From IMG/VR virus record IMGVR_UViG_3300005253_000530: a stretch of 26,300 nt of DNA; one strand, given 5' to 3'. The translations under genes were made by a program, and so were the position numbers. A model generated the notes under the pieces. That model did not search any database and was not told where the DNA came from. It worked only from the letters and a program-made list of their open reading frames with translations. Source of the stretch: a virus (taxonomy: Duplodnaviria > Heunggongvirae > Uroviricota > Caudoviricetes). Below, in pieces: positions 1 through 26,300 of this stretch (positions are counted from its first letter, which is position 1; the number at the start of each line of letters is the position of its first letter).

Positions 1-2
1 AC

Positions 3-206
3 TTACGACATAGCTATAAGAAAATTTTTCATAATATACTGACCTTTGAAGGATGGGACAAAAGACTTACAGAAGAACGCATGCGTAGATATAAGGACTT
101 ACCCAAGTATAATTATCTACGAGAGATGAATAATGATGCTAAAAAGGAGTCGTCAACCTTTATATTATCAATAGATCCGGGTTTTTTCGATTTTATGAAT
201 GATTAA
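3..206 (+). CDS. 3' end of a hypothetical protein (truncated by window start)
   Basis: Open frame from base 3 to TAA 204-206 (LRHSYKKIFH...FFDFMND), followed by the RBS of the next gene. Confidence 0.6.
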   Translation, partial: LRHSYKKIFHNILTFEGWDKRLTEERMRRYKDLPKYNYLREMNNDAKKESSTFILSIDPGFFDFMND

Positions 207-217
207 GGAGAATTAAT

Positions 218-385
218 ATGAATCGGTTTGATATAGATCTAATAAGTGCCACATTACTTTCATGTCCGCATTGTGAAGAACGAGCTTTCATAGAAGATTT
301 TAATAATGGTGTTATGATTATCGTATGTCAAAGCAAGATATGTGGTAGTAAATGGCAGATAACGATTAAAATAGAGGAGATATAA
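218..385 (+). CDS. 55-aa Zn-ribbon protein (not in ORF track)
   Basis: AAGGAG RBS; MNRFDIDL...CPHC...CQSKIC; stop abuts the next ATG. Confidence 0.7.
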   Translation: MNRFDIDLISATLLSCPHCEERAFIEDFNNGVMIIVCQSKICGSKWQITIKIEEI

Positions 386-628
386 ATGGACAAAACATTT
401 TGGATAAGAGTAGGTAAGAAACTAATAGAAAATCTACTCTCTGTAAAGGTATGGATAATGTTCTCATACCTAATAGTATCTACCGTGCTATTAGTATATG
501 GATTTATAGACGGTACAATGTGGGTTGCTTCTAACGGTGGTATAATCAGTACTGTTATTGCGTGTCGTGAGGCATTCAAAGTGGCCAAGGTTAAGTCGGA
601 TGATGATACTACCGACTTGATAGTATAA
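386..628 (+). CDS. Small two-TM membrane protein, holin-like
   Basis: 80 aa, two hydrophobic segments, charged C-terminus; lies before spanin-like genes. Confidence 0.45.
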   Translation: MDKTFWIRVGKKLIENLLSVKVWIMFSYLIVSTVLLVYGFIDGTMWVASNGGIISTVIACREAFKVAKVKSDDDTTDLIV

Positions 629-638
629 AGAGAAAACT

Positions 639-977
639 ATGGAACCTTTGACAACAGTACTAACAATATTTGGAGGCATAGGTTTGGTGGGAGCCGTTTC
701 CTACTGGTTCACCTCCAGGTCAGGTGGAAAGAGTAATATCACGGAAGCAGTTCATAAGATTACTCAAAAACTTGGTCAAGAAAAGATTGATAAGATAGAA
801 AGTAAGCAGAATACTATTAAGACAGAGATAACTGTGAAAGAAGATATAGCTGAAGCTACAAAAATAAAAATCACTAAGATACAAGAGACAGCAGCAGCTG
901 AAATAAATGAGGTGCTAAAGGAAGACAATATAGGACGGATCCACACAGTTATTGACAATGAATGGGAGAATTTATAA
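639..977 (+). CDS. N-terminal TM plus coiled-coil protein (i-spanin-like)
   Basis: Hydrophobic residues 5-24, then a K/E-rich helical region. Confidence 0.4.
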   Translation: MEPLTTVLTIFGGIGLVGAVSYWFTSRSGGKSNITEAVHKITQKLGQEKIDKIESKQNTIKTEITVKEDIAEATKIKITKIQETAAAEINEVLKEDNIGRIHTVIDNEWENL

Positions 978-1495
978 TGAGAAAGCTAATACCTATTATA
1001 CTATTAGGTATATTACTATTACCTATAGGATGTATGCCACCAAAATTTATAACAAAAGAACCTATAGATGTTAAGTTCGATCCAACACCTCCTTATTCTA
1101 TTGATCTGTCTAAAATTCCTAAGCCAGATAAATTAAAACCAATATTTGTAGATGAAAATTTAAAAGAAGTGCCTATGGAAAAGGCTAAGTTTATTTTATT
1201 ATCTCCAGTTGAATATAGAAAGATAGCAGCTTTGTTGAAACTGGCTAAGGCTTACAAGGGTATAGTCAAGGAGCAGGAAATACTAGTCAATACTCATGTA
1301 GATATTATTAATTCATTGAAGGAGTATATTGCACTAGAGCGTGCAAAAGCTAAAGAATATAGACAGTTATGGGCTGATTCCGAGAATGCCTACAGACAGG
1401 AGAAGTATGCACATAGCTTGGACAATGCAATTAATAAGGGAGCCTTTGGACTTATGTCAATAGGTTCTTTAGTACTTATGTTTTTACTTTTATAG
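977..1495 (+). CDS. Lipoprotein with C-terminal TM helix (spanin-like)
   Basis: Likely start ATG 977 overlapping the upstream TAA; signal MRKLIPIILLGILLLPIG-C; helical middle; hydrophobic C-terminus. Confidence 0.55.
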   Translation: MRKLIPIILLGILLLPIGCMPPKFITKEPIDVKFDPTPPYSIDLSKIPKPDKLKPIFVDENLKEVPMEKAKFILLSPVEYRKIAALLKLAKAYKGIVKEQEILVNTHVDIINSLKEYIALERAKAKEYRQLWADSENAYRQEKYAHSLDNAINKGAFGLMSIGSLVLMFLLL

Positions 1496-1531
1496 TCTAG
1501 CAAAACATCTATTTTATTCTATAATATATAT
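1496..1531 (+). promoter_or_regulatory. Conserved promoter motif, copy A
   Basis: TCTAGCAAAAcatCTATTTTaTTCTATAATATATAT with TATAAT at 1520-1525; 32/36 identical to the - strand copy at 14449-14484. Confidence 0.65.
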
Positions 1532-1556
1532 GAGACTATATTATAGGAGAGATAGG

Positions 1557-1742
1557 ATGGATAAATGCACAAGACCAATAAGTATGAAAGCCGGTATATA
1601 TCTTTTGTGTGGCCGGCCAGCAAAATATACGGTTGGAGCGTGGGATGTGTGTGAAAAATGTAAGCCTGTTGCTGATTATTACACCAAAAAATATGCGGAA
1701 ATAGAAGGAGAAGTTAATGAAGAAGATGACAGTAGATGTTGA
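1557..1742 (+). CDS. Small Cys-rich hypothetical protein
   Basis: AGGAGAG RBS before ATG 1557; CG...CEKC. Confidence 0.6.
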   Translation: MDKCTRPISMKAGIYLLCGRPAKYTVGAWDVCEKCKPVADYYTKKYAEIEGEVNEEDDSRC

Positions 1743-1926
1743 GGAGTCCTTGGGTTATCAAGCAAACGGTAGGACAAAGAAAGCAAAAGTAGAAACGGCA
1801 AGTAAACGAATAAAAATGTTTATTTGTCCTGAGTGTCATAGGAAAGACGACGTATCAGATAAAAAAGTATTTGGAGAAGTAAGAAAATGCGCAGAGTGCG
1901 GTACAGTAATGCTAAACCAATTCTAA
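1717..1926 (+). CDS. Zn-ribbon protein
   Basis: CPEC...CAEC motifs. Confidence 0.6.
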   Translation: MKKMTVDVEESLGYQANGRTKKAKVETASKRIKMFICPECHRKDDVSDKKVFGEVRKCAECGTVMLNQF

Positions 1927-2120
1927 AAAGTGAATATGTATGTTGTAGAAAAAAACGTAGCCTGCCACGAATAAATCGTGTTATATGTGAACAAAAATGT
2001 AGTGAGTATAAGCCAGGTAAATATCTGGAGTGTCCTCATTATAGTGATTGGTATTACAAATATTATGAAAAAGAGCTAGAAATTCCTGAGCTAAAAAAGA
2101 AAAGAAAGGGGAGGAAATAA
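1887..2120 (+). CDS. Cys-rich basic hypothetical protein (start uncertain)
   Basis: ORF track; stop abuts the next ATG. Confidence 0.5.
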   Translation: MRRVRYSNAKPILKSEYVCCRKKRSLPRINRVICEQKCSEYKPGKYLECPHYSDWYYKYYEKELEIPELKKKRKGRK

Positions 2121-2121
2121 C

Positions 2122-2355
2122 ATGGAACTATTATTAGTAGGTATTATAATAGGGACTATAGGTGCGTCAATAGTATGGTTTTTTGTTTGGCGGAATAATA
2201 AAAAGAAGTTTATGCAAACTATTATCGATATTGATAGTCTGACCGACCTAACCTATACGAGAGAAGAACTTGAAGCCGAGTTGGATAAGGCATGGACACA
2301 GATAAGATCTGATTTTATAGCAAGAGCAGAAAATAGGTTGAATAAATTAAAATAA
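2122..2355 (+). CDS. N-terminal TM hypothetical protein
   Basis: GGGGAGG RBS; hydrophobic residues 3-22. Confidence 0.7.
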   Translation: MELLLVGIIIGTIGASIVWFFVWRNNKKKFMQTIIDIDSLTDLTYTREELEAELDKAWTQIRSDFIARAENRLNKLK

Positions 2356-2365
2356 GGATTGAATT

Positions 2366-3571
2366 ATGCTAACTAAAAAACAAATAGAAAAGTATGCAGA
2401 TGTAATGGTATGGGCCGTGATGGAGGAACGAAGGGGTAAGTTTTCGAAAGGCGATATAGTTCGTGTAAAATTTGATTTACCGGCTATAAGTCTGGCTGAG
2501 GAGATTCAAGTTAGACTACTGGATAAGGATATGCATCCTGATATGTGTCCACTTATTAACGAGAATATGGAGAGAGATTTCTATGAGCATGCTAGCAATA
2601 AACAACTATCTTTTATTATGCCCTGGTCGGAAGCTGCATGTAACAATATAAATGGTAACATATATTTATTTGCACCAACGTCTTTAACACATTTAAAAGA
2701 TATTGATCCTGCAAAAATGGCACGAAGTGCACGAGCCGCTAAGCCTCTTAAGGATATTCTAGAAAACAGGGAATATGCTGGACAGTTTGGATGGACATTG
2801 TGTAGTTTTCCTACTGAAGCAGTAGCAGAGAAAGCCAACATGACGGTGAAGCAATATGCTAATCAAATAGCTAAGGCATGTTATTTGAATGAGTCAGACC
2901 CAATAGGCGCATGGAAAACAGCCATGAAGGACATGGAGAAGATTAGGGTGTGGTTGAATAGGATGTTGGTTAAGACTAAGCACCTACATATCCAATCAAA
3001 GAACATGGATTTAAGGGTGGTGCCAGGTGAATGCCGTAGATGGATGGGCGGAGAAGGGGCTAACATACCCAGCTTCGAGTTGTTTTTATCTCCAGATCAT
3101 AGACATACTGAAGGCGTATATTTCGCTAACCTACCCTCTTATAGGCAGGGTAATTATGTTGAAGATGTAAGAATGGTGTTTAAAAAAGGTTCGGCTGTAG
3201 AAATAACAGCAAAGAAAGGCGAAAAGTATATTCAGGAAACGGCGAAGATGGACAAGGGTGCTAGTAGGGTAGGAGAATTTTCTCTGACTGATAAAAGATT
3301 TTCAAAGATAAATAAATTTATGGCAGAAATATTATATGACGAGAATTATGGTGGAAGGTATGGCAACTGCCACCTTGCACTTGGTTCGTCTTATGGAGAA
3401 ACTTATAATGGTGATCTAAAAACTTTTGATAAGGAAAAGAAAGCAGAGCTAGGATTTAATGATTCAGCACTTCATTGGGACCTTATTAACACAGAGGACA
3501 AGATCGTTACCGCTCTTTTTAACAATGGGAAGGAGAAAGTTATCTATGAGAAAGGAATGTTTACATACTAA
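2366..3571 (+). CDS. Aminopeptidase, M29 (AmpS / aminopeptidase T) family
   Basis: 401 aa; ANIPSFELFLSP, VGEFSL, LYDENYGG..GNCHLALGSSY and SALHWDLI match M29 metal-binding motifs. Confidence 0.9.
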   Translation: MLTKKQIEKYADVMVWAVMEERRGKFSKGDIVRVKFDLPAISLAEEIQVRLLDKDMHPDMCPLINENMERDFYEHASNKQLSFIMPWSEAACNNINGNIYLFAPTSLTHLKDIDPAKMARSARAAKPLKDILENREYAGQFGWTLCSFPTEAVAEKANMTVKQYANQIAKACYLNESDPIGAWKTAMKDMEKIRVWLNRMLVKTKHLHIQSKNMDLRVVPGECRRWMGGEGANIPSFELFLSPDHRHTEGVYFANLPSYRQGNYVEDVRMVFKKGSAVEITAKKGEKYIQETAKMDKGASRVGEFSLTDKRFSKINKFMAEILYDENYGGRYGNCHLALGSSYGETYNGDLKTFDKEKKAELGFNDSALHWDLINTEDKIVTALFNNGKEKVIYEKGMFTY

Positions 3572-3589
3572 TGAAAGGAGGATATCAGA

Positions 3590-3790
3590 GTGGCTATTGG
3601 AACAGTAAAATGGTTTAATGACAAGAAAGGCTACGGTTTTATTGAGCAGGAAGACGGTCCCGATGTATTTGTTCATCATTCAGGAATAAACGCGCACGGA
3701 TTCAGAACTCTGGACGAAGGCGCTAACGTTGATTTTGAAGTAGAGCAAGGCGACAAAGGTCCAACCGCAGTAAATGTCACAACAATCTAA
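3590..3790 (+). CDS. csp: Cold-shock protein (CspA family)
   Basis: [15 protein letters not shown] (RNP1) and DVFVHHS (RNP2); GTG start after AAAGGAGG. Confidence 0.97.
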
Positions 3791-3799
3791 GAAAGCATT

Positions 3800-3817
3800 G
3801 CCCAGGTAACTGGGCAT
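3800..3817 (+). terminator. Hairpin after csp
   Basis: TGCCCAG-GTAA-CTGGGCA, 7-bp stem with GNRA loop; no clear U-tract on +. Confidence 0.4.
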
Positions 3818-3835
3818 GCAAACTTTCAAAAAAAT

Positions 3836-3889
3836 AAATAGAGTGCCGGTTCATAGGGAGAATTTCGCAGATGATAAATTTTTTTAAAA
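3836..3889. repeat. 54-bp direct repeat, copy 1
   Basis: 48/54 identical to 4390-4443. Confidence 0.9.
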
Positions 3890-3921
3890 AGAAAATAAAA
3901 AGAAAATAAAAGGAGTAAGGT

Positions 3922-4194
3922 ATGGTAAAATTAGAAGCAACTAAAAAGGATGGGAATATTATTATTTCGGAAAATAGTTTTGAACATCTTCTTGCCTGTC
4001 TGGACAACCAGAAGTTTGTTGGTGAGGCTCCACCCAATGGTGATGCTTTAGCTATGGGTGAAGAAGCTTACAATGAAACGCAGAGAGAGATACAAGAAGC
4101 TATTGACAACTTTAACAGACAGTGCAGAGTTTTGTTGCATGATCTTAAACCAGTTGAATCACCGTGTAGTGGCTGTGGGGTATGTGATGCCTAA
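3922..4194 (+). CDS. Hypothetical protein
   Basis: AAGGAGT RBS; 90 aa; C-terminal CSGCGVC. Confidence 0.75.
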   Translation: MVKLEATKKDGNIIISENSFEHLLACLDNQKFVGEAPPNGDALAMGEEAYNETQREIQEAIDNFNRQCRVLLHDLKPVESPCSGCGVCDA

Positions 4195-4369
4195 AAAACC
4201 ATTAGTTGAAGGCATAAAAGAGAAATGTAAAGTACAAATAAAAACTAGCGATCAGGAAGATGATTATATGGATGTGGATTTAACTATTACATTTCTGGAT
4301 GGCACGTTAAAAGGAATGTCATATTATTTAACGATTGATCTTCAGGATTATAAAGAGGTAGGTTGGTAG
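4187..4369 (+). CDS. Hypothetical protein (start reassigned from 4058)
   Basis: ATG 4187 overlaps the upstream stop; MPKKPLVEG... Confidence 0.55.
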   Translation: MPKKPLVEGIKEKCKVQIKTSDQEDDYMDVDLTITFLDGTLKGMSYYLTIDLQDYKEVGW

Positions 4370-4389
4370 AAAATAATTCTCGCGCATAA

Positions 4390-4463
4390 AAATAGAGGTC
4401 CGGTTCATTGGCAAATTTTCGCAGATGATAAATTTTTTTAAAAGATGATAAATTTTTTTAAAA
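4390..4463. repeat. 54-bp direct repeat, copy 2, plus tandem partial third copy
   Basis: AGATGATAAATTTTTTTAAAA repeated again at 4443-4463. Confidence 0.9.
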
Positions 4464-4502
4464 ACAAAATCAAAATCAAATAAAGAATAGTAATAAGTAA
4501 AC

Positions 4503-4549
4503 AACAATGGTAACTATATATATATCTTATAGTTGCCATTTGTTTTTTT
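4503..4549 (+). terminator. Intrinsic terminator at the end of the + strand block
   Basis: AACAATGGTAACTATA / TATAGTTGCCATTTGTT stem followed by a T-run. Confidence 0.65.
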
Positions 4550-4766
4550 CATACCAATTTCTAGTAGTTTTAGTGAAATGAACTGACATAGAAGTTTAAC
4601 CCCTACAAATAAACCAATACTGTGAGGTATGAGATAAGCCATTAGGGGATTTAGTTCAAGTAGTAGTTCTAAATTTGTTCCCCCCCACAGTTATGGCTGT
4701 ATCTAGTAGTATAACCAGTAGTAGTATTTTTGTATATTTGTTCATATATGTTACCAGTTTGGAAGG

Positions 4767-4807
4767 GTATAAAGGAGCTAACCACCCCATAGTCTGCTCC
4801 TTTATAC
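4767..4807. repeat. Perfect 12-bp inverted repeat
   Basis: GTATAAAGGAGC-N17-GCTCCTTTATAC. Confidence 0.85.
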
Positions 4808-4875
4808 GGTGAAATGAAAAGTTGGTAGGTACTATTATGAATAGTATAGAGTAGGCTTATTATTATTATTTTTAT

Positions 4876-5058
4876 TTATATTCCCCAGTATAGTTTTACT
4901 GACAGCCGGGCAATCCATATAGGAGGCCCGCAAGCTAAGATAATCCATCTGCTGTCATATAGTAGCCTTGCATTACCAAACCATAGTTTATAGGTATATA
5001 TTAACCCACCTATTATAGTCCATAATCCAATGATTGATAATATTGTTAAGGCTGTCAT
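4876..5058 (-). CDS. Small membrane protein
   Basis: AGGAG RBS; two hydrophobic segments. Confidence 0.65.
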   Translation of the reverse strand: MTALTILSIIGLWTIIGGLIYTYKLWFGNARLLYDSRWIILACGPPIWIARLSVKLYWGI

Positions 5059-5144
5059 GTTAATACTCCTTTATGAGGTCTTGATGGTCCTATTGGTATA
5101 GGTTTTTTGTCATAATCTGATGGCCCTGATCCCTCTAGTTTCAT
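5055..5144 (-). CDS. 29-aa micro-ORF MKLEGSGPSDYDKKPIPIGPSRPHKGVLT
   Basis: AAGGAGGT RBS; TGA overlaps the next ATG; shares GPSDYD with 5330-5383. Confidence 0.65.
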   Translation of the reverse strand: MKLEGSGPSDYDKKPIPIGPSRPHKGVLT

Positions 5145-5145
5145 A

Positions 5146-5328
5146 TTACCTCCTTGATCTACATTTTGAACATCCATTTGCAGTAGGTACATCTATTATT
5201 TCGTCACAGTTTCCACAATAAGTTAAAGCCACTGATCCTTGTCCAGTAGCCATATTTTTTCGAAAGTGTTCTTGCCAGTTTTCTGGAGTTTTTATATTAT
5301 ACATTCTGGCATATTCTGACATCTTCAT
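5146..5328 (-). CDS. Small Zn-binding protein
   Basis: CGNC...CSKC; AAGGAG RBS. Confidence 0.7.
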   Translation of the reverse strand: MKMSEYARMYNIKTPENWQEHFRKNMATGQGSVALTYCGNCDEIIDVPTANGCSKCRSRR

Positions 5329-5329
5329 A

Positions 5330-5383
5330 TTAATGCTCCTTTATGTAATCATAGTCCGATGGTCCTGGTTGTGTTGGTTTCAC
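5330..5383 (-). CDS. 17-aa micro-ORF MKPTQPGPSDYDYIKEH
   Basis: GAGGT RBS; GTG overlaps the upstream TGA; shares GPSDYD with 5055-5144. Confidence 0.6.
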   Translation of the reverse strand: MKPTQPGPSDYDYIKEH

Positions 5384-5625
5384 ATTACCTCGTATGTAGT
5401 AGTTTTTGTAACTTTTCTGAGCCTGGCTTTTCTCAGTTCTTTTATATAATGAGAGCCTTCATACGTCATATCCGTTGGACGCTTACAATACCTAGGGTCA
5501 GATATCATAGCTGTACTAATATCACTAAATCCATAGCTAGTGCTATGACCGTCTTCATACAGACAACCCCAGAATTTGCCATTTAATTCTGCTACTACAC
5601 CTGATTCAGTAAATGTTTTTTTCAT
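5380..5625 (-). CDS. Hypothetical protein
   Basis: AGGAG RBS; 81 aa. Confidence 0.75.
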   Translation of the reverse strand: MKKTFTESGVVAELNGKFWGCLYEDGHSTSYGFSDISTAMISDPRYCKRPTDMTYEGSHYIKELRKARLRKVTKTTTYEVM

Positions 5626-5635
5626 ATTAATTCTC

Positions 5636-5905
5636 CTATTCTATTAAGTAAATGTCCTTAAGTCGCTCAAAGTATTTCTCTAGTGTAGTTTGTACTGGAT
5701 CAGATACTGTAACAAGTACTTCTCCACTAAAAAAACTTAAGCAATCTTTTTCTTCATCATATATGACATCTGCGCCTTCATACCAGTCAATAGCACATTG
5801 TTTAATTTTTTCTAGCGCGTCCTCAAAATCATCAGCATCAATCAGATAATGGTGACTATATTCTCGCTCCCCGTTTCTTTCTGTTAGTGTAGATTCAAAA
5901 TACAT
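5636..5905 (-). CDS. Acidic hypothetical protein
   Basis: 89 aa, tightly packed with neighbours. Confidence 0.75.
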   Translation of the reverse strand: MYFESTLTERNGEREYSHHYLIDADDFEDALEKIKQCAIDWYEGADVIYDEEKDCLSFFSGEVLVTVSDPVQTTLEKYFERLKDIYLIE

Positions 5906-5906
5906 A

Positions 5907-6179
5907 CTAAGTCTCCTTCACATAATCTATTCCGGCTGAATCTAATGGTATGTTTATTTCTGTTGCATAAAATCCGAGGGCTACTGGAGGCTCTTTAGCT
6001 ACTACCCATACTATTTCATCGTCTCTTTTGTCTGTGCCGCCATCAAAATCGTTTGGTGTAAGTTCGTATACCTTAAAAATGCTATTAGCTTCAAAACATT
6101 GTGGAATGTTCCCACCTACTGTGAAACAATCACCACAATCACCGCCATACCACTTACAACAGTTCATGTATGTATCCAT
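5907..6179 (-). CDS. Hypothetical protein
   Basis: AGGAG RBS; N-terminal Cys cluster. Confidence 0.7.
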   Translation of the reverse strand: MDTYMNCCKWYGGDCGDCFTVGGNIPQCFEANSIFKVYELTPNDFDGGTDKRDDEIVWVVAKEPPVALGFYATEINIPLDSAGIDYVKET

Positions 6180-6215
6180 TTAACACTCCTTACAGGAATT
6201 TGCAGTACATCCAGC

Positions 6216-6437
6216 TCATACTTTTTTACCAGTACTTGGTTTTTTATCTGTACTTGGCTTAGGTTTTTTCTTATCTTTGTAGTCAGTAGCATACCAGCCA
6301 GTACCTTTTAGTATAAATGAAGTATTAGAGACAAGTCTTTTCATAGCTCCATGACATAACGGTGCTGGATCATCTGTTTTTTGAATGACTTCTGCTATTT
6401 TTTTACATTTGCCGCATTTGTATTCATATATTGGCAT
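6216..6437 (-). CDS. FmdB-family zinc-ribbon protein
   Basis: [11 protein letters not shown]...[11 protein letters not shown], characteristic of the family. Confidence 0.9.
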
Positions 6438-6448
6438 TAAATTCTCCT

Positions 6449-7930
6449 TTATTCCCCTATAGCCTCTTCCCTTTTCAATAATTCTATGTTGATATCACAT
6501 TTTTCGCTTAATGTTTTGGCTATCTGCTCTACACTGCTGTTAAATCCACTTGCGACTAGTATGCATCTTTCAGGTATTTTGCCGTCAGAAGCGCGTATAC
6601 AATACGCATACAATAATAGTTGTCCTATGTCTTTTGGCTCGGCGTTGCCGGCTTTTAGCTCCATTATGTATATGGTACCATCAGGATTGCGTACGGAGAT
6701 GTCTATTTCTACACCGCCAATTGATTTTTCTATCTGTACTTTGGCACCAGGATTGTGGCCTGTCAGTATTTTTATCAATTGCTGTCTTATGAGGCTCTCT
6801 CGTATTGCATTTGTGTCACGTTTTATGGTATATGCATCTATATCACTGCTTAGTATTTCGCACAACCTAACCCATCCGGGATGATCTGTAGTTATATCAG
6901 TCTTATTAACTATTGTAGAGAAACTATCTGGTAATATAATTTCGCCACAGAATTCGTTGTATTTGTTATGTTTCGACCGGTCAAATATTTCAGTGAACAC
7001 ACCAGATTTTAGTACTATACCTTTACATACTATATCTACGCCTTGTGTACGCTGATTGCACTGATAGGATAACATAAGCTCATATGGCCATCCCATGCCG
7101 GTGTCTTTTGGTTTAGATTCGTTTAACCTGCCAAATCTGTATATTATTTTCTCTCCTTCTATATCAAAGTGGCGCTCTGTCACCTCACCACAGTAAGGTA
7201 TTTCTATGGGTATTATTTTTTTGCTCTTAATGTCGTCCTTGTCAATCCATTTCAACAATATTCTGTTTGATTTGTGGTGTTCTAATAAGCCCCGGTATCG
7301 TATGCCTAGAAACTCACCTATTCTGTCCATATAGGATGCAAACGATTTGCCGCTGGGGTAGACGGTTCTAACATGATCCATCGTTGTAGATACATAGATA
7401 CGTGTGCCAATACTGCTGTGCTGATCAAGTGTATTAGTAAGATCATTCTCTGACCACCCCTGAGCGGTGTCTACTTTCATGCCCATATGGAATGGACCAT
7501 CGACAAAGAATATCTGGTTATCCTTGGCAACATGTTTTGGAGATGTTTCGATGCGAAATGGCATCTTATTGCCCCTTGTCATACTACATATAGCATTCTT
7601 TAGGCCATACCCATGTTCATTCAATACTCCTCCAACTGGCCCAGAGCCCCCTAAACTTAGTACACAGCTAGACAGATCTTTTGCCTCTATTCCACAGCTC
7701 TGATCAGCTATCAGTACCTCAATTTCATCACCATGGTTAGCTATAATTATTTCGACTCTGAATGCTGTGGGTGTGCCGTACTGATCTTTAGGCACTGCTG
7801 ATATAGAATTGTCAACTAATTCACTTATAGTTTGGCCAAAATGCATGTTTTGTCGGCCTATTCCTTCCCACACCATCCCCATAAATCCGGCTCCGAAGTC
7901 TACGTCTATAGGGAAATCGCCATTCTTCAT
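6449..7930 (-). CDS. GHKL (MORC/HSP90-like) ATPase fused to a C-terminal PD-(D/E)XK nuclease
   Basis: ELVDNSI (N box), [18 protein letters not shown] (G box); C-terminal EIDI...IMELK...DIGQLLLY. Confidence 0.8.
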
Positions 7931-8316
7931 TCTAATTCTCCTTTGTTTTCCTCAAGAGTTTTTTGTTTGTATTCTTTTATATCCTGACCAAACAGATCTA
8001 TGCTGTTGATCCATCCCGATATAATTTGTGCTTTTACTATATCATATGCGTTTACTCTATACCATATATCTATTATGTACCATTCACCCCTGACTACTTT
8101 ATGACCGATCTCCAGCACTTCAAAACCACTGCCAGAGGGTAGCATAGTATATTTTGTAGTATCGCTAGTATTGAATGACGGTATAATAGGTGTTTGTTTA
8201 GAAATAATATATGTATGTCCAACTTGTAGTGAACCGTATTCTATTGCGTTAGATATGGTCGGTATGGGTATGGTGAATAAAGCGACAAATAATAGTATTT
8301 TTGATAAATATTTCAT
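7927..8316 (-). CDS. Secreted/periplasmic protein with signal peptide
   Basis: ATG 8316 after GAGGAG; MKYLSKILLFVALFTIPIPTISNA. Confidence 0.7.
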   Translation of the reverse strand: MKYLSKILLFVALFTIPIPTISNAIEYGSLQVGHTYIISKQTPIIPSFNTSDTTKYTMLPSGSGFEVLEIGHKVVRGEWYIIDIWYRVNAYDIVKAQIISGWINSIDLFGQDIKEYKQKTLEENKGELE

Positions 8317-8330
8317 TGTAATTCTCCTCT

Positions 8331-8486
8331 TCAAATCCTCTCTAGTTCTTCCATAATATCATCCATTTCTTTATCAAGTTCTATTAGCTCCTTTTTAAGA
8401 TCAGCTTCATGTATTTTCCAGCAGTCCAGACATTCTGTACGCGGCTCACGTATTCCTTTATATCTTGGGTGTTTTTTACATTTCAT
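8331..8486 (-). CDS. 51-aa Cys/His protein (not in ORF track)
   Basis: MKCKKHPRYKG...CLDCW plus an acidic helix. Confidence 0.7.
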   Translation of the reverse strand: MKCKKHPRYKGIREPRTECLDCWKIHEADLKKELIELDKEMDDIMEELERI

Positions 8487-8497
8487 TTTTCTTCTTC

Positions 8498-8725
8498 CTA
8501 TTTTTTATTTGGGGTCAGGCTTTGTGTTCTTCTTTTTCTTGCCAGCTCCCGTGGTGAAGGTACAAAAGTTTTTACGTTCGGGTTAGCAGGACAGTCATGT
8601 ATTGTATTAGAAACGCATGTCAGTGTCTCCTCGAACCGCAATCCACAGCCTGGACAACAAAAGTAAGTTATTTGATAATGTGGATTTAACACATATGTTC
8701 TAGATTGAATTTCCCATCCTTTCAT
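8498..8725 (-). CDS. Zn-ribbon protein (start reassigned; the track ORF runs through tRNA-Asn)
   Basis: GAGGAG RBS; CCPGC...HDC. Confidence 0.6.
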   Translation of the reverse strand: MKGWEIQSRTYVLNPHYQITYFCCPGCGLRFEETLTCVSNTIHDCPANPNVKTFVPSPRELARKRRTQSLTPNKK

Positions 8726-8745
8726 TTTAGCCCATCTCCTCTTTT

Positions 8746-8818
8746 CTGGCGAAGCAGGATTTGAACCTGCGATCTGTCGGTTAACGGCCGACTGCTTTAC
8801 CAACTAAGCTACACGCCA
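8746..8818 (-). tRNA. tRNA-Asn(GTT), C33 variant, no encoded CCA
   Basis: T1-A72, G73; GTCGG-CC GTT AA-CCGAC; T-arm GCAGG TTCAAAT CCTGC. Confidence 0.9.
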
Positions 8819-8855
8819 TCTGTTTGTAGCCCGGTTTAACACCGAGCTACTTTAT

Positions 8856-9074
8856 TTAGGACTCGTCTCCGGCTACGGCTGTTTTTGCAGCGCCCCCAAT
8901 TTTAGTAGCCTTACTCTTTCTGTGATCACTGTGACAAGTTTTACACCAATGACTGAACCCGTCCTTTGAGGACTTGTTCCTTGGCCAATAGGTACTTGTC
9001 AACTCTTTGGTCCTTCCACACTCTTTTCTTGCACACTTCTTTGCTGCCATTTCTGCTACTGATAATTCTGTCAT
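8856..9074 (-). CDS. Zn-finger protein of the type often attached to phage HNH proteins
   Basis: CARKEC...RNKSSKDGFSHWCKTCH. Confidence 0.7.
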   Translation of the reverse strand: MTELSVAEMAAKKCARKECGRTKELTSTYWPRNKSSKDGFSHWCKTCHSDHRKSKATKIGGAAKTAVAGDES

Positions 9075-9117
9075 ACTAATTCTCCCTTTTAATTATATTT
9101 TAGTGGGTTCTCCACTA

Positions 9118-9267
9118 TTAATCTATATAATCTAGACTATTCCCGTCTTCTAGTCCAAGTTTATATGCTTCATCTATTATCTCTGGTACCCAGCTTAGAT
9201 CCCTACAGAATCCAACATCCACGCCATTCAGATCAAATTCAATATCAATAGTAATTCTACGTTTCAT
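9118..9267 (-). CDS. 49-aa hypothetical protein (not in ORF track)
   Basis: AGGAG RBS; MKRRITIDIEFDL... Confidence 0.6.
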   Translation of the reverse strand: MKRRITIDIEFDLNGVDVGFCRDLSWVPEIIDEAYKLGLEDGNSLDYID

Positions 9268-9287
9268 ATTATATATTCTCCTATTAA

Positions 9288-9518
9288 TTATGGAAGCGTA
9301 ACCCTTATGAATCCTTTGTTCACTGCAAGATAATCACCTATCTGCCATTCTAATTCATATTCATCAAGTACTTTTATTACTATCTTTTGCATTGGAAGGC
9401 TATACCCTGTGATTATTTCGAGTTCTGATCCGCCTGACTTCCAGTTTGCTTCAATAAATCTGATAGTTTCATTTCTTGCGTCCATATGGCTGATACTATG
9501 TAGGTCTAGTTTTTCCAT
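9288..9518 (-). CDS. Stand-alone Smr-domain protein
   Basis: KLDLHS...ARNETIRFIE...LEIITGYS resembles the Smr LDLHG and IITGKG motifs. Confidence 0.65.
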   Translation of the reverse strand: MEKLDLHSISHMDARNETIRFIEANWKSGGSELEIITGYSLPMQKIVIKVLDEYELEWQIGDYLAVNKGFIRVTLP

Positions 9519-9520
9519 TT

Positions 9521-10186
9521 TTATAACCACCTCTCGGACACAGTAGATTTTGATTCAACAAAATTACAAAAGTAAAGACTGCCACCTATTATTTCAATAT
9601 GTTCTCCTCTAAAACCGCCTCCGCAGTTAAAGAAATCACAGCCTTCTATTGTGATGTAGTACTGTCTGTGATGGTGCCCCATTATAATAGTGTTTACTTT
9701 TGGAAAATGTTTGGCTATCTTTTTTTGTAATATAACCAGCCTTACTATTTCAGTATCTCTCATGCTGGTATTATCTTGTTCAGGCTTTGTATATTTGACG
9801 ATATTACCGCTACATGGTAGTATTGTGTCTTTATTTTTGATCGCGCCGTAATGAGTCATGAAAAAGTCAACAATATCTTTGAAATATCTATTAATAAACC
9901 CAGCTTGTCTTTCTTCATTATGCCCATGAATAAGTAGAACTTCGTCTGTTAATAGTATATGATCCACTAAGCCTTTTCTAACTGTATCAATTCTGTACTC
10001 ATGGTTCCCCATTATAGGTGTGTGAGGTATATCAGCGTAATAATCTGGATACATACGAGTATCACCAAGAAAATATATGCGACGGGATCCTTCTTTTTGT
10101 ATTAAAAGACTATGTACTGATGGATTATACCCTCTTTCTGAGTGTAAGTCTGATATAAATAAGCTATCTTCTATGTCTTTAATCAT
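9521..10186 (-). CDS. Calcineurin-like metallophosphoesterase
   Basis: SDLH, LGD, GNHE, IHGH and GHHH motifs in order. Confidence 0.9.
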   Translation of the reverse strand: MIKDIEDSLFISDLHSERGYNPSVHSLLIQKEGSRRIYFLGDTRMYPDYYADIPHTPIMGNHEYRIDTVRKGLVDHILLTDEVLLIHGHNEERQAGFINRYFKDIVDFFMTHYGAIKNKDTILPCSGNIVKYTKPEQDNTSMRDTEIVRLVILQKKIAKHFPKVNTIIMGHHHRQYYITIEGCDFFNCGGGFRGEHIEIIGGSLYFCNFVESKSTVSERWL

Positions 10187-10199
10187 GATGCTCTTCCTT

Positions 10200-10271
10200 T
10201 GGAGGGGATGGAGGGAATTAAACCCTCATCCAGTGGGTTGCAATCACTGTACCGGATCACCGAACACCCCC
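10200..10271 (-). tRNA. Compact tRNA-Cys(GCA)-like gene with tRNA-Pyl-type architecture
   Basis: GGGGGTG-T-TCGG TGAT CCGG-TA-CAGTGA TT GCA AC CCACTG-GAT-GAGGG TTTAATT CCCTC-CATCCCC-T-CCA. Confidence 0.7.
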
Positions 10272-10275
10272 TTTT

Positions 10276-10461
10276 TTAATTATACCAATGGTCTATGCTG
10301 CCAAAATATTCACAGCACAAACAATATAGTGCTCGATATTTTCCTCCATCATTTAACAAATTTCCTACTGAATCATAAACGCGATAGAACTTTCCTTTCC
10401 TTCCTTTGTCCATGTCTCCTTCTTCAGCTAAAGACTCTTTACAAAAAGGACATTGCATCAT
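10276..10461 (-). CDS. Zn-ribbon protein
   Basis: CPFC...CLCC; ATGA overlap with the upstream gene. Confidence 0.6.
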   Translation of the reverse strand: MMQCPFCKESLAEEGDMDKGRKGKFYRVYDSVGNLLNDGGKYRALYCLCCEYFGSIDHWYN

Positions 10462-11339
10462 CGCTGCCATAATTTTTTCCAATATCTCTTTGCTCTATAT
10501 TTTATAGTCCACTTTAGTTCTTTTGGTTTTAACCAATCGTACTTTCGGTGTAGTATATCTTTTATTATTATTTTAAGCGACTCCCAGTATAAAATTTTAC
10601 TTGCATATAAATTTCCACATTGATATCCATTCATGGCTGGAAAATAGAAGTTATTGGTCGCTCCCATACCACATTCAAATAATACGAACTCTATGATCTC
10701 GTCCTTTAGTTCGCCTTGTCGCATTTTTGGCTGATATATATCATTGAATACCTCATAATCTCTGAATACAAATATACTAGAGATAGATGAAAGGAAGTGA
10801 TTACCTCTATCATGTTCTTTATCCCTGCCTAGAATTCTATAACAGTCATCAAACATTTTGATGTTTTTTTCTACTTCCTTTAGATATCTTTCAAGCTCAT
10901 TAGTAAGTGCCAGCATTGGATTATCTCTAGGCTCGGCAAATATTGGGCAACTAATCCCGCCCCATTCATTTGCTATTGAGCATTTCTTTACCATAATATC
11001 ATAAATTTTTCGGTGGACAAACATACCAGACGAAATAGTTCCCACTGCAGGACCCTTTTCTTTAATAGATATCACTTTATCGATAGGGATGCCAAAGAAC
11101 TCCTCTATGATCTCTGTATTTCTATTCTTTTCGATATTTTCTACCCTACCATAATCATCATACTCACCAAAAATAGGTAGAGTAACTGGAGCATAAAAGC
11201 AGTGAGTATATATTAGCATATCATTGCCATCACCTATATGATAACGATACCTAGCCTTCTCCAGTGGTATGTATGCTACTGGATCACCAGCGCCTATACT
11301 TACATTTGATATTGAACATGCTACATTAAAACTTCCCAC
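10458..11339 (-). CDS. Hypothetical protein, 293 aa
   Basis: Long ORF; MGSFNVACSIS...PIFGEYDDYG; no function recognised. Confidence 0.8.
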   Translation of the reverse strand: MGSFNVACSISNVSIGAGDPVAYIPLEKARYRYHIGDGNDMLIYTHCFYAPVTLPIFGEYDDYGRVENIEKNRNTEIIEEFFGIPIDKVISIKEKGPAVGTISSGMFVHRKIYDIMVKKCSIANEWGGISCPIFAEPRDNPMLALTNELERYLKEVEKNIKMFDDCYRILGRDKEHDRGNHFLSSISSIFVFRDYEVFNDIYQPKMRQGELKDEIIEFVLFECGMGATNNFYFPAMNGYQCGNLYASKILYWESLKIIIKDILHRKYDWLKPKELKWTIKYRAKRYWKKLWQR

Positions 11340-11514
11340 GATTCGGTTTCTCCCTTGATCTTATTTCCTCTGGGTATAATTCTATTTCTCTACGACTGTT
11401 GTCTGGCCTAACTATTATATAATATCCTCTTGTGCCAGTGATTGTCGCAAGAGTAGTTGGTAGATCTTTTATGTCTTTCCTTAGGATCACGACTTTATCT
11501 CCTATTTTATACAT
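11326..11514 (-). CDS. SH3/KOW-like small protein
   Basis: AAGGA RBS; YKIGDKVV; start reassigned out of the tRNA. Confidence 0.6.
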   Translation of the reverse strand: MYKIGDKVVILRKDIKDLPTTLATITGTRGYYIIVRPDNSRREIELYPEEIRSREKPNRGKF

Positions 11515-11528
11515 TTTAATTTTCCTTT

Positions 11529-11602
11529 TAGGGCGGGAAGGTCTCGAACCCATCACTCTCCCGGTTAAAAGCCGGGTGCTTGCCCTGCTAAGCTGCCGCC
11601 CC
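11529..11602 (-). tRNA. tRNA-Lys(TTT) with C8 and bulged T-stem
   Basis: GGGGCGG CA GCTT...AAGC A CCCGG CT TTT AA CCGGG AGAGT GA[T]GGG TTCGAGA CCTTC CCGCCCT A. Confidence 0.9.
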
Positions 11603-11605
11603 TCA

Positions 11606-11803
11606 TTAAGTTATCATTCTTTGTAGGAATCTTCTAGCTTCCTCGTCAGTTATGCGTGTCTTTGATATTGCTGGGTTGTATGATATAAAATATTTTTTAT
11701 CTTTTGCATACAGCCCATCTACATACATATCTAATTTTAATAGTATTTCATTGTATGGTTTACCGGGAGATACATCTACAATTACTGTAGCTATTCGTTC
11801 CAT
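11606..11803 (-). CDS. Hypothetical protein
   Basis: AAGGAG RBS; 65 aa. Confidence 0.7.
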   Translation of the reverse strand: MERIATVIVDVSPGKPYNEILLKLDMYVDGLYAKDKKYFISYNPAISKTRITDEEARRFLQRMIT

Positions 11804-11819
11804 ATTGTAATTCTCCTTT

Positions 11820-11893
11820 TGGGGCAGGAAGGATTCGAACCTATCGTTCTTCCGATTAAGAGTCGGATGCTTGACCTGCTAAGCTGCTACCCC
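11820..11893 (-). tRNA. tRNA-Lys(CTT) with C8 and bulged T-stem
   Basis: GGGGTAG CA GCTT...AAGC A TCCGA CT CTT AA TCGGA AGAAC GA[T]AGG TTCGAAT CCTTC CTGCCCC A. Confidence 0.9.
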
Positions 11894-11900
11894 TTAAAGT

Positions 11901-12083
11901 TTAGATACATATTGAAGGGTGCTGGATTACCCGCTCTATTTTTGAAGGTCATATTGGTTGCGAACCTAACTTTCTTCAAGTTCAATTGGACAGCATCCTC
12001 TTAAACGTGCTCCGTTCAAGCGCTCTATGAAATATCGCAGCGCTACAAATATTTCTTGAGCTAACCCTTCGATATATATCTAA
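11901..12083 (-). ncRNA. Candidate structured tRNA-like ncRNA (~183 nt)
   Basis: 20-bp terminal inverted repeat (18/20) enclosing a cloverleaf skeleton with expanded D and T arms; promoter directly upstream. Confidence 0.55.
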
Positions 12084-12086
12084 TGA

Positions 12087-12115
12087 ATTATACCCCCTTT
12101 AATATCTCATGTATA
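12087..12115 (-). promoter_or_regulatory. Sigma70-like promoter for the candidate ncRNA
   Basis: TATACA-N17-TATAAT ending 3 nt before 12083. Confidence 0.55.
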
Positions 12116-12263
12116 TACATGTTTTACAACTTAGTTTGTCATCGGTTTCTACATAATTTTCTACTTCTCTAAATGTTGTAAGACATCTGCATATTGGTCC
12201 GTACATTTTCCATACGCTGCCACTGGCATGCACTGTACTGCTTTCTCACTAAGCTATACCCCT

Positions 12264-12407
12264 TTAGTTATGTACTCCAGTTGAAAATTGATGACCACAA
12301 GTTTTACATTGTTTTACATAATCAAATACACAAACAAAGGTCTGAGCTGGTGTTATATCACTGCTGTTACACTTAGGACATTTAACTATTTTACCGTTTT
12401 CTTTCAT
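12264..12407 (-). CDS. 47-aa Zn-ribbon protein (not in ORF track)
   Basis: CPKC...CKTC; ATGA overlap with the upstream gene. Confidence 0.65.
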   Translation of the reverse strand: MKENGKIVKCPKCNSSDITPAQTFVCVFDYVKQCKTCGHQFSTGVHN

Positions 12408-12715
12408 GCATTTTTTTCCCCATATATTAATGAAGTGTAAAACTCATCCCTTTCCCACTGTTTGAACTCTTCCTGCTGTATCTTAAGACTTTCAGCTGAT
12501 AGTTTTTTAGTCTGTTCCCAGATTCTTTTCTGCTTTTGTTCTGACTCTTCTCTACCTGTCTTCATAAATTTTGCTACGTCATCCCATACCTTTTCTGTTG
12601 AGATTGTTTCTCTGTTATCATAGTCCATGAACTTTCTTCTGTAAACAGTATCGCCGTCTCTTTCATAGATGTATGTGTCATCTGCCTTTATAAATACTTT
12701 TTCTTCTAAGTCCAT
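12404..12715 (-). CDS. Hypothetical protein
   Basis: AGGAGG RBS; 103 aa. Confidence 0.75.
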   Translation of the reverse strand: MDLEEKVFIKADDTYIYERDGDTVYRRKFMDYDNRETISTEKVWDDVAKFMKTGREESEQKQKRIWEQTKKLSAESLKIQQEEFKQWERDEFYTSLIYGEKNA

Positions 12716-12739
12716 AATTAATTCCTCCTAATTCTTGTG

Positions 12740-12814
12740 CGGAGCTAGTGGGACTTGAACCCACGATCTCTACCGTGACAGGGTAGCGAGCACTCCAGAC
12801 TGCTCCGTAGCTCC
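12740..12814 (-). tRNA. tRNA-Asp(GTC) with C8
   Basis: GGAGCTA CG GAGC...GCTC G CTACC CT GTC AC GGTAG AGATC GTGGG TTCAAGT CCCAC TAGCTCC G. Confidence 0.93.
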
Positions 12815-13144
12815 TTATCTGTCTTCAAATTTGTTTAGATATTCTAATAGATCTTCTTCGTTTTTATATCCGAAGTATTTATCAGTATAAATTATATTTA
12901 TATCTCCGCTATAAAATGGAGATTTTTCTATCTCTTCAAGCGGCTTTACTGTAGCAAACGATTCACAATCCCAGTGGTGCTCTTCAAAAATAAAATTATC
13001 TCCAAATTTTATTCGGGAAATAGCAAATGATTTCCTTGGAGGTATTCATATACCATAGTTAGCATTACGTGCTGCTATTCTATAGAGGTATCCACCTTTG
13101 AGGTCTTTTATTTTTAGGTATTCTTTGATTCCTTTTGTAGCCAT
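12815..13144 (-). CDS. 109-codon gene with one in-frame TGA (readthrough gene or pseudogene)
   Basis: AGGAGAG RBS; MATKGIKEYL...NYGI*IPPRKSF...LNKFEDR then TAA; TGA at 13046-13048. Confidence 0.65.
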
Positions 13145-13223
13145 TCATTACTCTCCTACATAGAGCCGAACTTTCAGTGCATATTCGAATAATCTAACTC
13201 TCCTTCCAGTAGGGGGTGTTATT

Positions 13224-13715
13224 ATGCATAAATGTACTAATTTACTATGTGATAATGAAACAAATAATCCTAAGTTCTGTAGCAGATCTTGTGCTGTGTC
13301 TTACAACAATCAAAAATTTCCTAAGCGCATCAAACAAAAATATTTTTGTAGAGTATGTGGTATTGAGATATTTTCACGCCGTCTTTTCTGTGATGCACAC
13401 AACCCACAAAAAGTGGATTGGTCAAAAAGAACAATAGAAGAGGCAGTTACTTACCACAATGGTGCTTCTAATAGATATGGTAGAATACGAGATCATGCTA
13501 AGCGCACCTATCGAAATTCAGATAGACCAAATAAGTGTGAAAAGTGCGGATACCATAAACACTATGAAGTATGCCACATAAAACCTATTTATTTGTTCAG
13601 TTTGAACACCATTATTTCTGTTACTAATGATATAAACAACTTAATAGCTCTATGCCCAAATTGCCATTGGGAATTTGATAATGGTTTATTTGCTCCCACC
13701 AGGAATCGAACCTAG
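13224..13715 (+). CDS. HNH endonuclease with N-terminal Cys-rich domain
   Basis: FCSRSC; CEKC...EVCHIKP...NNLIALCPNCHWEFD. Confidence 0.9.
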   Translation: MHKCTNLLCDNETNNPKFCSRSCAVSYNNQKFPKRIKQKYFCRVCGIEIFSRRLFCDAHNPQKVDWSKRTIEEAVTYHNGASNRYGRIRDHAKRTYRNSDRPNKCEKCGYHKHYEVCHIKPIYLFSLNTIISVTNDINNLIALCPNCHWEFDNGLFAPTRNRT

Positions 13716-13761
13716 ATTATCGCCTTATCAAGACGGTGCTCTACCACTGAGCTATGGGAGC
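13691..13761 (-). tRNA. tRNA-Ile(GAT)
   Basis: GCTCCCA TA GCTC AGTGGTA GAGC; TT GAT AA loop; C27-A43 mismatch; TTCGATT T-loop. Confidence 0.9.
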
Positions 13762-13764
13762 TTA

Positions 13765-13842
13765 TGGAGGCAGGGGAAGGATTTGAACCTTCGATTTGTG
13801 GCTTATGAGACCACCGACTTAACCAAACTTGTCCACCCTGCA
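13765..13842 (-). tRNA. tRNA-Met(CAT), initiator-like, CCA encoded
   Basis: T1/C72 mismatch, A11-T24, CT CAT AA loop, TTCAAAT T-loop, T73. Confidence 0.85.
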
Positions 13843-13848
13843 TCATTG

Positions 13849-14016
13849 TCATGCTATGCCTTCACTATGTTCTATAATAAACTTCATGCTATTAATAAAT
13901 TCGACTATTGACATCCATTCTTCTATGTACCCTTTGCTACCGCAATCATAATATCCGTTCTCTCTTCCGTCACATATTGGGCAATCTTTTCTAACCATTA
14001 CTTCTTTTATACTCAT
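13849..14016 (-). CDS. 55-aa hypothetical protein (not in ORF track)
   Basis: AAGGAG RBS; CPICDG...DCGSKGY. Confidence 0.6.
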   Translation of the reverse strand: MSIKEVMVRKDCPICDGRENGYYDCGSKGYIEEWMSIVEFINSMKFIIEHSEGIA

Positions 14017-14028
14017 TTTATACTCCTT

Positions 14029-14205
14029 TTACTCTTCGAGGAACTCTGACATTTCCTTGTCATTATCAAACCACCCATTGCCATCTAAAGATAACAAGCC
14101 ATCCAAATGTTTTAATATTTCCTTTGCGGCCAAATTAACATCCCCATACCTCAGCTCTGGACAGTTCTCATAGATAATACCGATAATTTTGTTTCTTAAT
14201 TCCAT
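14029..14205 (-). CDS. 58-aa hypothetical protein (not in ORF track)
   Basis: AAGGA RBS; MELRNKIIGII... Confidence 0.6.
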   Translation of the reverse strand: MELRNKIIGIIYENCPELRYGDVNLAAKEILKHLDGLLSLDGNGWFDNDKEMSEFLEE

Positions 14206-14220
14206 ATTAATTATTTCCTT

Positions 14221-14289
14221 TGACGAGTCTCGGTACTGACCCGAGCTGACCCAGGATATGAACCCGAGTTGATCACTTGACCCCTCGCC
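14221..14289 (-). tRNA. Compact tRNA-like gene, CAT anticodon, atypical
   Basis: GGCGAG-G-GGTC AAGT GATC-AA-CTCGGG TT CAT AT CCTGGG-TCAG-CTCGG GTCAGTA CCGAG-A-CTCGTC-A. Confidence 0.55.
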
Positions 14290-14427
14290 TTATCCTTTTC
14301 TGATTTCTTCTATTTCTTTCTCACCCCTCACATGATCACATGGTTCTATTAGTACTTCAAAGTTTATGTTTATATGATGTGTGAGTTCTTTACCACATTT
14401 TGCACATTTTAATATAATTGCCACCAT
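14290..14427 (-). CDS. 45-aa hypothetical protein (not in ORF track)
   Basis: AGGAG RBS; CAKC...CDH; stop abuts the tRNA-like gene. Confidence 0.55.
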   Translation of the reverse strand: MVAIILKCAKCGKELTHHININFEVLIEPCDHVRGEKEIEEIRKG

Positions 14428-14448
14428 TTTCTCCTATTACATCGCCTT

Positions 14449-14484
14449 ATATATATTATAGAACAAAATAGCAATTTTGCTAGA
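14449..14484 (-). promoter_or_regulatory. Conserved promoter motif, copy B
   Basis: TCTAGCAAAAttgCTATTTTgTTCTATAATATATAT; contains the palindrome TAGCAA-NN-TTGCTA. Confidence 0.65.
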
Positions 14485-14486
14485 TG

Positions 14487-14789
14487 CTATTTTTCTTTTT
14501 TTCCAGCCGCATTATTGACAGCGGGTACAAAAGCCCCATGAAAGTAATTCATTAGCATATATTCAGCCAATACGAGTCTATTATACTTATTTCCTGCGCC
14601 TTTCATTGTACGATCCCATTCCGCTTGTGTTTCTTTAAGATTCTCTTGATATTCTGGAGGCGCATTCTTTATAAGAGCTTCGATTTCTTTCCTTCTTTCG
14701 ATCTCGAACATGAATCTATTTTCTTTGAACAGTTTCGACCGACGAGCATGTTCTTCAAGAGATTTCTTTTCTCTCTCTTCTTTTTCCAT
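14487..14789 (-). CDS. Helical hypothetical protein
   Basis: AAGGA RBS; 100 aa. Confidence 0.8.
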   Translation of the reverse strand: MEKEEREKKSLEEHARRSKLFKENRFMFEIERRKEIEALIKNAPPEYQENLKETQAEWDRTMKGAGNKYNRLVLAEYMLMNYFHGAFVPAVNNAAGKKEK

Positions 14790-14806
14790 AACTATTTCCT
14801 TTCGTG

Positions 14807-14877
14807 AGCGGACATGGAGAATTGAACTCCAGTGAACAGGGTGGAAGCCTATCGCATTACCACTATGCTATGCCCGC
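14807..14877 (-). tRNA. tRNA-Gly(TCC)
   Basis: GCGGGCA/TGTCCGC, T73, CT TCC AC loop. Confidence 0.93.
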
Positions 14878-14880
14878 ATT

Positions 14881-15126
14881 TCATTCTTTTTGCCAAAATT
14901 CTATGTAATATGCTGTTGGTGGAGAAGCAGCAGTACCGTCTTTACGATAGAAAGAATGATCTTTTGTAATTATTCTGTTTTTAGTAATTTTTGTTACTCT
15001 AGAACCAATGTCGTATAATGCTCCCCCGGAGCAAGGCCCGTCTCACGCATCAAAAATTACATCACCGACTTTGATTCTTGAGTAATTGCCATGTAATATT
15101 TTCTTAGTTTTATCTCTTTTTGCCAT
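14881..15126 (-). CDS. 81-codon gene with an in-frame TGA at codon 28 (candidate selenoprotein or readthrough gene)
   Basis: AAGGAGAG RBS; ...KVGDVIFDA*DGPCSGGALYDIG...EFWQKE; TGA at 15043-15045. Confidence 0.65.
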
Positions 15127-15150
15127 AATTCTCTCCTTTATTCTATTGTT

Positions 15151-15372
15151 TTAATAATCGAACGGTAGAACTTGTACTGTATCCATACGGCGCTTTGTAT
15201 CCATTAAACACTCTCCGAACTTACCGCTTCTAAATCTTTCTGTTTTTGGATTTTCTATACCATGAGTTGCTGCATGATTTAAGGCAGCTTGTATATCTAC
15301 AATATTTTCAGGTTCAAGTTCAATACATTCTTCTGATCCATCATAATGAGTAACCACTAATTTGTAATCCAT
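15151..15372 (-). CDS. Hypothetical protein
   Basis: AGGAGAG RBS; 73 aa. Confidence 0.7.
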   Translation of the reverse strand: MDYKLVVTHYDGSEECIELEPENIVDIQAALNHAATHGIENPKTERFRSGKFGECLMDTKRRMDTVQVLPFDY

Positions 15373-15385
15373 AATTCTCTCCTAT

Positions 15386-15631
15386 TTACCTGGCTTTTAC
15401 TATTTCAAGATCATCAACGCTATATATATTTAGCGGTATAGTCTCTGGGCCAGCAGGGCCACCAGGAATATACCTGTCCTCGGCATTCACGAATATCCTA
15501 AGATATATGTATCCAGATTCAGCTCCTGGTTCTAGATCAACATATGCTTTTCGTGGTGGAACGCCTTCCAAGGCTCTTATAATCCCACGACTATCCGTAT
15601 TTTTGACTCTAACAATATTTCCTACTTCCAT
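15386..15631 (-). CDS. SH3/KOW-like hypothetical protein
   Basis: AAGGAG RBS; EVGNIVRVK. Confidence 0.7.
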   Translation of the reverse strand: MEVGNIVRVKNTDSRGIIRALEGVPPRKAYVDLEPGAESGYIYLRIFVNAEDRYIPGGPAGPETIPLNIYSVDDLEIVKAR

Positions 15632-15647
15632 TGTAATTCTCCTTATT

Positions 15648-15723
15648 TACCCCTGGAAGGATTCGAACCCTCGTTAATCTCTGGTTAGAAGCCAGATGCC
15701 TTAGTCCACTTGGCTACAGGGGC
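15648..15723 (-). tRNA. tRNA-Arg(TCT)
   Basis: TCTGG CT TCT AA CCAGA; A20 in the D-loop; 7-nt variable loop. Confidence 0.9.
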
Positions 15724-15858
15724 CTGTTTTTCTTTTTTGTCCTTTTCTTTGGCTTCTATCCTTTCTTTCTGAGTAACCATACCTACTGGTATTCGTATAG
15801 TTTTGCCATTGATTTTATAAATTCTTAGACCACCTGATGATTTACTAATATGTTCCAT
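15685..15858 (-). CDS. 57-aa basic protein overlapping the 5' half of tRNA-Arg
   Basis: AAGGAG RBS; first stop is TAA inside the anticodon loop. Confidence 0.5.
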   Translation of the reverse strand: MEHISKSSGGLRIYKINGKTIRIPVGMVTQKERIEAKEKDKKEKQAPVAKWTKASGF

Positions 15859-15871
15859 TTTAATTCTCCTT

Positions 15872-15944
15872 TGGAGGTGACAGGGATCGAACCTGCGACC
15901 TTCTGCGTGCAAGGCAGATGCTCTTCCAGTTGAGCTACACCCCC
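15872..15944 (-). tRNA. tRNA-Ala(TGC)
   Basis: Canonical cloverleaf with G3-U70 and A73. Confidence 0.96.
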
Positions 15945-16006
15945 TTATATGTGTTGATAGTAAAGCAACCATCCAAATATTATAAGTGCAATATAAAATA
16001 ACATAA

Positions 16007-16384
16007 TTATATCCTTTCATAATGTTGACACCTTAACTTATAAGGTATTCTGGTGTGAATATTTGTTGTAATATACCATTCTGTCCATATATCACACCTG
16101 ATTGTATTATAAACATAACTTAATCTATGTTTGCATGTGATACAGTTTTCTTCTCTTGTTTTCTCTTCTTGTTTTCTCCATCTAATAAAGTTTCTTATAT
16201 TAATAAATATAGCTGGAACCACAACTAATAATAATCCAGTTGCTGGTAATCCTAACAGTGCTACGACTACCCAAATTATATTACCTATAATACTTATAAG
16301 AAATCCAAATTTTATTTTGTTTCCTACCATCCACAAGCCTAATAACTCTGCAGCAGATGCTAACCAACCCCATATAAATATCAA
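16007..16384 (-). CDS. PnuC-like (nicotinamide riboside transporter family) short membrane protein
   Basis: About 3 TM helices; GWLAS..LLGLW...GF...IGNIIW...INIRNFIRW pattern; Cys-rich tail. Confidence 0.5.
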   Translation of the reverse strand: MIFIWGWLASAAELLGLWMVGNKIKFGFLISIIGNIIWVVVALLGLPATGLLLVVVPAIFINIRNFIRWRKQEEKTREENCITCKHRLSYVYNTIRCDIWTEWYITTNIHTRIPYKLRCQHYERI

Positions 16385-16396
16385 TTCTCTATCTCC

Positions 16397-16972
16397 TTAT
16401 ATATATTTTAACGCTTGCTTGAAGTCTTCGACCACGATATTGAAATGTCTGTGTTTTATTCCGCCACCTCTTGCTAAATAACTGGGGTGATATGTAGATA
16501 TGAACTTCACTCCCATATATTTGTATTCTTTACCTCTCATCTGACCTATTTTTAAATCATTGTTCAATAGGAAGTTACAAACATCTCCTCCTAACCCAAT
16601 GATCACCTTAGGTTTTATGAAATGTATCTGTGCCACGAAATATGGTAAGCATCTAACCATCCACTCTTCCCTTAATTTGGTGCCAGGTTGGACATAACAC
16701 TTAACCAAGTTAGTTATATAGACATGATCACTTGATTCTGTTGGGAATAGTTGGTCCAATATACCATCATCACCATCTAATATTTTGCCAGCAGTTCCAA
16801 CAAATGGAAGTCCTATTCTATTTTCGTCGGGACCAGGACACATACCACATACAACTATGTCAGCATTAGGATTTCCTCTACCAAATACTGGTTTGATCCT
16901 ATTTTTGCATAAGTCACACAGCATACAGTGTTTCGCTGTTTGTTGTACTGTATCTAAATCCATTTTGTTCAA
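16397..16972 (-). CDS. Uracil-DNA glycosylase, family 4 (Fe-S)
   Basis: CMLCDLC, VFGRG, GMCPGPDE..GLPFVGTAG, YITNLVKC, TYHPSY. Confidence 0.93.
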   Translation of the reverse strand: MNKMDLDTVQQTAKHCMLCDLCKNRIKPVFGRGNPNADIVVCGMCPGPDENRIGLPFVGTAGKILDGDDGILDQLFPTESSDHVYITNLVKCYVQPGTKLREEWMVRCLPYFVAQIHFIKPKVIIGLGGDVCNFLLNNDLKIGQMRGKEYKYMGVKFISTYHPSYLARGGGIKHRHFNIVVEDFKQALKYI

Positions 16973-17814
16973 TTTTCCTTTCTACTCCAACGTGAATTGA
17001 AGTCTATGTGTGGATACCATAACCAGAAGAACTTCTTCCATCTTGCCTTAGAAGCATTTTTTCTGGGAGGTTGCGCATCAAATGGCATATCAAATGTGTC
17101 CGCTCCGCATTTACACCGTGGTGATAAGCTACCATTTCTAAAGCAATCCACGCAGAATCTTCTCTGTCTATATTTTTTTGAGTCTGATAAAATTAATTCG
17201 GTTCGGTCAAGCAACTGACCGGCTCTATAAGAGTCTTCACTATATGATGCTTTGACTTTGTCTATCCACGCTTTCGATTTTATTTTGAACATGGCTAGCT
17301 GATTTCTATGGATGCCCTTACATACAACTCCTTCGAAGGTCATGCCTTCTACTTTACCTTCTCTTACCGATTCTATAAATAGATTCCCTACTCGGCCTGT
17401 GAATACTATGTTGGGTATTTCTACTACACCGCCAAACAGTTTGATAAATTTTATTGGTGCAAGTATGCCTTTTTTATAAGGATTAACGTCTATTAGAGTT
17501 ACTGTATGTCCTTCTTCTTCGTGGTTGCCGGCAAAAGAATTTGGACCATAAAATTCAAAGAATGTGATCACTCTTCCATATTTGTTATCATAGAATATTT
17601 TGGATAAGCTTTCGCTATATTTCCCATTTATAAGATCTATTGATTCTCCAAGTGGTTGTTCATCCTTATCTAGCAACCTATGACGTGCTCCGAATTTATA
17701 GAAGCCATTTTTTGTGTTCCACTCAGCTCTGATATTGGATCCATCCAGCTTATCGAATGCATAGACCTCGATATTTCCGTTGATCTTGTATTCAATTATT
17801 GGGTATGGTTTCAT
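16969..17814 (-). CDS. RNA-ligase-like nucleotidyltransferase with Cys-rich C-terminal tail
   Basis: DKLDGSN (motif I), FEFYG, EGVV (motif IV), FKIK (motif V). Confidence 0.75.
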   Translation of the reverse strand: MKPYPIIEYKINGNIEVYAFDKLDGSNIRAEWNTKNGFYKFGARHRLLDKDEQPLGESIDLINGKYSESLSKIFYDNKYGRVITFFEFYGPNSFAGNHEEEGHTVTLIDVNPYKKGILAPIKFIKLFGGVVEIPNIVFTGRVGNLFIESVREGKVEGMTFEGVVCKGIHRNQLAMFKIKSKAWIDKVKASYSEDSYRAGQLLDRTELILSDSKKYRQRRFCVDCFRNGSLSPRCKCGADTFDMPFDAQPPRKNASKARWKKFFWLWYPHIDFNSRWSRKEN

Positions 17815-17826
17815 AATATTACCGTG

Positions 17827-17900
17827 CACGCCCGGAGGGACTTAAACCCCCGACTCCCAGGGTCGAAACCTGGAGCTCTGTTCAACTGAGCTACGGGCGT
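17827..17900 (-). tRNA. tRNA-Arg(TCG)
   Basis: ACGCCCG/CGGGCGT; CCAGG TT TCG AC CCTGG; A19 with T56. Confidence 0.88.
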
Positions 17901-17903
17901 ATA

Positions 17904-18068
17904 TTATTTATACTTCTCTAACTTTCTCTGCCATGTTACTGGCTCTCTGCCTTCACCATTATTTTTTATAATAGCCTTCAACTTATCTACTTCTTCGGGA
18001 GCATTTTTCTTTGCCCAAGGAAGCCTGTCTTTTAGCCTACATTTCTTACAGACAGATTTCTTTAGCAT
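17904..18068 (-). CDS. Small basic protein (start reassigned)
   Basis: GGAGAGG RBS; CKKC. Confidence 0.55.
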   Translation of the reverse strand: MLKKSVCKKCRLKDRLPWAKKNAPEEVDKLKAIIKNNGEGREPVTWQRKLEKYK

Positions 18069-18069
18069 T

Positions 18070-18240
18070 TTAATCCTCTCCAAATACTTTTCTCCATTCC
18101 CGCTCGAAATCTTCGTTACTGAATCCTTCGTAGAATGTTTCATGTTGTTCTATGAGTACATCTATCATTGTACCAAGATCCATTTGGTCAACAATTTCTG
18201 CTGCTAACATTTCTCTGTTCTTTTCTGTGTTTCTTTTCAT
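18070..18240 (-). CDS. 56-aa acidic protein (not in ORF track)
   Basis: ATG overlaps the pncB stop; MKRNTEKNREMLAAEIVDQMD... Confidence 0.6.
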   Translation of the reverse strand: MKRNTEKNREMLAAEIVDQMDLGTMIDVLIEQHETFYEGFSNEDFEREWRKVFGED

Positions 18241-19397
18241 TTAGATATCCTTTTGTCGAAAGTCCTTTTTAAAGAGTCTACATACGACTGGTCTGTACAC
18301 ATGCCTTTTGCAGGATAAGTATCACTTATCTTTGCAACGGGTTGTCCATTACAACCGACCATTTTGAGTACTATTTGCAGCGCTTTGAAGTCGAAGTCGT
18401 TTGTTATATGAGTACCAATTCCAAATGACACCATTATTCTATCCCGATAGCTATGCCATAGTTTTAATGCTTTTACAAAGTTGAGGCCGTCACTGAAAAC
18501 GATCGTTTTGGTTATAGGATCTATCTTCATATTTGTATAGTGGCTTATCATATGGCTCGCATATGTATATGGGTCTCCAGAGTCTTGCCTGGTGCCATCG
18601 AACAACTTTGCGAAAAACATGTCAAAGTCATGTAGGAAGTATTTTAGTCCTATAACATCTGATAGGGCTATTCCCAAATCACCTCTATACTCTTTTGACC
18701 AATTTTCTAGGGCCATAAACTGACTGTCCGCTATTCTATATAATGCTTGATGAGCCTGAAGCCACTCATGAGCCATTGTCCCAATTGGTGTCAATCCGAG
18801 TTCTTTAGCCATCATCACGTTGCTTGTTCCAACCATGTTGTCTGGACACTTCTTCTTGAAGATCTCAAGGGCATTGTAGTGGGCTCGCACTGAGTGCCTT
18901 CTTCGGCCGCCAAATTCTGAAAACGTGAGGGCGGTGTCTTTTATCATCTCAGCCTTTGCTTCTGTTCGTTTGTTAGCTAAGTCATAATCCTGGCTCATGT
19001 CAGTAGAATATACTTCGCTGACAATAGACAGAACCGGATCCTCAAACAGTATGGTGTGTAACCATGGGCCTTGTATATGTATGTGTAGTGTGCCGCTGTT
19101 GTCAGCCCTGATGTCAATATAGTTGTAATCGAACCGAAACAGCTTGAGAAATTGGAGATAATCGGGTTTAAGAAATCTCAAATCACCAAGATATTCTAGA
19201 TCCTCTTTTTCAAAGCGCAGATCTCTGCACATTCTATTTACGTTCTTAATAATATCTCCTACATAGGGCCGGAAATCAATATTATCAGTCCGACATTTAA
19301 AGAGATATTCCACCATTGCATCTGGGTGTTGGTGTAGAACAGCCTGCATCATTGTGAATTTATATAGATCGTTGTCCAACATAGATGTAATAATCAT
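18237..19397 (-). CDS. pncB: Nicotinate phosphoribosyltransferase
   Basis: SMLDNDLYKFTMMQA, EFGGRRR, GTSNV, GTMAHEW, RQDSGDP, VFSDGL, FGIGT, VAKISD. Confidence 0.95.
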   Translation of the reverse strand: MIITSMLDNDLYKFTMMQAVLHQHPDAMVEYLFKCRTDNIDFRPYVGDIIKNVNRMCRDLRFEKEDLEYLGDLRFLKPDYLQFLKLFRFDYNYIDIRADNSGTLHIHIQGPWLHTILFEDPVLSIVSEVYSTDMSQDYDLANKRTEAKAEMIKDTALTFSEFGGRRRHSVRAHYNALEIFKKKCPDNMVGTSNVMMAKELGLTPIGTMAHEWLQAHQALYRIADSQFMALENWSKEYRGDLGIALSDVIGLKYFLHDFDMFFAKLFDGTRQDSGDPYTYASHMISHYTNMKIDPITKTIVFSDGLNFVKALKLWHSYRDRIMVSFGIGTHITNDFDFKALQIVLKMVGCNGQPVAKISDTYPAKGMCTDQSYVDSLKRTFDKRISK

Positions 19398-19406
19398 AAT
19401 TCTCTC

Positions 19407-20249
19407 CTATCTTACTATATATTCTCTGGGAATATTGAATGGGTTATTTCGTTTGAACTCTGTTGCCCTATGTCTTTTTACTATTTCACTATGGTCATGT
19501 GCTGCACTTAGCCGAAGCCTTAAAACTTGGTCTATCTCTTGATATACCTCTTTGTGTGACATTCTCTCATCATAGTGCGGGTATATCTGATCAAAGTCCG
19601 AATTGGTAACACCTAATCCGTCTGTAGGTACCGCATCCATGCACTCTTTGAGAGCGTCAGCTTGACGGCCTCGACCTGAGAGATTGAATCTTTTCACAAG
19701 ATACTCAGCCAGTCCATAGACTTCCGTCTTCCACAGATTTTGTATCATTCCAAAGTCGCCGACATCTCCATGTAGTGTCCAGAATCCGAGTAGATACTCG
19801 GTGTAATTATCTGTTGATAGAACCATACCATCTAATTCGTTAGCTAGATCATATAGTTTAATCATTCTTATACGTGCTTTTATATTACCGAGTCTTATGT
19901 TTGTTTTAAAGGCGTCTATTTGTGTTCTTTCCATTGTCATTGCGGATATCATTTGAAAAGGGCCTATCAGATTACTCTGCTGATATCCATCACAGAAAGC
20001 AATAGCAGCATCAAAACCTCTATCTATTTCATTTTTATTGGACTCTATGTCTATTACTCGTCCTTCCAGTAGAATATTGTTATCAAGTCTCTTGACTACT
20101 TCCTGAGCAAGAGCTGCAGTCAGGGTGCTGTCAATTCCACCGGACATTCCTATTACGAGAGCCTTTATTTTATTTGAGGCTATATAAGAATGAGCCGACC
20201 CAACGATGTTTTCGAACATTTTCTCATAGTCGTTGCAAAATTTATACAT
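19407..20249 (-). CDS. nadE: NH3-dependent NAD+ synthetase
   Basis: GMSGGIDS PP-loop, GNIKARIRM, TDNYTE, FWTLHGD, PTDGL; no glutaminase domain. Confidence 0.95.
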   Translation of the reverse strand: MYKFCNDYEKMFENIVGSAHSYIASNKIKALVIGMSGGIDSTLTAALAQEVVKRLDNNILLEGRVIDIESNKNEIDRGFDAAIAFCDGYQQSNLIGPFQMISAMTMERTQIDAFKTNIRLGNIKARIRMIKLYDLANELDGMVLSTDNYTEYLLGFWTLHGDVGDFGMIQNLWKTEVYGLAEYLVKRFNLSGRGRQADALKECMDAVPTDGLGVTNSDFDQIYPHYDERMSHKEVYQEIDQVLRLRLSAAHDHSEIVKRHRATEFKRNNPFNIPREYIVR

Positions 20250-20829
20250 ATAATTCGTGCTCCTTTATATAAGTTAGAGTACTTGATGTTAAGTGCTCTG
20301 GGTTTAATCTGTTGTTCTTAATATCCTGTCTTATATCAGAAGACGATATATCAGTACCGGTTACATTCACATACCGATGTGGTGGTTTCAGGAACCAATC
20401 AGCTTTCAAACGGCCTCCTCTCGTCATTACTAAGAAAGGTATGAGATTTATAAGTTCTTCCCACCTCTCCCACCTATCTATTACAATGGCTTGATCCATA
20501 CCTATAAGATAAGCGGTGTTATCAGGAGTAATATAGTCATATATTTCTGATTTAAACAACATTTTCAGCGTATCTATTGTGGGGCCTTTGACTTTATATA
20601 CTATTTCGAATAGTGTCGACCAAATCCTATGATCTGCAAAATCTGACAAAGCTTCGTATATCATAGCCACTCTGTGTGCTGGGTCTGCGGTTTTTTTATC
20701 CCATATGTGCTTATATGTAGGCATAAATAGTAGCCTATCATACCCAGTAGCATCGAGTACTTGACTGGCTTTATTCAAATGATCCGTATGGATAGGATCG
20801 AATGCTCCGCCGAATATTATGTATCTCAT
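20242..20829 (-). CDS. nadD: Nicotinate-nucleotide adenylyltransferase
   Basis: FGGAFDPIHTDH (HxGH variant), LIGMD, ISSSDIR. Confidence 0.9.
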   Translation of the reverse strand: MRYIIFGGAFDPIHTDHLNKASQVLDATGYDRLLFMPTYKHIWDKKTADPAHRVAMIYEALSDFADHRIWSTLFEIVYKVKGPTIDTLKMLFKSEIYDYITPDNTAYLIGMDQAIVIDRWERWEELINLIPFLVMTRGGRLKADWFLKPPHRYVNVTGTDISSSDIRQDIKNNRLNPEHLTSSTLTYIKEHELYV

Positions 20830-21443
20830 TCTACCAAGTTCTCCAACTCAGACCTTTCTATTGGCCATGCACTTTGTCTTGATAGATTAAGTGTGACAAG
20901 TTTAATGCCTTTGTTAGCCATCTCTGTCACAGCCTTTGTTCCGTCTTCAGGATTGATATTTACAGCCCTGATAGCATCACCTAGCAAGAACACTTCTCCG
21001 CCGAATTTCTCCACGGCATCAAGTGCTGTGGCTTTGACACAATAATCGGTAGCTAACCCGCACACAAATAACCTTTTGGCTCCCATTTCCTTTAACATAT
21101 TGGCCAGATTTGTTCCTTCGAATGCCGAGTAAGCTTCTTCGTCCCACCCTTTGTCTATCAATGCAACAGCTGAAGTGTCTGGAAATTCAATGCCAGAGTG
21201 TATTTCCATTCCATAAGTACCATCTACACAATGGTCCGGCCATGTTCCACCCTGATCAGTGAATGATGGATGCCCTTTCTTGTGTCTGTCCCTGGAGACT
21301 ACCACTTTCCTGAACTTTTCTATGTACTTATTGATTGCTGGTGCTAAACTTTCTGCTCCGGGAACTGCCAAGCTACCAGTAATAAAATCGTTTTGAAAGT
21401 CTACAACGATTAGTACATCCGTTTTCCTGTCTATTTTTGTCAT
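20826..21443 (-). CDS. pncA: Nicotinamidase
   Basis: VVDFQNDF, SRDRH, WPDHCV, GLATDYCVKATALDA. Confidence 0.95.
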   Translation of the reverse strand: MTKIDRKTDVLIVVDFQNDFITGSLAVPGAESLAPAINKYIEKFRKVVVSRDRHKKGHPSFTDQGGTWPDHCVDGTYGMEIHSGIEFPDTSAVALIDKGWDEEAYSAFEGTNLANMLKEMGAKRLFVCGLATDYCVKATALDAVEKFGGEVFLLGDAIRAVNINPEDGTKAVTEMANKGIKLVTLNLSRQSAWPIERSELENLVE

Positions 21444-21447
21444 AATT

Positions 21448-21861
21448 CTATCCTCCATAGAGTAAAAATTTAGTCTTTATGTTCTTGAAATATGGAGCCC
21501 ACTCTTTCTTATCATCTAACATCATGTCGACCCCATGCTTCTCACATATTTCGGCCTTGGCTTTCCACCATTCCTCGTCGTGAGACCACCACCTTCCTCT
21601 TTCATCTTGCCACATCTCCACGCCCTTTTCTTTCAGGTGATCCACCACTGAGAATATCTCATCGAAGTGTAATCCGCGACAGATCTTGTGTTTTTCTAAC
21701 TCTTTCCTTATATCTTCCTTTGGAGGCCCTGATATTATGTATATGTCGATTGGTTTATATTCACCAAATCCTATCATGAGCCACTCAAGTCGAGCAAGTC
21801 GAGACTGAAACCACTTTGGATCATCATCTATAACACCGTGTAAATCTATTCCAATTATCAT
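21448..21861 (-). CDS. HAD-like hydrolase (variant motif I)
   Basis: IGIDLHGVID; KAEIC; MLDD; start reassigned out of tRNA-Tyr. Confidence 0.6.
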   Translation of the reverse strand: MIIGIDLHGVIDDDPKWFQSRLARLEWLMIGFGEYKPIDIYIISGPPKEDIRKELEKHKICRGLHFDEIFSVVDHLKEKGVEMWQDERGRWWSHDEEWWKAKAEICEKHGVDMMLDDKKEWAPYFKNIKTKFLLYGG

Positions 21862-21876
21862 AATAATTTTCCTGTG

Positions 21877-21960
21877 TGGGGGAGACTGGAATCGAACCAA
21901 CAAGGTCACAATGACGGTCGGGTTACAGCCGACAGAGCCCACCACCTGCTCAACTCCCCC
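21877..21960 (-). tRNA. tRNA-Tyr(GTA)
   Basis: GTCGG CT GTA AC CCGAC; variable arm GTCA/TGAC; A73. Confidence 0.93.
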
Positions 21961-21964
21961 TTAT

Positions 21965-22099
21965 TTATTTCTTTAATTTCTTATAGCATTTCTTACAAAC
22001 TGCTCCATATCTATTACATCCATCTTTATCTGTAAAGAATATGCTATAAAAGGTTTCTATTTTTTTACTACATTCCCAACAATATACCATAGATACCAT
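21965..22099 (-). CDS. 44-aa Zn-finger protein (not in ORF track)
   Basis: CWEC...CKKC. Confidence 0.55.
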   Translation of the reverse strand: MVSMVYCWECSKKIETFYSIFFTDKDGCNRYGAVCKKCYKKLKK

Positions 22100-22103
22100 G
22101 TTT

Positions 22104-22550
22104 TTATTCCTCCAACTTTCTTATTACTATATCAGCCAACTCTTTTGTCAATCCTGTCTCTGGATCACACCAGACTAAATGACTTGATATAGAGCCCATA
22201 TCTGTGTTGTCGTCCAATATAACGAACGAGGAGACGTCATACTCTGACTTCCTATACTCGCATATGAACTTCTCTATTTCTTCTCCTCTAGGACCGCCTG
22301 AGAGCTTTACAAGGGATGTTTTACCCACTATTTCACCCTTTATTCCTACAGAATGTAATAGATCTGATAATTCTTGGTAGCCCATGATATTTTTCCAACT
22401 GCTACTGATTACTATCTTTGCCCCAGTATACTCCGTAATTCGATTGAGAGCGGCTACACATTCTGAAGAGAATCTCTTTTCTATAGGTCTGCTGCCCCAG
22501 TTACTGATAGTATTTAGAACTCCATCTATGTCGAGAAATATTATTTTCAT
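22104..22550 (-). CDS. HAD phosphatase of the type associated with RNA repair
   Basis: IFLDIDGVL, IVISSSWK, RGEEI, FVILDD, ETGLT; start reassigned out of tRNA-His. Confidence 0.8.
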   Translation of the reverse strand: MKIIFLDIDGVLNTISNWGSRPIEKRFSSECVAALNRITEYTGAKIVISSSWKNIMGYQELSDLLHSVGIKGEIVGKTSLVKLSGGPRGEEIEKFICEYRKSEYDVSSFVILDDNTDMGSISSHLVWCDPETGLTKELADIVIRKLEE

Positions 22551-22561
22551 TCTTTTTCCTT

Positions 22562-22651
22562 TGGGGTAACCGACGAGCCTCGAACTCGCACATTCTTCAC
22601 AGAATACAGGGGCCACATCCCTGCGCGTCTACCATTTCCGCCACGGCTACC
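22562..22651 (-). tRNA. tRNA-His(GTG) with long variable arm, G-1:C73, CCA encoded
   Basis: G-GTAGCCG TG GCG GAAATGGTAGA CGC G CAGGG AT GTG GC CCCTG TATTCT GTGA AGAATG T GCGAG TTCGAGG CTCGT CGGTTAC C CCA. Confidence 0.85.
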
Positions 22652-22654
22652 ATA

Positions 22655-23431
22655 TTATCTATATAGATGAGCTTTATAAGCTTTTTCTACTGTCTCATCC
22701 CAACTATCATCATCAAACGGATCAACTACCCCTTGTGGACATGTAGATGATGATCCATCTGGGAACATCCATAATGCTTTAAGGGTCACACATCTCTTTT
22801 CACATCCAGCACATGCTGACCCTCTGTTCTCTTGTTTGCCAGTAAATCTCGTTGAAATACCCTCTTCGAAGTGATCTATAAAGAAATCTATACGGGCTTG
22901 GAGATATTTTTGTATCTCGCAATTGAAATCGGCAAATAACTTAACCTTTATGCCAGCTTTTATATAGAAGCCAATTATATCTATTAATTGATGGTTTGGT
23001 TGATCCTCTGTGATTACAATTTGAACCACCATATCCTTGGCATGATGTGCAAAATCTCTTACTACATGATCTTTGTGAGTAACTCCTACATGCCAGCAGT
23101 CTACATAACGTATACGATCTGAATTTAAAGCCATGCCATTTGTTACAACCTTTATTACATCACAGTAACCTTTTGCATGATGGAGTATAAAATCAAGCCA
23201 AGGATGTATGCCTGGCTCACCCCCAGAGAAAGTAACTATGGACTTTTCCTTTATGGACTTCATAAAAGTTCCGTATGCTCTCAGACAATCCACTGTATCC
23301 ATAGGAGACACACACTGTGCTGGCCTCTTGGGCTGAAAATCGTTGAGACAAAAATGACAATTCTTATTGCATTGATTAGTCAGTAAAATTCTTAACCTGA
23401 ACTCATCTCTATGTATAGTTTTATCAAACAT
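22655..23431 (-). CDS. Radical SAM enzyme (MoaA-like N-terminus, C-terminal Cys cluster)
   Basis: CNKNCHFC (CxxxCxxC), FSGGEP, VVTNG; CAGCEKRC...TCP. Confidence 0.9.
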   Translation of the reverse strand: MFDKTIHRDEFRLRILLTNQCNKNCHFCLNDFQPKRPAQCVSPMDTVDCLRAYGTFMKSIKEKSIVTFSGGEPGIHPWLDFILHHAKGYCDVIKVVTNGMALNSDRIRYVDCWHVGVTHKDHVVRDFAHHAKDMVVQIVITEDQPNHQLIDIIGFYIKAGIKVKLFADFNCEIQKYLQARIDFFIDHFEEGISTRFTGKQENRGSACAGCEKRCVTLKALWMFPDGSSSTCPQGVVDPFDDDSWDETVEKAYKAHLYR

Positions 23432-23678
23432 CTCCGTTACCTTTATCGATGTACTTATATTTTGCTTTTATTTCTCTGAGACCCTGTTTTATTTCTTTAT
23501 ACGATACTTTATGACTGCACTCTTTGCACACATAAATTTCCTCGCGCTCTTTGCCATATATCAAATTGTCAGAGAAATTTACTGGATGAAATTCAATAGA
23601 AAATGTGTATTCCTTACTGAATTGTGTATGTCCACAAGATATACATACGAAATATTCTTTAATTATTTCTTTTGCCAT
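23424..23678 (-). CDS. Zn-ribbon protein
   Basis: CISC...CKEC. Confidence 0.7.
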   Translation of the reverse strand: MAKEIIKEYFVCISCGHTQFSKEYTFSIEFHPVNFSDNLIYGKEREEIYVCKECSHKVSYKEIKQGLREIKAKYKYIDKGNGDV

Positions 23679-23690
23679 AATTCTCTTCCC

Positions 23691-24011
23691 TTATTCATAT
23701 GTTTTTATTTCTATAACAACATCTCCTTCATCGATATAGGCATTATCAAAAAGTCTTAGCGTCATGATTATTCTACCTTCACAGTTCGGGGTGCTTTCTG
23801 TATAATAGTTTGTTAGATGTCGTAGTAAATCGACTATACAAGTATTTGCATCTAACCGGCATAGTGGCGTCCCCCTAAAAGTACTATTTTTTACCCACTC
23901 CAGTAGGTCTTTCTTCCATTTTTCAATCTCCTCCATAAACTGTTTTTCGTCGCTGTGGATGTATAGAACTGGAGATCTCCAACCGTCTTTATCTATTAGC
24001 CTTAAAAACAT
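23691..24011 (-). CDS. Hypothetical protein
   Basis: AAGGAG RBS; 106 aa. Confidence 0.7.
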   Translation of the reverse strand: MFLRLIDKDGWRSPVLYIHSDEKQFMEEIEKWKKDLLEWVKNSTFRGTPLCRLDANTCIVDLLRHLTNYYTESTPNCEGRIIMTLRLFDNAYIDEGDVVIEIKTYE

Positions 24012-24023
24012 AATTCTCTCCTT

Positions 24024-24227
24024 CTAACTATAATCATATTCCATGTATTCTATAGATAGGTCAGCTCCACATAGTGGGCATTTTGGCCAATCCGCTTCCA
24101 GAGCAGTCGTTAGTGTATATGTCTTCTTGTATATTCTGCTCTTTTCATTCACATATTTACATAAGCATCTATACTTAACATAAAAGCTGCTTACTTCGTC
24201 ACTTGATAATCTAACTACGCCACTCAT
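24024..24227 (-). CDS. Zn-ribbon protein
   Basis: CLC...CPLC; AAGGAGAG RBS. Confidence 0.65.
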   Translation of the reverse strand: MSGVVRLSSDEVSSFYVKYRCLCKYVNEKSRIYKKTYTLTTALEADWPKCPLCGADLSIEYMEYDYS

Positions 24228-24237
24228 AATTCTCTCC

Positions 24238-24504
24238 TTACAACTTTTTTTCTAACCGTTTAACTTCTTTTTTTTTACGTTGTATATCTCGTTGTATCTG
24301 CCCTTTGAGTCCGGCTCGGCCTTTTTCTTTAGTGGTGAACACCCAATTTGTTAGAATTCTGTATCTACTATATTCATCTTTTACATATAGTGTGGGATGT
24401 TCATCAGACAAGGGTTGAGCTCTCCTGCTGACTAAAACACCTTCCTTTAATTCATTCCAGGTATTATTAATATACCATACTTTTTGGCCTGCTTTTAATA
24501 CCAT
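24238..24504 (-). CDS. Hypothetical protein with coiled-coil tail (start reassigned)
   Basis: GGGGG RBS; LKAGQKVWY. Confidence 0.65.
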   Translation of the reverse strand: MVLKAGQKVWYINNTWNELKEGVLVSRRAQPLSDEHPTLYVKDEYSRYRILTNWVFTTKEKGRAGLKGQIQRDIQRKKKEVKRLEKKL

Positions 24505-24522
24505 AATTCTTCCCCCTTTATA

Positions 24523-24608
24523 TGGAGGAGAACAGAGGAATCGAACCCCCATGTTTTACCACGCCCCTGGGTTCAAACCAGGTTGCCGACCATTCGGTAG
24601 TGCTCTCC
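24523..24608 (-). tRNA. tRNA-Ser(TGA), folds as an 8/4 allo-tRNA type
   Basis: GGAGAGCA/TGTTCTCC 8-bp acceptor, 6-bp D-stem with 4-nt loop, long V-arm, 4-bp T-stem, T73 CCA. Confidence 0.75.
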
Positions 24609-24613
24609 TTATT

Positions 24614-24689
24614 TGGCACCGGGCATAAGATTTGAACTTATATTGGCGGGGTCAAGGCCCGCTCTCCTAGCCTATTGAAGGAACCCGGT
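24614..24689 (-). tRNA. tRNA-Gln(TTG), C33 and A1-U72 variant
   Basis: ACCGGGT/GCCCGGT G CCA; GCGGG CC TTG AC CCCGC. Confidence 0.85.
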
Positions 24690-24890
24690 TCATTTTCTTT
24701 CTTTTTCTGCCTCAGTTATTAGTTGAGCTAATAGTTTATTCACTTTTCTTTTCGATTTTATTAGTTCTCCTTTATTAAATTCCCATCTAACATCACGTAT
24801 ATGTTCTACCATTTCTCGAATCATAAATTTAGCTTCTATTGATTTTTCAGTTATTTCATCTGCTGGTGATCTCTTAATTGTTTTATCCAT
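24690..24890 (-). CDS. Helical hypothetical protein
   Basis: GGAG RBS; TGA abuts the tRNA-Gln start. Confidence 0.6.
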   Translation of the reverse strand: MDKTIKRSPADEITEKSIEAKFMIREMVEHIRDVRWEFNKGELIKSKRKVNKLLAQLITEAEKERK

Positions 24891-25248
24891 TGTGTTCTCC
24901 ATGTTGCTCTGCCCAGTTAGTTATTTTTTTGTACCCCTTAGTTGGCCTGTTATATAAATAGATCCAAACATCCTTCTGACCTATTTTTATTTTTTTTCTT
25001 TTGTACACACCCCAAAAAGTGCCTTCATTCAAATCGATCAGTAGTTTTTGTAATATAGGCCATCTGAGCATCTTAATTTCCCCATCTATATAATCTGACT
25101 GGTCGCCTTTTGTAACGCCCGCAGTCCCGCTCGATCTTAAATACATTTTGTGTCCGTACAATCTGTGCTTAACAGTACCTGGTTTTGGTATACACCATGC
25201 TTTTGTATTACCGTCTTTTAATTTGCCATAAACAAATATTTTATCCAT
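24883..25248 (-). CDS. Gamma-glutamylcyclotransferase (AIG2-like) family protein
   Basis: IFVYGKLK...IDGEI...LIDLNEG...YKRKKI...VWIYLYN pattern. Confidence 0.7.
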   Translation of the reverse strand: MDKIFVYGKLKDGNTKAWCIPKPGTVKHRLYGHKMYLRSSGTAGVTKGDQSDYIDGEIKMLRWPILQKLLIDLNEGTFWGVYKRKKIKIGQKDVWIYLYNRPTKGYKKITNWAEQHGEHNG

Positions 25249-25261
25249 TTAATTCTCCTTT

Positions 25262-25345
25262 TGCCAGAGATGAGACTCGAACTCACACGCCCTATGGACA
25301 CCAGTTTTTGAGACTGGCATGTCTACCTGTTTCCATCACTCTGGC
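25262..25345 (-). tRNA. tRNA-Leu(CAA)
   Basis: Class II body; CT CAA AA loop; A73. Confidence 0.95.
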
Positions 25346-25741
25346 TTATGCTTCATCTTTAGGTACAAACCCATGGCATTCTGAATCTATACACGTAAAT
25401 CCATTCCTTGATAGCTTGCAGTTATCGCAGCTGTATCTAGATTCGTGATGTGGGTATCCACCTTTTTCACACTCGACCCTATGTTTTATCATGCTCTCGT
25501 TTTTCTTTTTATCTGTACGTTCTTCCTTTTGTGTTTTTATAGACCTTGTTAAAATATGTTCACATTCTAAAGTCATGACTGCTTGTAGTACTATGTGAGA
25601 AATATCTCTAAGAGAATACCCTTTTTCTACCCATTTTTTAAATATAGGATCGATAGCTTTACATGTTTGGCTATCTAAAATGTTTCCATCTTCATTGTAA
25701 GAGTCATATTTTTCATTAAATAGTAATTTTTTACTCATCAT
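25346..25741 (-). CDS. Hypothetical protein with Cys-rich tail (start reassigned)
   Basis: AGGGGA RBS; stop abuts the tRNA-Leu(CAA) start. Confidence 0.7.
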   Translation of the reverse strand: MMSKKLLFNEKYDSYNEDGNILDSQTCKAIDPIFKKWVEKGYSLRDISHIVLQAVMTLECEHILTRSIKTQKEERTDKKKNESMIKHRVECEKGGYPHHESRYSCDNCKLSRNGFTCIDSECHGFVPKDEA

Positions 25742-25752
25742 TAATTCCCCTT

Positions 25753-25836
25753 TGCCGAAGGTGGGAATTGAACCCACACGCTCTATGAGCACTGGATTTT
25801 AAGTCCAGTATGTCTGCCTGGTTCCATCACTCCGGC
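25753..25836 (-). tRNA. tRNA-Leu(TAA)
   Basis: Class II body; CT TAA AA loop; A73. Confidence 0.95.
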
Positions 25837-26043
25837 TTATCCGTATATGATTATTCGATTATTTTTATCTTTCTCAATGTGTAGTTGTATACCTTTATCC
25901 AATTCATCTCTTTCATATGGTATCAATAGCGTTCTAGGTTTTGATATTTGTATGTATACATTTCCACCTACTTCTTTTCTTATCTTTTCTAGTTTAGCAA
26001 TAAATTTGTTCAGTGTGTCTTGCACGTCGTAATATGAGCCCAT
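25837..26043 (-). CDS. Hypothetical protein
   Basis: AGGAGG RBS; stop abuts the tRNA-Leu(TAA) start. Confidence 0.7.
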   Translation of the reverse strand: MGSYYDVQDTLNKFIAKLEKIRKEVGGNVYIQISKPRTLLIPYERDELDKGIQLHIEKDKNNRIIIYG

Positions 26044-26054
26044 AGTAAATCCTC

Positions 26055-26216
26055 CTATTTATGCCTAGGACAAGTTAGTCCCATCTTTATACCTACTTCT
26101 GCTTCCTTTTTTAAATCGTTGCCACACCTAGGACATACAAATATTTTTACCGCTTTTATTTGTCTGTTGGTCATTATACATATTATTTCGTTGCATTTAT
26201 TACATTCTATTCTCAT
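26055..26216 (-). CDS. 53-aa Zn-ribbon protein (not in ORF track)
   Basis: CNKC...CPRC...CPRH. Confidence 0.6.
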   Translation of the reverse strand: MRIECNKCNEIICIMTNRQIKAVKIFVCPRCGNDLKKEAEVGIKMGLTCPRHK

Positions 26217-26300
26217 GATAATTAGAACCTGTTTAGTGTTATCGAATACGACTTTTTACATCCTTTACATGTAAACGAAATACCTATACCCTCAGACCAG

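Follow-up and report, generated by a model that had tools for sequence, protein, structure and literature searches.

A predicted tRNA-like RNA element closed by a long helix in the tRNA gene array of an uncultured marine-sediment phage

Phage tRNA clusters are already known to carry stable RNAs that are not tRNAs. In T4, these are the species 1 and species 2 RNAs encoded by rnaC and rnaD, which are non-decoding, lie within the tRNA cluster on the same strand and adjoin a tRNA, and whose function is, to our knowledge, still unexplained. The first of them, rnaC, is itself tRNA-like, with paired ends and a large structured interior. RNase III leader–trailer helices, as around rRNAs and in T7 early RNA, are flanking helices of about two turns that normally enclose a functional RNA within a polycistronic transcript. 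In YrlA-type Y RNAs, which occur in phages (Chen et al. 2014, PMC4201824), the two ends of the molecule likewise pair in a long helix that closes a tRNA-like module. At the DNA level, miniature inverted-repeat elements (MITEs) combine terminal inverted repeats with a length below 200 bp, are stable when folded as RNA, and are present in some relatives and absent from others. Here, we describe a phage element that shares features with each of these systems.

The element lies in a 26.3-kb stretch of phage DNA (hereafter the window, meaning the whole stretch that was analysed). The phage is uncultured, the contigs that bear the element come from marine-sediment metagenomes, and the genes present, among them those for an HNH endonuclease, a uracil-DNA glycosylase, a radical SAM protein and NAD salvage, are those of a large phage. 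An earlier note on this DNA had given the element a span of 11901–12115; this divides into an RNA body (11901–12083) and a pair of promoter-like hexamers (12087–12115). The features are as follows:

11901–12083, minus strand: whole stem-closed element, 183 nt; a unique inverted repeat with the lowest GC-corrected minimum free energy (MFE), folding with z −5.54
12072–12083, minus strand: 5′ arm of the closing helix, outer 12 nt (element positions 1–12), pairing with 11901–11912; pair probability 0.94
12064–12070, minus strand: acceptor-like 5′ strand GAAGGGU (positions 14–20), pairing with 11914–11920; probability 0.98
12022–12061, minus strand: D-arm-like unit with a GCUC/GAGC stem; probabilities 1.00 (stem) and 0.87 (hairpin)
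12000–12020, minus strand: anticodon-arm-like hairpin with an 8-bp stem (one G·U pair) and a 5-nt loop, GAGCA; probability 0.78
11921–11999, minus strand: 3′ domain (positions 85–163) with competing folds; suboptimal folds differ by at most 0.1 kcal/mol
11961–11977, minus strand: 17-nt stretch resembling tRNA-Lys(CUU), with 15/17 identity and a T-loop-like GG-UUCGCAA-CC motif
12087–12115, minus strand: promoter-like TATACA-N17-TATAAT, not distinguishable from chance
11820–11893, minus strand: tRNA-Lys(CUU), 74 nt, 55.3 bits (Rfam), starting 7 nt after the closing helix
12099–12262, minus strand: upstream tRNA-Lys(CUU) stub and truncated small zinc-ribbon ORF, by comparison with the intact sequence at L012:4433–4713

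The element sits on the minus strand between the small truncated ORF and tRNA-Lys(CUU), in a region where 16 tRNA genes and small ORFs are closely packed in one orientation. It contains no credible ORF, with stops in all six frames, as had been noted earlier. We found no terminator after the element, where the next tRNA follows 7 nt on. The claim that the element has a promoter of its own did not hold up. The hexamers TATACA and TATAAT are present with their 17-nt spacing, but such sites occur at chance level, with 43 found compared with 38.2 ± 5.8 expected from shuffles (10 kb). The −35 hexamer falls within the conserved coding sequence of the upstream ORF, where one relative (L016) reads TATACT, and the −10 hexamer falls in a spacer resembling a tRNA-Lys 5′ end (AAAGGGGGTATAAT here and AAAGGGGTATAGC in L012, a relative from another study). 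We did not count the promoter-like site as evidence.

We then considered the fold and its statistics. All of the helices listed in the earlier note are present in the minus-strand sequence. The 20-bp closing helix is likewise present and unique, although its actual make-up is 12 bp, a C·A mismatch and a further 7 bp, with pair probabilities of 0.94–0.98. Its arms are complementary at 18 of 20 DNA positions, while one more pair, a U·G in the outer part (12076/11908), forms on the minus strand only. No other inverted repeat in the window reaches 18/20 within 300 nt, and 10 shuffles yielded none. RNAfold gave −57.8 kcal/mol for the 183-nt minus strand (z −5.54 against 200 dinucleotide shuffles, none of which was as stable). 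We also ranked 183-nt windows by a GC regression of MFE, and the element had the lowest GC-corrected value among 429 minus-strand windows, including those bearing tRNAs. A scan for long helices allowing G·U pairs returned only noise. The structure is real and unusual. After GC correction, the second and third stablest 183-nt folds are those at 4764–5068 and at 10193–10375, both on the minus strand, with residual z of −2.9 and −2.5; the fold at 4764–5068 sits where the gene direction switches.

Both strands of the element fold well, with the plus strand reaching −52.5 kcal/mol (z −4.56). On the minus strand, the robust helices comprise 36 Watson–Crick and three G·U pairs with no mismatches, whereas the same three G·U pairs become A·C mismatches when read on the plus strand. 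These three pairs, together with the 5.3 kcal/mol greater stability of the minus strand, favour the gene strand as the one that folds.

The two halves of the element differ in how well their folds are determined. In the 5′ half, pair probabilities run from 0.78 to 1.00, being highest for the GCUC/GAGC stem (1.00), followed by the GAAAUAUU/GAUAUUUC hairpin (0.87) and the 8-bp CUUGAACG/CGUUUAAG hairpin (0.78). The 3′ domain has competing folds. The UGCUG/CAGCA stem described in the earlier note is present, but it uses A164, which is also needed by the closing helix, and the alternatives, the version in the earlier note among them, lie within 0.1 kcal/mol of one another. Similarly, the nested hairpin that had been placed at the T-loop position (TTGAAG/CTTCAA with GGTT/AACC) can pair, but at a probability of ∼0.37 it competes with a GAACUU/AGGUUC pairing at 0.57.

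A closer examination of the junction bears out the tRNA skeleton recognised earlier, with a four-way junction, tRNA linker lengths and conserved nucleotides that can be read directly from the sequence. The core has the lengths of a tRNA core: the acceptor-like helix measures 7 bp and is joined by 2 nt to a D stem of 4 bp, after which comes a single nucleotide at position 26. Its sequence is GAAGGGU-UA-GCUC-A...A-GAGC-G, with ACCCUUC-A on the 3′ side. At the outer end of the acceptor-like helix, C at 12071 lies opposite A at 11913 with both unpaired, which is the geometry of tRNA positions −1 and 73. The nucleotides typical of tRNA are G1–C72, A73 (opposite the unpaired C at −1), U8, A14, A21, G26 and G53–C61. 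The equivalents of U8–A9, A14, A21 and G26 flank the stem of the D-arm-like unit, and a 27-nt hairpin stands at the place of G18–G19. After the third arm, a 4-nt linker leads to a GCUG/CAGC stem that contains the G53–C61 equivalent and has UCCAAUU after its 5′ strand; this may be a T stem of 4 bp that stacks on the acceptor helix.

In other respects, the element departs from a tRNA. The anticodon-like arm has neither U33 nor a 5-bp stem with a 7-nt loop, and instead can be drawn with an 8-bp stem and the 5-nt loop GAGCA, or with a 7-bp stem and the loop GGAGCAC, which has G at position 33. The elbow is also interrupted on both sides, by the 27-nt hairpin in the middle of the D loop and by ∼59 nt between UCCAAUU and the 3′ strand of the T stem. 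The acceptor-like helix continues for 12 bp past the unpaired −1/73 position, and no CCA is encoded.

Searches with tRNA models gave the same picture. Using cmscan with Rfam 15 at E ≤ 10, on 701 nt and on 196 nt, we obtained nothing relevant, the tRNA family (RF00005) included, so that the suggestion of an undescribed RNA stands in so far as no family matched. A search of the whole window at the Rfam gathering thresholds returned 13 tRNAs only. ARAGORN reported nothing on the element in its default, intron, low-threshold, tmRNA and mitochondrial modes. When both inserts were removed in silico, a tRNA whose ends agreed exactly with the prediction was called by ARAGORN, but only at 70% of its threshold, a setting that also gives obviously false calls. 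We rejected the element as a tRNA on the basis of its interrupted D and T loops, non-decoding arm, missing CCA, and lack of recognition by Rfam and ARAGORN. It has a skeleton that is plausibly derived from a tRNA, but it is not itself one.

The sequence similarity of the 3′ domain to tRNA is to the adjacent gene. Positions 11961–11977 match the variable region and T arm of tRNA-Lys(CUU) at 15 of 17 nucleotides. A local alignment of the element to this tRNA scored 24, compared with 14.2 ± 2.2 for shuffles, of which 11 in 5000 reached 24; after correction for the 17 tRNAs tried, this corresponds to ∼0.04. The alignment gives modest support for an origin of the interior from tRNA-Lys sequence, and tRNA ancestry of the element is plausible. 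Duplex energies between the element and each of the 16 tRNAs were not unusual, with all z above −2.

With these features defined, the comparison with known systems can be made more closely. T4 rnaC has a comparable fold score (z −4.57), although it shares no sequence or model similarity with the element, and a covariance model of the element (R1) scored only 4.4 bits on rnaC. Furthermore, the T arm of rnaC is canonical and directly adjoins the 3′ strand, whereas the T arm of the element is interrupted and its terminal helix extends to 20 bp. The arms of YrlA are arranged in permuted order. Those of the element follow tRNA order, the Rfam models for Y RNA and YrlA gave no match on the element at E ≤ 10, and no Ro60 (TROVE) protein was found among 10 window ORFs scanned, both of those of at least 400 aa included. 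These two large ORFs are a peptidase M29 and a GHKL ATPase, and no others in the window reach that size. We rejected a Ro60-linked Y RNA on these grounds, namely the lack of an Rfam match, the lack of a Ro60-sized ORF in the window, and the tRNA order of the arms. For RNase III stems, a near-continuous helix of ∼20 bp or more is expected, and the closing helix is of this kind (12 bp, a 1×1 mismatch and 7 bp). Unlike the RNAs normally enclosed by leader–trailer helices, the interior of the element is not recognisable as a functional RNA.

The element has a very narrow distribution. It is identical in contigs from three samples of one study, and in L012 it is 99.5% identical, with one substitution (11953, predicted to be unpaired, in the 3′ domain); one further substitution in L012 lies just outside the closing helix. 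The block that contains it (∼12374 to 11603) is 99–100% identical to L012 irrespective of content, which makes conservation in L012 uninformative. For this reason, we rejected the argument that conservation of the element reflects selection, as the element lies inside one such block of a mosaic alignment. Over 10872–12906, blocks of 99–100% identity to L012 alternate with patches of 40–87% identity within 2 kb, an arrangement that would be expected if small cassettes were often exchanged within the tRNA cluster.

Among the contigs of six flanking-protein homologues that we examined, that of L012 alone carries the element. Six relatives that are more distant cover the syntenic place and lack it there. 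Protein genes occupy this place in L013/L014, and again in L018, L019 and L020. In L015, a small zinc-finger gene (the homologue of the 47-aa ORF at 12264–12407 of the window) runs directly into tRNA-Lys, and in L016 the next gene comes directly after the zinc-ribbon ORF. The gene maps of further contigs leave no room for the element. As most relatives do not have it, any role would be dispensable within the phage group.

Wider searches returned no further copies. The covariance model R1 was run on 27 loci, on four complete IMG/VR records and on the tRNA region of T4, and it matched the window and L012 only. Using blastn against 50,697 phage records, only tRNA-Lys matches were found; an exact 23-mer had no match in IMG/VR, and a pattern for the D arm with its insert gave three chance matches, all in coding sequence. 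IMG/VR relatives of the 293-aa neighbour have no tRNA cluster nearby, while relatives of the 103-aa neighbour numbered none in IMG/VR, seven JGI loci and 12 protein clusters. A search of sequencing runs for the element listed no RNA run that contains it, and contigs from four DNA runs yielded only the two L012-type substitutions and other gene orders, with no diverged copy. On these searches, the element is an orphan whose occurrence is limited to two phages that are nearly identical. An undescribed tRNA-derived RNA was proposed in the earlier note, and although the similarity to tRNA-Lys fits a tRNA origin, the standing of the element as an RNA family is not supported. The homologue search that had been suggested produced the L012 copy, and no copy diverged enough for covariation; given this orphan status, covariation gives no handle on function.

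We tentatively favour, at somewhat less than even confidence, the reading that the element is a tRNA-derived, non-decoding structured RNA module that is co-transcribed with tRNA-Lys. This is favoured by the fold statistics, the strand-specific G·U pairs, the tRNA details and the T4 precedent. The position of the element in a co-directional tRNA array, 7 nt upstream of a tRNA, adds support, as do the unique inverted repeat, the similarity to tRNA-Lys(CUU) and the ARAGORN call on the trimmed core. Set against it, the element gives no sign of being under selection and is dispensable, its D/T elbow is lost, and tRNA models fail on it. In addition, the plus strand folds well too, and the adjoining tRNA stub and truncated ORF show that non-functional sequence persists here.

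Under the module reading, the element would be transcribed with its neighbours as part of a minus-strand polycistronic RNA, and cleavage by RNase P at the 5′ end of tRNA-Lys(CUU), 7 nt downstream, would set its 3′ end. The 20-bp leader–trailer helix would hold the ends paired, preventing CCA addition, aminoacylation and ribosome entry, and the same helix may be cut by an RNase III-type enzyme or may stop exonucleases. What results would be a stable RNA, shaped like a tRNA and able to occupy tRNA-binding proteins. However, with both the D-loop and T-loop equivalents interrupted, the elbow recognised by most tRNA-binding proteins would not form. Alternatively, the module may simply protect the end of the upstream message. 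The earlier note had proposed a decoy for nucleases, synthetases or RNase P; our results do not support this function, and there is no partner gene. tRNA-Lys is a target of the anticodon nuclease PrrC and of PARIS defence. A more specific version, in which the element belongs to a class of phage 'pseudo-tRNAs' that derive from the phage's own tRNAs (here tRNA-Lys), are barred from translation by a helix and act as decoys or sponges for host factors, strikes us as quite improbable.

If expressed and processed, the element would offer a tractable case for non-decoding, tRNA-shaped phage RNAs, whether these serve as decoys, processing signals or message protection. It would be a clear case, in which two turns of helix seal a tRNA-derived RNA and the cluster around it has several genes for lysine tRNAs. 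As a single-lineage orphan with no selection signal, it is of value as a lead and does not amount to a result.

Comparison with L012 shows that the neighbourhood has been remodelled, which bears on the alternatives. Of a second tRNA-Lys(CUU) gene, 71 nt long, only a 5′ stub of 27 nt is left, at positions 12236–12262. Its 3′ two thirds, together with the start of the zinc-ribbon ORF, were lost in a deletion of 116 nt whose endpoints lie at two AGTA tetranucleotides, and the stub is now fused to the middle of the 65-aa ORF, which runs to 12099. The deletion is present in all three samples of the phage. More broadly, the gene order in the lysine-tRNA part of the cluster differs in nearly every relative. 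In a region that has been exchanged, duplicated and broken in this way, explanations of the element as a relic or as a mobile cassette keep some weight.

The first of these holds that the element is a functionless relic, a former tRNA gene of a recombination-prone cluster that took up palindromic insertions, had its ends duplicated in inverted orientation and is now passively transcribed. We consider this unlikely, while giving it more serious attention than any other alternative. The lineage-specific and dispensable nature of the element suits a relic, as does the failure of tRNA detectors on it, and its 5′ flank (AAAGGGGGTATA) resembles a tRNA-Lys 5′ end. Fresh decay is found nearby, both in the 116-nt deletion with its tRNA-Lys stub and truncated ORF, and downstream in L012, where a 2-nt insertion (L012:5009–5164 compared with window 11606–11803) cuts the 65-aa ORF that follows tRNA-Lys(CUU) to 51 aa. 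Decay does not build structure, yet the element is the stablest fold in the window. Its robust helices contain 39 pairs in consecutive helices with no mismatch, and include three independent perfect helices of at least 8 bp. The arms of the closing helix differ at only two of 20 positions, and one of these changes still pairs as G·U on the gene strand.

The second alternative, which we judge to be improbable, is that of a MITE-like, hairpin-ended mobile or exchangeable DNA cassette with 20-bp terminal inverted repeats, inserted at the 5′ end of tRNA-Lys. The dimensions are suitable (repeats of 18/20 and a length of 183 bp), and the element is present in some relatives and absent from others. 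The repeats end in TTA...TAA, which is compatible with a TA target, although these bases are also part of the palindrome. Imperfect direct repeats of 11–12 nt (TTAAAGGGGGTA and TTTAAGGGGTA) lie near both ends; they are offset by 7 and 3 nt from the ends of the inverted repeats, so that they do not form a textbook duplication, and they are equally well explained as tRNA-Lys 5′ ends. Target-site duplications had been named in advance as the sign of a MITE, and we found neither a clean one nor a second copy, the latter having been sought in the window, 27 related loci and four whole viral records. The repeat-arm pattern was absent from 185,579 species genomes, and in IMG/VR it gave only two chance matches, each to a single arm. 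Neither a transposase nor an integrase lies nearby, and the relatives yielded no empty site that has both of the flanks seen here. Moreover, the tRNA-like interior sets the element apart from MITEs.

Finally, a DNA-level site for binding or cleavage by a phage protein (homing endonuclease or recombinase), or a replication or packaging signal, with an incidental RNA fold, is very unlikely. In its favour, the two strands are nearly equal in how well they fold, the opposite strand carries an HNH endonuclease gene at a distance of 1.1 kb, and the region is a mosaic of exchanged blocks. Against it, L012 carries the element without an HNH gene at that place, interior helices with gene-strand-specific G·U pairs are unnecessary in a protein-binding inverted repeat, and the tRNA-like details go unexplained.

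Several minor observations were made on other parts of the array and window. Compared with L012:5212–5285, the tRNA-Lys(UUU) at 11529–11602 differs at 11574, 11572, 11564 and 11562, and by their spacing, these four differences look like two compensatory pairs in one stem. Three tRNAs fell below the Rfam tRNA threshold, namely tRNA-His (22562–22650), tRNA-Tyr (21876–21960) and tRNA-Ser (24523–24608). ARAGORN predicts the first of these, on the minus strand, as an 89-nt tRNA-His(GUG) whose variable arm is long and whose CCA is encoded, and it draws the tRNA-Ser with 8 bp in the acceptor stem and 4 bp in the T stem. Near the end of the plus-strand gene block, the window contains a direct repeat of ∼54–75 nt (3836–3910 and 4390–4484), whose copies are 89–90% identical, lie 554 nt apart and both end in an A/T-rich run.

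Follow-up and report, generated by a model that had tools for sequence, protein, structure and literature searches.

In this work we address how a phage treats a UGA codon that interrupts one of its small genes, at a position where close relatives carry cysteine and just ahead of a hairpin that resembles a bacterial SECIS element. The gene, called gene A, lies in a stretch of 26,300 nucleotides (the window, meaning the whole stretch of DNA that was analysed), which according to record names is a tRNA-rich part of an uncultured giant phage from marine sediment. The GC content of the phage is low (37%), and under the standard code the window has a compact gene map. A preliminary description of the locus proposed that host SelB directs selenocysteine (Sec) to this codon, and kept Trp readthrough or a nonsense mutation as fallback alternatives. 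These alternatives are now better supported than Sec, since a second gene of the window, gene B, has an in-frame TGA at a Trp position and since the UGA of gene A is lineage-specific. The reading that we favour, to which we give a little less than an even chance, is that the two genes carry leaky nonsense alleles which the phage tolerates and in which UGA is read at a low level, most likely as Trp.

Gene A and its codon 28

Gene A, its signals and the gene that follows it are arranged as follows:

15126..14881, minus strand: gene A ORF, 81 codons plus stop, with one in-frame TGA (sequence and translation)
15138..15131, minus strand: Shine–Dalgarno sequence of gene A, AAGGAGAG, 4 nt 5' of the ATG at 15126..15124
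15045..15043, minus strand: in-frame TGA of gene A, codon 28, in the context D-A-stop-D-G-P-C-S-G-G-A-L
14883..14881, minus strand: terminal TGA of gene A (sequence and translation)
14877..14806, minus strand: tRNA-Gly(UCC), starting 4 nt past gene A (ARAGORN; Rfam tRNA, 61.5 bits)

The ORF exists as it had been described, and the strong ribosome-binding site, the TGA at codon 28, the 53 open codons beyond it and the terminal TGA are all seen in the sequence; its location on the minus strand had been left unstated. The 53 sense codons downstream of codon 28 include no ATG, GTG or TTG, and directly 3' of the internal UGA stands GACGGGCCU, followed by the hairpin. Sequence comparison indicates that gene A is a genuine conserved small phage gene, because a search of 5.8 billion proteins returned 12 independent full-length homologs (81–88 aa, 56–80% identity, E 1e-23 to 1e-37). 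With a profile, 48 family members were recovered among 1.8 billion cluster representatives, and each of the 14 homolog DNAs of gene A is full length. No Pfam model matches the family, PHROG 25621 (unknown function) is reached at an E of 0.01, tblastn against phages yielded chance matches only, and no relatives were found in viral contigs and genome contigs. A public protein record (P0002, JGI/IMG, two contigs, the longest of 90,300 bases) gives the gene A product as 82 residues with W at both TGAs; the collection that includes it lacks the gene B read-through product. The gene index has no entry for the exact read-through product.

A look-up of the neighbouring 73-aa protein gave contigs assembled from three runs of one marine-sediment project, and four of them (L019, L020, L021 and L023) cover the internal TGA of gene A. 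These four are 99.99–100% identical to the window with zero differences in gene A, and the TGA is unchanged in all four. Being identical in the assemblies of three runs, the TGA is not an assembly error, an outcome that the preliminary description had held out as a possible undoing of its proposal and that failed to materialise. The TGA of gene A is real and fixed in the sampled population. A second strain of the phage is present in the same sediment sample set: contig L026 is 99.74% identical to positions 21315–26300 of the window (13 mismatches in 5 kb), and this strain, whose coverage excludes gene A and gene B, coexists in one sediment sample.

The homologs align colinearly with gene A and place a single codon opposite the TGA, which rules out bypassing or frameshifting at this codon. 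The aligned residue is Cys in 12 of 12 database homologs and the codon is TGT in 12 of the 14 homolog DNAs; the two most distant of these DNAs have GGA (Gly) and GAA (Glu), one each. Compared with its relatives, gene A thus differs at codon 28 by one T-to-A change at the third position (TGT to TGA). The preliminary description had let the aligned residue decide, Cys speaking for Sec and Trp for readthrough or mutation. It is Cys (TGT) in all close homologs, which is a point in favour of Sec, and Trp, whose presence was to have told against the proposal, is not what these homologs carry. Nevertheless, the Cys alignment cannot separate Sec from a simple nonsense change at codon 28, since one substitution leads from TGT to TGA and only one phage carries the TGA. 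Codon 28 is a sense codon, never UGA, in the 14 homolog DNAs and in six metagenome loci, and this restriction of the UGA to a single lineage argues against Sec.

The wider family also bears on the proposed chemistry. At position 28, the 32 family representatives compared have C, G or another residue, some of them with an extra residue nearby; Gly is the commonest residue in distant members, and Cys28 is conserved within the nearest subfamily. Cys32 is also replaced in several of these representatives, and the two cysteines do not co-vary and form no obligate pair. A catalytic redox C-x-x-x-C centre, the kind of site where Sec is usually found, is therefore not evident. Cys28 and Cys32 are each dispensable in the wider family, a further point against Sec. 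Since position 28 varies across the wider family, a substitution there may be tolerated. On the side of Sec, the AF2 model of the protein places Cys28 at the end of a beta-strand and Cys32 before a short helix, and redox motifs often sit at a strand end or before a helix. The origin of the phage also fits, as Sec-using bacteria are common in marine sediment.

The hairpin downstream of codon 28

The structure at issue is the following:

15033..15019, minus strand: hairpin UGCUCC-GGG-GGAGCA, which encodes the invariant C-S-G-G-A and whose stem begins 9 nt past the UGA

The 6-bp stem with a G-containing loop 16 nt downstream, reported earlier, is present: it has six Watson–Crick pairs and a 3-nt loop, GGG, the first base of which is the 16th nucleotide past the UGA, and its energy is -7.4 kcal/mol alone and -10.6 kcal/mol with an outer helix. 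The bSECIS model specifies an apical loop of 3–9 nt, an upper stem of 4–16 bp, a G in the first two loop positions, a UGA-to-loop distance of 16–37 nt and an MFE of -7.5 kcal/mol or lower (PMC13188914). With a loop of 3 nt, a stem of 6 bp, a loop start at the 16th nucleotide and -7.4 versus -7.5 kcal/mol, the gene A hairpin stands at the lower limits throughout. The fit to the bacterial SECIS model that had been claimed holds for the geometry, but spacing and energy are at its extreme edge; the first point favours Sec, the second weakens it.

How unusual such a hairpin is depends on the comparison. An ungapped bSECIS-type filter is satisfied at 0.7% of codon positions in the genes of the window, by 4% of synonymous re-codings of the gene A peptide and after none of 10 ordinary TGA stops tested, a comparison that includes the terminal TGA of gene A. 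The rarity among coding positions and the absence after ordinary stops support Sec. So does the stability of the hairpin, which is the highest of 15 family sequences because TGC and TCC replace the TGT and TCT or TCA of most relatives; TGC, TCC and GGG, all used in the hairpin, are rare codons, TCC making up 6% of Ser codons and TGC 25% of Cys codons. In contrast, the 60-nt fold after the UGA is ordinary (z = 0.06 versus shuffles, with 55% of re-codings equally stable), which argues against Sec. The strength of the hairpin is the sole positive evidence for Sec besides the Cys alignment, and we rate this evidence as moderate.

The history of the hairpin points away from a dedicated element. The invariant C-S-G-G-A peptide determines three of its six pairs, the other three depend on third codon positions, and the same 6-bp stem forms in 8 of 14 relatives without the UGA, where it includes one or two G-U pairs and has energies of -3.3 to -5.7 kcal/mol. 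As the stem is present in relatives that have no UGA, the hairpin predates the UGA and is not specific to Sec. Conservation and covariation of the hairpin, which had been named as a check, gave a negative result: no relative has the UGA and hairpin as a pair, and the hairpin by itself, in weaker form, occurs in the Cys forms. With the UGA in one lineage, there is no conservation or covariation to examine.

It is unlikely, in our judgement, that gene A is a phage selenoprotein caught at birth, with SelB using the pre-existing CSGGA hairpin as a SECIS element. The probability that we do leave to it comes from how strong and how precisely placed the hairpin is, and from the single mutation that would suffice. 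For this to hold, SelB and Sec-tRNA of the host would have to read UGA28 with the help of the structure in the CSGGA codons, which we consider improbable. The single T-to-A change would have come first and two synonymous T-to-C changes would then have strengthened the stem, an order of events that is possible but doubtful. On this view gene A would be a newborn phage selenoprotein with a U-x-x-x-C motif and the allele of gene B, leaky or dead, would have nothing to do with it; we give this combination a low probability.

A second in-frame UGA and the state of both genes

When the window is translated with TGA as a sense codon, gene B is the only protein-like ORF revealed besides gene A, from which it lies 2 kb away. 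Its features are:

13144..12815, minus strand: gene B, 109 codons, a conserved small gene that ends flush against tRNA-Asp
13048..13046, minus strand: in-frame TGA of gene B, codon 33, aligned to a nearly invariant Trp
13035..13016, minus strand: AU-rich hairpin GGAAAU-N8-AUUUCC, weak, 10 nt past the gene B TGA

Between the two genes, inside the minus-strand cluster of tRNA and small genes, lies an HNH endonuclease gene on the plus strand (13224–13715; PF13391 in the identical contig L019).

Gene B has 64 homologs, the closest intact one being 91% identical, and its UGA aligns with the Trp of Y-G-I-W-I-P, encoded by TGG in four homolog DNAs. The TGA is unchanged in L019, L020 and L021, the three assemblies that cover gene B. 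A hairpin signal common to both UGAs was considered and rejected: the gene B hairpin is weak (z = -1.65), it is absent in the closest homolog, and it fails the bSECIS-like filter, as its loop does not start with G and its stability is too low. A perfect 6-bp hairpin 9–10 nt past the codon occurs at 1.3% of positions, by a criterion picked after seeing the data.

An in-frame UGA at a Trp position, without a bSECIS-type loop, is an argument against Sec in this phage. It shows that a route to in-frame TGA other than Sec exists here, and the defect at a Trp codon makes a tolerated, partly read-through stop likelier than selenocysteine. It also supports leaky reading directly, since Trp is the residue given by misreading of UGA. 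On the alignments, no single inserted residue would restore both the gene A and the gene B proteins. Against leaky reading, Trp would not be a conservative substitute for Cys28 of gene A, which is kept in 12 of 12 database homologs and 12 of 14 homolog DNAs. Leaky reading also leaves unexplained the strength of the gene A hairpin (0.7% of positions, 4% of re-codings, two rare codons).

Both genes might instead be dead, that is, dispensable accessory genes knocked out recently, which would give no useful full-length protein and whose ORFs would have had no time to decay; we regard this as rather unlikely. It would account for each TGA being one substitution from the ancestral codon and limited to one lineage, and it is in line with TGA being a normal stop in the window and with no decoding device having been found in the ~32 kb read. 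Diversity among the near-identical contigs is very low, and the alleles may accordingly be young. Judged as pseudogenes, both genes have a premature stop relative to intact homologs and show neither relaxed selection nor further lesions. In gene A, the homolog alignment reveals no stop or frameshift beyond the internal TGA, gene B is also free of a second lesion, and every family-invariant residue is kept in both. Downstream of the TGA, dN/dS versus the nearest relatives is 0.1–0.27 for gene A and 0.05 for gene B, compared with 0.09–0.22 between intact homologs. Both genes are still under purifying selection, which is strong in gene B. Hence either the mutations are very recent or they do not prevent the protein from being made, and for the genes to be dead both mutations would have to fall in roughly the last 5–10% of the branch, as estimated from dN/dS. 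The fixation of both alleles in three samples is a further difficulty for this explanation.

The kind of lesion matters as well. Two of ~60 genes are interrupted, both by TGA and each one base from the ancestral codon (TGT and TGG), and in an unsystematic look no lesion by TAA, TAG or frameshift was noticed in any gene. TGA makes up 27% of the possible single-base nonsense changes in these genes, so that two independent lesions would both be TGA with a chance of ~0.07 when nonsense changes only are counted, and lower when indels are included. With both lesions being TGA, and none of the other kinds noticed, the evidence speaks against dead genes and leans towards a UGA that is tolerated through some reading.

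Decoding of UGA and known parallels

ARAGORN finds 16 tRNA genes in the window and seven more in the 6 kb past its end, to which one compact tRNA-Cys-like gene is added. The search for a UGA-reading tRNA combined ARAGORN, Rfam at the gathering threshold and at E <= 10, and a scan for YUUCAR loops on 5-bp stems. It yielded no UCA-anticodon tRNA and no tRNA-Trp in the ~32 kb read (window plus 6 kb) of a contig listed at 90.3 kb, which counts against leaky reading. Nor was a tRNA-Sec or sel gene seen in these ~32 kb, a point against Sec. For tRNA-Ser (24523–24609, minus strand) and tRNA-Tyr (21876–21960, minus strand), the Rfam tRNA-Sec model beats the general tRNA model, at 36.8 and 31 bits with a threshold of 47. 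The tRNA-Ser was rejected as a tRNA-Sec: its anticodon, which was checked, is UGA, and it reads UCA codons. L014, a relative with a homolog of gene A, has next to it an RtcB RNA ligase that is called as two ORFs (100 and 355 aa), the first of which retains an intact metal-binding Cys motif. This split RtcB (L014:3061-4463) was dismissed as a sign of Sec use, as the split is by TAG and a change of frame and involves no UGA; it could reflect a frameshift, an intron or a sequencing fault.

TGA is the ordinary stop of 13 of 59 window genes (22%), gene A among them, and the window has 127 in-frame TGG versus two in-frame TGA. Genome-wide recoding of TGA (code 4) is ruled out by these two TGA versus 127 TGG and by the compact map under code 11, for the readable part; the counts cover early-type gene regions only. 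They also imply that any read-through is inefficient or context-dependent.

Another dedicated decoding, in which UGA would be read as Gly in a code 25 host or as Cys by a tRNA-Sec-like tRNA-Cys, or would be changed by A-to-I editing, appears very improbable. In its favour, Gly occurs at position 28 of the distant family members more often than any other residue, and the phage has several odd tRNAs. These include the compact tRNA-Cys(GCA)-like gene, which lies at 10271..10200 on the minus strand and was missed by ARAGORN (Rfam tRNA, 26.6 bits versus a gathering threshold of 29 bits); it has a 7-bp acceptor stem, U73, CCA and the anticodon loop UUGCAAC. However, the anticodon of this tRNA is GCA and not UCA, so that it is a Cys tRNA and no UGA reader. 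Moreover, neither Gly nor Cys fits the Trp site of gene B, just as Trp does not fit the Cys site of gene A, and 127 TGG versus two in-frame TGA and 13 TGA stops make a host with long-term recoding unlikely.

The leaky nonsense alleles that we favour could have arisen and be read as follows. In one phage lineage, Cys28 of gene A would have changed from TGT to TGA and the Trp codon of gene B from TGG to TGA. A fraction of ribosomes would pass the UGA, most likely with insertion of Trp, while the majority would stop. The decoder might be the ordinary tRNA-Trp, or a UGA-reading tRNA encoded beyond the 32 kb read. Full-length product would be made in reduced amounts; that of gene B would have the wild-type sequence, and that of gene A would be a C28W variant. 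We infer the occurrence of read-through, the inserted residue and the tRNA responsible; as general background, UGA is the leakiest bacterial stop codon and is misread mainly by tRNA-Trp.

The Q-beta A1 readthrough protein is an example of a leaky UGA stop read by tRNA-Trp. The phage genes resemble such cases in the proposed minority read-through to a longer product and, for gene B, in a UGA at Trp. They differ in that the UGA lies inside a conserved domain and not at a natural gene end, and in that a lineage-specific UGA looks like a tolerated mutation rather than an evolved two-product device. Nonsense pseudogenes are similar in that one base change has created a stop in a gene which all relatives keep intact, but here selection is unrelaxed, there are no further lesions, and two genes are affected, both by TGA and both with alleles fixed in three samples. 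A third parallel is offered by stop-codon-recoded phages and by their relatives with the standard code and suppressor tRNAs, in which the acquisition of a suppressor tRNA lets in-frame stops accumulate (Borges et al., 10.1101/2021.08.26.457843), a point in favour of leaky reading. Our phage shares with them low GC (37%), large size, a very large tRNA set and in-frame TGAs, one at Trp. In contrast, it has only two in-frame TGA in ~32 kb, TGA stops 22% of its genes, and the part read includes no suppressor tRNA, while recoding in those phages concentrates in structural and lysis genes.

Compared with bacterial SelB/SECIS selenoprotein genes, of which E. coli fdhF is the prototype, gene A has a UGA where homologs have Cys, an apical loop started by G on a 6-bp stem right after it, and a terminal UGA without a hairpin. 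It departs from them in that no relative conserves the UGA together with the hairpin, that the hairpin is older than the UGA and largely a by-product of CSGGA, that spacing and stability are at the minimum, and that Cys28 is no family-wide catalytic residue. The viral selenoproteins named in a review of recoding are poxvirus glutathione peroxidases (PMC8310308), a 2026 review of prokaryotic selenoproteomes makes no mention of phage or virus (PMC13188914), and we found no phage selenoprotein described in the literature searched. Were gene A to be one, it would add a phage-encoded selenoprotein and would illustrate the one-step origin of a Sec codon beside a structure that coding constrains. Selenium at residue 28 would make it a phage selenoprotein with an origin traceable to individual base changes. 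If the ordinary reading is correct, gene A is a cautionary case for selenoprotein hunting: a UGA at Cys together with a SECIS-like hairpin can come from one mutation where the peptide motif forces the hairpin, and the test that matters, conservation of the UGA among relatives, fails for gene A. The pair of UGAs, one at a Cys and one at a Trp codon, both fixed in genes that evolve like intact ones, offers a cheap experimental handle on how UGA is read.

The predicted gene A protein

The AF2 model of the gene A protein is a small beta-barrel (pLDDT 94.7). Foldseek against the PDB gave no match below an E of 0.6, the highest VIA-align Z was 5.6, for CHAP-type amidase barrels and Tudor/SH3-like domains, which is in the range of a common arrangement, and scores in the Atlas feature comparison were <= 0.85. 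The profile region 14–56 (V-G-D-x-V-F ... G-P-C-S-G-G-A) is matched by three to nine separate stretches in each of several long proteins (P0106 and P0122–P0126, 778–1694 aa), and the strand-plus-glycine-loop unit of gene A may thus occur as a repeat in large proteins.

Follow-up and report, generated by a model that had tools for sequence, protein, structure and literature searches.

A predicted phage tRNA-His that joins a leucine-like long-armed body to the histidine identity set

In a 26,300-nt stretch of DNA from an uncultured marine-sediment phage (the window; IMG/VR record IMGVR_UViG_3300005253_000530) we found a tRNA-His gene that, read from its sequence, is a Leu-like class II body bearing the full histidine identity set. 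We consider it probable that this is a working phage tRNA-His, predicted to be charged by the HisRS of the host and to read CAY codons as histidine; mischarging by LeuRS, SerRS or TyrRS, and with it mistranslation, is unlikely. The gene belongs to a class of long-armed tRNA-His genes of phages. Their extra arm is a simple, stable hairpin whose pairing exceeds chance and which selection keeps for its shape, not for its sequence.

Structure and surroundings of the gene

The window is AT-rich (about 37% G+C) and carries 16 tRNA genes on its minus strand as called by ARAGORN, which alternate with small ORFs and NAD-salvage genes in a phage-like layout. ARAGORN called a tRNA-His(gtg) at 22562-22650 (-). 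The Rfam tRNA model (RF00005) missed this gene in a scan of the whole window and in a 4-kb scan; given only 181 nt, it scored the gene at 37.6 bits (cut-off 29, E 7.5e-7), indicating that the earlier miss was a filter effect and that two independent detectors agree. Folded to minimum energy, the 90 nt form a cloverleaf in which the acceptor helix has 8 bp, G-1:C73 among them, the D-stem 3 bp and the extra hairpin 5 bp (Table 1). The branch geometry is that of a 7-bp acceptor and a 5-bp T-stem (7/5), and U33, the T-loop, CCA and the identity marks are all kept. With a hairpin in a variable region of 16-17 nt and only 3 bp in the D-stem, the architecture is not that of class I. The original prediction of a GTG anticodon, an encoded G-1 opposite C73, CCA and a length of 90 nt was borne out by ARAGORN, the sequence and the fold, and so was its 6-bp variable-arm stem, of which the fold forms five pairs while the sixth, the closing pair 22606/22591, is an optional terminal U.G.

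Table 1. Coordinates of the tRNA-His gene, its parts and its two neighbours in the window.
Feature	Position	Strand	Evidence
Whole class II tRNA-His gene, G-1 to A76, 90 nt	22562..22651	-	ARAGORN, Rfam RF00005, cloverleaf minimum-energy fold
Encoded G-1, paired with C73 (22565)	22651..22651	-	Sequence; G at -1 also in 16/16 Leu-type relatives
Leader A(-3) U(-2), RNase P leader motif one base further upstream	22652..22653	-	Leader counts in the class
Acceptor stem 5' strand G1-G7, paired with 22566-22572; includes G4.U69	22644..22650	-	Fold, covariation, Rfam
Leu-type D-arm: 3-bp stem GCG/CGC, 11-nt loop with GG and UAGA	22625..22641	-	D-arm matches, BLAST
Anticodon arm, loop AUGUGGC; anticodon GUG at 22614-22616	22607..22623	-	ARAGORN, sequence; ortholog L469
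Variable arm: stem 22601-22605 with 22592-22596, GNRA loop GUGA 22597-22600	22591..22606	-	Fold, covariation, L469
T-arm, G49.U65, loop UUCGAGG	22573..22589	-	Fold, Rfam; 3' BLAST matches to phage tRNA-His
Discriminator C73 and encoded CCA; CCA at 22564-22562	22562..22565	-	Sequence
Radical SAM protein gene, upstream neighbour; ends 3 nt before the leader	22655..23431	-	Syntenic in L469
Downstream neighbour ORF; likely start ATG 22550-22548	22104..22550	-	83% identical protein, same place in L469

Comparison with known tRNAs placed the gene between two families. Like canonical class I tRNA-His of bacteria and phages, it has GUG, G-1:C73, a His-type acceptor end, G49.U65 and an encoded CCA; unlike them, with their 4-5-nt variable loop and 4-bp D-stem, it has the 16-17-nt region with a hairpin and the 3-bp D-stem with a Leu-type loop. 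With bacterial and phage tRNA-Leu it shares the D-arm (up to 19/20) and the single unpaired base before the arm hairpin with one or two after it, and in class members the core (positions 8-80) matches many phage tRNA-Leu. It departs from tRNA-Leu in its discriminator, C73 where tRNA-Leu has A73, and in the extra G-1, the acceptor stem of His type and the GUG anticodon.

BLAST against annotated phage genomes matched positions 7-33 and 9-78 of the window tRNA to annotated tRNA-Leu genes, and positions 57-90 and 63-90 to annotated phage tRNA-His genes. In two other members of the class, positions 8-80 matched tRNA-Leu of dozens of phages with 73-83% identity. Among 1,015 unique tRNAs from the fetched loci, the ten best non-His matches of the 20-nt D-arm were all tRNA-Leu, reaching 19/20, as were ten of the twelve best matches of the core. 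The Leu-type D-arm had been predicted, as had a Leu-like scaffold of 'identity-switched' make-up, and both descriptions hold, the core finding tRNA-Leu and the acceptor end tRNA-His. A predicted likeness to the two tRNA-Leu genes of the window (25262-25836) holds for the architecture, but the letters common to both amount to only about 57%. The mosaic is compatible with two origins, a tRNA-Leu that was re-identified or a tRNA-His that gained Leu-like arms. Leu tRNAs with GAG and AAG anticodons account for 16 of the 36 best Leu matches versus 17 of 79 in the pool, which weakly suggests that the gene descends from tRNA-Leu(GAG) through one change, A35U.

An apparent mosaic of Leu-like and His-like parts that Rfam missed in two scans could also be an assembly chimera or a decaying pseudogene, a reading to which we give next to no credence. 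Identical error-free unitigs span the whole gene in runs from two marine-sediment studies (X2, 22501-22653; X4, 22522-22653), and L469, a contig from a JGI metagenome, is related and syntenic, with proteins 70-89% identical and the gene order radical SAM gene, tRNA-His, ORF, tRNA-Tyr and four NAD genes. The tRNA-His of L469 is identical to the window gene in its acceptor, D and T arms and carries compensatory changes in three of the five anticodon-stem pairs and in two variable-arm pairs, with the arm loop AAGA. About 100 covarying relatives and the Rfam match on the short region argue likewise against a chimera or pseudogene. Misassembly had been named as a possible undoing of the original prediction; the unitigs of two studies and the syntenic ortholog exclude it.

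Apart from L469, no relatives of the window's proteins were found in the phage loci retrieved with the tRNA patterns. INPHARED, searched by BLAST at the default cut-off with the 401 nt surrounding the gene, gave no match, nor did E. coli genomes searched with the 90-nt tRNA, and an exact 39-mer of the tRNA was absent from JGI metagenome contigs. One low-depth contig from X2 joins 22551 to 22649 and skips the tRNA, and further contigs hold variant copies with 8-9 differences or with another anticodon stem and arm; related sediment strains seem to differ at the tRNA-His gene.

G34 of His tRNAs is normally the queuosine site. The radical SAM protein encoded upstream gave a weak QueE-like PHROG match (E 1.3e-5) and had no relative in IMG/VR; its connection with queuosine at G34 of the tRNA-His is speculative. 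On the other side, a GGA-rich site lies directly behind the tRNA-His, ahead of the likely ATG of the downstream ORF. A four-gene NAD salvage and synthesis block at 18237-21458 (-), kept in L469, encodes a nicotinate phosphoribosyltransferase, an NAD synthase, a cytidylyltransferase-like (NMNAT-like) protein and an isochorismatase-family (nicotinamidase-like) protein. Inside the tRNA region lie an RNA-ligase-like ORF (16969-17829 (-); PHROG 548, E 1.8e-7) and a calcineurin-like phosphoesterase gene (9521-10186 (-)), which could form an RNA or tRNA repair pair. The window's tRNA-Ser(tga) at 24523-24608 (-) was unmatched by the Rfam tRNA model and scored 36.8 bits with the tRNA-Sec model versus a cut-off of 47 bits.

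A class of long-armed tRNA-His genes in phages

Long-armed tRNA-His genes with G-1 and C73 were present in at least about 100 IMG/VR contigs. We scanned with two patterns, and the counts are lower bounds shaped by the patterns used. The first pattern, in which only the D-loop, anticodon and T-loop were fixed and the 5' end was left free, returned 15 Leu-type long-armed genes from IMG/VR and a further two from tRNA arrays on MAG contigs; position -1 is G in every one, although the pattern left this base open. The second, in which the His acceptor end including G-1 was fixed and the D-arm left free, returned at least 86 long-armed tRNA-His in 102 new viral loci, and in 185,579 cellular genomes seven long-armed genes in 120 loci among the matches listed, at least four of them in tRNA arrays. 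Thus, the search of viral contigs for long-armed GTG tRNAs that had been proposed with the original prediction showed them to be common in phage sets. C73 is present in 85 of 87 class members among the matches listed. The window gene shares with the class the GUG anticodon, G-1:C73, a covarying arm hairpin and a place in a phage tRNA cluster, and falls into its Leu-type subgroup; among the matches listed for the second pattern, about one quarter of the D-arms are Leu-type and the rest resemble those of Ser, Tyr or class I tRNAs.

The consensus fold of 16 Leu-type members is a cloverleaf with the arm, and the three inner arm pairs show compensatory double changes in 6, 9 and 11 sequences, respectively. 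Over the whole cloverleaf 96.7% of cells pair, versus 72% in shuffled controls (0 of 500 reach the observed value) and about 43% when partners were slid. Arm loops were without conservation, and 32 of 83 among the matches listed are plain GNRA tetraloops; unconserved loops on paired stems indicate that the arm is kept for its shape. We also asked whether the arm loop GUGA might show the His anticodon a second time, as in the synthetic tRNAs of PMC7590224, and rejected this idea, as GUG occurs in the window's loop alone out of 83 arm loops, the ortholog in L469 has AAGA and GNRA loops are as frequent as stated.

Two phages have no tRNA-His other than the long-armed one: the cultured Brevibacillus phage Jenst, whose genome is complete, and a 156-kb phage that is 97% complete. 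Jenst and Brevibacillus phage SecTim467 (KT151955, KT151957) resemble the window in carrying a Leu-type long-armed tRNA-His, annotated as plain tRNA-His, but are unrelated phages in which no protein of the window has a relative; the paper on Jenst gives the tRNA count only (PMC4909266). Our search of the literature, of incomplete coverage, found no description of a long-armed tRNA-His with G-1 and C73 or of its phage class.

In 24 of 101 viral loci among the matches listed, a class I tRNA-His adjoins the long-armed one, often within a few bases, which suggests that the two forms are not redundant and not fully equivalent. Examples of such pairs are L217:3607-3695 with 3700-3776, L242:3417-3505 with 3515-3589 and L286:551-635 with 645-719. 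Unusual lengths were also seen for other isotypes called by ARAGORN in the fetched phage loci (L001-L315): tRNAs of at least 82 nt made up 16/67 of Lys, 12/59 of Met, 12/46 of Trp, 9/60 of Asn, 9/56 of Ile and 8/39 of Cys, and 33 of 86 Leu tRNAs were short.

Amino-acid identity, 5' processing and charging

The bacterial histidine identity set consists of G-1, C73 and G34 U35 G36, and in the T. thermophilus complex HisRS anchors the tRNA by its G-1 and anticodon regions alone (PMC9976931). All of these nucleotides are present in the window tRNA. The leader points the same way: in class II tRNA-His genes among the matches listed, -2 is T in 75 of 83 and -3 is A in 73 of 83, followed by G-1, whereas other phage tRNAs of the fetched loci have T at -1 (610/875) and A at -2 (535/875). 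The A-U leader is thus moved one base upstream, as expected if RNase P leaves G-1 in place; the second pattern prescribed G-1 but not the A-U shift. No notable difference was found between the anticodon loops of class I and long-armed phage tRNA-His; A32 of the window gene is a base seldom seen in the class, in 2 of 87 genes among the matches listed.

Following these marks, we infer that the tRNA would be transcribed together with the neighbouring genes and cut by RNase P one base upstream of the usual site, so that the encoded G-1 stays and pairs with C73, with the CCA end supplied by the gene itself. Host HisRS would then read mainly G-1:C73 and secondarily the GUG anticodon and attach histidine, and the charged tRNA would decode CAU and CAC. 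Five phage records with long-armed tRNA-His, three of them at least 97% complete, yielded no HisRS domain, so a host enzyme must serve; a phage HisRS adapted to the arm, which we had considered, did not turn up in these five records. The window covers 26 kb of the phage, and a canonical tRNA-His or a phage HisRS may lie elsewhere in its genome.

Synthetic tRNAs provide a precedent for this route. E. coli RNase P cut long-armed tRNAs with G-1:C73 at -1, and through E. coli HisRS these tRNAs inserted histidine in vivo (PMC7590224). Among them, H072 and H073 share the long variable arm and G-1:C73 with the window tRNA, were cut at -1 and were charged in vivo, but are engineered 9/3 allo-tRNA amber suppressors. 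E. coli HisRS failed to charge some long-armed G-1:C73 chassis before their arm was changed (PMC7590224), indicating that arm geometry can matter, and some of the synthetic tRNAs in that study relied on a GUG in the arm loop, unlike the natural class, which has no conserved GUG there. The (8/4) tRNA-His of alphaproteobacterial phages and the allo-tRNAs (PMC5389517) resemble the window tRNA as non-canonical tRNA-His in phage tRNA clusters. They differ from the window tRNA in having an 8/4 branch, A73 or U73 and no G-1, as opposed to 7/5 and G-1:C73; the window tRNA lacks the 8/4 or 9/3 acceptor/T branch that defines (8/4) tRNA-His and allo-tRNAs.

The Leu-like body raises the question whether LeuRS, which ignores the anticodon, could accept this tRNA, so that CAY would be read partly as leucine. 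The Leu-type D-arm with the long arm, A14, the Leu-like core and the arm geometry are all present, and nematode nev-tRNAs, which also combine a class II body with an anticodon outside Leu/Ser, are reported to be leucylated in vitro against their anticodon (PMC3333845); cellular genomes, moreover, hold Leu-type GUG tRNAs with A73 beside a normal tRNA-His. In the window tRNA, by contrast with the nev-tRNAs, the acceptor identity fits the anticodon: the main Leu determinant is A73 (PMC9976931), whereas C73 stands here as in nearly all of the class, a Leu anticodon (NAG or YAA) is absent, and the extra G-1:C73 pair changes the acceptor end. Furthermore, every His codon would be corrupted in the two phage genomes in which the long-armed gene is the sole tRNA-His. 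We therefore regard leucine charging as very improbable.

Charging by SerRS or TyrRS through the long arm, which would place Ser or Tyr at His codons, deserves still less weight. The long arm, C11:G24 and R4:Y69 would suit SerRS, and G34 U35 together with the long arm are common to bacterial tRNA-Tyr. However, the Ser marks G73 and G2:C71 are replaced by C73 and U2:A71, the Tyr marks A73 and the GUA anticodon with its A36 by C73 and G36, and the D-arm and the arm base are of Leu type, not of Ser or Tyr. The suggestion made with the original prediction, that charging by LeuRS or SerRS would mistranslate His codons, is thus not upheld: every bacterial His determinant is present, the key marks of Leu, Ser and Tyr are absent, and two near-complete phage genomes have the long-armed form as their only tRNA-His.

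Cellular genomes hold another kind of long-armed GUG tRNA, in which the acceptor stem is of Leu type, the discriminator is A73 and G-1 is not consistently present. Three copies lie in Gemmatimonadota MAGs with flanks common to all three (L100:6588-6671, L127:165-249 and L128:1200-1284), and further copies were found at L165:5997-6081, L178:1504-1588 and L193:7234-7320. A normal class I tRNA-His with C73 was present in all five of the searched genomes that bear this tRNA; since the normal form is also present, the cellular A73 tRNAs are candidates for His-to-Leu mistranslation or a regulatory role.

The extra arm and what it may mean

We also weighed roles outside decoding. Instead of being mainly a decoder, the tRNA might distract or soak up a nuclease or sensor of the host that is directed at tRNA, or serve another non-translational role. 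Phage tRNAs are known to neutralise defences that target tRNA (PMC10264068, PMC11464382, PMC11555353), class I and long-armed tRNA-His adjoin in about a quarter of the loci listed, and the window holds the RNA-ligase-like and phosphoesterase genes. On the other hand, the full translation set is kept (identity marks, U33, T-loop, CCA and the 7/5 acceptor-T branch), two phages have no other tRNA-His, and no tRNA-His-directed defence system was found here. A non-decoding role is accordingly unlikely.

As a guess, and as the less probable case, the extra arm and the Leu-type D-arm may be a selected disguise, which would leave the tRNA chargeable by host HisRS and make it a poor substrate for a host recogniser of the class I shape of tRNA-His, e.g. 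a tRNA-cleaving defence nuclease. E5-type anticodon nucleases are among the enzymes that cleave tRNAs, and act on those of His, Tyr, Asn and Asp. If true, the disguise would explain why class I tRNA-His often stands beside the long-armed form and why tRNAs for Lys, Met, Trp, Asn and Ile in these clusters are remodelled alike, and re-bodying of class I tRNAs would be a general counter-defence of phages.

In textbooks and reviews (e.g. PMC7609411) the long variable arm is reserved in bacteria for tRNAs of Leu, Ser, Tyr and Sec. A tRNA-His with G-1:C73 on a Leu-like class II body, in at least about 100 phage contigs and in cultured phage, breaks this rule. For annotation, it means that filtered covariance-model scans can lose such genes and that their isotype could be mis-scored as Leu; for tRNA engineering, it offers a natural scaffold for orthogonal or tagged tRNAs. 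The existence of the class implies that a long-armed tRNA-His is tolerated by HisRS, RNase P, EF-Tu and the ribosome, and it may signal that the shape of phage tRNAs is under pressure, possibly from host immunity that targets tRNA.
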